Source of the DNA: an uncultured Gammaproteobacteria bacterium | GTDB lineage: Bacteria; Pseudomonadota; Gammaproteobacteria; UBA9214 | NCBI GenBank assembly: GCA_963748215.1 | Contig: CAVVHS010000006.1 | Span: 224,001-288,000, forward strand | Direction: 5' to 3' | DNA: 64,000 nt | Shown: piece after piece, positions 1-64,000 of the stretch | Layout: every line of letters starts with the position of its first letter | Position numbering within the stretch: position 1 is the stretch's first letter | Position numbers and translations under genes: made by a program | The notes under the pieces: generated by a model | What the model saw: the letters and a program-made list of their open reading frames with translations, nothing else | The model's database searches: none | Told to the model about the DNA's origin: nothing

Positions 1-846
1 GGCTCCGGCATGATGGAATGCAAGAAGGCACTGGTCGATGCCAACGGCGACATGGAGATTGCCATCGAGGCCTTGCGCAAGGCCGGCATGGCCAAGGCCG
101 ACAAGAAGGCGAGCCGCGTGGCCGCGGAAGGCCTTATCGTGATCGAACTCTCCGACGATGCGAAGACGGCGGCGCTGGTGGAAGTCAATTGCGAAACCGA
201 TTTCGTTGCCAAGAAAGACGAGTTCATGGAATTCGCCAGCGCCATCGCCAAACGCGTGCTGGCCAATGATCCGTCGGATATCGACGCGCTGCTGGCGTTG
301 CCGCTGGCGGACGCCGCGCCCACGTCGATCGAGGACACCCGCAAGGGCCTGATCGCCAAGATCGGCGAGAACATCACCGTGCGCCGCTTCGTGCGCATCG
401 AGAGCAGCAACCCGTTGGCCACCTACAGCCACGGCGGGCGCATCGGTGTGGTGGTGGATTACTCCGGCGGCGATGCCGGGCTGGGCAAGGACCTGGCGAT
501 GCACGTCGCCGCACACGATCCGCGCCCGGTGTGCGTGTCCGAGGATCAGGTACCTGCGGAACTGGTGGCAGGCGAACGCCAGATCTTCACCGCCCAGGCC
601 CGCGAGAGCGGCAAGCCGGACAACATCATCGAGAAGATGATCGAGGGCCGCATTCGCAAGTTCCTGTCGGAGATCACCCTGCTGGGTCAGGGCTTCGTCA
701 AGGATCCGGACACGACCATCGAAAAGCTGCTGAAAGAGGCGGACGCCATGGTGGCGCGCTTCGAGCGCATGGAACTCGGCGAGGGCATCGAGAAGAAGTC
801 CGAGAATTTCGCCGACGAGGTCATGGCGCAGGTCAAGGGCGGCTGA
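1..846 (+). CDS. tsf: Translation elongation factor Ts (5' end outside window)
   Basis: GMMECKKAL, EVNCETDFVAK and MHVAA motifs; immediately upstream of pyrH. Confidence 0.97.
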   Translation, partial: GSGMMECKKALVDANGDMEIAIEALRKAGMAKADKKASRVAAEGLIVIELSDDAKTAALVEVNCETDFVAKKDEFMEFASAIAKRVLANDPSDIDALLALPLADAAPTSIEDTRKGLIAKIGENITVRRFVRIESSNPLATYSHGGRIGVVVDYSGGDAGLGKDLAMHVAAHDPRPVCVSEDQVPAELVAGERQIFTAQARESGKPDNIIEKMIEGRIRKFLSEITLLGQGFVKDPDTTIEKLLKEADAMVARFERMELGEGIEKKSENFADEVMAQVKGG

Positions 847-892
847 CAGCGATTCCGGTCGCCCCGCAACAACGTCAAGTTGTCTTTACCAG

Positions 893-920
893 CGGGGCCG
901 GGATACGGCCCCGTTTTATT
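893..920 (+). terminator. Rho-independent terminator after tsf
   Basis: CGGGGCCG-GGATA-CGGCCCCG 8-bp stem followed by TTTTATT. Confidence 0.8.
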
Positions 921-1011
921 ATGGCAATCCGGGCTGAAAAGTACGACAATGCCGGCCGGGGCGACGGACAGCAAGCCCTCGATATCTGGCTGAATATAAA
1001 GGGTAATTGAC

Positions 1012-1716
1012 ATGAAATACCAGCGCATACTGCTCAAGCTCAGCGGGGAGGCGCTGATGGGACAGGGTTCGCACGGTATCGATCCCGCGATCATCAGCCG
1101 GCTGGCCGGGGAAATCCACGCCGAGGTCGGGCGCGGCGTGCAGCTCGGGCTGGTGATCGGCGGCGGCAACATCCTGCGCGGTGCCGGGCTGGCGTCACGC
1201 GGCATGAACCGGGTGACCGGCGATCACATGGGCATGCTGGCCACGGTCATCAACGCGCTGGCCATGCAGGATGCGCTCGAGCAGCTCGGCATCGACTGCC
1301 GGGTCATGTCGGCGCTGACCATGGACCAGGTATGCGAGTCGTACACCGCACGCCAGGCCATTCGTCACCTGGAGGCGGGGCGCGTGGTCATTTTCGCGGC
1401 CGGAACAGGCAACCCGTACTTCACCACGGATTCGGCGGCCAGCCTGCGCGCGATCGAGATCAAAGCCGACCTGTTGCTCAAGGCCACCAAGGTCAACGGC
1501 GTTTATTCGGCCGATCCGGTCACCAACCCGCACGCCATCCTCTACGAACGCATCAGCTACGACGCGGCACTTGAACAGAAACTCGGGGTGATGGATGCAA
1601 CCGCGCTGGTGCTGTGCAGCGAGCACGGCATGCCACTGCGGGTATTCAATGTTTTCGATGCCGGCCAGCTCGGCAGGATCGTCGCCGGCGAGGATGTCGG
1701 CACACTGGTTCAGTAA
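1012..1716 (+). CDS. pyrH: UMP kinase
   Basis: [16 protein letters not shown] and [13 protein letters not shown] motifs; synteny. Confidence 0.97.
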
Positions 1717-1727
1717 AGGGGTAGCGA

Positions 1728-2285
1728 ATGATCGAGGATATCATCAAGGACGCAGGCGTCCGCATGACCAAGAGTATTGATACGCTCAAGCAGTCACTGG
1801 GCAAGGTGCGCACCGGGCGCGCACATCCCAGTCTGCTGGACCACCTGCGCGTCGACTACTACGGCTCGGACGTGCCGATTTCGCAGGTCGCCAATATCGG
1901 CGTGGAAGATGCACGCACGCTGACCGTGACCCCGTGGGAAAAACCGATGGTGCAGGTCATCGAGAAGGCGATTCTCAGCTCCGATCTCGGTCTGAACCCG
2001 GCCACTGCGGGCACCGTCATTCGCATCCCGATGCCGCCGCTGACCGAAGAAACGCGCCGTGACCTGGTCAAGGTGGTACGTCACGAAGGCGAGTCCACCA
2101 AGGTGGCGATACGCAATATCCGCCGTGATGCCAACAGCGATTTCAAGGACCTGCTCAAGGAGAAGGCGATTTCAGAGGACGAGGAGCGACGCGCGCAGGA
2201 CGAGATCCAGAAGCTCACCGACCAGCGCATCGGCGAGGTCGACAAGGTGCTGGAGAAGAAGGAATCCGAATTGATGGTCATGTAG
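1728..2285 (+). CDS. frr: Ribosome recycling factor
   Basis: [19 protein letters not shown] and [11 protein letters not shown] motifs. Confidence 0.97.
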
Positions 2286-2376
2286 CAGCCGGAAAGACTG
2301 CGTGCGCCGACAGACCCGTACGCGGACCTTGCCGGTTATGGCCGGGCTCGAGCCAGGTGGCAGAAAACATACAACG

Positions 2377-3150
2377 TTGACCGAAAGCGGAACTGAATTG
2401 AAATTACCGCAGGACAAGCCAGGCAGTCTGCCGCGCCACATTGCCATCATCATGGACGGCAATGGACGCTGGGCGCGTGCGCGCCTGCTGCCGCGTGCGA
2501 TCGGTCACCGCGAGGGGGTCAAGTCGGTGCGCCGTGTCGTGGAGGACTGCATCGACCGGGATGTCGGTGCGCTCACACTGTTTGCCTTCAGCAGCGAAAA
2601 CTGGCGCCGCCCCAGCGAAGAGATCAGCCTGATCATGGACCTGTTCGTGAACACGCTCAGGAAAGAGGTGGATGCGCTGGACCGGAACGGGGTCAGGCTG
2701 CGTTTCATCGGCGAGCGCAGCGCATTTTCCGACAACCTGACCAGGCTGATCAGCCAGTCCGAACAGCAAACCGCGGACAACCGCCGACTTGAACTGGTGA
2801 TCGCGGCCAACTACGGCGGGCAGTGGGATATCGCCCAGGCGTGCCGGGCGATTGCCCGGAAGGTCGCGGCCGGCGAACTGCAGCCGCAGGATATCGGCAC
2901 AGACGACATCACCGCGGCACTGTCGATGCCCGACCTGCCGATGCCGGACCTCTTTATCCGCACCGGCGGCGAACAGCGCATCAGCAACTTCCTGCTCTGG
3001 CAGCTGGCCTACACCGAGCTCTATTTCACCGACCTGCTGTGGCCGGAGTTCGACGCTGGCGAACTCGACCGGGCGCTGCTCTGGTATGCGAACCGGCAAC
3101 GGCGCTTCGGCCGTACCGGTGACCAGGTGGAGCAGCTCAGGGGTGCTTAA
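2377..3150 (+). CDS. uppS: Undecaprenyl diphosphate synthase (start uncertain, TTG at 2377 or 2398)
   Basis: HIAIIMDGNGRWA, FSSENWRRP and RTGGEQRISNFLLWQ motifs. Confidence 0.95.
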   Translation: MTESGTELKLPQDKPGSLPRHIAIIMDGNGRWARARLLPRAIGHREGVKSVRRVVEDCIDRDVGALTLFAFSSENWRRPSEEISLIMDLFVNTLRKEVDALDRNGVRLRFIGERSAFSDNLTRLISQSEQQTADNRRLELVIAANYGGQWDIAQACRAIARKVAAGELQPQDIGTDDITAALSMPDLPMPDLFIRTGGEQRISNFLLWQLAYTELYFTDLLWPEFDAGELDRALLWYANRQRRFGRTGDQVEQLRGA

Positions 3151-3961
3151 ATGGCGGCTGATTTCCGCGGCCATCATGGTGCCGCTGGTCGTCTATGGCG
3201 TACTGCGCCTGTCGACGCCAGCCTTTGCCGCGGTCCTCGGCGCGATCCTGGTAGCGGCGATCTGGGAATGGAGCCGGCTGGTGCCGTTGTCGGGCTATCC
3301 TGCACGCATCGTCTACACTGCGGCGATCCCCTGCCTGCTGGCGCTGACCTGGTTGCTGGGACCATCTGAGCTGGTCGTCTACCTGCTGGCCGCGGCCGGC
3401 GCCTGGTGGCTGTTCGCACTCTACTGGCTGACCCACCCGCAGCACTGCGCCGCGATGTCTGTCCCGTGCAGCGCACTCAAGCTGCTGGCCGGCGCGCTGG
3501 TCAGCGTGCCGCCCTGGACCGCGCTGGTCGTACTGCATGCGCGCGGCGAGGACGGGCCGCTGTTGACGCTGTTGCTGCTGGTGATGGTGTGGCTGGCCGA
3601 CAGCGGCGCCTATTTCGCCGGTCGCCGCTTTGGCAGGCACAAGCTCGCACCGCAGATCAGCCCGGGCAAGACGCGCGAGGGCGTGTACGGCGGCCTGCTG
3701 GCCAGTCTGCTGTTCGCGGGCATCGCCGGCTGGCTGTACAGCCATTCGCCGTCCTGGACGCTGAGCTTCATGCTGGTCGCGCTGCCGGCCATGCTGTTTT
3801 CCGTGGTCGGGGATCTGCTGGAAAGCCTGATGAAACGCCAGAGCGGCATCAAGGACAGCGGCAGCATCATTCCCGGACACGGCGGCATCTTCGACCGCAT
3901 CGACAGCCTGGTGGCCGCCGCGCCGCTGTTCCTCGCCGGCTTCCTGTGGCTGAAACTGTAA
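3143..3961 (+). CDS. cdsA: Phosphatidate cytidylyltransferase
   Basis: Hydrophobic; ISPGKTREG and [19 protein letters not shown] motifs; GTG start overlaps the uppS stop. Confidence 0.95.
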
Positions 3962-5175
3962 TGACTGCAACCGCACCCGGCCCGTTCGGCATCACCATCC
4001 TCGGGTCCACCGGCTCGATCGGTACCAGTACCCTGGACGTGGTGGCGCGCCATCCGCAGCGCTTCCGGGTTGTGGCGCTGACCGCCAATGACGGCGTCGA
4101 GCGGCTCGCCGAACAGTGCGTGCGCTACCGGCCGGACTACGCCGTGATGGTGGATGCGGCTGCCGCGGCGCAACTGGCGCGACGCCTGCAACATACGGCG
4201 CCGGAGACCGAGGTGCTGTCCGGCACCGACAGCCTGGCCCGGGTCGCGGCGCTGGGCAGTGTCGAGTACGTCATGGCGGCCATTGTCGGTGCGGCCGGCC
4301 TGTTGCCGGCGCTTGCCGCGGCGCGCCACGGCAAGCGCGTGCTGCTGGCGAACAAGGAAGCGCTGGTGATTTCCGGCGACCTGTTCATGCAGGCGGTGCG
4401 CGGGCATGGCGCCACGCTGCTGCCGATCGACAGCGAACACAATGCCATCCTGCAATGCCTGCCCGATGACTACATCACCGGCAGTGTGCCACGCGGCGTC
4501 CACCGTATCCTGCTGACCGCCTCGGGCGGTCCGTTTCGCACGCTGCCACTCGACAGGTTGGCAAGCGTGACCCCGGAGCAGGCCTGCGCGCATCCCAACT
4601 GGGTCATGGGCCGCAAGATTTCGGTGGATTCGGCCACCATGATGAACAAGGGCCTGGAAGTCATCGAGGCGAGCCGGCTGTTCGATTTGCCGCTGGAGAA
4701 AATCGAGGTCGTGCTGCACCCGCAGTCGGTGGTGCATTCGCTGGTGGAATACCGCGACGGCTCGGTGTTGGCGCAGCTTGGCAATCCCGACATGCGTATA
4801 CCGATAAGCCACGCACTGGGCTGGCCGGAACGCATCGAGTCCGGCGCCGGCAGCCTCGACCTGGCGGCGATCGGCACCCTGCAGTTCGAGGCCCCGGACC
4901 TGGCGCGCTATCCCTGCCTGGAACTGGCATACGAGGCACTGCAGGCCGGCGGCACGGCGCCCGCGCTGCTGAATGCGGCCAACGAGGTGGCTGTGCAGGC
5001 CTTCCTGGAACACCGCATACCGTTCACCGCCATCGCGCGGTTGATCCGCGATACGCTGCAACGCTGTCCGGTGCATGACGCCGGCAACCTGGACGTTATC
5101 CTGGCCGATGACGCCGACGCGCGCGTGTGCGCGGCTGAACTCATCACCAACGGCAAGGTCACACTGGCACGATGA
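3961..5175 (+). CDS. dxr: 1-deoxy-D-xylulose 5-phosphate reductoisomerase
   Basis: [22 protein letters not shown] and [23 protein letters not shown] motifs. Confidence 0.97.
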
Positions 5176-6536
5176 ACAGCGTCCTCTTCTCGTTGCTGGC
5201 CTTTATCCTTGCCATCGGTGTGCTGGTCACGGTGCACGAGTTCGGGCATTTCTGGGTGGCGCGCCGGCTGGGCGTGAAGGTGCTGCGCTTTTCCATCGGC
5301 TTCGGCAAGCCGCTCTGGACCAAAACCTTTGGTGCCGACCGCAGTGAATTCGTGATCGCCGCGCTGCCGCTGGGCGGTTACGTCAGGATGCTCGACGAGC
5401 GCGAAGGCGAGGTCGCGGCCGAGGACTTGCCGCGTGCCTTCAACCGCCAGCCGGTCTCCACGCGGGTGGCCGTGGTGGTCGCGGGTCCGTTGTTCAATTT
5501 CCTGTTCGCCATCGCAGCCTACTGGATGATGTTCGTGGTCGGCGTTCCCGGCCTGCGTCCGGTGGTGGGTGACGTCACGCCCGGGTCGTATGCCGCGCAA
5601 GCCGGCATTGTCGCCGGCGATGAAATCATCGCCATTCAGGGCGAGCCTACCCCGACCTGGGAAAGCGCTGTCATGACGCTCCTCGACGCCAGTCTCGACG
5701 AGCGCGATGCCATCACGCTGAACGTGCGTGATCCCGGCGGCGTCGAGCGTGACCTGCAGGTGCGGCTCGTACAGTCCACGGAACTGCTCGAGAAGGGTGG
5801 CGTGCTGCGCAACTTCGGCCTGGCCCCCTGGCAGCTGCCCGCCGTGATCGATGAACTGGTGGCCGGGGAAGCCGCGGAGCGTGATGGCCTGCGCAGCGGC
5901 GACCGCATCCTCGTCGCCGACGGCAAGCCGATCACCGGCTGGAACGACTGGGTGGAGTATGTGCGTGCACGCCCGGAGCAGTCCATCCAGGTGGAAGTGC
6001 AGCGTGACGGCGCGACGAGCCTGCTGGAACTGGTGCCCAAACGGGTGACAGAGGGTGGCGCGGCACACGGTTTTATCGGTGCATCGGTACGTCTGCCGGA
6101 CGCCGGCCAGCATGCTACAATGCGCGTCGTTGTGCACCATGGACCACTGGAGGCGTTGCCTGCGGCACTCGGCAAGACCTGGGATGTCACCACCCTGACC
6201 TTGCGTACACTGTGGAAAATGCTGACCGGCAAGGCGTCGGTCGAGAACCTGAGCGGTCCCATCAGCATCGCCAAGTACGCGGGCGAGTCGGCCGCGGTGG
6301 GCCTGACAACGTTCCTGGCCTTCCTGGGCATCGTCAGCGTCAGTCTGGGGGTGCTGAACCTGTTACCGATACCGGTGCTGGACGGTGGCCACCTGCTGTA
6401 CTACCTGGTGGAGCTGGTCAAGGGCAGCCCGGTGTCCGAGGCGGCGCAACTGGCGGGGCAGAAGGTCGGTATCTTCCTGCTGCTGATGCTGATGTCGGTG
6501 GCTTTCTATAACGATCTGGTACGACTGATTGACTGA
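5172..6536 (+). CDS. rseP: RIP metalloprotease RseP
   Basis: HEFGH zinc motif, two PDZ-like regions and [11 protein letters not shown]. Confidence 0.96.
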
Positions 6537-6548
6537 GTGAGAATAGGG

Positions 6549-8843
6549 ATGTCTGTGAATCGTCTGCTCCTGGCGTGCCGGATAGTGCTGTTGTCGTTGC
6601 TTCTGAACGGGACCGTGCAGGCGTTTGCGCCTTTCACTGTCGAGGATATCCGCGTCGAGGGGCTGCAGCGCATTTCCGCCGGCACGGTATTCAATTACCT
6701 GCCGGTCAAGATCGGCCAGAGCCTGGACAACGACGGCAGCGTTGCGGCCATCACCGCGCTGTTCAAGACCGGTTTCTTCGACGATGTCTACATGGAACGC
6801 GACGGCAGCGTGCTGGTGATATTCGTGCGGGAACGGGCCGCGATCAGCAGTATCGAGATCGAGGGTAACCAGGACCTGGATACCCAGGAGTTGCTGGACG
6901 GCCTCAAGCAGATCGGCCTGGCAGAGGGTCGCGTGTTCGACCGCTCGCTGCTGGAAAAGGTCGAGCAGGAACTGCAGCGGCAGTATTTCAGCCGCGGCAA
7001 GTATTCCGTGAAGATCGATACCACGATCACGCCGCTGGAACGCAACCGGGTCGGCATCAAGATCGATATCTCGGAAGGCCGGGTCGCCCGCATCAAGCAG
7101 ATCAACATTATCGGCAACCACCGCTACAAAGACGAGGAACTGCTCGACGAGTTCAGCCTGACCACGCCGGGAATGTTTTCCGCGTTCACCAAGAGCGACC
7201 AGTATTCCAAGCAGGCGCTGTCGGCGGACCTCGAGGTGCTGCGCACCTGGTACCTGGACCGCGGTTACCTGAAATTCAACATCAATTCGACCCAGGTCTC
7301 TATCACGCCGGACAAGAAGGACATCTACATCACCATCAATATCACCGAGGGCAAGCAATTCACCATCAAGGTGGTAACGCTGTCCGGTGACCTGGTCGTG
7401 CCGGCCGAGGAAATCTTTCCGCTGATCAACATCAACCCCGGCGACGTGTTCTCGCGCAAACGCGTCACCGAGTCGGTCGACAGGATCAGTTCTCTGCTCG
7501 GTAACCAGGGCTATGCCTTCGCGAACGTCAACACCGTGCCGGAGATAAACGAGGAGACCAACCAGGTCGAACTCGGCTTTTTCGTCGACCCTGGCAAACG
7601 GGTCTATGTCAGGCGCATCAATTTTGCCGGCAATAACTCGACGCGTGACGAGGTGCTGCGCCGCGAAATGCGCCAGATGGAGGGCGGTTGGTACTCCGCC
7701 GAAAAGGTGGAACGCTCGCGCACCCGTCTGGACCGCCTCGGCTTCTTCGAAAAGGTCAATGTCGAGACCCCGTCGGTGCCTGGCACCACCGACCAGCTGG
7801 ATGTCGATTACTCGGTGACGGAAACCTCTTCCGGGAGTATCACGGCCGGCGTCGGCTTTTCGCAGAGTTCCGGCTTCCTGTTCAACGCCAGCGTGCAGCA
7901 GAACAATTTCCTCGGTACCGGCAAACGTGTCGCTTTCACCTTCGACAACAGCGATGTGAATACCGTTTACAGCTTCAGCTACGTCAACCCGTACTGGACC
8001 ATCGACGGCGTCAGTCGCGGCTTCGGCGCCTACTTCCGGGAAACAGATGCCAGCCAGGCGAATCTGACGGACTACACCACCGATACGCGCGGTATCGACA
8101 TGAACTTCGGTATCCCGATCAACGAGTACGACAGCATCCGTTTCAGCATCGGTTACAAGGGTCTGGACCTGAAATCGAGCGTCTTTTCGCCGGTAGAGGT
8201 CACCGATTTCGAGGATACCTATGGCAACAGCTTCGGTGACCTGGTGCTGTCTGCCAGCTGGCGTCATGACTCGCGCAACAAGATCCTGTTCCCGGACGAG
8301 GGCGGCCTGAAGAGCATCGCGCTGGAGACGACCTTGCCGGGATCAGGGCTGGAGTACTACAAGCTCGATTACACGCAGCAGCAGTTCTTGCCCTTGACCC
8401 GCAACCTGACACTCGGCCTGAAGGCCCGCATCGGCTACGGCGACGGTTACGGCGATTTCGTCAACCTGCCGTTTTTCGAGAACTTTTTCGCTGGCGGCAT
8501 TCGCTCGGTGCGTGGTTTTGATGACAACACGCTGGGACCGAGAGATTCGAACAATAATTCGATTGGCGGTGCATTCCTGACTGTGGCCAGCATGGAGCTG
8601 CTGTTTCCGGTGCCGTTTCTCGATGTCGGCAGCGGCACACGCTTGAGTGCTTTCTTCGATGTCGGTAATGTCTTCGAAGACGTCAATGCATTCGAGACCA
8701 GCGAATTCAGGTATTCTGTAGGCTTGGCGGGACTGTGGTCATCGCCGCTTGGCCCCATATCGGTAAGTTTCGGTTTCCCGCTGAATGCCAAGGACGGTGA
8801 CGAGGAACAGAACTTCCAGTTCACAGTGGGAACCTTTTTCTGA
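6549..8843 (+). CDS. bamA: Outer membrane protein assembly factor BamA
   Basis: Signal peptide, POTRA start DIRVEGLQRI, VRGF loop-6 motif and C-terminal Phe. Confidence 0.96.
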   Translation: MSVNRLLLACRIVLLSLLLNGTVQAFAPFTVEDIRVEGLQRISAGTVFNYLPVKIGQSLDNDGSVAAITALFKTGFFDDVYMERDGSVLVIFVRERAAISSIEIEGNQDLDTQELLDGLKQIGLAEGRVFDRSLLEKVEQELQRQYFSRGKYSVKIDTTITPLERNRVGIKIDISEGRVARIKQINIIGNHRYKDEELLDEFSLTTPGMFSAFTKSDQYSKQALSADLEVLRTWYLDRGYLKFNINSTQVSITPDKKDIYITINITEGKQFTIKVVTLSGDLVVPAEEIFPLININPGDVFSRKRVTESVDRISSLLGNQGYAFANVNTVPEINEETNQVELGFFVDPGKRVYVRRINFAGNNSTRDEVLRREMRQMEGGWYSAEKVERSRTRLDRLGFFEKVNVETPSVPGTTDQLDVDYSVTETSSGSITAGVGFSQSSGFLFNASVQQNNFLGTGKRVAFTFDNSDVNTVYSFSYVNPYWTIDGVSRGFGAYFRETDASQANLTDYTTDTRGIDMNFGIPINEYDSIRFSIGYKGLDLKSSVFSPVEVTDFEDTYGNSFGDLVLSASWRHDSRNKILFPDEGGLKSIALETTLPGSGLEYYKLDYTQQQFLPLTRNLTLGLKARIGYGDGYGDFVNLPFFENFFAGGIRSVRGFDDNTLGPRDSNNNSIGGAFLTVASMELLFPVPFLDVGSGTRLSAFFDVGNVFEDVNAFETSEFRYSVGLAGLWSSPLGPISVSFGFPLNAKDGDEEQNFQFTVGTFF

Positions 8844-8871
8844 ATCCATTACTACTTCACGGAGAATTGAT

Positions 8872-9387
8872 GTGACTACCCGCAAGCATATTCCATTGGC
8901 CATGATTTCGATGGCTGCCCTGATGCTGTTTACCGGCATCGCCCGCGCAGAGCTGAAAGTCGGATTTGTGGATCTCGCCAAGCTCAGCGAGAACGCACCA
9001 CAGATTATTTCCGCGCAAGGCAAGATCGATGCCGAGTTTTCCAGCCGGGAAAAGGAGCTGGTCGCCCTGCAGCGCAAGATCGCCAAGATGGAAGAAGATC
9101 TGTCCAACAACGGCGCGGTGATGAGCGAGTCAGAACGCAGCAGCAGCGAGCGCGATATTCTCAGCAAGCGCCGCGAGCTGAAACGCTCGCAGGACGAATT
9201 TCGTGATGACCTCAATATCCGCAAGAATGAAATACTCAAGCAGGTCAACATCGAAATCGGCAATGTCATCGAGGCTCTGGCCAAGGACGAGAAGTACGAC
9301 CTCATTATCGCGCAGGGTGTCATGTTCGCGAGCGACCGCGTTGATATCACCGACACGATCCTGAAAAAGCTTTCCTCGGGCAAGTAG
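8872..9387 (+). CDS. skp: Periplasmic chaperone Skp/OmpH
   Basis: GGAG RBS plus GTG, signal peptide, KVGFVD, coiled coil and DITDTILKKL; lies between bamA and lpxD. Confidence 0.92.
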   Translation: MTTRKHIPLAMISMAALMLFTGIARAELKVGFVDLAKLSENAPQIISAQGKIDAEFSSREKELVALQRKIAKMEEDLSNNGAVMSESERSSSERDILSKRRELKRSQDEFRDDLNIRKNEILKQVNIEIGNVIEALAKDEKYDLIIAQGVMFASDRVDITDTILKKLSSGK

Positions 9388-9416
9388 CGCGGCCGCACTG
9401 CCGCGGATAATTGCGC

Positions 9417-10463
9417 ATGGCAATGACCCTCGGTGAACTGGCGCAGCGGCTGGGTGTGACGCTGCAGGGAGGAGATCCGGCGTGCCAGGTGACGGCCGTC
9501 GCCACCCTGCAGCATGCCGGCAGCGGTGATCTGAGCTTTCTTGCCAACAAGGGTTACCGGAAATATCTGTCCGGCACCCGCGCCTCCGCTGTCATCCTTG
9601 CCGCTGAACACGCGGATGAATGTCCGGTTGCCGTGCTGGTATCGGACAACCCCTACGCAACCTACGCGCGCGCCGCCGCGCTGATCGTGCCGCCTGCGCG
9701 GGGTCGCCAGGGAGTTCACCCGACAGCCACGCTGGAGGAAGGTTGCCGGGTCGATGACACGGCCTGGGTGGGACCCAACTGCATCATCGAGCGCGATGCC
9801 GTCGTCCATGCCGGCGTGCAACTTGCCGGTGGTTGTTTCATCGGTGCCGGCAGCAGTATCGGTGCGGACAGCCGCCTGTTGCCGAACGTGGTCGTCTGTC
9901 ACGATGTCAGCATCGGCGAGCGGGTCACCCTCCATGCGGGAGCGGTCATCGGCAGCGATGGTTTCGGGCTGGCCAGCGAGAACGGTAAATGGCTGAATGT
10001 GCCGCAGCTCGGCAGCGTGCGTATCGGCAACGATGTGGAGATCGGTGCGAACACCACGGTCGACCGTGGCGCGCTCGAGGACACCGTGCTGGAAGAAGGC
10101 GTCAGGCTCGATAATCAGATACAGGTTGCGCATAATGTCCACATCGGCGCGCACACCGCGATCGCCGGTTGCGTCGGCATTTCGGGTAGCGCGAAAATCG
10201 GCCGGCATTGCATGATCGGCGGTGGTGCCGGCATCGTCGGGCACCTGGAAATCGCCGACAACGTGATCATTACCGGCATGACCATGGTCACCCGGTCGAT
10301 TACCGAACCGGGTGTCTATTCATCCGGTGTGCCGGCACAGGACAATGACAGCTGGAACAGGAATTATGCGCGCTTCCGGCAGCTTGACCGTATCGCGCGC
10401 AAGGTGCAGGCCCTGGAGCGCAGGCTTGCGGCAGACGGCGACGGGCAGCAGGGCCGTGACTGA
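9417..10463 (+). CDS. lpxD: UDP-3-O-acylglucosamine N-acyltransferase
   Basis: Hexapeptide repeats; IGSDGFG, EIGANTTVDRG and LDNQIQVAHNV motifs. Confidence 0.96.
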   Translation: MAMTLGELAQRLGVTLQGGDPACQVTAVATLQHAGSGDLSFLANKGYRKYLSGTRASAVILAAEHADECPVAVLVSDNPYATYARAAALIVPPARGRQGVHPTATLEEGCRVDDTAWVGPNCIIERDAVVHAGVQLAGGCFIGAGSSIGADSRLLPNVVVCHDVSIGERVTLHAGAVIGSDGFGLASENGKWLNVPQLGSVRIGNDVEIGANTTVDRGALEDTVLEEGVRLDNQIQVAHNVHIGAHTAIAGCVGISGSAKIGRHCMIGGGAGIVGHLEIADNVIITGMTMVTRSITEPGVYSSGVPAQDNDSWNRNYARFRQLDRIARKVQALERRLAADGDGQQGRD

Positions 10464-10520
10464 GCGCTTGAATAACTACAAAAGAACTCTTGCACAACGA
10501 CACCACCCGGGCGTACATCC

Positions 10521-10961
10521 ATGGACATCAATGACATTCTCCAGCACCTGCCGCACAGGTATCCGTTCCTGCTGATAGATCGCGTCACCGAATTCAATGC
10601 CGGTGAATCGCTGGTGGGCTACAAGAACGTGACCTTCAACGAACCCTTTTTCCAGGGCCATTTCCCGCAGCGCCCGATCATGCCCGGCGTGCTGATACTC
10701 GAGGCCATGGCGCAGGCGACCGGTCTGCTCGCCTTCAAGACGGTGGAGCGCGGGGCGCGGCGCGAAAGCCTGTATTACCTGGTCGGCATGGACAAGGCTC
10801 GTTTCAAACGTCCGGTCGAGCCGGGCGACAAGCTGGTCCTGCGTGCCAGGCTGTTGCGTTCAAGGCGCGGTATCTGGGTATTCGACTGCGATGCCAGTGT
10901 CGACGGCAAGGTGGTCGCCAGCGCGGAGATTATGTGCACCGAACAGGATATCGAGCCTTGA
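10521..10961 (+). CDS. fabZ: 3-hydroxyacyl-ACP dehydratase
   Basis: [12 protein letters not shown] and [20 protein letters not shown] motifs. Confidence 0.97.
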
Positions 10962-11728
10962 TCGATGCGCGCGCGGTCATAGATCCCGGGGCGGAACTGG
11001 CGGCGAACGTGACGGTTGGTCCCTACACGGTGATCGGTCCCGAGGTGAGTATCGGGGAGGGTACGCGGATCGGGCCGCATGTCGTTATCGAGGGGCCGAC
11101 CCGAATCGGCCGCGATAACCGTATTTTCCCGTTCGCGTCGCTTGGCACGGCACCGCAGGATAAAAAGTATGCGGATGAGAAAACCTGGCTGGAGATCGGC
11201 GATCGCAACACCATCAGGGAGTTCGTCACCTTCAACCGCGGCACGGTGCAGGATGCCGGCGCGACCCGCATCGGCAATGATAACTGGATCATGGCCTACG
11301 TACACATCGCGCACGATTGCCGGATCGGCAACCAGACCATCTTCGCCAACAACGCATCGCTGGCCGGCCACGTGCACATCGATGACTATGTCATCCTTGG
11401 CGGTTTCACGCTGGTGCACCAGTTCTGCCACATCGGCGCACACTCCCTGACGGCATTCGGCAGCGGCATCAGCATGGATGTGCCGCCCTACGTGACGGTC
11501 GGCGGCAGTCCCGCGCATGCGCACGGACTGAACCTGGAAGGGCTGCGTCGGCGCGGTTTTTCCGAGGACACGCGCCGACTGCTGAAGCAGGCCTACAGGA
11601 CGATATACCGCGAGAACCGGTCGCTCGCCGACGCGGTTGCGCAGCTCCGCGCGCTGGGCAGCGACAGCGCCGAGCTGGAACTGCTGATACGCTTCCTGGA
11701 AAACCAGACGCGCGGTATCGTCAGGTAG
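10958..11728 (+). CDS. lpxA: UDP-N-acetylglucosamine acyltransferase
   Basis: TTG start overlapping the fabZ stop; hexapeptide repeats; PQDKKY, HIAHDC and [12 protein letters not shown]. Confidence 0.96.
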
Positions 11729-11730
11729 GC

Positions 11731-12888
11731 ATGCCGTTGCGCATCGGCATCATCGCGGGTGAGGCTTCTGGCGACACGATTGCGGCGGGGTTGATCGGCG
11801 CGATTCGCGAACAGGTCCCGGACGCGGTGTTCGAGGGCGTTGCAGGACCGCGCATGCAGGCAGCCGGCTGCCACAGCCTGTTTCCGATGGAGCGCCTGTC
11901 GGTCATGGGACTGACCGAGGTACTGTCACACCTGCCCGGCCTGCTGGCCATGCGTCGCGCGTTGCGGCTGCATTTCACCGCCGCGCCACCCGACGTGTTC
12001 ATCGGTGTGGATGCGCCGGATTTCAACCTGGGCCTGGAGCGTTCGCTGAAACAGGCCGGCATCAAAACGCTGCATTATGTCAGCCCGTCGGTGTGGGCCT
12101 GGCGTCGCTACCGGGTGCGCAAGATCGCCGCCAGCGTGGACTGCATGCTGACCCTGTTTCCCTTCGAGGCGCGCTTCTATCACGAACAGCAGATCCCGGC
12201 ACGCTTTGTCGGTCACCCGCTGGCAGACCTGATCGCGGACGACATCGACCGCGATACGGCGCGCGAGCAACTTGGCATCGCGCCTGCCGGACCGCTGGTG
12301 GCGCTGTTGCCGGGCAGCCGGGTCAGCGAGGTCAGGCGCCTGGCGAGACCGCTGCTCGAGGCAGCTGCGTGGTGCCGGGCGCAGCGTGACGAGCTGGAAT
12401 TCGTCGTACCGGTGGCCAGTGACAGCTGCCGGGCGGTGTTCGAACAGGTACTGGCGGAAGTCGATGCGACGCTGCCGGTCACCCTGCTGGCGGGTCAGGG
12501 ACTGGAGGCAATGGCCGCTGCCGATGCGGTCATGCTGGCCTCGGGGACCGCCACGCTCGAGTGCATGCTGCTGAAGCGTCCCATGGTGGTGGCCTACCGC
12601 CTGTCGACGCTGACCTACCGCCTGGCACGGCTGCTGGTCCGGACGCCGTTCTACTCGCTGCCCAACCTGCTGGCCGGCCGGCCACTGGTCGCCGAACTGA
12701 TCCAGGACGAGGCCACCGCGGAAAACCTCGGCCGGGAGGTGCTGGCGCTGCTCGATGATCCGGCACGGGTCGAGGCGCTGCGGCGTACGTTCGCCGGGCT
12801 GCATGCGGAGTTGCGCCGCGATGCCAGTCGCAGCGCGGCAACGGCTGTATTGCAACTCGTTGCGCTCGGGCACTGCGATGGAGGTTGA
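11731..12888 (+). CDS. lpxB: Lipid-A-disaccharide synthase
   Basis: [23 protein letters not shown] and SGTATLE motifs. Confidence 0.96.
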
Positions 12889-13471
12889 AATTGTCCTGCC
12901 GCCGGGACGCGTGGCCGGCGTCGACGAGGCCGGGCGCGGGCCGCTGGCCGGCCCGGTGATCGCCGCCGCGGTCATCCTCGATCCCCTGCGACCGATTGCC
13001 GGTTTGCGCGATTCCAAGTGCCTCGGTGCCAACCGACGGGAACGGCTGTATGAAGAAATCACGCAGCATGCGCTGGCGTGGGCGGTGGGGCGCGCGGAGG
13101 TCACGGAGATCGACCGGATCAATATCCTGCAGGCGACCTTGCGGGCGATGCAGCGCGCGGTCAACGCGCTGCACCCCCGTGCCGAGCATGTGCTGGTGGA
13201 TGGCAACCGCTGTCCCGAGCTGGCCTGTCCTGCACAGGCCATCGTCAGGGGCGACAGCCGCGTCGCGGCAATCAGTGCCGCTTCCATCATCGCCAAGGTG
13301 AGTCGTGACCGGGAAATGATCGAGCTGGATGCGCGCTACCCCGGTTATGGCCTGGCGCAGCACAAGGGCTATCCCGTCAAGGCGCACCTGCAGGCCCTGG
13401 AGGCGCTCGGACCGACGCCGCAGCACCGGCAATCCTTTGCACCGGTCAGGCGTGTTGCGCGACGGGCCTGA
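12878..13471 (+). CDS. rnhB: Ribonuclease HII
   Basis: [25 protein letters not shown] and HKGY motifs. Confidence 0.96.
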
Positions 13472-14561
13472 GATCAGGCGTAGGCAAGCCGTCTTCCATA
13501 TCTTTCACGTAGTTGGTCACGCGATTGCGGCCGCACTGCTTGCTGCTGTAGAGGGCAAGGTCGGCCTTGTCGAGTACCGTGGCCGCTTCGTCGACACCTT
13601 CCGGGAAATTGGCAAGGCCGATACTGGCGGTCGCGGCGATGCACTGCCCCCTGGCGCTGAGGGTCGTGTTGGTGATGGTGGAGCGGATGCGTTCCGCGCT
13701 GGTGCGGGCACTGTCCAGACCGGTGTGGGACATGAGGATCACGAATTCGTCACCGCCGTAGCGTGCCAGGACATCAGAGGTGCGCACGCAGCGCTGCAAT
13801 GCCTGTCCCACGGCCTGGATCATGCGGCTGCCGGTTGAATGTCCGTACAGGTCGTTGACCTGCTTGAGACCGTCCAGGTCGATCATGATCAGGGTCAGCG
13901 ATTCGTCATAGCGTGACGCGCGTGCTATCTCGCGTTTCAGGATGGTGTTGAAGGCGCGCATATTGAGCAGGCCGGTCAGTTCGTCGGTCTGCGACAGCAG
14001 CATGATCTTGCGCTTGGCGGCAAGGATGTCCGCGGCGAGAATGGAGGTCACGGCGGCGACCAGCAGGAACGGGGAGAACTTCGCCATCAGCAGGGTGAAG
14101 GTCTGCGGCGAGAATATATCGCTGGAGAATTGCTGATAGCCCATGAGCAGGTAGCAGCTCGCGATCAGCAATACCTCCAGTAACGTCATGGCCTTGCCAA
14201 GGGTGATCGCGCTGGCGATGATCACCAGCAGGTACAGATTCAGCAGCGGACTTTCGATCTGGCCGGTATGCTGCAATACGATGGTGATGAAAATGACCAT
14301 CACCCAGGTTTCGATCGCCAGCTTGAACCGGGTGTCGCGGGCATGGATATTCATATAGCGAAACACCAGCACGAAACCGGCATAGGCGACCATGGACAGG
14401 ATGATGGCATCCGGCGAGCTGATTTCGCCGGTCGGTATGAAAAAGTACACCAGCACCAGAATGAGCAGCAGCCAGTGCAGGTCTGCCATGCTGTGCGAGA
14501 AACTCTTCAGTTCCTCGGCCTCGAATATGTTGCAGAGTTGTTTGCTATGGGGTGAGTGCAT
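13446..14561 (-). CDS. Membrane-bound diguanylate cyclase (multi-TM N-terminus plus GGDEF)
   Basis: About 5-6 hydrophobic segments, then [18 protein letters not shown] and [14 protein letters not shown] (intact A-site and RxxD I-site). Confidence 0.92.
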
Positions 14562-14689
14562 GATCAGGGGACGTACACAGGTTGCTGTGGTACAGCCTGT
14601 ATCGACCAGAAGTCGCTGAAAATTAGCGTGATCCGCTTCCCGGTGCCGGGAATTACCCGCGTCTCGGGCTCAGCGCCCGGGATTTACCA

Positions 14690-14760
14690 GGATGGATTAT
14701 ATTTATTCATGAATAACAAATGGTTATTTAATATACTTAAACCATTTTAATGTTGTGATT
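14690..14760. promoter_or_regulatory. AT-rich divergent promoter region with an IHF-like site and an inverted repeat
   Basis: TAACAAATGGTTA (14714-14726) matches WATCAANNNNTTR with one mismatch; AAATGGTT (14718-25) and AACCATTT (14740-47) form an inverted repeat. Confidence 0.45.
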
Positions 14761-14800
14761 CGGCTTGCAACCGGCCGGCTAAAAACGGACACTTTTTTCT

Positions 14801-17800
14801 ATGCCACCCGCCTTTGTCCACCTCCACGTCCACACCGAATATTCGCTGGTCAACGGAACCGTGCGTATCAAGCCGCTGGTCAGGCGTGTCGCCGGGGCCG
14901 GTATGCCGGCCGTGGCGGTCACCGACCAGTGCAACATGTTTTCCATGGTGAAGTTCTACCGTGCCGCGATGGCGGCGGGTGTGAAACCGATCGTGGGTGT
15001 CGATGTGTGGGTGGCCGATCCCGGCGCGGAAGGTCAGCCGGCACGCCTGGTGCTGCTGTGCAAGTCGCGTGACGGCTACCTGAATCTCACCCGCCTGGTA
15101 TCGCGCGCCTACACGCAGGGTCAGCACCGCGGTATACCGGTGCTGGAACCGGACTGGTTCGACGGCTGCACGGACGGGCTGATCGCGCTGTCCGGCGGTG
15201 TGGCGGGCAATATCGGCCGGGCATTGCTGGCGAACCGGCAGGAACTGGCCGGGCAGGCACTGGCGGCCTGGCTGCGGCTGTTTCCGGACAGTTTTTACCT
15301 CGAGCTGCAACGCACCGGGCGGCCCGGCGAGGAAGACTACCTGCACCGGGCCGTCGCACTGGCCGCCCGTCACGACGTGCCGGTGGTGGCCACCAACGAC
15401 GTGCATTTCCTGAAGCAGTCCGACTTCATCGCACACGAGGCGCGTGTCTGCATCAACGAAGGCCGCACGCTGGACGACCCGCGCCGCACCCGGCACTTTT
15501 CCGATCAGCAATACCTGCGCTCGCCGCAGGAGATGCAGGCACTGTTCGAGGATATTCCCGAGGCGCTGGAGAACACCGTCGAGATTGCGCGTCGCTGTAA
15601 CCTGGAACTCGAACTCGGCAAGAACTACCTGCCGGACTTCCCGGTCCCGGCCGGCACCGGCATGGCGGAATTTTTCCGCGTCCAGGCGGAGGAGGGGCTG
15701 GAGCAACGCTTGCAGCAGCTGTTCGACAGCCAGCAGCCGGATATCGAAGCCGTGCGCCAGCGCTACCGGGAGCGGCTCGCGCTCGAGATCGGCGTGATAC
15801 TGGAGATGGGTTTCCCCGGCTACTTCCTGATCGTCGCCGATTTCATCAAGTGGGCCAAGGCGAACGGCATCCCGGTCGGGCCGGGACGCGGTTCCGGCGC
15901 CGGCTCTCTGGTGGCGTATGCATTGACCATTACCGATCTCGACCCGTTGCGCTACGACCTGCTGTTCGAGCGATTCCTGAATCCCGAACGCGTATCCATG
16001 CCGGACTTCGACGTGGACTTCTGCATGGAGGGGCGCGACCGCGTGATCGACTATGTCGCCGAACGTTACGGGCGCGAAAAGGTTTCGCAGATCATTACCT
16101 ACGGTTCGATGGCGGCGAAGGCGGTGGTGCGCGATGTCGGACGCGTGCTGGGCCATCCCTATGGTTTCACCGACCGCATCGCCAAGCTGATCCCGTTCGA
16201 GATCGGCATAACGCTGGACAAGGCGCTGGAACAGGAGCCGCAGCTGGCCGAGCTGTACGAAAACGACGAGGATGTGCAGGCCATGATCGACCTGGCCCGC
16301 TCGCTGGAAGGCCTGTCGCGCAATGCCGGCAAGCATGCCGGCGGCGTGGTCATCGCTCCCTCGAAACTGACCGACTTCACGCCGCTGTACTGCGAGCAGG
16401 GCGGCGACGCGGTGGTCAGCCAGTTCGACAAGGACGACGTCGAGGCGGTCGGCCTGGTGAAGTTCGATTTCCTCGGCCTGCGCACGCTGACTATCATCGA
16501 CTGGGCGCTGAAGACCATCAACCGCCAGCGCGCGGCCAGCGGCCAGCCGCCGGTGGACATCAGCAGCCTGCCACTGAACGACGAACCGACCTTCACACTG
16601 CTCAAGGCATCAGGCACGACCGCGGTGTTCCAGCTGGAATCGAGTGGCATGAAGGACCTGATCCGGCGCCTGCAGCCGGATAGCTTCGAGGACATCGTGG
16701 CGCTGGTGGCACTGTTCCGCCCCGGCCCGCTGCAGTCCGGCATGGTCGACGACTTCATCGCGCGCAAGCACGGCGCCGAGATCAAGTATCCGCACCCGGA
16801 GCTGATACCGATCCTGAAGCCCACCTACGGCATCATTCTTTACCAGGAACAGGTGATGCAGATCGCCCAGGTGCTGGCCGGCTACACCCTGGGCGGCGCG
16901 GACATGCTGCGCCGCGCGATGGGCAAGAAGAAGCCCGAGGAGATGGCCAAGCAGCGCTCGATATTCCAGGAAGGCGCGCTCGCGCGCGGCGTCGACGCGG
17001 ACGTGGCCGCCTACATCTTCGACCTGATGGAGAAGTTCGCCGGTTACGGTTTCAACAAGAGCCACTCGGCGGCCTACGCACTGCTCTCCTACCAGACGGC
17101 CTGGCTGAAGGCGCATTATCCCGCGGCGTTCATGGCCGCGGTGCTGTCGGCGGACATGGACAATACCGACAAGGTGGTGCACCTGATTGCCGAGTGCCGC
17201 GACATGAAGCTGAAGGTCGTGCCGCCGGACGTCAACCGTTCCGACTACCACTTCACCGCGCAGACGGATGACACCATCATCTACGGGCTCGGTGCCATCA
17301 AGGGCGTCGGCCAGGCCGCCATCGAGGGCATGCTGGCCGAACGCGCCGCGGCTGGCGCCTTCGCCGACCTGTTCGATTTCTGCCAGCGCGTCGACCTGCG
17401 CAAGCTGAACCGGCGTGTGATCGATGCCCTGATCCGCGCCGGCGCACTCGATTCGATGGGCGAGACGCGCGCCTCGCACACCGCGAACATCACCCAGGCG
17501 CTGAAACTGGCCGAGCAGCGCAGCCGCGACCTGGATACCGGCCAGAACGACCTGTTCGGCGAGAGCGCGGCCGCAGTGCCGGCGCCGCCGCCCGCGCGCG
17601 CGGTGCTGCCCGAATGGGAGGAGGAGCAGCGCCTGCAGGGCGAGATGGATGCGCTCGGCCTGTACCTGACCGGTCACCCGATCACGCGCTATGCACCGGA
17701 ACTGGCGCACATCGTCAGCGGCAAGCTGGCCGAACTCGAACAGGTGTGCGCCGCCATGCCGGCCACCACCACCAGCCGGCCCGGCCGGCCGGGCAATGGC

Positions 17801-18313
17801 GAACGCGCGGTGACCATCGCCGGACTCGTGATGAGCATGCGCGTGCGCAAAACCCAGCGTGGCGGGAAAATCGCGTTCCTGACCCTGGATGACAATACTG
17901 CGCGGCTCGACGTGCGTGTGTTTCCCGAAGTATTCGAAAAGCACCAGGCGCTGCTGGGCAAGGACAAGGTGCTGGTGATCCAGGGCGGATTCGGTCCGGA
18001 CGACTATACCGGCGGCAACCAGGTGACGGCGCAGTGCATCTATGACATCAACCAGGCGCGCGAACTTTTCGCGCGGCGCCTGGTGGTGGGGGTCGAGGCC
18101 GCGCAGGCGGGCAACGGCTTCGTGGGCAGCCTGGCGGACATCCTGCAGCCGTTCCGCCAGGGGCATTGCCGGGTATGCATCGACTATGCCGGCGGCGCGG
18201 CCCGCGCGCGTCTGGCGCTGGGCGAGGAATGGGCCGTGCATCCCACCGACGAGTTGCTGCACCGCCTGCGCGAGCTGGCGGGCCGGGACAGCGTACAGGT
18301 GGAGTATGCGTGA
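14801..18313 (+). CDS. dnaE: DNA polymerase III alpha subunit
   Basis: FVHLHVHTEYS PHP domain, GPGRGSGAGS, SMPDFDVDF and FAGYGFNKSHSAAY. Confidence 0.98.
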   Translation: MPPAFVHLHVHTEYSLVNGTVRIKPLVRRVAGAGMPAVAVTDQCNMFSMVKFYRAAMAAGVKPIVGVDVWVADPGAEGQPARLVLLCKSRDGYLNLTRLVSRAYTQGQHRGIPVLEPDWFDGCTDGLIALSGGVAGNIGRALLANRQELAGQALAAWLRLFPDSFYLELQRTGRPGEEDYLHRAVALAARHDVPVVATNDVHFLKQSDFIAHEARVCINEGRTLDDPRRTRHFSDQQYLRSPQEMQALFEDIPEALENTVEIARRCNLELELGKNYLPDFPVPAGTGMAEFFRVQAEEGLEQRLQQLFDSQQPDIEAVRQRYRERLALEIGVILEMGFPGYFLIVADFIKWAKANGIPVGPGRGSGAGSLVAYALTITDLDPLRYDLLFERFLNPERVSMPDFDVDFCMEGRDRVIDYVAERYGREKVSQIITYGSMAAKAVVRDVGRVLGHPYGFTDRIAKLIPFEIGITLDKALEQEPQLAELYENDEDVQAMIDLARSLEGLSRNAGKHAGGVVIAPSKLTDFTPLYCEQGGDAVVSQFDKDDVEAVGLVKFDFLGLRTLTIIDWALKTINRQRAASGQPPVDISSLPLNDEPTFTLLKASGTTAVFQLESSGMKDLIRRLQPDSFEDIVALVALFRPGPLQSGMVDDFIARKHGAEIKYPHPELIPILKPTYGIILYQEQVMQIAQVLAGYTLGGADMLRRAMGKKKPEEMAKQRSIFQEGALARGVDADVAAYIFDLMEKFAGYGFNKSHSAAYALLSYQTAWLKAHYPAAFMAAVLSADMDNTDKVVHLIAECRDMKLKVVPPDVNRSDYHFTAQTDDTIIYGLGAIKGVGQAAIEGMLAERAAAGAFADLFDFCQRVDLRKLNRRVIDALIRAGALDSMGETRASHTANITQALKLAEQRSRDLDTGQNDLFGESAAAVPAPPPARAVLPEWEEEQRLQGEMDALGLYLTGHPITRYAPELAHIVSGKLAELEQVCAAMPATTTSRPGRPGNGERAVTIAGLVMSMRVRKTQRGGKIAFLTLDDNTARLDVRVFPEVFEKHQALLGKDKVLVIQGGFGPDDYTGGNQVTAQCIYDINQARELFARRLVVGVEAAQAGNGFVGSLADILQPFRQGHCRVCIDYAGGAARARLALGEEWAVHPTDELLHRLRELAGRDSVQVEYA

Positions 18314-18388
18314 AGTGCCGGCTGACTTGTCTCGCCGGGTCGGAAACGTTACCTTAGACGCTTTCCCGAAGCGCCCCCGGACTATCTG

Positions 18389-19349
18389 ATGAACCTCAAC
18401 TTTCTCGAATTCGAGCAGCCGATCGCCGAGCTGGAGGCGAAGATCGACGAGCTGCATTATGTCAGTGGCGACACCGACATCAATATCAGCGAGGAAGTCG
18501 GAAAGCTCAAGGCCAAAAGCCGCGACCTGACCGAATCGATCTTTGCCAACCTTACGCCCTGGCAGATCTCGCAGCTGGCGCGGCACCCGCAGCGCCCCTA
18601 CACCATGGACTACATCATTCGCCTGTTCACCGATTTCGAGGAACTGCACGGCGACCGCCACTACGGTGACGACAACGCCATCGTCGGCGGACTCGCGCGT
18701 CTCGATGGGATGCCGGTGATGGTGATCGGTCAGCAGAAGGGACGCGACACCAAGGAGAAGCTGCAACGCAATTTCGGCATGCCGCGTCCCGAGGGTTATC
18801 GCAAGGCGCTGCGGCTGATGCAGATGGCGGAGCGTTTCGGTCTGCCGGTGCTGACCTTCATCGACACGCCGGGCGCCTATCCCGGCATCGGTGCCGAGGA
18901 GCGCGGCCAGAGCGAGGCCATTGCACGCAACCTGCTGGTGATGTCGCGCCTGCGTACACCGATCATCTGCACCGTGATCGGCGAGGGCGGCTCGGGCGGT
19001 GCGCTGGCCATCGGTGTCGGCGATCTCACCCTGATGCTGCAATACAGCACCTACTCGGTGATCTCGCCCGAGGGTTGCGCCTCGATCCTGTGGAAGAGCG
19101 CGGAGAAGGCGTCCGACGCCGCGGAGGCACTGGGCATTACCTCGGCGCGGCTCAGCGAGCTGGGGCTGGTCGACAGAGGTGATCAAGGAGCCGCTCGGCG
19201 GCGCGCACCGCGACGTGGACGGCGCGGCCGAGAACCTCAGGCAGGTGCTGGTCGAATCGCTGCAAAAGCTCGGTGGCAAGTCACTGGACAAGCTCGTCGA
19301 GGCTCGCTACAAGCGCCTGATGGCCTACGGGCAGTTCAGCGAGCGCTAG
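18389..19349 (+). CDS. accA: Acetyl-CoA carboxylase carboxyltransferase alpha (apparent +1 indel near 19175)
   Basis: ARHPQRPY and [17 protein letters not shown] motifs; removing one base at GTCGACAGAG restores [14 protein letters not shown]...RYKRLMAYG, ending TAG at 19349. Confidence 0.93.
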
Positions 19350-19429
19350 GCAGCGGTATCGCGGTGCAGGCAACGATGTGATCCGGACGCCGTATTGTGC
19401 GGCAGTCATCGGATACGTGTAGTCCTGTC

Positions 19430-20797
19430 GTGACATTTTCCCCCCAGACACTGCTGCACCGCCTGCAGCAATATCCGCAGCCGGCCGGCTACCAGGTGGC
19501 TTTCAGCGGCGGCATGGATTCGCACGTGCTGCTGCATGCCATGGCCGGGCTGCGTACGCAGCTGGCGGCGCCCGTCGGTGCGGTGCATGTGAATCACGGT
19601 CTGCAGGCCGACGCGGTGCGCTGGGATGCGCATTGCCGCGCGGTATGCGCCGGGCTCGGCCTCGACTATGCCGCGCTGGCGGTGGATGCGCGTGCCGGCC
19701 AGGGTGACAGCCCGGAGGCCGCGGCGCGCACCGCGCGCTATGACGCCCTGGCCGACTGGCTGCCGGCCGGTCATTGCCTGCTGACCGCCCAGCACCGCGA
19801 CGACCAGGCCGAGACCCTGCTGTTGCAGCTGCTGCGCGGGGCCGGCGTGCACGGCCTGGCCGCCATGCCGGTCCATGGCGATTTCGGCGCAGGTACGCGC
19901 CTGCGGCCGCTGCTGGAGGTGGCGCGCGACGCGCTGCGCGCCTATGCCGGGCGGCACCGGCTGGGCTGGGTGGACGATCCGAGCAATTTCGACACCGGTT
20001 TTGATCGCAATTACCTGCGCCACTGCGTACTGCCCGCGTTGCAGGCCCGCTGGCCCGCCGCCAGCACGAGCCTGGCGCGCAGCGCGGCGCACCAGGCCGA
20101 GGCGGCGGCGCTGCTGGAGTATGTCGCGGCGCGGGACCTGCGGGCCGCGGCGGCCTCGGCGGCCAACCAGCTGCGATTGCCCGTCATCGCCGGCCTGCCG
20201 GCGCCCCGGCAGCGCAATGTCGTGCGCCACTGGCTCAGGCAGCTGACCGGCGGCACACCGTCAGCCGCCGTGCTGGAGCGTATCCTGCACGATGTGCCGT
20301 GCAGCCGGGCGGACGCGGAGCCCTGCGTGCGCTGGGGTGGTTTCGAGCTGCGCCGCTACCGCGACACGCTTTACCTGCTGCCCCAGCTGCCGCCGCCGGA
20401 CCCGGCACGGTGGCTGCCGTGGTCGCTTGCCGAAGCGCTCGCGCTGCCTGCGCAGGGCGGCGTGCTCAGCGCGCGCCGGCAGGCGGGGCAGGGCATTCGC
20501 CAGGCCGCCATCGGCGCCGCCGGCGTACGCGTGGGCTGGCGCCGCGGGGGCGAACGCTGCGCGCCGGCAGGGCGTGGCCAGCACCATGCACTGAAGAAGC
20601 TGTTCCAGGAAGCCGGTATCCCGCCCTGGCAGCGTGCGCGTATTCCCCTGATCTTCATCGACCGGCAGCTCGCAGCCGTGCCCGGGCTGTGGGTATGCGA
20701 GCCGTTCCAGGCCGGGCCCGGCGAGCCCGGCGTGCAGATCGACTGGGATGACCCGGTAACGGCCGCGCAGGGGCGGCCGATTTGTCCGCCTGGGTAA
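19430..20797 (+). CDS. tilS: tRNA(Ile)-lysidine synthetase
   Basis: AFSGGMDS PP-loop, HVNHGLQ, AQHRDDQAET and LKKLFQEAGIPPWQR. Confidence 0.95.
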   Translation: MTFSPQTLLHRLQQYPQPAGYQVAFSGGMDSHVLLHAMAGLRTQLAAPVGAVHVNHGLQADAVRWDAHCRAVCAGLGLDYAALAVDARAGQGDSPEAAARTARYDALADWLPAGHCLLTAQHRDDQAETLLLQLLRGAGVHGLAAMPVHGDFGAGTRLRPLLEVARDALRAYAGRHRLGWVDDPSNFDTGFDRNYLRHCVLPALQARWPAASTSLARSAAHQAEAAALLEYVAARDLRAAAASAANQLRLPVIAGLPAPRQRNVVRHWLRQLTGGTPSAAVLERILHDVPCSRADAEPCVRWGGFELRRYRDTLYLLPQLPPPDPARWLPWSLAEALALPAQGGVLSARRQAGQGIRQAAIGAAGVRVGWRRGGERCAPAGRGQHHALKKLFQEAGIPPWQRARIPLIFIDRQLAAVPGLWVCEPFQAGPGEPGVQIDWDDPVTAAQGRPICPPG

Positions 20798-22548
<1,751 letters not shown>

Positions 22549-22577
22549 ATGCCGCTTCACACCCAGGCGAACCCAGC

Positions 22578-23417
22578 ATGAAACTGTGTCACTTCGAGGC
22601 CGGCCTCGATCATCCGCTGTTCCTGATTGCCGGACCCTGCGTCATCGAGAGTGCGCAACTGGCACTCGACACCGCCGGCCAGCTCAAGGAGATTACCGCG
22701 GCACTCGGCATGCCGTTCATCTACAAATCATCCTTCGACAAGGCCAACCGCTCCTCGCACACGAGTTTCCGCGGTCCCGGCCTGGAGGAGGGGCTGCGCA
22801 TCCTCGCCGAGGTCAAGGCGCAGATCGGCGTGCCGGTGCTGACCGACGTGCACGAGGACACGCCGCTGGCCGAGGTGGCCGCCGTGGTCGACGTGCTGCA
22901 GACCCCGGCCTTCCTGTGCCGGCAGACCAATTTCATCCAGAACGTTGCGCGCCAGGGCAAGCCGGTCAACATCAAGAAGGGCCAGTTCCTGGCGCCTGGG
23001 ACATGAAGAACGTGTCCGACAAGGCGCGCGCGACCGGCAACGACCAGATCATGGTGTGCGAGCGCGGTGTTTCGTTCGGCTACAACAACCTGGTCTCCGA
23101 CATGCGCTCGCTGGCGGTGATGCGCGACACCGGCGTGCCCGGTGGTGTTCGATGCCACGCACTCGGTGCAGCTGCCCGGCGGGCAGGGCGACCGCTCCGG
23201 CGGCCAGCGCGAGTTCGTGCCGGTGCTGGCGCGTGCCGCCGTCGCGGCCGGCATCGCCGGCCTGTTCATGGAAACCCATCCGAACCCCGCGGTCGCGCTC
23301 AGCGACGGCCCGAATGCCTGGCCGCTCGGACAGATGCGCGAGCTGCTGGCCACGCTGCAGGCGATCGATGCCGTCATCAAGGGTGGTGCGCTGCCGGAAA
23401 CGGCGCTCATGCAATAG
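22578..23417 (+). CDS. kdsA: KDO8P synthase (compensating indels near 22996 and 23136)
   Basis: [38 protein letters not shown] and [11 protein letters not shown]. Confidence 0.93.
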
Positions 23418-23435
23418 CTGATAAAAATTCTTTAA

Positions 23436-24755
<1,320 letters not shown>

Positions 24756-24799
24756 GTGCGCGCCATCGGCCGGTACGGAGGACGCCCGGACAAGCCGCA

Positions 24800-25069
24800 A
24801 TGAAGAAGGTGGTCATCGTGCTGTTGCTGCTGCTGGTCTACCTGCAGTACCGTCTGTGGTTCGGTGACGGCAGCCTGCAGGAGGTCTGGCAGCTGCACCG
24901 CGAGGTCGAGGCGCAGCGCGAGGAGAACCTGCTACTGCGCGAGCGCAACGACGCACTGGATGCCGAGGTGCTGGACCTGCAGCAGGGCCTGGATGCCATC
25001 GAGGAACGCGCACGCGAGGACCTCGGCATGGTCAAGGAAGGCGAGACCTTCTACCAGATCGTGGAGTAG
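24800..25069 (+). CDS. ftsB: Cell division protein FtsB
   Basis: N-terminal TM, LQYRLWFGDG, coiled coil and IEERAREDLGMVKEGETFY. Confidence 0.95.
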   Translation: MKKVVIVLLLLLVYLQYRLWFGDGSLQEVWQLHREVEAQREENLLLRERNDALDAEVLDLQQGLDAIEERAREDLGMVKEGETFYQIVE

Positions 25070-25119
25070 GGATGCCGGCTTCCAGCCACCATCTTTCAGC
25101 CCGCAGCCCCAACAAACGT

Positions 25120-25149
25120 AAACGGGGACAGACCGCGTTTTTTTGTCCC
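25120..25149. repeat. Single REP-like unit GGGGACAGACCGCGTTT with GGGACA/TGTCCC hairpin
   Basis: Short palindrome between ftsB and ispD; resembles GGGGACAG-type intergenic repeats (recalled, not searched). Confidence 0.4.
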
Positions 25150-25159
25150 ACGGTTCGCC

Positions 25160-25882
25160 ATGACATCCGCTTCGCGGCCTGAGACACGCTACTGGGCCGT
25201 GGTGCCGGCCGCCGGCGCCGGCACGCGCATGGGCGCGGAGCTGCCCAAGCAATACCTGCCGCTCGGTGACAGGACTGTGCTCGAGCATACCCTGGATGCA
25301 TTGCTGGCCTGCGACGTGCTGTCCGGGATCGTGGTGGTGGTCGCGGAACACGACACGCGCTGGGCGGCGATCGGACAGCGCTACCGGGAACGCCCGCTGG
25401 TCAGTGTGACGGGCGGCGCGGAACGCTGTCACTCGGTGCTGAACGGCCTGCGCGAGCTTGCCACGCAGGCGTCGCCGCAGGACCGGGTGCTGGTGCACGA
25501 TGCTGCACGTCCCTGCCTGAGCGCCGACGACGTCGCCCGGCTGATCGAGACGGTGGGGGATGATGACAGCGGCGGTCTGCTGGGTGTGCCGGTGGCCGAT
25601 ACCATGAAGCGCGTGAACCATGCCGGGCGCATTAAGCAGACGGTCGAGCGCAACGGCCTGTGGCATGCACTGACGCCGCAACTGTTTCGCCTCGACCTGC
25701 TGGACGCGGCACTGGCTACCGCCATCGATGCCGGGATGGCAGTCACCGACGAGGCGTCCGCCATGGAGCACGCCGGCTATGCGCCGCGCATCGTGCAGGG
25801 CCGGCGCGACAACATCAAGATCACCCTGCCAGCCGACCTGGAACTGGCAGCCTTTTACCTGCAGGCGAGGACACCGCGATGA
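25160..25882 (+). CDS. ispD: 2-C-methyl-D-erythritol 4-phosphate cytidylyltransferase
   Basis: [27 protein letters not shown] and NIKIT motifs. Confidence 0.96.
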
Positions 25883-26349
25883 GAATAGGTCAGGGTATAG
25901 ACGCGCATGCATTCAAGGAGGGCGGGACGCTGGTGCTCGGTGGCGTGATCATTCCGTATCCGCGCAGCCTGGAGGCGCATTCGGACGGCGACGTGGTGTT
26001 GCACGCGCTGTGCGATGCGTTGCTGGGTGCGGCCGGCCTGGGCGATATCGGTCGGCACTTCCCGCCCGGCGACCCGGCCTTCCGGGATATCGACAGCCGC
26101 CTCCTGCTGCGCAGAACCCTGGATATGATCATCGAGGAAGGTTGCAAGCTGGTCAACGCGGACATCACCGTGGTAGCGCAGGAACCGCGTCTGGCTCCGT
26201 TCATTGCCACCATGCGCGAACTGATCAGCACCGACCTGAAGGTCAGCGCCGACCGGATCAACATCAAGGCCACCACCACCGAGGGGCTGGGTTTCACCGG
26301 GCGTGGCGAGGGCATCGCCGCGTTTGCCGTTGCCTTGCTGGAAGACTGA
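25879..26349 (+). CDS. ispF: 2-C-methyl-D-erythritol 2,4-cyclodiphosphate synthase
   Basis: [20 protein letters not shown] and [16 protein letters not shown] motifs. Confidence 0.96.
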
Positions 26350-26427
26350 TCGCTGACAACAGGCAAGCAGCCACCGTCGATGCGTATGAGCGCAAGGTCT
26401 GCACGAGAACATTCAGGAAGCGGTTAA

Positions 26428-27471
26428 ATGACTGACGACTGGCTCGAACTTGCCGTGCATGGCCTGGCATACGCCGGCGGCATGCCACCGGCATGCGGTG
26501 TGCTGCGCCGGCAGCCGGACGATTTCCGTGTGACCGAGCTGCCATCGGTCGAGCCGGGCGGCAGTGGCGAGCATGTCTGGCTGTGGATCCGCAAGCGCAG
26601 CGAGAATACCGATCATGTCGCCATGCTGCTGTCCAGACTCGCTGGTGTGCATCCGCGCAACATCGGCTATGCCGGCCAGAAGGACCGCCATGCCGTCACC
26701 GAGCAGTGGTTCTCGGTGCACCTGCCGGGACGGGCGGAGCCTGACTGGCAGGGACTGGACTCCGACACGATTACCGTGCTGCGCCACGCACGCCACGGGC
26801 GCAAACTGCAGCGCGGTACCCTGAGCGGCAACGAATTCGTGATTACCGTGCGCGATATAGCCGGTTCCTGTGCGGAACTCGAAGAGCGGCTGCAACGGGT
26901 CGGGTCACAGGGTGTGCCGAACTATTTCGGAGCGCAGCGCTTCGGCAACGGTGGTGGCAACCTGCGCACGGCCACGCAGCTGTTCGCCAATCCACGCATG
27001 AAACTCTCGCGCAACCGCCGCAGCATGGCGCTGTCGGCGGCGCGCTCCCTGCTGTTCAACCGGGTATTGTCACGGCGTGTCAGCGACGGCAGCTGGAACG
27101 CTGTCCTGCCCGGCGATGCCATGCAGCTGGCCGGCAGTCACAGTTTCTTCGTGGTGGACACCGTCGATGCGGAGCTGCTGCAACGTCTCGCCAGTCACGA
27201 TATCCACGCCACCGGGCCGCTTGCCGGCAGCGGCGACAGTCCGGTGCGTGATGCATGCCGGGTGCTGGAGGCGGAGGTGCTGGCCGAATTCGACTCACTG
27301 GCACACGGCCTCGCCACGGTTGGCCTGAAGCAGGAACGGCGTGCCCTGCGCCTGCCGGTTGCCGGACTGTGCTGGCAATGGCTGGATGAGACGACCCTGG
27401 AGCTGGCGTTCGGCCTGCCGGCGGGTTGCTACGCGACCAGCGTGCTGCGCGAGCTGGTGCGCGAAAAATAG
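26428..27471 (+). CDS. truD: tRNA pseudouridine(13) synthase
   Basis: DFRVTE, AGQKDRHAVTEQ, PNYFGAQRFG and LPAGCYATSVLREL. Confidence 0.96.
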   Translation: MTDDWLELAVHGLAYAGGMPPACGVLRRQPDDFRVTELPSVEPGGSGEHVWLWIRKRSENTDHVAMLLSRLAGVHPRNIGYAGQKDRHAVTEQWFSVHLPGRAEPDWQGLDSDTITVLRHARHGRKLQRGTLSGNEFVITVRDIAGSCAELEERLQRVGSQGVPNYFGAQRFGNGGGNLRTATQLFANPRMKLSRNRRSMALSAARSLLFNRVLSRRVSDGSWNAVLPGDAMQLAGSHSFFVVDTVDAELLQRLASHDIHATGPLAGSGDSPVRDACRVLEAEVLAEFDSLAHGLATVGLKQERRALRLPVAGLCWQWLDETTLELAFGLPAGCYATSVLRELVREK

Positions 27472-27527
27472 ATTCGCGCACAACTACTTTCTCTCTGCAA
27501 TCGTGCGCTCCTATAAAAATAGATACA

Positions 27528-27589
27528 AGGAGCGGATCTCATCCGCGATTTCCGGCCCGAATCCATCGCGCTTGAGAAGCGCTCCTACA
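27528..27589. repeat. REP doublet (GTAG-type, REPIN-like) between convergent truD and smr
   Basis: AGGAGCGGATCTCATCCGCGAT (27528-49) faces ATCGCGCTTGAGAAGCGCTCCTACA (27565-89); a near-identical pair recurs at 50911-50978. Confidence 0.85.
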
Positions 27590-27651
27590 CAAATTGATGT
27601 CCCAGTAGCGGACGTGGTTTGCGAAAGAATCGACCTCGTTGGATTGTGCGA

Positions 27652-28200
27652 TCAATCCCGCGGCGCGCTGCGCAACAGCACGTACAGCGCGCCGGTGCCG
27701 CCGTGCCGTGGCTGGGCCGAGCTGAAGGCCAGTACATCGTGGTGCTGGCGCAGCCAGCTGTTCACCCGGTTTTTCAGTACCGGTGCCGCGCCGCCCGAGC
27801 CGGCCCCCTTGCCGTGGATAATGCGCACGCTGCGGATATGCTGTTCGCTGCACAGCGCGATGAACTCGGTGAGTGCCTGGCGGGCGACGGCAATGGTCAT
27901 GCCATGCATGTCGAGCTCGGCGTTTGCCGCGAGCTGGCCGCGGCGCAGTCGCTGCAGCTGGCGCTGCTGCAGTCCTGGCCGAGTAAAGAACAGCGTTTCG
28001 TCCGGGCTGACCGTGCCGGCGTCATACGCGTCCGAAAAGGTGTCACCGGGGCGGTGCAGCTGTCCCGCGTGCCGGCGCGGCCGCGGTGGCTGCGCCTTGC
28101 GCGGATGCTCGACCTTGTCATGCGCGAGTTTCCTGACCATGCCGACCTGCTCTCGAAACAGGGCGATGTCCTCGGTGCTGGGTTTCTTGTTGCGCGTCAT
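27652..28200 (-). CDS. Smr/MutS2 C-terminal domain protein (SmrA/B-like)
   Basis: ELDMHGMT, IIHGKG, VLKNRVNSWL and HGGTGALYVLL. Confidence 0.93.
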   Translation of the reverse strand: MTRNKKPSTEDIALFREQVGMVRKLAHDKVEHPRKAQPPRPRRHAGQLHRPGDTFSDAYDAGTVSPDETLFFTRPGLQQRQLQRLRRGQLAANAELDMHGMTIAVARQALTEFIALCSEQHIRSVRIIHGKGAGSGGAAPVLKNRVNSWLRQHHDVLAFSSAQPRHGGTGALYVLLRSAPRD

Positions 28201-28507
28201 GCCGGGTGGAAATCCATCAGGTCGGTACGGGCAACCGTAACTGTAAGCCAGCCAGCGTGCAATATGCGCGATTGCCTGTGTCCACCGGCTGCCAAAATCC
28301 TTATACTACCGGCCACTACATAACAATCAGGACACAGTCGCAGAACAATCATGGCCATGGCCGCACACGGGAACACACGTACCACAACGCCGGTCATGCC
28401 GCTCATCTTCGCCGTTCGCACGCCTGGCTGTTGCCGGGCAGTCCTGCAAACGACGCGCACCGGGCGGTACCGGTCGCGATGACCTGTGAACCGGCAGCGA
28501 TGTTGAC

Positions 28508-29251
28508 ATGCATATCCTGATCAGCAATGACGATGGTTACCAGTCCCGGGGCATCCGTGCACTGGCCGATGCGCTTGCGACCATTGCCTCAGTGCACGTC
28601 GTGGCGCCGGAGCGTGACCGCAGTGGCGCCAGCAACTCGCTGACCCTGGACAGTCCGATTCGCGCCCGTACCGGCGCGAACGGCTATACCTATGTCGATG
28701 GTACACCCACGGACTGCGTGCATCTTGCGATCACCGGCCTGCTCGAGAGGGAGCCTGATATGGTGGTGGCCGGGATCAATGCCGGGGCCAATCTTGGTGA
28801 TGACGTGCTGTATTCCGGCACCGTGGCCGCAGCCATGGAAGGCCGCTTCCTGGGATCGCCGGCGCTGGCGATCTCGCTGGCCGGAGACCAGCCCACCCAC
28901 TACGACACCGCTGCGCGTGTCGCGCTCGAGCTGGTGCAGCGCGTATCCTCCGGTGCGCTGCCGGCGGATACCATTCTCAATATCAACGTGCCGGACGTGG
29001 CCTGGGACCGGCTGCGCGGCATGCAGGCCACGCGACTCGGACATCGTCACAAGTCGGAACCGGTGGTAAAGATGAACGACCCGCGCGGGCGTACGGTGTA
29101 CTGGGTGGGCCCGGCCGGCAGCGAGCAGGATGCCGGGCCGGGCACGGACTTCCATGCCGTGCGCTCCGGCTACGTGTCCGTCACACCCCTGGATGTCGAC
29201 CTGACGCGCTACGCAGCCATGGACAAGCTGGCCAGCTGGCTGGCAGACTGA
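28508..29251 (+). CDS. surE: 5'/3'-nucleotidase SurE
   Basis: [24 protein letters not shown] and [11 protein letters not shown]. Confidence 0.97.
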
Positions 29252-29262
29252 GCAGCGCCGCG

Positions 29263-29922
29263 ATGATCAATCCGGATCGCGGCATCGGCATGACCTCGCA
29301 GCGCACCCGCGACCGCCTGGTCGAACGGCTGCGCGCGGAGGGCATCCGCAACGAACGCGTGCTGGAAGTGATTCGTGACACGCCGCGTCACCTGTTCGTG
29401 GACGAGGCACTGGCGAGCCGTGCCTACGAAGATACCGCCCTGCCGATCGGTTACAACCAGACCATTTCGCAGCCCTTCGTGGTCGCGGTCATGACGGACC
29501 TCGTCATTTGCAACGACCCGCAGACGGTGCTGGAGATCGGCACCGGCTCCGGCTACCAGGCCGCCGTGCTGGCCGCGCTGGTGCCAAAGGTCTACACGGT
29601 GGAGCGCATCGAGCCGCTGGCCCGGCAGGTGCGCCAGCGCTTTCGCAAGCTCGGCCTGCGCAATATCCGCGCCAGCTATTCCGACGGCACGGCGGGCCTG
29701 CCGGCATTTGCGCCCTATGATGCCATCATCACCACGGCTGCCGCGGAACAGATACCCCGTGCGCTGCTGGAGCAGCTGTCGCCCAAGGGCGGACGCCTGG
29801 TGATCCCGGTGGGCGGCCGCAACGGCCAGACCCTGACCCTGGTGACACGCCGCGGCGGGGGATTTGAACGGGAAGACCTCGATCCGGTAATCTTCGTACC
29901 ACTACTCGGCGGACAGGCCTGA
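29263..29922 (+). CDS. pcm: Protein-L-isoaspartate O-methyltransferase
   Basis: [19 protein letters not shown] and FVPL motifs. Confidence 0.96.
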
Positions 29923-30500
29923 TGCGCATATTCACCTTGTTGTACGACAAAACGATGCAGTGGGCACGTCACCGCCATGCAGCCTGGTATCTCTCCGGGC
30001 TGAGTTTCGCCGAATCCTCGTTCTTTCCGATACCGCCGGACGTGATGCTCGCGCCGATGAGCATGGCGCGGCCACAGCACGCGTTGCGCTATGCCACGCT
30101 GACCACGGTCGCCTCCGTCGTTGGCGGTCTGTTCGGCTACCTGATCGGGGCGTATTTTTTCGAGCTGATCCAGCCCTGGCTGCAGGAGTCCGCCTACTGG
30201 GGAAAATACCAGCACGCACGCGAATGGTTCGAGCACTGGGGCTTCTGGGCCATCCTGGTCGCCGGTTTCTCGCCCATTCCGTACAAGGTGTTCACTATCG
30301 CCGCCGGCACGCTGGGCATGAACCTGCCACTGTTCGCACTCGGTTCGCTGATCGGTCGTGGCGGACGCTTTTTCCTGGTGTCCAGCCTGATGGCCTGGGG
30401 CGGACCGCGCATGGAGGCGAAACTGCGCCACTGGGTCGAATGGCTGGGCTGGCTGGTGGTCGTAATCGCCGTCGCCGCGTATTTCTATTTCAGAAACTGA
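29922..30500 (+). CDS. yqaA: YqaA/DedA-family membrane protein
   Basis: SFAESSFFPIPPD and FSPIPYKVFT motifs; pcm-nlpD synteny. Confidence 0.88.
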   Translation: MRIFTLLYDKTMQWARHRHAAWYLSGLSFAESSFFPIPPDVMLAPMSMARPQHALRYATLTTVASVVGGLFGYLIGAYFFELIQPWLQESAYWGKYQHAREWFEHWGFWAILVAGFSPIPYKVFTIAAGTLGMNLPLFALGSLIGRGGRFFLVSSLMAWGGPRMEAKLRHWVEWLGWLVVVIAVAAYFYFRN

Positions 30501-31363
30501 TGCCGTTGCGGAATTACATCCTGCCGTTCTGCCTGTTATCTGTTGTCCTGTCCGCCTGTAGCAATACCGCCAGGGCGCCAATCTATTCGCGCGGTACCAC
30601 GCCCGAGCCAGACGCCAGGATCATGCGGCATCCGGGCGCGACCATCCCGCAGCGCAACGCGCCCGCGGGCAGTTACGTGGTGCAACGCGGCGACACACTG
30701 TATTCGATTGCCTGGCAGCATGGTCTGAAAACGAAAGAGCTGGCGCAGCTCAACCGCATGCGTGCGCCCTATACCATTTATCCGGGGCAACGCCTGCAGG
30801 TCGGGGGCGGACAGGCGCAGCAGCAGGCCGCGGCACAGACTGCACCGCAGGCCGCACCGCTGGCACGCCGTGCGCCGCTCAAGGCAAAGCCGTTGCCGCA
30901 GCCGATAGCGGCGCCCGCGACCCCGGGACAGGAAAAACCGCCCAGTGCGCCCGTGCCGGCCACCGCCCGCCTCGCCGATCCACCTGACTATGACGGTAAG
31001 TGGCAGTGGCCCACGCGCGGCAAGCTGCTGCGCGGCTACAAGGAAAATGCCAATGGGAAAAAAGGCATAGATATCAGCGGGCACCACGGCCAGCCGGTCA
31101 GCGCCGCCGCCGGCGGGAAAGTGGTCTATACCGGCAGTGGACTTGTCGGCTATGGCAGGCTTATTATCATCAAACACAACGAAAGCCTGCTGAGTGCCTA
31201 CGGGCATAACAGCAAGCTGCTTGTTGCGGAAGGTGATCATGTCAGGGCGGGGCAGCTGATTGCAAAGATGGGCAGCAGCGGCACCAACCGCACTGCGCTC
31301 TATTTCGAGATCCGCAAGGACGGCAAACCGGTCGATCCCGTGCAATACCTGCCAAGACAATAA
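30500..31363 (+). CDS. nlpD: LysM/M23 lipoprotein NlpD
   Basis: Lipobox VLSAC, Lys[15 protein letters not shown]23 KGIDI..YGH..LYFEIR; directly upstream of rpoS. Confidence 0.92.
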
Positions 31364-31427
31364 TCCTGACCGATCGCCCGGGTACCCGCACGCAGCGGGC
31401 CGACGGGGAGCAACAGATACGGCGGTA

Positions 31428-32381
31428 ATGCCAGTGGCAAGACACAAGGGCATTGACGACACGCAGGCCGACGACCCGAACGAGGCGGTCGACGGGCAGG
31501 GCATGCCGGAAGAACCGAAGCGTATTCCGGTCAAGCGTCATGCCAGCGACAGTCACGATCCCACCCGTCTGTATCTCAATGAGATCGGCGCCTCGCCGTT
31601 GCTGACAGCGGAGGAGGAGGTCAGTTTCTCGCGCCTGGCGCAACGCGGCGACGAGGCGGCGCGCAAGCGCATGATCGAAAGCAACCTGCGGCTGGTGGTC
31701 AAGATCGCGCGCCGCTACACCAATCGCGGGCTGGCGTTTCTCGACCTGATCGAGGAAGGCAATCTCGGTCTGATCCGCGCGGTGGAAAAATTCGATCCCG
31801 AGCGCGGCTTTCGTTTTTCCACCTACGCGACCTGGTGGATCCGCCAGACCATCGAGCGCGCCATCATGAACCAGACGCGCACCATTCGCCTGCCGATCCA
31901 TGTCATCAAGGAAATCAATACCTACCTGCGTGCCGCGCGCAGCCTGGCGCAGAAGCTCGACCACGAACCGAGCGCTGAGGAAATCGCAGACCTGCTGCAC
32001 AAGCCGATCGAGGATGTCGAGAACATGCTGGGTCTCAATGAACGCATCGCCTCGACCGACAGCAGTATTCTCAACGACCCGTCCCGAACGCTGATCGACA
32101 CCATCGCCGACGATCATGCGGCTGACCCGTCGGACTCGATCGCCGACGAGGATATCCACGTCAATATCGAGGACTGCATGGCGCAGCTCAGCGACAAGCA
32201 GCGCGAGGTGGTGGAACGCCGCTTCGGACTGCATGGCTACTCGGTCTCCACCCTGGAAGAGGTCGGTGCGGAGATCGGCGTCACGCGCGAGCGCGTGAGG
32301 CAGATCCAGATGGATGCGCTCAAGAAACTCAAGAAGATACTCGAGCAGGAAGGGATCTCGTTCGAGTCGCTGCTGAAATAA
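31428..32381 (+). CDS. rpoS: RNA polymerase sigma factor RpoS
   Basis: [44 protein letters not shown] and TRERVRQIQ. Confidence 0.96.
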
Positions 32382-32677
32382 TCGTCCCGCGCCGGGACGC
32401 GACGGCGCAAGGAAAAAACGAGAAGTCAAAGTGTTCTCCGAGTCATGAACCGGCGCATTTTCGATGGAAATGATCACCCGTGCCGCGATGCACAGAGCTC
32501 ATGAAACTACGGATATGCAAGGTGTTTGCGGATCTGTCTGCTCCGCCTGGCAGTCGTTATGTCTTTCTGCAGTGCAGTAATTCAGGATTTCAGGAAATGT
32601 GAGCCACAATTCGCTCATCGCATTAACGAGGCCTGCCGGGCGGAAAATCCTGTCACGCCTGCTGCCTGGACAAAAGA

Positions 32678-33145
32678 ATGACACGCAATAGGGGGGATGT
32701 TATCAACGATGAGGCCGGTGGTGGTGTTCACTGGAGTTTCTGGGCAATCGGCGCTGTCGCGCTGGTCTGGAATGTAATGGGCGTCATGAATTATTTCGTA
32801 CAGATGAATCCGGACGCACTCGCCTCCTTTCCCGAGACGCATCGCGCGATCATCGAAGGTCGACCCGCATGGGCCACGGGAGGTTTTGCGATAGCCGTTT
32901 TCGGCGGCGTGCTTGGCTGCCTTCTGCTTCTGCTCAGAAAGTCGATCGCATATTATTTGTTTGTCGCATCGCTGCTTGGCGTGATTGTGACAATGATCCA
33001 TACCCTTGGCGTTGCCCGTTCGGCCATCGACTTCGGTCCCTTCGAGATATTCATGATGATCCTGATGCCGCTGATTGTGGCGGCATTTTTAATCTGGTAT
33101 TCGAGGCTGGCCGGGAGCAAGGGCTGGCTCAGTCGGGAACGGTAG
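32678..33145 (+). CDS. Uncharacterised membrane protein with about 4 TM helices
   Basis: Four hydrophobic segments, RPAWA motif, lower GC than core genes; start uncertain. Confidence 0.75.
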   Translation: MTRNRGDVINDEAGGGVHWSFWAIGAVALVWNVMGVMNYFVQMNPDALASFPETHRAIIEGRPAWATGGFAIAVFGGVLGCLLLLLRKSIAYYLFVASLLGVIVTMIHTLGVARSAIDFGPFEIFMMILMPLIVAAFLIWYSRLAGSKGWLSRER

Positions 33146-33295
33146 ATGCCGGGTCAGGACAGGCATGGCAAGTCGATCCGGCTGGCAGTCAACAGCATCG
33201 TGATTTTACAGGGCTGTACGATGGATATTTTTCGCCTGCAGTCGGTCACAGGTGTTATGCGGCAAGGATTGCAAACCAAAGAGAGGACAGCCCTG

Positions 33296-33331
33296 ATGGC
33301 TTATATTGACGGATTTGTTGCAGCTTTTTAG
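33296..33331 (+). pseudogene. 5' remnant of a DUF1428 (YbaA-like) gene
   Basis: GAGG RBS then [11 protein letters not shown]-stop; YxDGFV is the typical DUF1428 N-terminus (from memory). Confidence 0.6.
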
Positions 33332-33368
33332 TGATATATTGATCTGCCTGAGAGACTGGAGAACGTTC

Positions 33369-34043
33369 GTGGATATCAGCTTGACACCCCATGAGGCCCG
33401 CGTGATCGGTTGCCTGCTTGAAAAGCAGCGCACCACCCCGGAACAGTACCCGCTATCGCTCAATGCACTCACCAGTGCCTGCAACCAGAAGACCAATCGC
33501 GACCCGGTGCTGCAGCTCGACGAGACGACGGTGCAGGACACTATCGACATCCTGATCAAGAAACACTATGTCAGCGAGAAGAGCGGTTTCGGCAGTCGCG
33601 TCACCAAGTATCAGCACCGGTTCTGCAATACCGAGTTCGGTACGCTGAAGTTCTCCGAGCAGGAGCTCGGCGTCGTGTGTGTGCTGTTGTTGCGCGGGCC
33701 CCAGACGCCGGGCGAACTGCGCACTCGCGCCGAACGGTTGTGCAAATTCCAGGACATTCACGAGGTCGAGTCTGTGCTCGATCAGCTCATGCGGCGGGGC
33801 GATGGCCCCTTCGTGGTACAGCTTCCCCGCGAACCGGGAAAGCGTGAGGCCCGCTTTGTGCACCTGTTTGGCGGTGAGCCGGATATTCGCGAGGCTGTGG
33901 CGCCTGGCGGTGCGGGGACGGCCGGGACCAGCATGGAGGCTGACCGCGTGGAACGGCTTGAGCAGCAGTTCGATGCGTTGCGCGACGAGGTGGCAGCGCT
34001 CAAGGCGCGGCTTGAACGGCTTTCGCCTGATCCCGATGTGTGA
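33369..34043 (+). CDS. yceH: YceH/DUF480 family protein
   Basis: [34 protein letters not shown] and [13 protein letters not shown]; GGAG RBS plus GTG. Confidence 0.9.
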
Positions 34044-34173
34044 GAACAAGCCGCGGCAGGGTTGAGTTATCACGGGTTTCGCTGCGCAAAACCGGCCAGG
34101 CCATGATGGAGAACAGGTTATTCCATGTTCCCTGTAGCAGTTTGTCAGCGGCGTGAAATATTTCAGGCTTTAT

Positions 34174-34887
34174 TTATGGCCTGGCGAATACCTGGGTCCA
34201 GTAAATCGGGTAATCGGAGCCGGTGACAAGGTAGCTCGCCGCGCCGAATTCCGTGTACGTCGAGCGCATGATGTTTATGCAATGGCCGGGGCTGTCGAGC
34301 CAGGCCGTCATCACCGCGGTGATATTCTGCTGGCCGGCGGCAATGTTCTCGCCCACGGCAGACCAGTTGTAGCCGGCGTTGCCGACCCGGTTGGCTACTG
34401 TCAAGCCATCCGATCCGGTATGGCTGAAGAAGTTGTAATCACCCATGTCGCGGCTGTGTCCATTGGCCACGTCCTCCAGCGTGCAATGCCAGCTCAACGC
34501 GGCCGTGGCCGGGTAGGTCACGCTGCCGCAATTTCGTGACATGGATCTGGCATCGTTCACTTGTGTCAGCATCTCCTTGTCTGTATCCGACATGCACTGG
34601 TTAATGACCGCCTGCGCTGTGCTGCCAAGATTATACGAGCTATTGCCACCGCTTGGCGGGGGCGCGGTGGGTGGGCTCGAGGATGCCGGTGGCGACTGAA
34701 TGGAACCCCCGGTATCCTGGGTGAGCGTGCTGCCTGACACCGTCGAGCCGGATGAACCGCCGCAGGCAGCAAGCAGCGCGGAGAGGGCGCAGATGCAAAG
34801 CATGGTCAGTGGTGTTCGTAATGACAGATACGACACACGCACCGGAGAGGTAACAAGACAGCTGGATTCCGGGAAGCGGATTTTCAT
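34174..34887 (-). CDS. CAP/SCP-domain lipoprotein (real start may be downstream, near 34803)
   Basis: Lipobox LAAC, Ser/Pro linker, FSHTGSDG, GENIAAG, WLDSPGHC and YWTQVF. Confidence 0.88.
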   Translation of the reverse strand: MKIRFPESSCLVTSPVRVSYLSLRTPLTMLCICALSALLAACGGSSGSTVSGSTLTQDTGGSIQSPPASSSPPTAPPPSGGNSSYNLGSTAQAVINQCMSDTDKEMLTQVNDARSMSRNCGSVTYPATAALSWHCTLEDVANGHSRDMGDYNFFSHTGSDGLTVANRVGNAGYNWSAVGENIAAGQQNITAVMTAWLDSPGHCINIMRSTYTEFGAASYLVTGSDYPIYWTQVFARP

Positions 34888-34962
34888 GGCGATTCACTTC
34901 ATGGCCTGGGTTAAGTGGAGCAGAAACAGTGCCTGCACTGTGTGATGTATTCCCCGATTTAA

Positions 34963-35127
34963 GGAAGCTCTGATTAATTCAATGCTCGTCATTCCGGCGC
35001 GAAGCCGGCCCCTGCGAAGGCTGGGGCCGGAATCCAGCAACAGCCTGAATTGTAACAGCTGGATTCCGGGTCTCTCCCCGGATCAAGTCCGGGGTTCGCC
35101 CGGAATGACGGATTAATCAGAGTTTCC
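34963..35127. mobile_element. 165-bp MITE with IS5-like ends carrying nested palindromes
   Basis: TIRs GGAAGCTCTGATTAAT / ATTAATCAGAGTTTCC (15/16 match) flanked by TTAA on both sides (34959-62, 35128-31); no coding capacity. Confidence 0.8.
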
Positions 35128-35250
35128 TTAAGAAATTCATGGCTGTTGCCTGATCTGGTATTGCATCCGGCGCCCTGGGTGAAAGTATGCAGTTCTGTAT
35201 GTTTTGCGGCCTGTTCCTTTTTTTCTTCATCTTTGTGCACAATATCAGGT

Positions 35251-35745
35251 TCAATGTGCGTTCTGGTTCATGCGGTCCACCAGTGCCATGCCGAGCGCGG
35301 ACAGCACGAAGGTCAGGTGAATGATCACGTACCACATCAGCTTGTCATTGCTGATGTTCTGCGCATTCATGAAGGCCTTCAGCAGATGGATGGAGGAGAT
35401 TGCGACGATCGAGGCGGCGACTTTCTGCTTGAGCGAGCCGGAGTCCAGTTTTCCCAGCCAGGAGAGTTTCTCGGTACCATCCGCAACATCGATGCGCGAG
35501 ACGAAGTTTTCGTAACCGCTCAGCATCACCATCACCAGCAGGCCGCCGACCAGCGCGATGTCCACCAGCGACAGCGTCACCAGCACCAGGTCAGCCTCCT
35601 TGAGCTCCAGCACGTGCGGCAGGGTGTGCAGTGCCTCCTGGAAAAATTTGATGCCGAGCAGCAGCAGGGCGATGCTCAGTCCCAGGTAGATCGGCGCCAG
35701 TATCCAGCGACTGGCGTACATGAGTCTTTCAAAAGTGCGTTCCAT
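35251..35745 (-). CDS. yqhA: UPF0114 / TIGR00645 membrane protein
   Basis: [20 protein letters not shown] and [15 protein letters not shown]. Confidence 0.88.
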
Positions 35746-35933
35746 GATGATGGTCCGGTGTTGCCCTAAAGGGCGTTATTGTAGAGGAAACCTTGCGGCG
35801 TGCTATCGGGTGCACGTCGCGGGGGCAGCGCCGATTGAGCTTGCCTGGTACGTTATTCAAGGCACTCTCACCGGGAATTCAATCGACGCGGACATCTTGT
35901 TGCAGTTCGCGGGCTTGCCGCATCCTGCCTCCG

Positions 35934-36299
35934 CTATCCCTGCAGCAGCGCCAGCAATACCTTGCGGTCTTCCGAGAGCAGTACGTTGAAGGTGCGGAGG
36001 GCGGCATCATTCGCCATGACCTCGATGCCGATGCCGCGGCGCTGGATACTGGCCAGCAGCCGTGGCGCCGGGAAGGCGATGGTCGTGCCGGTGCCGAGAA
36101 TGATAATGCCGGGCTGATGGGCGACGAGCAGCTCGAGGTGCCGCTCCTCCAGATCGGCGAGGCTGCCGGGCGGCCAGGCTTCGACACTCTCGGCCGTGAC
36201 CAGCACGCTGGTGCTGATGAGCCGGTCGTTGATGACGATGCCCTGCTCGCTGTAGTAGCGGATGCCGTTGCCGCCGCCGGTGTCCTGGTTGAAGCGCAT
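35934..36299 (-). CDS. Mth938-like (DUF498) protein
   Basis: IIILGTG and GIGIEVMANDAALRTFNVLLSEDRKV; divergent from alaC. Confidence 0.88.
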   Translation of the reverse strand: MRFNQDTGGGNGIRYYSEQGIVINDRLISTSVLVTAESVEAWPPGSLADLEERHLELLVAHQPGIIILGTGTTIAFPAPRLLASIQRRGIGIEVMANDAALRTFNVLLSEDRKVLLALLQG

Positions 36300-36328
36300 G
36301 CGGCAACGATAGCATGGTGGAATCACAT

Positions 36329-36433
36329 GGGGTCAGAGACAGTTGATTTGCAGTGGACGGGTGTCATTGAACGAGTCTCCAGCAAAATCAACTGACTCTG
36401 ACCCCGCGATGCCAAATCAATCGACTCTTACCC
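36329..36433. repeat. 21-bp inverted repeat (GGGGTCAGAG family) plus a degenerate third copy
   Basis: GGGGTCAGAGACAGTTGATTT (36329-49) versus AAATCAACTGACTCTGACCCC (36385-405), 20/21; AAATCAATCGACTCTTACCC at 36414-33. Confidence 0.8.
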
Positions 36434-36531
36434 TGGAACCTCTTGTTTCCCCACGCGCTTTTGAGTACCGTAGGCAGTCTCAAGAGAGTGCAGTAATTAC
36501 TTCATAAACAAGGAAATAACCGGTTACCAGC

Positions 36532-37743
36532 GTGATACAGGAATTCGCCCGCATCAAGCGGCTGCCACCTTACGTTTTCAATATTGTCAATGAGTTGAAG
36601 GCGCAGGCACGTGCGCGAGGCGAGGATATCATCGATTTCGGCATGGGTAATCCGGATCAGCCCACGCCGCAGCATATCGTCGACAAGCTGATCGAGACGG
36701 CACAGCGCGGAGACACCCACCGCTACTCGCTGTCGCGCGGCATCCCGCGCCTGCGCAAGGCGATCTGTGACTGGTACAAGCGGCGCTACGACGTGGACCT
36801 CGACCCGGAGCGCAATGCCATCGTCACCATCGGTTCCAAGGAGGGCCTGGCGCACCTGGCGCTGGCCACCGTCGGTCCCGGCGATGCCGTGCTGGTGCCG
36901 AACCCCGCCTATCCGATTCACCCTTACGGCTTCGCCATCGCCGGGGCGGATATCCGCCATGTGCCGCTGGGCCCGAAACTGGATGACTTCTTCGAGGAAC
37001 TGGAGAAGGCCATCAAGGACTCCTGGCCGAAACCGAAGATGCTGGTGCTGAATTTCCCCGGCAATCCGACCACGCAGTGCGTCGAGCTGGATTTCTTCGA
37101 AAAGGTGGTCGCAATCGCGCGCGAAAACGAAATCTGGGTGATCCAGGACCTCGCCTATGCCGACCTGGTGTTCGACGGCTACCAGGCACCCTCCATCCTG
37201 CAGGTCGAGGGTGCCAAGGATGTCGCGGTGGAATTCTTTTCATTGTCCAAGAGCTACAACATGCCGGGCTGGCGGGTCGGCTTCATGTGCGGCAACGAAA
37301 CGCTGGTCGCCGCACTGGCGCGCATCAAGTCCTATCTCGACTACGGCATGTTCACGCCCATCCAGGTGGCGGCGATCGCCGCGCTGGAAGGACCGCAGGA
37401 CTGTGTGCGAGAGATTCGCGAAATGTACGAGGAGCGCCGCGACGTGCTGTGCGACGGGCTCAATGCGCTGGGCTGGCCGGTGGAGAAACCGAAGGCGACC
37501 ATGTTCGTCTGGGCGCGCATCCCGGAACAGTATCGTGCCATGGGCTCGCTGGAGTTTTCCAAGAAGCTGCTGGGCGAGGCCAAGGTCGCCGTCTCGCCCG
37601 GCATCGGCTTCGGCGAATACGGCGACGAATACGTGCGCTTCGGGCTGATCGAGAACCTGCATCGCACGCGCCAGGCGATCCGCTGCATCAAGGACATGTT
37701 CCGCCGCGACCTGGGCCAGGCCGCGCAAGTCTCTGGAGGATAA
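36532..37743 (+). CDS. alaC: Alanine transaminase AlaC-like class I aminotransferase
   Basis: [15 protein letters not shown] and [14 protein letters not shown] (PLP lysine); upstream of hom. Confidence 0.9.
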
Positions 37744-37746
37744 TCA

Positions 37747-39064
37747 GTGAAACCGGTGAATGTTGGCCTGCTGGGCCTGGGCACAGTGGGCGGGGGTACG
37801 TTTAACGTGCTCAACCGCAATGCGGATGAAATTACCCGGCGTGCCGGGCGCGGCATCCGCATCACGCATGCCGCGGCGCGTGACTATGACCCCAGTCACC
37901 TGCCGGGCCTGGACAGGATCAAGGTCACCGAGGATGCCTTCGCCGTGGTGGACGATCCCGATATCCAGATTATCGTGGAACTGATCGGTGGCTACGAGCC
38001 GGCGCGGGAACTGGTGCTGAAGGCGATCGCCAATGGCAAGCACGTGGTCACCGCGAACAAGGCGCTGATTGCGAAACATGGCAACGAGATTTTCGCCGCC
38101 GCGCAGGAGCGAGGGCGTGATGGTGGCCTTCGAGGCCGCGGTCGCCGGCGGCATTCCGATCATCAAGGCCATCCGCGAGGGGCTGGCGGCGAACCAGATC
38201 ATGTGGCTCGCCGGCATCATCAACGGCACCGGCAACTTCATCCTGACCGAGATGCGCGACAAGGGCCGCGATTTCGATGACGTGCTGAAGGAGGCGCAGG
38301 CGCTGGGCTATGCCGAGGCCGACCCGACCTTCGACGTCGAGGGCATCGATGCCGCACACAAGCTCACCATCCTGGCGTCGATCGCGTTCGGCATCCCGCT
38401 GCAGTTCGAGAAGGTCTACACCGAGGGTATCAGCCGCATCACGCGCGAGGATGTCGGTTATGCGGAGCAGTTCGGTTACCGCATCAAGCATCTCGGCTTC
38501 ACGCGCCGCACCGACCAGGGTATCGAGATGCGCGTGCACCCGACGCTGATCCCGGAACGGCGCCTGATCGCCAATGTCGACGGCGTGATGAATGCGGTGC
38601 TGGTCAACGCCGACGCGGTCGGTCCGACCCTTTACTACGGCGCCGGTGCCGGCGCCGAGCCGACTGCTTCCGCTGTGGTCGCCGACATCATCGACGTGAC
38701 GCGCACCCTGACGGTGGACCCGTAGAACCGCGTGCCGCATCTGGCATTCCAGCCGGGCTCGATCGCGGACATGCCGGTGCTGCCGATGGAAGACGTGTCG
38801 ACGGCGTACTACCTGCGCATGCAGGTGACCGACAAGCCCGGCGTGATGGCAGACGTGGCGCGCATTCTCGGCGACGCCGGCATCAGTATCGAGGCAATCC
38901 TGCAGAAGGAACCGGCGCCGGACGCGGACAAGGCGTCGATCATCCTGCTCACGCACGTGGTGCAGGAACGCCAGATGAATGCGGCGATCGCCAAAATCGA
39001 GGCGCTGGACAGCATCCACGGCGCCGTGATGCGCATCCGGCTGGAACACCTGAGCGTTAACTAG
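37747..39064 (+). CDS. hom: Homoserine dehydrogenase with ACT domain (+1 indel near 38110; in-frame TAG at 38723-25)
   Basis: GLLGLGTVG, VVTANKALIA, EAAVAGGIPII, GYAEADPTFDVEG and DKPGVMA. Confidence 0.92.
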
Positions 39065-39080
39065 CATTTGGATTAAATGC

Positions 39081-39263
39081 CTCGCGCAGAGACGCAGAGA
39101 ACGCAAAGCTATAATCTTCTGTCACATGCATGACAGGAATGATTCCTGATGACATGAATTGTTATGACATCGGATTCCACAGACACTTTGCGAGCACGGG
39201 GTTGCCAGCAATAAAACTGGACAATAGCCGGTTTTTCTCTGCGCCTCTGCGTCTCTGCGCTAG
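39081..39263. repeat. Element bounded by inverted (CGCAGAG)3 arrays
   Basis: CTCGCGCAGAGACGCAGAGAACGCAAAG (39081-108) and CTCTGCGCCTCTGCGTCTCTGCGCTAG (39237-63); AT-rich interior. Confidence 0.75.
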
Positions 39264-39320
39264 ATTACACTGTTACGATTACGCCTCTGCGCGAAGTCAT
39301 GTACGAAAAAGGAAATTGCC

Positions 39321-40451
39321 ATGCCAGAATCGAATCGCTACACCGGGCTGATCGAACGTTACCGCGACCGTCTGCCGGTCAAGGACAGCACGCGGCTGAT
39401 CAGCCTGGGCGAGGGCAACACGCCCCTGATCAAACTGGAGAACATCCCCGCCGCGCTGGGCAAGCACGTCGACATGTACATCAAGTACGAGGGTCTCAAC
39501 CCGACCGGCTCGTTCAAGGACCGCGGCATGACCATGGCGGTGACGCAGGCAGTGGCCGAGGGCAGCCGCGCCATCATCTGCGCGTCCACCGGCAACACCT
39601 CGGCCGCCGCTGCCGCCTACGCGGCGCGGGCCGGCATTACCGCCTTCGTGCTGATTCCTGAAGGCAAGATCGCGCTCGGCAAGCTGGCACAGGCCATGAT
39701 CCATGGCGCGGTGGTGATCCAGATCCGCGGCAACTTCGATGCCGGCATGTCGCTGGTCAAGGAAGTCGCCACGCAGGCGCCGGTGACCATCGTCAATTCC
39801 ATCAATCCGTACCGTCTGCAGGGTCAGAAAACCGCGGCCTTCGAGATCGTGGACGAACTCGGCCATGCGCCGGACTATCACTGCCTGCCGGTCGGCAATG
39901 CCGGCAACATCACCGCACACTGGATTGGCTACAGCGAATACGCCGCGCAGAATACCGCCGCATGCGCCTACTGCGACGGCACCTGCCAGTACCAGCGGCC
40001 GGCGGTCACCGGCGCCCGCCCGGTCATGGTGGGTTACCAGGCCGCCGGTGCCGCGCCCTTCATGCGCGGGCATATGGTCGATAACCCGGAGACCGTCGCC
40101 ACCGCCATCCGCATCGGCCACCCGCAGTCCTGGGAGCGTGCCTGGGAAGTGCAGAAGGAGTCCGGCGGCTGGTTCGACGAGTGCACCGACGAGCTGATCC
40201 TTGCGGCGCAGAAGCTGCTGACCGAAAAGGAAGGTATCTTCTGCGAGCCGGCCTCGGCCACCTCCGTTGCCGGCGCCATGCGCGACATTCAGTCCGGGCG
40301 CATCCCCGAGGGCAGCTCCGTGGTGTGTACACTGACCGGGCACGGCCTGAAGGATCCGGACACCGCGATCAAGCAGTGCCAGGGCGACATGCTGACCGTG
40401 GATGCGGAACTCGGCGCGGTGCAGGCGGCGATCATGGCCAACCTGTCCTGA
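39321..40451 (+). CDS. thrC: Threonine synthase
   Basis: [26 protein letters not shown] and TGHGLKDPD. Confidence 0.96.
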
Positions 40452-40458
40452 TTCGCGG

Positions 40459-41496
40459 GTGGCTGCCGACGTTGACCAGCTTGTCCTGCTGATCCCGGGC
40501 CTGGCCGGCCCGGTCGTCGATCGCTCCGTCACCGATTACATCGAGACCCGGCCGGCCGCACTGGACCGGCTGCTGTCGCGCAGCACCGTCGAGACCGTGC
40601 CCTATACCGGGATGGAGACGGCGCTGTGTCACCTGTTCGGTGTGCCTGCGACTGACACACCGCCTGTCGCGCCCCTGAGCTACCTGGCCGACAGCGGCAA
40701 GGCGCCGACGCATTACCTGTTGCGGGCAGACCCGGTGCACCTGCGTGCCGACCAGAGCCGCCTGCGCCTGTTCGAGTCGCACAGTTTTTTCATCACGCAG
40801 GACGAGGCCGATGCGCTGGTGGCCAGTATCAACGAATTCAATGCCGCGCAGGACTGGCAGCTGGGCGCGCTGCACCCGCAACGCTGGTATCTGAGCCTGC
40901 CCATGGCGCCGGACCTGCAGACCACACCGCCCGCGCAGGCGGCAGGTCTGGATATCGATACCCTGCTGCCGCAGGGCGGGGACGCCGGCCGCTGGGCCGC
41001 CGTGCTGAACGAGGTGCAGATGCTGTTGCACGAGCACCCGGTCAACCAGGCGCGCGAACAGCGCGGCGAGCCGGTCATCAACAGCCTGTGGCTGTGGGGC
41101 GGCGGGGTGTTGCCGCTATCGGTGCAGGCCCGGGTGGACGCGGTCTACGCCGATGATGCCCTGGCGCTGGGACTGGCGCGACATGCCGGCATCGGCGGCC
41201 ACGCCGTGCCGGAGTATGTGGGTGATCTACTGTCAGACGATACTGGCCGGAACCGCCTGCTGGTACTCGACAGCCTGACCTGGCCGGCGCACTACAATGA
41301 CATCGAAGGCTGGCTGGTACAGCTCGGGGAATTGGAGAGGATCTGGATCATGCCACTGCAGAACGCGCTCAACAGCGGGCGCCTCGGGTCACTGGTCATC
41401 GAGACCTGCAACGGCCGGCGATTCAGTACCGATCGCAAGCGGCAGCGCGCCTTCTGGAAGCGGATGCGTCACTTCGAAGCGGTAGTGACGGGATGA
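40459..41496 (+). CDS. Phosphoglycerate-mutase-like (RpfE-type) uncharacterised protein
   Basis: RADPVHL and NEVQMLLHEHPVN...NSLWLWGGG motifs; lies between thrC and recJ. Confidence 0.75.
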   Translation: MAADVDQLVLLIPGLAGPVVDRSVTDYIETRPAALDRLLSRSTVETVPYTGMETALCHLFGVPATDTPPVAPLSYLADSGKAPTHYLLRADPVHLRADQSRLRLFESHSFFITQDEADALVASINEFNAAQDWQLGALHPQRWYLSLPMAPDLQTTPPAQAAGLDIDTLLPQGGDAGRWAAVLNEVQMLLHEHPVNQAREQRGEPVINSLWLWGGGVLPLSVQARVDAVYADDALALGLARHAGIGGHAVPEYVGDLLSDDTGRNRLLVLDSLTWPAHYNDIEGWLVQLGELERIWIMPLQNALNSGRLGSLVIETCNGRRFSTDRKRQRAFWKRMRHFEAVVTG

Positions 41497-43259
41497 GCCG
41501 GCGCATCATCCGGCGGGAATTATCCGCGGTACCGGCTGACCTGCCGGCCGGGCTGCCCGACATCCTGCGCCGGATCTACACGTCGCGCGCGGTTGCCTCG
41601 GGCGCGGACCTCGATTATACCCTCGACAAACTGATCCCGCCGCAACAGCTGGGCGGACTGCAGTCCGCCGCCGCGTCTGCTGGCGCAGGCCATCAGCGAC
41701 CGGCAGCGTATCCTGATCGTCGGCGATTTCGACGCCGACGGCGCCACCAGCTGCGCGCTGTGCCTGCACGCACTGCGCGCCATGGGCGCGGGCGATGTCG
41801 ACTACCTGGTGCCGAACCGCTTCGAATACGGCTACGGCCTGACGCCGGAGATCGTCGCCGTCGCCGCCGGCGGCAGCCGGCGCTGATCATGACCGTGGAC
41901 AACGGCATCTCCAGCCTCGCCGGCGTGGCGGCGGCACGGCAGGCCGGCATCCGCGTCGTGATCACCGATCATCACCTGCCCGGTGCGGTACTGCCCGAGG
42001 CCGATGCCATCGTCAATCCGAACCTGCCGGGTGATTCCTTCCCCAGCAAGTCACTGGCCGGGGTCGGTGTCGCGTTCTACGTCATGCTGGCGCTGCGCGC
42101 GCACCTGCGCGAGTCGGGCTGGTTCGTGCAGCAGCGGCTGGCCGAACCCAACCTGGCGCAGTGGCTGGACCTGGTCGCACTCGGCACGGTGGCCGACGTG
42201 GTGCCGCTGGATCGCAACAACCGCATCCTGGTGCAGCAGGGCCTGGCACGGATTCGCGCCGGGCAATGCGTGCCCGGCATTCGCGCCCTGCTGGAAGCCG
42301 GTGGCCGCAATCCTGCGCGCACGGTGGCGGCCGACCTGGGGTTTGCAGTCGGTCCGCGCCTGAACGCGGCCGGGCGCCTCGACGACATGTCGCTGGGCAT
42401 CGAGTGCCTGCTGGCCGGGGATATGACGCGTGCACGCGCCATGGCCGCACAACTCGATGCCCTGAACCGCGACCGCAAGGAGATCGAGTCCGACATGCAG
42501 GCCCAGGCGCTGGTCGCGATCGGGCACCTCGAACTGCAGGAAAACAGCCTGCCGACCGGGCTGTGCCTGTTCGACCCGGACTGGCACCAGGGCGTGATCG
42601 GCATCCTCGCCGCACGCATCAAGGAGCGCGTGCACCGGCCGGTGATCGCCTTCGCACGCAGTGCCGACGGCGAGATCAAGGGCTCGGCACGTTCGATACC
42701 CGGCCTGCACATCCGCGATGCGCTCGATGCCGTGGCGTCGCGCCACCCGGAGCTGATCCGCAAGTTCGGCGGCCATGCCATGGCGGCCGGCCTGACGCTG
42801 GCGGAATGCGACTACGCGGCCTTTGCCGAGGCCTTCGATGCCGAGGTGTCGCGGCACCTCGGTGCCGACGACCTCGATTGCGTGCTGTACTCGGATGGCG
42901 CACTCGAGGGCGGCGACCTGTCACTGGCCACGGCGCAGGCGCTGCGCGACGCGGGGCCGTGGGGGCAGGGGTTTCCCGAGCCGCTGTTCGACGGCGAATT
43001 CGCCATCCTCGAACAGCGCGTGGTCGGTGCGCGGCACCTCAAACTGGTGCTGCAGGCCGGTGGCGGCACTGCGTGTATCGACGCCATCGCCTTCAACACC
43101 GGGCCGGTCCCGGCGGACTGCCGTCATGCACACCTGGCCTTCCGGCTGGACGTGAACGAATTCCGCGGCCAGCTCAGCCCGCAGCTGCGGGTCGAGTACC
43201 TGGAGCCGGTGCGCGACGCTGGCCGCGGCACACCAACAGTAGTATCATCTCGCGCCTGA
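41493..43259 (+). CDS. recJ: ssDNA exonuclease RecJ (compensating indels near 41674 and 41868)
   Basis: TVDNG, TDHH, LGTVADVV, PRLNAAGR and GGHAMAAG; GDFDADG and PNRFEYGYG lie in the shifted frame. Confidence 0.94.
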   Translation: MSRRIIRRELSAVPADLPAGLPDILRRIYTSRAVASGADLDYTLDKLIPPQQLGGLQSAAASAGAGHQRPAAYPDRRRFRRRRRHQLRAVPARTARHGRGRCRLPGAEPLRIRLRPDAGDRRRRRRRQPALIMTVDNGISSLAGVAAARQAGIRVVITDHHLPGAVLPEADAIVNPNLPGDSFPSKSLAGVGVAFYVMLALRAHLRESGWFVQQRLAEPNLAQWLDLVALGTVADVVPLDRNNRILVQQGLARIRAGQCVPGIRALLEAGGRNPARTVAADLGFAVGPRLNAAGRLDDMSLGIECLLAGDMTRARAMAAQLDALNRDRKEIESDMQAQALVAIGHLELQENSLPTGLCLFDPDWHQGVIGILAARIKERVHRPVIAFARSADGEIKGSARSIPGLHIRDALDAVASRHPELIRKFGGHAMAAGLTLAECDYAAFAEAFDAEVSRHLGADDLDCVLYSDGALEGGDLSLATAQALRDAGPWGQGFPEPLFDGEFAILEQRVVGARHLKLVLQAGGGTACIDAIAFNTGPVPADCRHAHLAFRLDVNEFRGQLSPQLRVEYLEPVRDAGRGTPTVVSSRA

Positions 43260-43284
43260 TTCCCCGGCTTTTCATGCACATATC

Positions 43285-44385
43285 ATGTCCGACCTGACCA
43301 CCATCCGTAACCATATCAAGGACCTTGACGGGCGTTCGGCAAGCCTTAGGGGGTACCTTTGACCTCGAAAGCAAGTCTGAACAGCTGACCGAGGTCATTC
43401 GCGAACTGGAAGAACCCGACATCTGGAACGATCCCGCGCGTGCCCAGGAGCTGGGCCGCGAGCGTGCGCGGCTCGAGGACGTGGTGCTGACGCTCAACCG
43501 GCTCACCCACGGCGTGCGCGATGCGCGCGAACTGCTGGAGATGGCCGCCGAGGAGGGTGACCAGGAAACCCTCGATATTATCGAGTCCGACCTGGACGCG
43601 CTGGAAACCGAGATCGCCGGGCTGGAATTCCGGCGCATGTTCTCCGGCGAGATGGACGAGGCCAGCGCCTTCCTCGATATCCAGGCCGGTTCCGGCGGTA
43701 CCGAGGCGCAGGACTGGGCCGAGATGCTGCTGCGCATGTACCTGCGCTGGGGCGAGCGGCACGGTTTCAAGACCGAGCTGATCGAGGTGTCGCCCGGCGA
43801 GGTCGCCGGCATCAAGAGCGCGACGGTGCAAGTTCGACGGTGCCTATGCCTTCGGCTGGCTGCGCACCGAGACCGGCGTGCACCGGCTGGTGCGCAAGTC
43901 ACCCTTCGATTCCGGCAATCGCCGCCATACCTCGTTCGCTGCCGTGTTCGTCTCGCCCGAGATCGACGACGACATCGACATCGAGATCAATCCCGGCCGA
44001 TCTGCGCATCGACGTCTATCGCGCCAGCGGCGCCGGCGGCCAGCACGTCAACCGCACGGAATCGGCGGTGCGCATCACGCACGCGCCGACCGGCATCGTG
44101 GTGCAGTGCCAGAACGACCGTTCGCAGCACAAGAACAAGGCCACGGCGATGAAGCAGCTCAAGGCCAAGCTCTACGAACTGGAGATGCAGAAGCGCAGCG
44201 CCGACCAGCAGACGCTGGAAGACAGCAAGTCCGATATCGGCTGGGGCAGCCAGATCCGCTCCTACGTGCTCGACCAGTCGCGCATCAAGGACCTGCGCAC
44301 CGGCGTGGAGGTGGGCAACACCCAGGCGGTGCTGGATGGCGATCTGGACGAGTTCATCGAGGCCAGCCTGAAGAGCGGATTATAG
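43285..44385 (+). CDS. prfB: Peptide chain release factor 2 (programmed +1 frameshift; two extra apparent indels near 43831 and 43995)
   Basis: [25 protein letters not shown] then +1 frame; SPF, GGQHVN and [11 protein letters not shown]. Confidence 0.95.
43348..43363 (+). promoter_or_regulatory. RF2 autoregulatory +1 frameshift cassette
   Basis: AGGGGG-TAC-CTT-TGA-C: internal SD, 3-nt spacer and slippery CTT TGA at codons 25/26. Confidence 0.95.
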
Positions 44386-44399
44386 GTATCATTCAGCTC

Positions 44400-45887
<1,488 letters not shown>

Positions 45888-45928
45888 GCTCCCGTTCCGA
45901 TCATCCAGACGTTTACGGAGGTGCCTGC

Positions 45929-46546
45929 ATGGGCAAGCTCAAGAGTTTCCTGAAGACGTCCCTGCTCGGCGGCGTGGTGGTGATCCTGCCGGTGGCGATC
46001 CTGGCGGCCGTGTCGCTGTGGGTGTTCAACCTCGTGACAGGGTTGATCGAGCCATTAACGCGACTTCTGATAAAAGATTCACAACTAAATGAATATGCAG
46101 CAGAAGTTCTTGTGATAATCCTGATCATCGTGAGCTGCTTCTTCGTCGGCGTGCTGGTGCGCACCCGGCTGGGCAGTTTTTTCTACCGGGTGATCGAGAC
46201 GCGCATCCTCAAGCTCGCGCCCGGCTACTCGATGATCAAGGACACCGTGCTGCAGATCTTCGGCAGCCGCAAGGATTCACCGTTTTCGTCGGTGGCCATT
46301 GCGCAGATCTTCGGTAACGATACACGGGTCACCGCATTCATCACCGACAAGCATGCCGATGGCAGCTATACCCTGTTCGTGCCCACCGGGCCGAATCCCA
46401 CCTCGGGCCTGATCTACCACCTGGACGGGAAATATGTACAGCCGGTGAAAATCCCGGTGCAGGATGCGATGCGCTCGATTATCAGTTGCGGCGCCGGTTC
46501 GGCGAAGCTGATGCAGGATTACACCGCGCAGCGCGCGGGGGGCTAA
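45929..46546 (+). CDS. DUF502 family membrane protein
   Basis: GGAGG RBS, two N-terminal TMs, FVPTGPNPTSG and AMRSIISCGAG. Confidence 0.85.
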   Translation: MGKLKSFLKTSLLGGVVVILPVAILAAVSLWVFNLVTGLIEPLTRLLIKDSQLNEYAAEVLVIILIIVSCFFVGVLVRTRLGSFFYRVIETRILKLAPGYSMIKDTVLQIFGSRKDSPFSSVAIAQIFGNDTRVTAFITDKHADGSYTLFVPTGPNPTSGLIYHLDGKYVQPVKIPVQDAMRSIISCGAGSAKLMQDYTAQRAGG

Positions 46547-46674
46547 CCCGGACAGGTCGCTGGCCGCGTGCAAATCATGCGCCGGAAACATGTTCAAGCA
46601 GGGGCAGGATATTTTCAGATTCAGGTGATCACAGGTCAACCCGCGACCGACAGGGGCACTATCCCCATCAAGTG

Positions 46675-48243
46675 TCAGCCGCTCTGTGCGACATTGGTGA
46701 TGTCGATGTAAACCTTGAGGCGCTGCCCCGGTTGAAGGAGTTTTCCCTTGGGCAGGCTATTCCAGCGGCGCAGGTCGGTGACGGCAACGTTGTACTTTTT
46801 CGATATGCGGTACAGCGAGTCACCGCTGCGAACGGTGTATCGAATGGTGCGGATCCGTTTGCCGTCCGGTGCCGCACCATCCCTCGTGTAAAGTGCCAGT
46901 TTCTGTCCCGGCTTGATGGCGGCCCCCGGGTCCAGGCGGTTCCATTGGCTGATCTGGCTGACCTTGACCTTGTGATGTTTCGCAATCGACCACAGGTTGT
47001 CGCCGGCGGTCACCTCGTAGTTGATCGTACTGCCGGTGCGACTGGCGACCGCCCGCTTGAGGGGGGTCGCGGAATATATGGCGGGGTCGCGCGCCGCAAC
47101 CGGCACCAGCAGATGTTGTCCTGACCTGATCCGGGTTCCGCTGAGCTGGTTGGTGCTGCGCAGTACGGCAACCGTGGTGTCATAGCGACTGGCGATGTGT
47201 GACAGCGTCTCGCCGTGCTTGATGGCATGGCGCACCCACTTCAGTCGCTTGTCGTCGGGCAGTTCATCGAGTCCCTGCATGAAGGTGTCGGTCTTGTCGG
47301 TCGGAATGGCCAGACGGTGCGGGCCGTCGGGGTGCGTGGCCCAGCGGTTGAAGCCGGGATTCAGCTGGTAGAGTTCCTCGGTTTCCATCCCGGCCAGTTC
47401 GGCGGCGATGCCGATGTCGAGTTGCCCGTGCGTATCGATCACGTCGAAGGCGGGCTTCGGGTCGATGGCAGACAAGTCGATAGCGTAGTGATTGGGCTGG
47501 GTGACGATGGCGCTGATGGCAAGCAGTCGCGGCACGTAGGCGGAGGTTTCCTTCGGCAGCTTCAGGTCCCAGAAATCGGTCGGCTTGCCGGCCTTTGCGT
47601 TGCGCCTGATGGCCGAGCGCACGGTGCCGCTTCCCGAGTTGTAGGCAGCCAGCGCCAGCAGCCAGTCGCCGTCGAATTCGTCATGCAGCTTACCCAGGTG
47701 ATCGAGCGCCGCTTCCGTCGAGGCGATGACATCGCGTCGGCCGTCATACCACCAGTCCTGTTCCAGTCCGTAGAGCCGGCCGGTGCCGGGGATGAACTGC
47801 CAGAGGCCGGCGGCGCGTCCGTGCGAATAGGCAAACGGGTCATAGGCGCTTTCCACGAACGGCAGCAGCGCGAGTTCATGCGGTTGGCCGCGCTTCTCTA
47901 CCTCGTGCAGGATATAGGCCATGTAGGGGGAGCCGCGCTCGAAGATCTTCTCCACCTGGTCGGGATTTCTGCTGTAGGTAGCGATCTGGCGCTGCACGGC
48001 ATTCCGCTGTGATCCGGACAGGTTGAAACCGCTGCGCAGCTGTTGCCAGAAATCATCATCGGTATAGACCGTCTGCGAGGCAGGATTGCCGGCGGCCGGT
48101 TCTTCCTGTGCAGTGATGAAGGGCATGATGTCAGCTGCCGCGTCTGCGGCGGGTTCTACGTGTGCGACCGGGCCATCAACGGATGCACACCCTGGTTGCA
48201 GCAGGATGAACAGGGCGGGCAATGTCAGACGCAGCGCTTTCAT
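46675..48243 (-). CDS. mltD: Membrane-bound lytic murein transglycosylase D (SLT plus 3 LysM)
   Basis: Lipobox-like QPGC, VESAY, AAGLWQFIP, ALAAYNSG and three LysM repeats. Confidence 0.92.
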   Translation of the reverse strand: MKALRLTLPALFILLQPGCASVDGPVAHVEPAADAAADIMPFITAQEEPAAGNPASQTVYTDDDFWQQLRSGFNLSGSQRNAVQRQIATYSRNPDQVEKIFERGSPYMAYILHEVEKRGQPHELALLPFVESAYDPFAYSHGRAAGLWQFIPGTGRLYGLEQDWWYDGRRDVIASTEAALDHLGKLHDEFDGDWLLALAAYNSGSGTVRSAIRRNAKAGKPTDFWDLKLPKETSAYVPRLLAISAIVTQPNHYAIDLSAIDPKPAFDVIDTHGQLDIGIAAELAGMETEELYQLNPGFNRWATHPDGPHRLAIPTDKTDTFMQGLDELPDDKRLKWVRHAIKHGETLSHIASRYDTTVAVLRSTNQLSGTRIRSGQHLLVPVAARDPAIYSATPLKRAVASRTGSTINYEVTAGDNLWSIAKHHKVKVSQISQWNRLDPGAAIKPGQKLALYTRDGAAPDGKRIRTIRYTVRSGDSLYRISKKYNVAVTDLRRWNSLPKGKLLQPGQRLKVYIDITNVAQSG

Positions 48244-48443
48244 AACATATATGTATCGTCAAAGCTGAAATCGGGCTTGAAAGGTAAACTGTGATGCAGT
48301 TCACCATTGTGCCGCACCATGGGTGCTTGCGGTACGGGACGGTGTACCAAGTATGCTGACAGCCCCCCGGGGTCAGGTCAACCGCCATCCCGTCTGCTGT
48401 TTTCATGACGCGCCCGGTGCGCAGATGCGGTAAACTGTGCCTC

Positions 48444-49208
48444 ATGAAAACAGACGTTTCCATGCCTTCCCGCGCCATGTCATTGCGCAATTGGTATCAG
48501 CGTCCGCTTGGGCAGCAACTGGCCGCGGCGGAAGCGGCCGCGCTCGCCGCACAGCTGCCGATGCTGTTCGGCTATCACATGGTCGTCATCGACCCGCCAT
48601 GGGGGCAGTGCCGGCTGGATGACAGCCGTATTCCGCATCACGTCATCCAGAGCGTCGGACCCTTGACGCAGCCGGGCGTGGGGCTTTCCGCGGATACGGA
48701 AAACTGGCCGATCATGACCGATTCGATCGATGCCATCGTCCTGCCGCACACCCTCGAACTCAGCAACAATCCGCACCAGGTGCTGCGCGAGGCCGACCGC
48801 AGCCTGATCCCGGACGGCCACCTCGTGATCCTGGGCTTCAATCCGTTCAGTCTGTGGGGCCTGCGGCGGAAACTGACGCGGCGCAGCAATACCATGCCCT
48901 GGGGCGCGCGCTTCCAGAGCCTGCACCGTATCAAGGACTGGCTCGGCCTGCTCGGCTTCGATACCCTGCACAGCCATTACCTGTTCCAGCGACCACCGGT
49001 GCGCAGTCGGCGCGTACTGGCGCGATTGCAGTTCATGGACCGGGTCGACGGCAATGGCTACATGCTGCTGTCGGCGAGTTATATCCTGGTCGCACGCAAG
49101 CGCACCGTCATCATGACGCCACTCAGGGAAAGCCTGCGTCCGCAAACACGACTGTTTCCGGTGGGCATACCGTCTTCAAACCAGGGCAATGTGCGCAGAT
49201 TCAACTGA
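48444..49208 (+). CDS. SAM-dependent methyltransferase-like protein (YafS-like)
   Basis: [23 protein letters not shown] and GFNPFSLWG; upstream of rnhA. Confidence 0.85.
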
Positions 49209-49653
49209 AACGGAGATCTTCACTGACGGGGCCTGTCGCGGCAATCCCGGACCTGGCGGGTGGGGTGCGCTGCTGCGCCACAACGGTCACGAGAAGACCC
49301 TGTACGGTGCGGAGACGCAGACGACCAACAATCGCATGGAGCTCATGGCGGCCATCGCCGCCCTGGAAAGCCTGAAGCGACCGTGCCGAGTGCACCTGGT
49401 CACCGATTCGCAGTATGTGCAGAAGGGCATCGAGGAGTGGCTGGCGGGCTGGAAACGGCGCGGCTGGAAAACCGCGGCCAGAAAGCCGGTCAAGAACGTG
49501 GACCTGTGGCAGCGCCTGGACCGTGCCGCGAGCGGTCACGTCGTCCGCTGGAGCTGGGTACGCGGCCACAGCGGCCACGAGGAAAACGAGCTGGCCGACC
49601 GGCTGGCGAACCAGGCGATCGACGAACTGCTGCAGGATGGAACGACGCCCTAG
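49189..49653 (+). CDS. rnhA: Ribonuclease HI
   Basis: [26 protein letters not shown] and [12 protein letters not shown]. Confidence 0.97.
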
Positions 49654-49999
49654 CCCGCATTTCTCACCGGGCGGCAGTCGTTTCACATAATGAGCTGAAA
49701 TGATGGACGTGATGCCAGTTCGGCATAAAACAGTGTGTTAGCGGGCATTGCCTATCCCGGCCCTGGCTGGTTCTCGTGCACCCGTACTTGCGATGTACAG
49801 GGACGTACAAGTGGTCGCTCTCGCACATCCCTGTACTTCGCGACACTCGGACTCCTGTCCATCGTCGCGGGAGTCAGGAAGTCGGGAGCGACCTGTTCAC
49901 ACAAGTGGTGGCTACGGCTACCACTTTCGCTCCAGAGCGGCGTCCGGTCACACGAGCCCTGTGCCAGCATCCGGGATCCCGGTGAGAAATGCGGGCTAG
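49650..49999. mobile_element. 350-bp MITE with perfect 22-bp TIRs and a 7-bp flanking direct repeat
   Basis: CTAGCCCGCATTTCTCACCGGG (49650-71) / CCCGGTGAGAAATGCGGGCTAG (49978-99); CGACGCC at 49643-49 and 50000-06. Confidence 0.9.
49754..49977 (+). ncRNA. Candidate structured RNA inside the MITE
   Basis: Multiple nested stems, G-U wobbles mostly valid on the + strand, a cUACGg tetraloop and CsrA-consensus loops (see findings); expression unproven. Confidence 0.45.
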
Positions 50000-50080
50000 C
50001 GACGCCCGTGCGTCGGTACGCTGGCAAGTAGCAGCCGGACAGTTCGTGGCGCAGCGCACCGTATAATACGAGGAACAGTC

Positions 50081-50812
50081 ATGCGGCAAATCGTGCTCGA
50101 CACCGAAACCACCGGCCTTGAACCTGCCGATGGTCATCGCATTATAGAAATCGGTTGCGTAGAACTGGTGGACCGGCGCCTGACCGGCAATACCTACCAT
50201 CAGTACATACAGCCTGACCGGCAAATCGATGCAGGCGCCATCGAGGTGCACGGCATCACCAATGAACAGCTGCTCGACAAGCCGCGTTTCGCCGATATCT
50301 CCGGCGAATTCCTCGATTTCATACGGGGCGCCGAACTGGTCATACACAATGCACCGTTCGATGTCGGTTTCATCAACCACGAGTTACGCCTGCTCGGCGA
50401 GCCCGCAGACAACGTGGCGCAGCTTTGCGGCGTACTGGATACCCTGCAGCTGGCACGGCGCATGCACCCCGGACAACGCAACAGCCTCGATGCATTGTGC
50501 CGGCGCTACGATATAGACAATTCCCGGCGCGATCTGCATGGCGCATTGCTGGACGCCGAGATACTGGCCGATGTCTACCTCGCCATGACCGGAGGCCAGG
50601 TCAGCCTGTCGCTGGATGCTAATGGCTCGAACGAGGCGCGCGGTGGCGGCAGCGCGGATGGTGTCATCCGCCGACTGCCGGCCGGGCGGCCGCAGTTGCG
50701 GGTGATCAGGGCGACGGACGAGGAAGCTGCGCTGCACGAGGCCAGACTGGATGCCATCGCCGGCAAGAGTGACGGCAATGTGGTCTGGCGTAATGCAGAC
50801 GGCTCATCCTAG
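50081..50812 (+). CDS. dnaQ: DNA polymerase III epsilon subunit
   Basis: LDTETTG, HNAPFD, HGALLDAEILADVY and MTGGQ. Confidence 0.97.
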   Translation: MRQIVLDTETTGLEPADGHRIIEIGCVELVDRRLTGNTYHQYIQPDRQIDAGAIEVHGITNEQLLDKPRFADISGEFLDFIRGAELVIHNAPFDVGFINHELRLLGEPADNVAQLCGVLDTLQLARRMHPGQRNSLDALCRRYDIDNSRRDLHGALLDAEILADVYLAMTGGQVSLSLDANGSNEARGGGSADGVIRRLPAGRPQLRVIRATDEEAALHEARLDAIAGKSDGNVVWRNADGSS

Positions 50813-50910
50813 GTGTCAACTCGCGCAAAGACACCAGCATAGAAATAACGCCACAGGGGGCGCCGGGGACACAGAGCATGATCATGCCCTGATTCGTAAT
50901 CCAATTATCT

Positions 50911-51018
50911 TGTAGGAGCGGATCTCATCCGCGATCTTTTCTAGCGTGGTAAAGATCGCGCTTGCGAAGCGCGCCTACGACAATCAGTCAACCTGTAGGA
51001 GAGGATCACGCCCGCGAT
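50911..51018. repeat. GTAG-type REP cluster (doublet plus degenerate third copy)
   Basis: TGTAGGAGCGGATCTCATCCGCGAT (50911-35), ATCGCGCTTGCGAAGCGCGCCTAC (50955-78) and TGTAGGAGAGGATCACGCCCGCGAT (50994-51018). Confidence 0.85.
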
Positions 51019-51067
51019 TATTTTCTGATGGTGCTCCGATGCCCGCGCGAAGCATGAATCCGGCGCG

Positions 51068-52770
51068 TCAGAACATCGAGTCCAGCAGCAGGTAACTGCC
51101 CAGTACCACCGCGATCCACAACACCATGCTGCCGGTAGGCCATGACTCCGCCAGGTGATAGTCCGCCAGTGACGTCCTGCAGTATGCGCTCAACACGTGA
51201 CGCCGGTAGAACTGCTTCACACCTGCCAGTACCTGCGTCGTCCGCTGCAGGGCGCCGTATACGAAACGCCCGCCCGCCGGCAACAGCTTGCGGTACAGCC
51301 ACTCGGCATCGATGTTCACCGCGTGCAGTTCCGGCGGATAGATGCCCTGCTTGTTGAGCCAGACAAAGGCCAGCGCGGAGAAGAACAGCAATTGCAGCTG
51401 CGACAATACGTGAGTGGTCCCGTAGGGCCAGTAGTCGACATCCCAGGGCAGCAGTGCATAGAGGTACTGCGGCTGGCTGCCGTTGAATATGCACAGCGCT
51501 GCCGCCAGTCCCATGGCCAGCAGCATGTTGCGCGGTGCTTCCGTGGTGCGGATGCCTGAATCGTGGGCGAAGAAGGCAAAATACGGGATCTTGATGCCGG
51601 CATGATGGAACACGCCGGCCGATGCAAACAGCAGTGCCAGCCACAGCACGTCATGTCCTTCCCCGATCATGGCGCTCATGACCATCGACTTGCTGACGAA
51701 GCCGCTGAACAGCGGAAACGCGGAGATCGACGCGGCACCGATGATGCACAGCGTGGTTGTTTTCGGCATGGACTTGTACAGGCCGCCAAGGTCAGAGCCA
51801 TTCATCCTGCCGGTACGGAACAGCACCGCGCCCATGCTCATGAACAGCAGTCCCTTGAAGATGACGTCGTTGAAGGCGTGCGCCACGGCGCCGTTCAGGG
51901 CCAGCGCGGTGCCGATGCCGATCCCGCACACCATGAAGCCGAGCTGGTTGATCATGCTGTAGGCCAGCACACGGCGCAGGTCGTTCTCGATGACTGCGTA
52001 GAAGATCGGGAAACAGGTCATCACGACGCCGATATACACCAGCAAGCTCGGTGCCCGGAAAACCGCGCGCCAGTGCATAGACCGCCACCTTGGTGGTGAA
52101 GGCGGACAGGAACACCGTGCCGGTGGGTGTGGCTTCCGGGTAGGCGTCGGTCAGCCAGTTGTGCAGCAGCGGGAAGGCGCACTTGATGCCGAAGGCGAGA
52201 AAGATCAGCCAGCCGCTGATGCCCTCCAGGCCGATGAAGTCGAAGGCCAGCGAACCGGTCTGCCGGTAGTGCAGGAGCGCGCCGGCCAGCAGCAGCAGGC
52301 CCGAAGCTCACCTGGAACAGCAGGTAGCGGATGCCGGCACGGCTGGCCCGGGCATTGCGGCGTGCCCAGATCAGGAACACGGAACTGAGCGCGAGCAGTT
52401 CCCAGAAGATGAACAGCGTGATCAGGTCGCCGGCGAACACTGCGCCGAGTGCGCTGCCAGCGTAGACCAGGCCCGCGACGTGCTGCGTGGTATCGCGCAC
52501 ATGCAACGCGAAGATTACCGAGATGAAAGCCGCGATATGAAACAGGTAGCCGAACAGCAGGCTGAGCCGGTCGGTGCGCAGCAGCACCAGTTCGAATTCC
52601 AGCACCTGCATGCTCAGGGTGGTGCCGGGCATTACGTCCAGCCAGAGGTGCAGGCCGCCCAGCGCCGGCGCTGCCAGCATGATGGCAGCACGCAGCCGGC
52701 CGCGTGTCAGCAACGCGAGCAATGCCGCGATCAGGAACGGGACGAACGGTGGCAACTCACTCGTCCACAT
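51068..52770 (-). CDS. mrpD: Mrp antiporter subunit D-like no. 3 (apparent +1 indels near 52304 and 52044)
   Basis: FIFWELLA, VFLSAFTTKVAVY, LAYSMINQLG and FPLFSGFVSK over three frames. Confidence 0.85.
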
Positions 52771-53014
52771 GGTAGTAGTCTTCCGGACGCATGAGCAGTC
52801 TGCGCAGCTGTTTTGCGATCAGTACCAGCGTGACACAGGCCACGAAGCCGAACAGGGCGTAGAAGCCGGGTAATCGCTCCCAGGCATGTGCAGCGTGTCG
52901 GTGCAGGATGAAATCGAGTGCGAGCAGGATGATACAGGCGCCGTAGAACACGCGAAACAGCAGAGTCACGTTGCGCGGCTTGTCGAACAGGTGCTGCTTG
53001 TCATTGCCGTGCAT
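52757..53014 (-). CDS. Small 2-TM protein within the mrp operon (85 aa)
   Basis: Overlaps the mrpD3 start and begins 2 nt after the mrpD2 stop; two hydrophobic helices; ends LMRPEDYY. Confidence 0.75.
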   Translation of the reverse strand: MHGNDKQHLFDKPRNVTLLFRVFYGACIILLALDFILHRHAAHAWERLPGFYALFGFVACVTLVLIAKQLRRLLMRPEDYYHVDE

Positions 53015-53015
53015 G

Positions 53016-54482
53016 TCAGTGGCCCCCGCTGACATCCAGTGCGAGTTGATAGAAAGGCTCAGGGTAGAAAAACAGCAGCAGGCAGGCAAGCGAGGTGATG
53101 ATCATCGCGGCCAGGCAGCTGGTAGGCGCCTCGTGGATGCCGGTGTGACCGGTACTGTCGTGCGCGGTGCCGAAAAACGCCCGCACCGGGATCGGCAGCA
53201 GGTAGGCGATGTTCAGCAGGGAGCTGAACAGCAACACGCCCAGCAGGAGCCACTGGCCGGCCTCGACAGTGCCCATGCCCAGGTACCACTTGCTCCACAT
53301 GCCGCCAAACGGCGGCAGTCCGATGATACTCAGGCTGCCGATAAAAAAGGCGCCGAAGGTGACGGGCATGGCGCGTCCCAGCCCGGCCATGTCGCTGATC
53401 TCGGTCTTGTGCGTGGCCACCAGGATGGCGCCGGCGGCGAAGAACAGCGTGATCTTGGCGAAGGCATGCATGGTGATCTGCAGGGCGCCGCCGAGGATGC
53501 CGGGCTGCGTCACCAGCAGTGCCCCCAGCACGATATAGCCCAGCTGACTGATGGTGGAATAGGCCAGCCGTGCCTTCAGGTTGTCCTTCGTCATGGCGAC
53601 CAGCGAGGCGAGCAGGATGGTGGCGCCGGCGAACCAGATCAGCCAGTCGGCGGCGCCGCTGTCCGTGATGAAGCCGGTGCCGAACACGTAGATCGTTACC
53701 TTCAGTACACTGAAGACACCGGCCTTGACCACGGCAACTGCATGCAGCAGTGCGCTGACCGGCGTCGGCGCGACCATCGCCGCCGGCAGCCAGCGATGAA
53801 ACGGCATGACCGCCGCCTTGCCGATGCCGAAGACGAACAGCGCGAGCAACAGGCCGGCCCAGGCGGGATCGAGATGTCCGGCCAGGATGCCGCCGCGCCG
53901 GAACTCCAGCGTACCGGTCACGCTGTAGGTGATCAGGATGGCGAACAGCAGCAGGCCGATCGAGGTGCCGAGCAGGATGCCGAGATAGGTGCGTGCACCA
54001 CGCCGTGCCGCATCGGTGCCGGCATGGGCCACGAGCGGAAACGTCGCCAGGGTGAGCAGTTCGTACCACAGGAACAGGGTCAGCAGGTTGCCGGCAAAGG
54101 CCACGCCGAAGGTGCAACCGAGTGCTACAGCGAACAGGGCATAGAAGCGCGTCTGCTGTTGTTCATTGTGGCCACGCATGTAGCCGATGGAATAGAGGGT
54201 CGTGACCGGCCACAGCAATCCCGCCACCAGCGCAAACAGCATGCCGAGCGGTTCGATGGACAGCACGATCGGCAAGCCGGGCAGCGGTTCGGCGAGCTGC
54301 CATGTCACTACGGCACCGTCTCGAACGTGCGGGTACAGCGCGACTGCGCAGGCCGCGACAGTCACGGCAACCGTAACGGACAGCGCCTCGCGCAGGTCCG
54401 GCCAGCGGCCGAGCAGGGCGATGCCGACGGCCGCCAGCAGGGGCAGGGCCAGCATCGACAGCATCAGTGCCTGTGCCGTCAC
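53016..54482 (-). CDS. mrpD: Mrp antiporter subunit D-like no. 2 (MrpA/NuoL-type core motif)
   Basis: LWYELLT, KAAVMPFHRWLPAAMVAPTPVSALLHAVAVVKAG and LAYSTISQLG; GTG start overlaps the upstream stop. Confidence 0.88.
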   Translation of the reverse strand: MTAQALMLSMLALPLLAAVGIALLGRWPDLREALSVTVAVTVAACAVALYPHVRDGAVVTWQLAEPLPGLPIVLSIEPLGMLFALVAGLLWPVTTLYSIGYMRGHNEQQQTRFYALFAVALGCTFGVAFAGNLLTLFLWYELLTLATFPLVAHAGTDAARRGARTYLGILLGTSIGLLLFAILITYSVTGTLEFRRGGILAGHLDPAWAGLLLALFVFGIGKAAVMPFHRWLPAAMVAPTPVSALLHAVAVVKAGVFSVLKVTIYVFGTGFITDSGAADWLIWFAGATILLASLVAMTKDNLKARLAYSTISQLGYIVLGALLVTQPGILGGALQITMHAFAKITLFFAAGAILVATHKTEISDMAGLGRAMPVTFGAFFIGSLSIIGLPPFGGMWSKWYLGMGTVEAGQWLLLGVLLFSSLLNIAYLLPIPVRAFFGTAHDSTGHTGIHEAPTSCLAAMIITSLACLLLFFYPEPFYQLALDVSGGH

Positions 54483-55957
54483 GGTCCGGTTACCGTGAGC
54501 AGTCGCACGGCCGTCGTGGCCGTGTCGACAGTCAGCCGGGTATCCAGGCCAAACCAGATATTGGCCAGCACCAGCAGCCAGATCGGCACGAGCATGGACA
54601 GGGGGGCTTCCTGCAGCGGTTGTGCGTCGGGTGCCGGGACCCGGAACAGCATGGCATCCACCAGTTTCCACAGGTAGGCGACGGCCAGCAGCGAGCCGGC
54701 CAGCACCACCAGTGCAATCAGCCAGTCCTGCTGCTCCAGCGCGGCCAGCACCAGGTACCACTTGCTGATGAAACCGGCAGTGCCCGGGACACCGACCAGG
54801 CTCAGTCCGGCGATGACGATGGCGCCGAAGGTCCAGGGCATCTGGCGGGCGCTGCCAGCCAGCCGGTCGAGCCGGCTGGAGCCGATGCGATAGACCAGTG
54901 CGCCGAGCGCCATGAACAGCGCGCCTTTCATCAGGGCATGGTTGAAGACATGCACGATGGTCGCGGTCAGTCCGAGCGCCGATCCGTAGGCGATGCCCAG
55001 TACCATGTAACCGATCTGGCCGATACTCGAATAGGCCAGCAGGCGCCGGGCATCGGGCTGGTAGATGGCCGCCACCGACGCGAACAGCACACCGGCCACG
55101 CCCAGCAGCAGGAACACCAGGCCTGTGGGTGTGAGCGCGACCAGGTTGCTCGGAAACACGGTGAAGACCATGCGCAGCATGATGTACACAGCGACCTTGG
55201 TTGCGGTCGCTGCCAGGAACACCGTGACGGCGATCGGTGCATAGCAGTATACGTTCGGCAGCCAGAGATGCAGCGGGAACATGGCCAGCTTGAGCCCGAT
55301 GCCCACCACGATAAACGCGAAGCCGGTGTGCACCGTGCGGTGTGAAGCGACGTCGAATAACTGGGTATGCAGGTCCATCATGTTCAGCGTGCCGGTCTCG
55401 GCATAGATCAGGCCGATGCCGATCAGCAGGAAGGTGGCGCCGATCGTGCCCATGATGAGGTACTGGTAGGCGGCAGTCAGTGCCTGGCGGCGCTGGCCGA
55501 GACTGATCAGCGCGTAGGAAGACAGCGAGGATATCTCCAGGAACACGAACAGGTTGAACACGTCACCGGTCTGGCTGATACCGAGCATCCCGTCCATGCA
55601 CAGCAGGAAGGCGGCGTAGAACAGTGATCTCTGGTGGCGCGGTATTTCACGTTCGACGCTGCGCAGGGCATACGGCAGGGTGACGGCAGCGATGCCGGCG
55701 ATGATCAGGGCGACCAGCGCATTGAGTGCATCGACGCGGTACTCGATGCCCCACGGCGGCGCCCAGCCGCCCAGTTCGTAGCTGACCACGTTGCCACCGG
55801 CGACTGTCTGCAGTTGCCAGACGGCCAGCGCGAGGCAGGTCCAGGCGACGCCCGTGGCCATCAGCCATGGCAGCCGTCCCGCTGGCAACAGTGCCGTGAC
55901 CGGTGCGGCCAGCAGCGGAAGGGCAACCAGCAGGAGACTCGGGCTGGCCTCGATCAC
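54479..55957 (-). CDS. mrpD: Mrp antiporter subunit D no. 1
   Basis: GGWAPPWGIE, FNLFVFLEISS, KLAMFPLHLWLP and ATKV. Confidence 0.9.
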   Translation of the reverse strand: MIEASPSLLLVALPLLAAPVTALLPAGRLPWLMATGVAWTCLALAVWQLQTVAGGNVVSYELGGWAPPWGIEYRVDALNALVALIIAGIAAVTLPYALRSVEREIPRHQRSLFYAAFLLCMDGMLGISQTGDVFNLFVFLEISSLSSYALISLGQRRQALTAAYQYLIMGTIGATFLLIGIGLIYAETGTLNMMDLHTQLFDVASHRTVHTGFAFIVVGIGLKLAMFPLHLWLPNVYCYAPIAVTVFLAATATKVAVYIMLRMVFTVFPSNLVALTPTGLVFLLLGVAGVLFASVAAIYQPDARRLLAYSSIGQIGYMVLGIAYGSALGLTATIVHVFNHALMKGALFMALGALVYRIGSSRLDRLAGSARQMPWTFGAIVIAGLSLVGVPGTAGFISKWYLVLAALEQQDWLIALVVLAGSLLAVAYLWKLVDAMLFRVPAPDAQPLQEAPLSMLVPIWLLVLANIWFGLDTRLTVDTATTAVRLLTVTGP

Positions 55958-56313
55958 AAGGAGGCATCCTGCCTGTGAATATCGTCTTCCTCGATGCTGC
56001 CGTAGGCCTCGCGGATACGCACCACCAGTGCCAGCCCGAGGGCGGTGGTGGAGACGCCGACCACGATCGCGGTCAGTATCAGCACGTAGGGTAGCGGGTT
56101 CGAATGGCGGGTGAAGCCCTCGGCGATGATCGGCGTGGTGCCGCCGCTGAGATTGCCGATGCTGATGTAGAGCAGGAACACCGAGGTCTGGAAGATGTTG
56201 AGGCCGGCGATCTTCTTGATCAGGTTGCCTCGGCTGATCACGATATAGAAGCCGGTCATCATCAGCAGGATGACGACCCAGTAGTTGTAATGCCCGAGGA
56301 TAAACCCGGTCAC
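55954..56313 (-). CDS. mrpC: Mrp antiporter subunit C
   Basis: NLIKKI and NPLPYVLILTAIVVG. Confidence 0.92.
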   Translation of the reverse strand: MTGFILGHYNYWVVILLMMTGFYIVISRGNLIKKIAGLNIFQTSVFLLYISIGNLSGGTTPIIAEGFTRHSNPLPYVLILTAIVVGVSTTALGLALVVRIREAYGSIEEDDIHRQDASL

Positions 56314-56729
56314 GGCCGGTTGCGTCCCGCGAAGGCGAAAAAGATCAGCAGCATGACGGAGGCGACGGTCATGCCGACACCGGCCTCGATGATCAGGATG
56401 CCGAGGTGCTGGCCCGCGACCGGCGTGGCGGCCAGTACGCTGTAGTCGAGAAAGCGTCCGCCCTCGAACAGCGTGACGAAACCGGTGCCGGTGTAAATCA
56501 GCACGCCGAGGCTGGCGAATGTGCGCAGCAGCCAGCCCGGGATGATGCGCTCGGCACTGTCGAGTCCGAATACCAGGGTATACAGGATGAATCCGGCACT
56601 GAAGATCACACCGGCCTGGAAACCGCCGCCCGGCCCGAAGTCGCCGTGAAATTGCACGTACAGGGCAAACAGCAGGATGACCGGCACGATGAACTTGGCG
56701 ATGATCTTGAGGATGAGATTGTGCTTCAC
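56310..56729 (-). CDS. mrpB: Mrp antiporter subunit B
   Basis: FHGDFGPGGGFQAG motif; GTG start at 56729. Confidence 0.9.
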   Translation of the reverse strand: MKHNLILKIIAKFIVPVILLFALYVQFHGDFGPGGGFQAGVIFSAGFILYTLVFGLDSAERIIPGWLLRTFASLGVLIYTGTGFVTLFEGGRFLDYSVLAATPVAGQHLGILIIEAGVGMTVASVMLLIFFAFAGRNRP

Positions 56730-57277
56730 GATTTGTCCTGGTCGTCGTCGTTGCGTCGCCGGCCCAGCAACAGCAGTACGCCGATACCCGCAGTGAAGAT
56801 CACCGTCACTTCCCCGAGCGTGTCGAAGCCGCGGTAGCTCGCCAGCACGGCCGTCACCAGGTTGGGTACGCCGGTCTCCATCAGTCCATGCTCTATATAG
56901 CGCGGCGCCACGTGCAGGTGGGCAGGCGCCTGCGGATCGCCGAATGCCGGTATGTCGATCGTGCCGTAGGCCAGCGCAAGTCCGGTGATCGTCACCACGA
57001 CGAGCGGCAGCCAGGGCTGGTGGGCAGGGGCCTTTTCCTCGCGCATACCGGTCAGCGCCAGCGTGGCCAGCATCAGGACGGTGGAGATACCGGCCCCGAC
57101 CGAGGCCTCGGTGAAGGCGACGTCGGCGGCATCCATGACGGTGAACAGGCCGGCGGAGAGCAGGCTGAAAATGCCGAACAGCATGATGATGGCGAACAGG
57201 CTGCGCATGCGCAGGATGGATATGGCGGTGATCGCCATGAATGCCAGCAGGGTGACGTCGATCAGCGATTCGATCAT
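56726..57277 (-). CDS. DUF4040 / MrpA C-terminal-like subunit
   Basis: ADVAFTEASVGAG and PNLVTAVLASYRGFDTLGE motifs. Confidence 0.88.
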   Translation of the reverse strand: MIESLIDVTLLAFMAITAISILRMRSLFAIIMLFGIFSLLSAGLFTVMDAADVAFTEASVGAGISTVLMLATLALTGMREEKAPAHQPWLPLVVVTITGLALAYGTIDIPAFGDPQAPAHLHVAPRYIEHGLMETGVPNLVTAVLASYRGFDTLGEVTVIFTAGIGVLLLLGRRRNDDDQDKS

Positions 57278-57591
57278 GTGTCCGCCCTGCCATCGTCGTC
57301 GAGCAATGGTTTCAGGCCCGCTTCGGTGGCCGTGTTGGCAAGGGCATGTGCAGCGGTCGGGCTGGTGAGAAACAGGAAGCTGAAAATCAGGAACAGCTTG
57401 AAGGTGTCCAGTGTGAGGCCGGCCTGCAGAGCGAGGCCGAGCAGGAACAGGGCGGCGCACAGCGTGTCCGTGGTGCCGGCGGCATGTACACGGGTGTAGA
57501 AGTCCGGGAAGCGGTGCATGCCGATACCGCCGATCACGCTGAGCACGGCCCCGGCAATCACGCAGCACCAGCTCGCGACTTCAATTATCAT
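57274..57591 (-). CDS. mrpG: Mrp antiporter subunit G
   Basis: RFPDFYTRVHAAG and TSPTAAHALA. Confidence 0.92.
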   Translation of the reverse strand: MIIEVASWCCVIAGAVLSVIGGIGMHRFPDFYTRVHAAGTTDTLCAALFLLGLALQAGLTLDTFKLFLIFSFLFLTSPTAAHALANTATEAGLKPLLDDDGRADT

Positions 57592-57886
57592 TCGCTTGCT
57601 CGCAGCTTTCGGTTTCCCCTTCACCGGCGGTGTGGAAATTGCCCTGTTCGACCAGCTTGAGCACGGCGACCACACTGATGAAATTGATCAGCGCATAGAT
57701 CAGCGCAATGTCGATGATGTCGGTTCGGCCCGACATGAAGGCAAGGACAGCAATCAGCAGTACGGTTTTGGTACCGAACATGTTGACGGCAAGGATGCGG
57801 TCACAAACCGTCGGTCCGAGCAGGGCGCGGGCCAGCGCCAGGCCCATGGTCACCAGGATCGCAGCGGCTGCCACGCCGTATATCAT
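57581..57886 (-). CDS. mrpF: Mrp antiporter subunit F
   Basis: GPTVCDRILA and DIALIYALINF. Confidence 0.92.
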   Translation of the reverse strand: MIYGVAAAAILVTMGLALARALLGPTVCDRILAVNMFGTKTVLLIAVLAFMSGRTDIIDIALIYALINFISVVAVLKLVEQGNFHTAGEGETESCEQANDN

Positions 57887-58365
57887 GTGTAATCCTCCAG
57901 CGGAAAATCGGGAACGATCCTGGCCATGTCGCCGCTCTGCAGCTTGCTGGCGGCCTCCCGGGTCAGGGCATGGACCAGAAGACAGTCCTGGCTGACCCGC
58001 AGGGTGACCGTGCCCGGCGTCAGGGTGATGGAATTCGCGTAAATCACCCGGCCAAGATCCGACTTCTGCGGCAGGGGGACGGTGAACAGCTGCGGGCTGA
58101 TGGTCTTGCCGGGCATTACGATGCAGCGGATGACGTGGAAGTTGGCGACGATCACCTCGGCGATCAGGTAGACCCAGAAACGCAGCAGGCGCAGCGGTAC
58201 GTGTGCGGAATGCCGTTCGAGGTCGACGTTGTCCATGCGCCGGGCGATGGTGACAACAGCAGCCGTCGATAACGCACCCAGTAGCAGTAACAGTGCGTCC
58301 AGGTGCCCGGATAGTCCGAGCCATAGTCCGCTCAGCAGGGCGGCAAGCCTGATCGTGTGTTTCAC
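57883..58365 (-). CDS. mrpE: Mrp antiporter subunit E
   Basis: YANSITLTPGT and LLVHAL. Confidence 0.92.
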   Translation of the reverse strand: MKHTIRLAALLSGLWLGLSGHLDALLLLLGALSTAAVVTIARRMDNVDLERHSAHVPLRLLRFWVYLIAEVIVANFHVIRCIVMPGKTISPQLFTVPLPQKSDLGRVIYANSITLTPGTVTLRVSQDCLLVHALTREAASKLQSGDMARIVPDFPLEDYT

Positions 58366-58697
58366 ATCGATACCTTCGGAATTTTTACGTCATCAGCGAC
58401 GCATGATTATGCCATACAGGCTGGAATTTACCGTGCGGTCCGGAGGGCAGGCTTCGCGACTGCCCGGTCGACTGTTACGTGGTTTGCGTGGGCTCGTATT
58501 GCAATCCGATGTGTCTGTCAGAATCGTCAGGTAATTATTAGAAACAACATGCAAATGATTGTAATATATAATATATAATCACAATGTCGCCAGGCTGTGC
58601 CCGGTATCATGGCCAAGGGGTGATGTCGGGTGAAGGGTGCCGGGTTTGACGGGAGGTCGCAGCCGGTGCCGCTCCGGCATGCCGACACCGGGCAAGC

Positions 58698-60161
58698 TCA
58701 GCTGAATGCGCTGCCATTGACCAGGAAATGCACCCAGATGCTCGCCGCGTAACCGAGCAGGATGGCCCAGCTCCACTTCAGGTGCGAAAAAAAGGTGTAG
58801 ATCCCGCGGGCCTGTCCCATGACCGCTACGCCAGCGGCGGAGCCCACTGACAGCATCGAGCCGCCGACACCGGCGGTCAGCGTAACCAGCAGCCACTGTC
58901 CCAGATCCATGTCGGGCAGCATGGCGAGCACCGCGAACATCACCGGGATATTGTCGATGAGTGCCGACAAGAAGCCGACCAGGATGTTCGCCGTGGTGGC
59001 GCCGAGGTCGCCGTACATCAGCTCCGAGCCCAGCGACAGGTAGCCCATGGTGCCGAGTCCGCCGACGCACAGGATGATGCCGTAGAAGAACATAAGGGTA
59101 TCCCACTCGGCCCGTTCCAGTGATTTGAAGATGTTGTACTGCATCGCCGCGTCACCGTCATGCCGTTTGTGTTCCACGCTCTCCATGGCCAGCGCCGTAT
59201 CACCGAGGTCTTCCTCTGCCGGCTCCGGAAAGAAATGATTGCGCCGTTTGAGGTAGTAGCCATAGAACTTCAACAGGCCCAGGCCGGTCATCATGCCCAT
59301 GACCGGTGGCAGGTGCAGGAAGTTGTGTGCGCTGACCGCCATACTGATGGTGACCAGAAACAGGCCGACGATGACCCAGGCGCCGTGCTGCAGGTTTGCC
59401 TGCTCGCTGATCGGATCGGGCGACCCCTTGCTGACGACCAGGCTCATGAGAAAGGCCGGTATCAGCCAGTTGACCAGGGAGGGAAGGAACAGCATGAAGA
59501 ACTGGTGGAATTCGACGATGCCTTTCTGCCAGACCATGAGCGTGGTGATGTCGCCGAAGGGCGAGAAGGCGCCGCCGGCATTCGCGGCGACCACGATGTT
59601 GATGCAGGCCACGCCGACGAACCGGGTGTTGGCGCCGCCGACGGCAATGGCAACCGTGGAAAGCAGCAGGGCGGTGGTCAGGTTGTCCGCGATCGGGGAC
59701 ATCATGAAGGCCAGCGCGCCGGTGATCCAGAAGATGGTGCGCAGCGAATAGCCCTGTGAGACCAGCTTGACGCGCAGTACGTCGAATACGCCGCGCTCGT
59801 CCATGGCGTTGATGTAGGTCATCGCCGCGAGCAGGAACAGGAACAGTTCGGCGAACTCGAGCAGGTTGTGGCGTACCGCAACCTCGGCCGTGTGCGTGTC
59901 GCCGTGCTGAGCGTAGACGACGGCCACCAGGGTCCAGATGATACCGGCCGCGACCATGACCGGCTTGGACTTGCGCAGGTGCAGCGTTTCCTCGGCAATG
60001 ACCAGGCTGTAGGCAATGAAGAACACGGCCAGCGCGGCGAAGCCGGCCCAGTGCGTTGTCAGGTCGAGGACTTGCGAGTGACCGGTGTCGGCGGCGAAAG
60101 CGGCCAGCGGAAAGACGCTGCCCGTGCTGGCCAGCAGTACCCGTGTAGACAAACGCATCAT
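58698..60161 (-). CDS. nhaD: NhaD-type Na+/H+ antiporter
   Basis: HLRKSKPV, SPIADNLTTAL, ANAGGAFSPFGDITT, DNIP and GSAAGVA. Confidence 0.92.
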   Translation of the reverse strand: MMRLSTRVLLASTGSVFPLAAFAADTGHSQVLDLTTHWAGFAALAVFFIAYSLVIAEETLHLRKSKPVMVAAGIIWTLVAVVYAQHGDTHTAEVAVRHNLLEFAELFLFLLAAMTYINAMDERGVFDVLRVKLVSQGYSLRTIFWITGALAFMMSPIADNLTTALLLSTVAIAVGGANTRFVGVACINIVVAANAGGAFSPFGDITTLMVWQKGIVEFHQFFMLFLPSLVNWLIPAFLMSLVVSKGSPDPISEQANLQHGAWVIVGLFLVTISMAVSAHNFLHLPPVMGMMTGLGLLKFYGYYLKRRNHFFPEPAEEDLGDTALAMESVEHKRHDGDAAMQYNIFKSLERAEWDTLMFFYGIILCVGGLGTMGYLSLGSELMYGDLGATTANILVGFLSALIDNIPVMFAVLAMLPDMDLGQWLLVTLTAGVGGSMLSVGSAAGVAVMGQARGIYTFFSHLKWSWAILLGYAASIWVHFLVNGSAFS

Positions 60162-60456
60162 GCAAATTCTCCCTGTTATGGCGACGGATTTTACGTGCTA
60201 GTGATGTCGGTAGCGGTGTTGTGTTGCCGAAATCAGGCTCTGCGCCCTGCGCCATAAGCCCGAACGCGGGCCGTCTTCCCTGGCGTCAATTTACGACAGG
60301 GGGGATAATAACCCAGCAGTCAACAGTCACATAATCGGTAGCCCGGCAAGCCGGACGCGCGATTGCTGGCGCAGTGTATGACCATGACATGCAGATGCAT
60401 TGCAGCCCGTTTCCTGATGCCGCTCACGCCGGCGGAACCCGCAGCCGATCATGCAC

Positions 60457-63400
60457 TCATTCCTGCTGACTGCCAGACTCGTGGTTGTCGCTGCGGTCAC
60501 CCAGCAGCCGGCGTACCACCACGAAGAACACCGGCACGAACAGCACGCCGAGCAGGGTGGCGCCGACCATGCCGCCCATCACCCCCGTGCCGATGGCGTG
60601 GCGGCTGTTGGCGCCGGCGCCGGTTGAGACGGCCAGCGGCATCACGCCGAGAATGAAGGCGATGGAGGTCATCAGTATGGGCCGGAAGCGCAACCGGCAG
60701 GCCTCCAGCGTGGCATCCAGCAGGCCGCGACCCTGCTGACGCATGGTGTTGGCGAACTCGATGATCAGGATCGCGTTCTTGGCGGACAGGCCGATGACCG
60801 CGATCAGGCCGACCTTGAAATAGACGTCGTTCTCCAGCCCGCGCAGCCAGGTGAAGCTGAGCGCGCCGAGCACGCCCAGCGGTACCACCAGCATTACCGC
60901 TGCCGGTATCGACCAGCTTTCATACAATGCTGCCAGCGCGAGAAATACGATCAGCAGCGACAGGGCGAACAGGATCGGCGCCTGCTGACCGGAGATGATC
61001 TCCTGCAGCGACTGGCCCGACCACTCGTAACCGATGCCCGCGGGCAGATCCTCACGGACGATCTCCTGCATCGCCGCCATGGCCTGCCCGGAGCTGTATC
61101 CCGGTGCGGCGGCGCCGTTGATCTGGATCGCGGGTTGGCCGTTGTAGTGGTCGATCGCCGGTGGAGCAATCGCCCAGCTCGAGGACACCACGCTGGACAG
61201 TGGCACCATGTCGTCGACGCCGCCCGTGCTGCGGGGGATATAGTAATGCTTCAGGTCATCGACCTGGCTGCGGTACTCGGCATCTGCCTGCAGCAGCACC
61301 TTGAGCACACGCCCCTTGTAGTTGAAGTCGTTGGCATACACCGGCGCCAGCATCAGGCGGATGGTGTCGTAGATGTCCGCCAGCGACAGTCCCATCGACT
61401 GTACCTGCACGCGATCCACCTCGAGTTGCAGTTCGGGCGCCTCCTCCAGCTGGTTGGGCCGTACGCCGTAGAGCAGGGGATTTTTCCCGGCCTTGCCGAG
61501 CAGGATGTTACGCGCGGCAAGCAGCTGTTCATGTCCCAGGCCCGCGCGGTCCTGGAGGCGGAAATCGAAGCCGCCGAAACTTCCCAGGCCGCGGATGGTG
61601 GGCAGGTTGATGACAAACATGCGCGCGCCCTTGATCGACTGCAGCGCACCGTTTGCCCACTGGATGAAAGGCTTGAGCTGCTCATCCGCTGCACGGCGCT
61701 CGTCCCAGTCCTTGAGACGGATGAAGCCGAGACCGACATTCTCGCCCTGGCCGACGAAGCTGAAGCCCGCCACGTCGAACACCTTGTCCACGGCCGGGCT
61801 TTGCTTGAGGATGGTCTCCATCTGTCGCAGCACGCCGCCGGTGCGCTCCATGTTGGCACCGGGCGGCAGCATCACGATCGCCAGTACGTAGCCCTGGTCT
61901 TCCTCGGGCAGGAAACTGCCCGGCAGCCGGGTGAAGAGCAGGATCGCCACCCCGACCAGCAGGACAAAGGCCGCCATCCAGCGCGGTGTGTGGCGGATCG
62001 ACTGCTTCACGCGCGCCAGGTAGGCGCTGGCCAGTCCGCCGTAAAGGCGGTTGAAGCCGCGCAGCAAGCGGTTGGGTTCGCCGTGCGCCGGCTTGAGCAG
62101 GGTGGCGCACAGCGCCGGCGTGAAACTGAGTGCCATGAAGGCCGAGATTCCCATCGAGATGGCAATGGTCAGCGAGAACTGGCGATAGATCACACCCACG
62201 CTGCCGCCGACCAGCGCCATGGGGATGAACACCGCCGCCAGCACCGTGGTCATGGCGATCACTGCGCCGGTGATCTGGTCCATGGCCTTGCGCGTCGCCT
62301 CCTTCGGCGACAGCCCTTCCTCGGTCATGATGCGTTCCACGTTTTCCACCACGACGATGGCATCGTCCACGACCAGGCCGATGGCGAGCACCAGACCGAA
62401 CAGGGTGAGTACATTGATGGAGAAGCCGGCCAGGTACATGCCGGCGAAGGCGCTGGTCAGCGCGACCGGTACCACCAGCGTGGGGATCAGCGTCGCACGC
62501 AGATTCTGCAGGAACAGCAGGATCACCAGGAACACCAGCACCACCGCCTCGAACAGGGTAAACACCACCTCCTGGATGGAGATGCTGATGAACTGGGTGC
62601 TGTCGTAGGGCACCAGCCAGCTCACGCCGGGCGGAAAGTAGGCGTCGAGCTCATCCATCTTGGCGCGCACCGCGGCGGCCACCTGCAGGGCGTTTGCATC
62701 CGGTGCGAGCAGGATGGCGAAGCCGGCGATGGGATCGCCGTCGAGGTGGACGTCATGGCCGTAGGACTCGGCGCCGAGCGTCACCCGGGCGACGTCCCGC
62801 AGGTGCACGCTGCTGCCGTCCAGGCTGGTGCGCAGGATGATGTCACTGAACTGTTCCGTCGACGTGAAGCGGCTGGCGGCGTTGACCGAGGCGCTGAAGC
62901 CCTGGCCCGGCGGTGCCGGTTCCGCCCCCAGGTAGCCGGCGGCGATCTGCACGTTCTGTGCACGTACCGCGTCGAGCACCTGCGAGGCGCTCAGGCCGTA
63001 ACCGTGCAGCTGGTCCGGGTTGAGCCAGATGCGCATGGCATAGGCAGCGCCGAACAGGTTGGCGTCGCCGACGCCGGGCAGGCGCCGGATCGGATCGAGC
63101 ACCTGGGCGGCGATCAGGTTGTTGAGGGCATAGGTGTCCATGGCGGGGTCCGTGGATTGCAGCGCCACCACCATGAGGAAATCGTTATTGGCCTTGGACA
63201 CGGTGATGCCGTTCTGCACCACCTCCTGCGGCAGCCGCGCCTGCGCGATACTGAGGCGGTTCTGCACCTGCACCTGCGCGATGTCGGGAACGGTGCCGCT
63301 CTCGAAGGTCAGGGTGATCTGCGCCGTGCCGTTGGAACGCGAGGTCGATTCGAAATAGAGCAGGTTGTCGACGCCGGTCAGCTGCTGCTCGATCACCGAG

Positions 63401-63585
63401 GTGACGGTCTTCTCGATCACCTCTGCGCTGGCACCGGGATAGACGGCGTTGATGCTGATCTGGGGTGGTGCAATCGGTGGATAGGCCGACACCGGCAGCT
63501 CGAAAATGGCGGCGCCGCCGGCCAGGGTGATGAGGATGGCGATCACCCAGGCGAAGATCGGCCGGTCGATGAAAAAACGTGGCAT
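60457..63585 (-). CDS. RND efflux permease (AcrB/MexB-like, HAE1)
   Basis: FFIDRPIFAWV, GLVVDDAIVVVENVER, KNAILIIEFA and RFRPILMTS. Confidence 0.95.
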   Translation of the reverse strand: MPRFFIDRPIFAWVIAILITLAGGAAIFELPVSAYPPIAPPQISINAVYPGASAEVIEKTVTSVIEQQLTGVDNLLYFESTSRSNGTAQITLTFESGTVPDIAQVQVQNRLSIAQARLPQEVVQNGITVSKANNDFLMVVALQSTDPAMDTYALNNLIAAQVLDPIRRLPGVGDANLFGAAYAMRIWLNPDQLHGYGLSASQVLDAVRAQNVQIAAGYLGAEPAPPGQGFSASVNAASRFTSTEQFSDIILRTSLDGSSVHLRDVARVTLGAESYGHDVHLDGDPIAGFAILLAPDANALQVAAAVRAKMDELDAYFPPGVSWLVPYDSTQFISISIQEVVFTLFEAVVLVFLVILLFLQNLRATLIPTLVVPVALTSAFAGMYLAGFSINVLTLFGLVLAIGLVVDDAIVVVENVERIMTEEGLSPKEATRKAMDQITGAVIAMTTVLAAVFIPMALVGGSVGVIYRQFSLTIAISMGISAFMALSFTPALCATLLKPAHGEPNRLLRGFNRLYGGLASAYLARVKQSIRHTPRWMAAFVLLVGVAILLFTRLPGSFLPEEDQGYVLAIVMLPPGANMERTGGVLRQMETILKQSPAVDKVFDVAGFSFVGQGENVGLGFIRLKDWDERRAADEQLKPFIQWANGALQSIKGARMFVINLPTIRGLGSFGGFDFRLQDRAGLGHEQLLAARNILLGKAGKNPLLYGVRPNQLEEAPELQLEVDRVQVQSMGLSLADIYDTIRLMLAPVYANDFNYKGRVLKVLLQADAEYRSQVDDLKHYYIPRSTGGVDDMVPLSSVVSSSWAIAPPAIDHYNGQPAIQINGAAAPGYSSGQAMAAMQEIVREDLPAGIGYEWSGQSLQEIISGQQAPILFALSLLIVFLALAALYESWSIPAAVMLVVPLGVLGALSFTWLRGLENDVYFKVGLIAVIGLSAKNAILIIEFANTMRQQGRGLLDATLEACRLRFRPILMTSIAFILGVMPLAVSTGAGANSRHAIGTGVMGGMVGATLLGVLFVPVFFVVVRRLLGDRSDNHESGSQQE

Positions 63586-63597
63586 GGGTGTATTGCC

Positions 63598-64000
63598 TTA
63601 GTGTGCGGTTGCAGTGTCTGCGGGGATGTTCGCCGCTACCGCTCTGGCGGTGCCGCCCGGCTGCACCTTCTGCAGTCCCTCGACGATCACCTGTTCGCCG
63701 TCACTCAGCGCGCCCGTGACAATCCAGCCGGTCCGGGTCATGCCATGGGTCTGCAGGCGGCGTTGTACCACCTTGCCTTGTGCATCGACCGTCAGGGCAT
63801 AGGCACCCTGGTTGTCACGTACCACGGCGGCCTGCGGCAGGACGAAGGCACCGTCGATCACGCCGGTCGTCAGCCGCAGCTTGACGAACATGCCCGGCAG
63901 CAGCTGGTGGTCCGGGTTGGGCAGCACGGCGCGCAGCGACAGGGCGCCCGTGCCGGGGTCGACCGCGAGGTCGGAAAAATCGAGCGTGCCGGCCTGCGGG
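63598..64000 (-). CDS. RND periplasmic adaptor (AcrA/MexA-like), 3' part only
   Basis: PNPDHQLLPGMFV and GEQVIVEGLQKVQPG; runs off the window end. Confidence 0.9.
   Translation of the reverse strand, partial: PQAGTLDFSDLAVDPGTGALSLRAVLPNPDHQLLPGMFVKLRLTTGVIDGAFVLPQAAVVRDNQGAYALTVDAQGKVVQRRLQTHGMTRTGWIVTGALSDGEQVIVEGLQKVQPGGTARAVAANIPADTATAH

Follow-up and report, generated by a model that had tools for sequence, protein, structure and literature searches.

The rnhA-dnaQ Locus and Its Intervening Element

The window, that is the whole 64-kb stretch of DNA under analysis, contains the co-directional genes rnhA (RNase H) and dnaQ (exonuclease), whose spacer measures 427 nt with an intervening element and 81 nt without it (Table 1). 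This element (49654-49995) is a non-coding unit of 342 bp bounded by terminal inverted repeats and flanked by CTAG; at a probability of about three in four, it is a MITE mobilised in trans by a transposase of the IS1380 family. No Pfam family was assigned to two of its open reading frames, a tblastn search of the window with the IS1380-family transposase of a related locus (L071, described below) gave no match, and neither did a comparison of the element by blastn with plasmids and phages. One copy is present in the window, and no empty (uninserted) site was found in a relative.

Table 1. Genes and element features, with the data that define them.
Feature	Position	Strand	Defining data
rnhA (RNase H)	49189..49653	+	Pfam RNase_H, E 3e-51; TAG stop 49651-53 within left CTAG
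Left target-duplication copy, CTAG	49650..49653	.	Sequence; holds rnhA stop
Left terminal inverted repeat, 18 nt, CC start	49654..49671	+	Perfect inverted repeat of 49978-95
Left-arm module	49672..49753	+	Common to ~122-bp class; BLAST and clusters
Backbone palindrome, left half (outer stems of the initial annotation)	49754..49792	+	Alignments A3, A6
First part of ~51-nt expansion-prone unit; SELEX-like site 49795-806 (11/12)	49793..49811	+	Absent from seven DNA relatives
Window-specific 51-nt segment, inverted duplicate of its own flanks; minus-strand site 49825-36	49812..49862	+	Alignment against shuffles
Second part of ~51-nt unit; three plus-strand GGA, all paired with 49812-62 (minimum-energy fold)	49863..49895	+	
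Backbone palindrome, right half, including hairpin 49903-26 (UACG loop)	49896..49977	+	91-95% identical to L005, L092, L097, L068
Right terminal inverted repeat	49978..49995	-	Partner of 49654..49671
Right target-duplication copy, CTAG	49996..49999	.	Sequence and flank comparison
dnaQ (exonuclease)	50081..50812	+	Pfam RNase_T, E 5e-40; 85 nt 3' of element

The element would have entered at a CTAG in which the rnhA stop codon lay, adding 346 nt between the two genes; because the target itself included the TAG, rnhA is unchanged by the insertion. For the genome as such, a MITE placed precisely at the stop codon of rnhA is a routine finding. A simple consensus scan of both strands from 49100 to 50300 returned neither promoter-like nor terminator-like sites. 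The TATAAT at 50062-67, which the initial annotation had put forward as a possible promoter for dnaQ, is present in the sequence, but the same scan does not recognise a promoter-like site there; moreover, the motif ends 13 nt 5' of the dnaQ ATG, so that a transcript initiated from it would probably lack the GAGGA ribosome site.

Terminal Repeats, Target Site and the IS1380 Connection

That the element is mobile, as had been proposed, is borne out by its perfect 18-nt terminal repeats, its CTAG flanks and the association of its ends with IS1380-family transposases. The repeats begin with CCCGC, match each other without a mismatch and extend to 22 nt when CTAG is counted; their 18-mer has two matches in the window and none in 100 shuffles. 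As CTAG is palindromic, a two-base (TA) and a four-base (CTAG) target duplication are indistinguishable. An 8-bp target duplication, CGACGCCC, was dropped, since identical 8-nt flanks occur in 0 of the 67 elements listed and the CTAG model keeps rnhA intact, while an IS630-type parentage, with TA duplication, was set aside because the transposases that adjoin the repeat belong to the IS1380 family.

A scan with the terminal 18-mer recovered at least 121 loci, and at least 67 distinct elements of 48-426 bp, from many phyla, are bounded by the repeat (L031 is a partial duplicate of L032 and was excluded from counts over the total sequence). Identical 4-nt flanks were seen in 28 of the 67 elements listed, and CTAG stands on both sides in 25 of them; single genome bins, such as OZ253547.1 and JAHEKD01, hold more than 10 of the listed loci each. 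The size classes of this superfamily have only their ends in common. The left-arm module of the window element also occurs in the ~122-bp class, and BLAST aligns positions 1-111 of the element at 73-80% identity to L043, L063, L072, L093 and others.

The link to a transposase is provided by L071, a 1.64-kb element that carries the repeat at both ends (18/18 at one, 15/18 at the other), lies between CTAG flanks and encodes a transposase of 460 aa assigned to PF13701 (E 2e-150) and to the IS1380 family model NF033539 (E 1e-119); beyond the repeat, its interior is unrelated to that of the window element. Relatives of this transposase, identified by tblastn, adjoin the repeat in four of the 121 loci listed (L071, L008, L061 and L108), and IS1380-family transposase genes, full or partial, thus end in the very repeat found in the window. 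A large group of small hairpin elements from environmental bacteria, apparently undescribed so far, is hereby tied to IS1380-family transposases and to a palindromic CTAG target, and the kind of IS1380-derived MITE to which the window element belongs is likewise apparently undescribed.

A Backbone Palindrome with a Lineage-Specific Insert

Folding of the element gives -181 kcal/mol on the plus strand (z -10.6) and -173.7 kcal/mol on the minus strand (z -8.8), values reached by 0 of 100 shuffles in either case. The hairpins described in the initial annotation are real and their architecture is more than chance: the outer stems lie at 49754-60/49971-77, 49763-67/49963-67 and 49773-78/49951-56, the hairpins at 49850-57/49868-75 and 49903-26 (the latter with its UACG loop) are as described, and the 11-bp helix 49813-23/49883-93 is complementary at 10 of 11 positions. 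The proposal that most imperfect pairs are G-U on the plus strand only is not confirmed. One plus-strand G-U is present in each of the three listed hairpins, but the cargo (49754-49977) displays no excess of such pairs: each strand has 6 G-U in 80 pairs, and three minus-strand G-U occur in the 17-bp helix that competes with the hairpins. The cargo folds to -114.8 on the minus strand versus -111.6 on the plus strand. A forced long pairing of the plus strand came to -181.5, compared with -181.0 for the unconstrained fold; this was regarded as an artefact of enforcing non-standard pairs and was not used.

The cargo consists of two layers. The first is a family backbone, a long imperfect palindrome maintained through compensatory changes. 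Among the relatives listed, its 57 pairs are formed in 94.3% of cells and 11 of them have changed on both sides, a degree of compensation that is matched by 0 of 500 shuffles, with slid controls giving 1-3. The hairpin at 49903-26 shows compensatory changes as well, its structure being kept in L044, L016 and L020.

The second layer is a lineage-specific insert of ~103 nt (~49793-49895), composed of an expansion-prone unit of ~51 nt and an inverted duplicate. It is missing in all seven closest DNA relatives listed (L005, L092, L068, L097, L033, L044 and L016), two of which, L097 and L033, have other inserts unrelated to that of the window, and in six of nine relatives detected at the protein level. 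Searched against protein collections, the plus frame of the element gave two matches, both of which do without the insert. The minus frame gave none in a word-indexed search; an exhaustive search listed 150 matches, of which 146 long ones (at least 429 aa, in multiple stretches) were dropped as low-complexity noise and four short ones kept. In the minus frame, the relatives P0080, P0139, P0156 and P0157 have no unit, P0045 and P0095 have one and P0155 has two in tandem, and the window has at this position 34 residues, the length of two units.

P0045 and P0095 lack the segment 49812-49862. The reverse complement of this segment can be aligned with 49790-811 (18/22) and with 49864-94, and 0 of 1000 shuffles do as well for either. 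Unit and inverted duplicate together give rise to the extra helices and to both CsrA-like matches discussed below, which are one motif plus its copy. The initial annotation's point that the two copies can pair with each other holds, the arms 49790-811/49820-41 being complementary at 18 of 22 positions. Tandem duplication within the window copy, by comparison, is unsupported, since TRF reported no tandem repeat at a score of at least 30, whereas inverted duplication is supported. A nested repeat or REP as the nature of the insert is not supported either, since beyond words of 10-17 nt neither the window nor the 121 loci listed contain a further copy.

What the Hairpin May Be For

Because a palindrome is common to classes of unrelated sequence in many phyla, the backbone would most likely serve the element itself, in its mobilisation or as a single-stranded form of the element. 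The 178-nt class is the clearest case: all 11 listed members, from seven lineages and including a bin labelled Actinomycetota, measure 177-178 nt, although their internal identity between lineages is 43-64% (save for three pairs at 72-81%), and when one member per lineage is aligned, 29 of 60 pairs are compensated. With length retained and pairs compensated to this extent over seven lineages, the hairpin qualifies as a trait of the superfamily. Preservation of length and pairing across phyla, together with one strand that folds better, is more than junk palindromes would lead one to expect. Fixed lengths, heavy covariation and a strand bias in folding mark the superfamily. Should transcription run on from rnhA into the window element, the RNA is predicted to contain a perfect stem of 22 bp and a long hairpin without a U tract; any action of the element would then be that of an intercistronic stem-loop, perhaps cleaved by RNase III or stabilising the transcript, like other MITEs.

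A more specific proposal holds that the hairpin is the element's own product and is active as a single strand, either as a structured RNA (for example one that regulates the IS1380 transposase in antisense) or as a single-stranded DNA hairpin in mobilisation, with selection acting on one strand. We regard this as possible at rather long odds. One strand folds better by 9-25 kcal/mol in all 11 listed members of 177-178 nt, by 33-36 kcal/mol in the 179-nt class, by 6-17 kcal/mol in the 215-nt class and by 4-29 kcal/mol in eight of nine aligned window-type members, where the favoured strand corresponds to minus in the window; however, the window copy itself prefers the opposite strand, by 7.3 kcal/mol, the favoured strand is simply the G-rich one, and common ancestry inflates the consistency within classes. 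Counted by columns, wobble pairs exceed A-C pairs in two classes (10:1, p 0.012; 12:3, p 0.035), but the asymmetry is non-significant in the other four of six (13:6, 21:12, 2:1 and 8:11). Orientation with respect to host transcription is unbiased (4/10), as the proposal would have it, although this count rests on crude GC3-based gene calls, in which the window's right-hand gene is miscalled. The consensus scan shows no promoter-like site in the window copy, and we know of no DDE transposase of the IS1380 family that uses single strands. The retained length and pairing of these elements and their better-folding strand make a question testable, namely whether IS1380-family transposases, or transcripts of the elements, need a single-stranded hairpin.

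Alternatively, the host may have co-opted the hairpin to act in the RNA that joins rnhA to dnaQ, by directing processing, by stabilising the transcript or by attenuation, in the manner of Correia and ERIC sequences; we consider this improbable, though not far-fetched. Precedents are on record in a MITE review, according to which Correia inverted repeats are cleaved by RNase III and ERIC affects transcripts (PMC10969869). The perfect 22-bp stem predicted for a read-through RNA, the location between two co-directional genes, the lack of a promoter-like site ahead of dnaQ in the consensus scan and the probable loss of GAGGA from a TATAAT-started transcript are all consistent with co-option. Against it, no U tract follows the stem, the orientation of the family relative to flanking genes seems random in the same crude count, and TAG stops are natural CTAG targets, so that the location alone proves no use.

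Resemblance to CsrA Ligands

The initial annotation had gone further, proposing that RNA of the element presents GGA hairpins of the CsrA/RsmA type, that it acts as a sponge for CsrA or brings rnhA, and possibly dnaQ, under the control of Csr, and that it can change from an exposed hairpin to a helix in which the site is hidden. The motif matches on which this proposal was built are genuine: the SELEX consensus is matched at 49795-806 on the plus strand in 11 of 12 positions and at 49825-36 on the minus strand in all 12. With at most one mismatch allowed, these are exactly the two matches in 64 kb (shuffle mean 0.39; two or more in 5 of 100 shuffles); both are arms of one inverted duplication and are thus counted as a single event. 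The plus-strand site retains ACA and GGA, the positions given as invariant in SELEX in PMC4347634, where the sRNA McaS is also reported to bind CsrA via at least two sites. CsrB and CsrC are said to carry 18 and 9 sites, respectively (PMC4347634).

The structural context is less favourable to CsrA binding. The hairpin said to expose AGGGAC in a hexaloop is outside the minimum-energy fold of the plus strand and has a pair probability of ~0.015; forcing it costs just 3.3 kcal/mol, and the GGA on this strand has an unpaired probability of 0.02. The perfect minus-strand site, which runs antisense to the two genes rnhA and dnaQ, is hidden within the 17-bp helix, with an unpaired probability of 0.0 and a cost of opening of 14 kcal/mol. 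GGA occurs 7 times on the plus and 8 times on the minus strand (5.9 and 6.9 in shuffles), and in none of these instances does it fall in a minimum-energy hairpin loop of the element. The GAGGA of dnaQ (50070-74) includes a GGA, as do most ribosome sites, and the plus-strand SELEX-like site lies ~270 nt upstream of it.

Across the superfamily the picture is mixed. The strict SELEX pattern (at most one mismatch) has two occurrences in the other 67 elements listed against 0.10 expected (2/300 shuffles), whereas the RsmE-type consensus, with three occurrences against 1.13 expected, is not enriched (29/300 shuffles reach three), and such a site is present in only 4 of the 68 elements listed. The listed loci and the window contain 142 tetraloop hairpins with a CA/UG closure, and in these no loop is commoner than GGGA, which shares first place with seven cases. 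L020, L070 and the window have a 10-nt block around the GGGA loop in common and identically oriented, which in L020 and the window lies about equally far from the right end, and the hairpins of L020 and L070 differ by one compensated stem pair; L046 and L062 have another common CA-GGGA-UG hairpin, also with a compensated pair, such hairpins recurring in all in L020, L070, L046, L062, L077 and L001. This recurrence in a few related elements would suit CsrA binding.

A search of the window against Rfam at gathering score returned no match, and 49500-50200 at E <=10 returned two chance-level hits to unrelated families, with no Csr/Rsm family among them; nothing relevant was found in eight related loci at E <=1. 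The statement that the window has no csrA agrees with a light six-frame search that used a csrA motif.

The sponge or switch is hence not supported: both sites are missing in the seven closest DNA relatives listed, the second is an inverted copy of the first on the opposite strand, GGA stands at chance level, the perfect site is antisense and paired, promoter-like and terminator-like sites (by consensus scan) and an Rfam match are lacking and the RsmE-type consensus is not enriched. We judge such a role of the element very improbable. Its resemblance to a CsrA ligand most likely arose incidentally, from small G-rich hairpins within a palindrome that undergoes duplication. A broader version, in which a gammaproteobacterial branch of a cross-phylum, IS1380-mobilised hairpin superfamily spreads ACA-GGGA-UGU hairpins of the CsrA type on a strand-specific structured RNA, appears to us just as doubtful; if it were true, transposition would plant CsrA-binding or CsrA-titrating modules beside host genes, here rnhA and dnaQ, an idea that is striking yet unlikely on present evidence.

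Comparison with Known Systems

CsrA-repressed leaders have a GGA that overlaps the ribosome site and a second site within reach of the CsrA dimer. With such leaders and with the CsrB, CsrC and RsmX-Y-Z sponges the element has in common a match to RUACARGGAUGU, or two, compatible with a hairpin and with ACA and GGA intact. It differs from the sponges in its 7-8 GGA per strand, a number at chance level with none in a predicted loop, in having its sites on opposite strands, and in the lack of promoter-like or terminator-like sites of its own (consensus scan) and of an Rfam match; it differs from the leaders in that its nearest site is ~270 nt away from the dnaQ ribosome site.

The superfamily also bears a likeness, and only a likeness, to integron attC sites and other strand-specific DNA hairpins, which similarly combine low identity with a conserved length and imperfect palindrome and have one better-folding strand. 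Its ends and its target nevertheless differ from those of attC, as does the associated enzyme, which is a DDE transposase where attC has a tyrosine recombinase, and there is no integron context.

The closest counterparts in form are the bacterial MITEs, such as Correia/NEMIS of Neisseria, ERIC and RUP, which, as described in PMC10969869, are small, non-coding and dispersed, have terminal inverted repeats, a short target duplication and a long hairpin, are often located at gene ends and can be co-transcribed. The term IS1380 does not occur in that review. The window element is set apart from these MITEs by its IS1380-type ends and its preference for CTAG, and its superfamily by spanning many phyla with size classes that are alike at their ends only.

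In comparison with IS1380 insertion sequences (e.g., IS1247), the element has the identical or nearly identical repeat, the CC start and the CTAG flanks of full-length L071. Members of the IS1380 family, as catalogued in ISfinder, have ends that begin with CC and generate a short duplication of 4-5 bp. IS1380-family transposases are prokaryotic relatives of piggyBac, whose target, the 4-nt palindrome TTAA, is comparable to CTAG. IS1247 is entered in Table 2 of PMC3281130 with a length of 1672 bp, IR 16/13 and DR 5; the window element, unlike such insertion sequences, is devoid of a transposase and measures 342 bp instead of ~1.6 kb. In the piggyBac trees of PMC10813416, the IS1380 transposases serve as the outgroup.

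An IS1380-family MITE between rnhA and dnaQ

The sequence at 49654-49995 is an IS1380-family MITE inserted into CTAG, an assignment made because of its repeat ends, its CTAG flanks and the link of the same repeat to a transposase. The link is provided by locus L071, one of the genome-contig loci fetched with the terminal repeat, where a 1.64-kb element begins and ends with the repeat (18/18 and 15/18), has CTAG flanks and encodes a 460-aa transposase (PF13701, E 2e-150; NCBIfam IS1380, E 1e-119). The mobility proposed in the initial annotation is thus borne out. Relatives of this transposase adjoin the repeat in 4 of the 121 loci listed, and none occurs in the window (tblastn in both cases). 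For the 22-nt inverted repeat that bounds the element, 100 shuffles gave no chance match. Other inverted repeats of the window are included in the table.

Coordinates of the rnhA-dnaQ locus, of copies of the 178-nt class and of other inverted repeats and hairpins
Feature	Position	Strand	Details
rnhA	49189-49653	+	Pfam RNase_H, E 3e-51
Inverted repeat of the element	49650-71 / 49978-99		22 nt, perfect; sole copy in window
dnaQ	50081-50812	+	Pfam RNase_T, E 5e-40
178-nt class copies	L001:2001-2178, L019:1841-2018, L034:1841-2018, L040:2001-2178		same end repeat
178-nt class copies	L087:301-477, L104:301-478, L111:301-478		same end repeat
Inverted repeat	34959-35131		20 nt, A+T-rich, 95%, around 133 nt of G+C-rich palindromic sequence; possibly a further MITE
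Inverted repeat	36329-36405		strong; 21 nt, 95%, arms 35 nt apart
Inverted repeat	39081-39263		19 nt, 95% complementary, around 145 nt of A+T-richer sequence, CTAG end; possibly a further small mobile element
Inverted repeat	50912-50978		strong; 28 nt, 79%, arms 11 nt apart, directly past dnaQ
CA-GGGA-UG stem hairpins	L020:1850-1880, L070:1845-1880, L046:95-110, L062:225-240, L077:340-360		compensated stem pair between L046 and L062

The stop codon TAG of rnhA falls inside the left CTAG, so that the gene is unaltered by the insertion; minus the element, the rnhA-dnaQ spacer measures 81 nt. As the consensus scan gives no promoter upstream of dnaQ, expression of this gene may, judging from the sequence, depend on read-through over the element. 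A TATAAT at 50062-67 had been put forward as a possible promoter proper to dnaQ: the motif is present and ends 13 nt before the ATG, so that the 5' end of any transcript started from it would fall within the GAGGA ribosome site of dnaQ or beyond it.

A widespread repeat superfamily

The genome-contig scan with 18 nt of the repeat retrieved at least 121 loci from Gammaproteobacteria, Alphaproteobacteria, Acidobacteriota, Planctomycetota, Nitrospira, Actinomycetota and others. From these loci, paired repeats with up to three mismatches delimit at least 67 distinct elements of 48-426 bp, with size classes near 122, 178, 215 and 243 bp that have the ends alone in common. Identical 4-nt flanks border 28 of the 67 elements (CTAG in 25 of these) and the central two flank bases are identical in 38; identical 8-nt flanks are found in none of the 67.

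A conserved palindromic backbone with a variable insert

Among the loci listed, the closest copies of the window element are L005, L092, L068 (242 bp), L097 (371 bp) and L033 (318 bp), L044 and L016 being remoter. Positions 49650-49792 and 49896-49999 are common to all seven copies, the right part being 91-95% identical between the window and L005, L092, L097 and L068, and the insert at ~49793-49895 is missing in all seven. The ~122-bp class is equivalent to this element's left arm by itself. Every stem listed in the initial annotation was found in the sequence, and its outer stems and UACG hairpin were included in a pairing test of the backbone on nine aligned sequences. This backbone, a long imperfect palindrome, has 57 pairs, with 94.3% of cells paired and 11 pairs altered on both sides; its pairing score is equalled by none of 500 shuffles, and slid controls gave 1-3. 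Because compensated pairs exceed both shuffles and slid controls, the claim that pairing goes beyond chance holds for the backbone.

In L097 the place of the window's insert is occupied by ~130 nt of other sequence (402-539); L033 has 75 nt inserted elsewhere, after the UACG hairpin. Both inserts are G+C-rich, unrelated to that of the window and carried on the common backbone. Protein-level relatives were sought with spurious ORFs read through the element: of 150 matches listed, 146 long proteins (≥429 aa) with multi-stretch matches were left out as low-complexity noise and four short ones retained, and a later search added five. In the minus frame, the protein records P0080, P0139, P0156 and P0157 are without the insert, P0045 and P0095 contain a 17-residue (51-nt) unit once, P0155 (a jgi record) contains it twice in tandem and the window carries 34 residues at the insert site; in the plus frame, P0001 and P0002 are without the insert. 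P0045, P0095 and P0155 were compared as protein, their back-translation being ambiguous for the CsrA SELEX motif.

Compared with the one-unit forms, the window has 51 nt extra at ~49812-49862, the reverse complement of which is 18/22 identical to 49790-811 and gives a gapped match to 49864-94, each alignment having a score equalled by none of 1000 shuffles; TRF detects no tandem repeat in the window copy. This inverted duplicate of its own flanks gives rise to the 11-bp helix, its neighbours and the perfect SELEX match on the minus strand. P0155, another copy of the element, holds the tandem-duplicated unit where the window has 49793-49895, which argues for repeated expansion at this spot of the backbone.

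Form conservation and strand-biased folding

The 178-nt class has 11 members drawn from seven lineages, and the length of every one is 177-178 nt. Compared between lineages, their interiors are just 43-64% identical, three pairs at 72-81% being the exception. When one member was aligned from each lineage, 29 of the 60 predicted pairs proved to be compensated. A MITE does not usually keep its form like this, and binning errors could account for part of the phylum spread, not for the divergence.

One strand folds better in all 11 of these members, by 9-25 kcal/mol; the difference is 33-36 kcal/mol in the 179-nt class, 6-17 in the 215-nt class and, for all but one of the 10 members of the 243-nt class, about 1-20. 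The better-folding strand is the G-rich one, with an advantage of 6-36 kcal/mol in most size classes. Eight of nine aligned window-type members favour the strand corresponding to the window's minus strand, by 4-29 kcal/mol; the exception is the window copy, in which the plus strand (-181 kcal/mol, z -10.6 versus shuffles) is better by 7.3 kcal/mol than the minus strand (-173.7 kcal/mol, z -8.8). When the pair set draws on both strands, wobble-only versus A-C-only columns number 13:6, 2:1, 21:12, 12:3, 10:1 and 8:11 in six classes, individually significant in two classes only. Where the flanking genes are co-directional by crude gene calls, the favoured strand is the transcribed one in 4 of 10 cases, hence no orientation bias relative to flanking genes. 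Since the two ends of the 178-nt class differ in the manner of those of the L071 element, its favoured strand would be antisense to the transposase. Together, conserved form and strand-biased folding suggest, with moderate support, that selection acts on the element itself in a single-stranded state.

The element as a proposed CsrA ligand

The initial annotation proposed that RNA from the element acts as a CsrA sponge or switch through GGA hairpins, a role that is very improbable. According to a review (PMC4347634), the SELEX consensus never varies at ACA or GGA, and its GGA is presented in the loop of a hairpin. With up to one mismatch, this pattern occurs in the window at 49795-806 (plus, 11/12) and 49825-36 (minus, 12/12) and nowhere else; shuffles average 0.39 matches per window and reach two or more in 5 of 100. 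Both matches are thus real, not as independent sites, since the inverted duplication makes them one motif and its copy. Conservation of the GGA sites among copies, which the proposal implied, is contradicted by the absence of the insert with both sites from all seven closest copies.

GGA counts (7 on plus, 8 on minus) compare with 5.9 and 6.9 in shuffles, and no GGA lies within a minimum-energy hairpin loop. The hairpin said to expose AGGGA in a hexaloop has a predicted probability of ~0.015, yet no more than 3.3 kcal/mol is needed to force it; in the plus-strand ensemble GGA 49801-03 pairs with 49940-45 (unpaired probability 0.02). The perfect minus-strand match, antisense to rnhA and dnaQ, is buried in a 17-bp helix as the annotation had predicted (unpaired probability 0.0, opening cost 14 kcal/mol). 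The argument from G-U pairs confined to the plus strand fails for the cargo (49754-49977), where either strand has 6 among its 80 pairs and the minus strand is slightly stabler; over the whole element the plus strand has 14 in 130 versus 6 in 124 on the minus strand. The consensus scan found no promoter-like or terminator-like site on either strand, and the suggested Rfam comparison gave no match.

Some observations elsewhere in the superfamily speak for the CsrA reading. The strict SELEX pattern occurs in two other elements (L020, L102) versus 0.10 expected, a number attained by 2 of 300 shuffles, and GGGA is the joint commonest loop among 142 tetraloop hairpins with CA/UG-closed stems of at least five pairs (seven cases: window, L020, L070, L046, L062, L077, L001). 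A 10-nt block that surrounds the loop occurs in L020, L070 and the window, in one orientation, L020 and L070 show a compensated stem pair, and a 17-nt word from the start of the window insert recurs in L102. The recurrent cases may have common ancestry and therefore represent about four independent origins. The RsmE-type consensus shows no enrichment in the 67 other elements: it is found three times where 1.13 would be expected, a number attained by 29 of 300 shuffles.

Also on the favourable side, a separate palindrome at L001:3829-3942, with 31-bp perfect arms capped by two small hairpins with GGGA and AGGGA, lies ~40 nt ahead of a start codon and has a 13-nt word in common with window 49795-49807; it has no further copy among the loci fetched and no Rfam match.

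Comparison with known systems

No description of an IS1380-derived MITE was found in the titles and abstract openings covered from the open literature. CsrA and miniature inverted-repeat elements are mentioned together there in a single paper, the one on Rfam 12.0. The available portion of a MITE review (PMC10969869) mentions neither IS1380 nor CsrA; it describes how RNase III cuts Correia elements at their inverted repeats, besides effects of ERIC and sRNAs that derive from MITEs. In piggyBac trees, according to the available text of PMC10813416, IS1380 transposases serve as the outgroup. The target of piggyBac is also a 4-nt palindrome, as is CTAG here.
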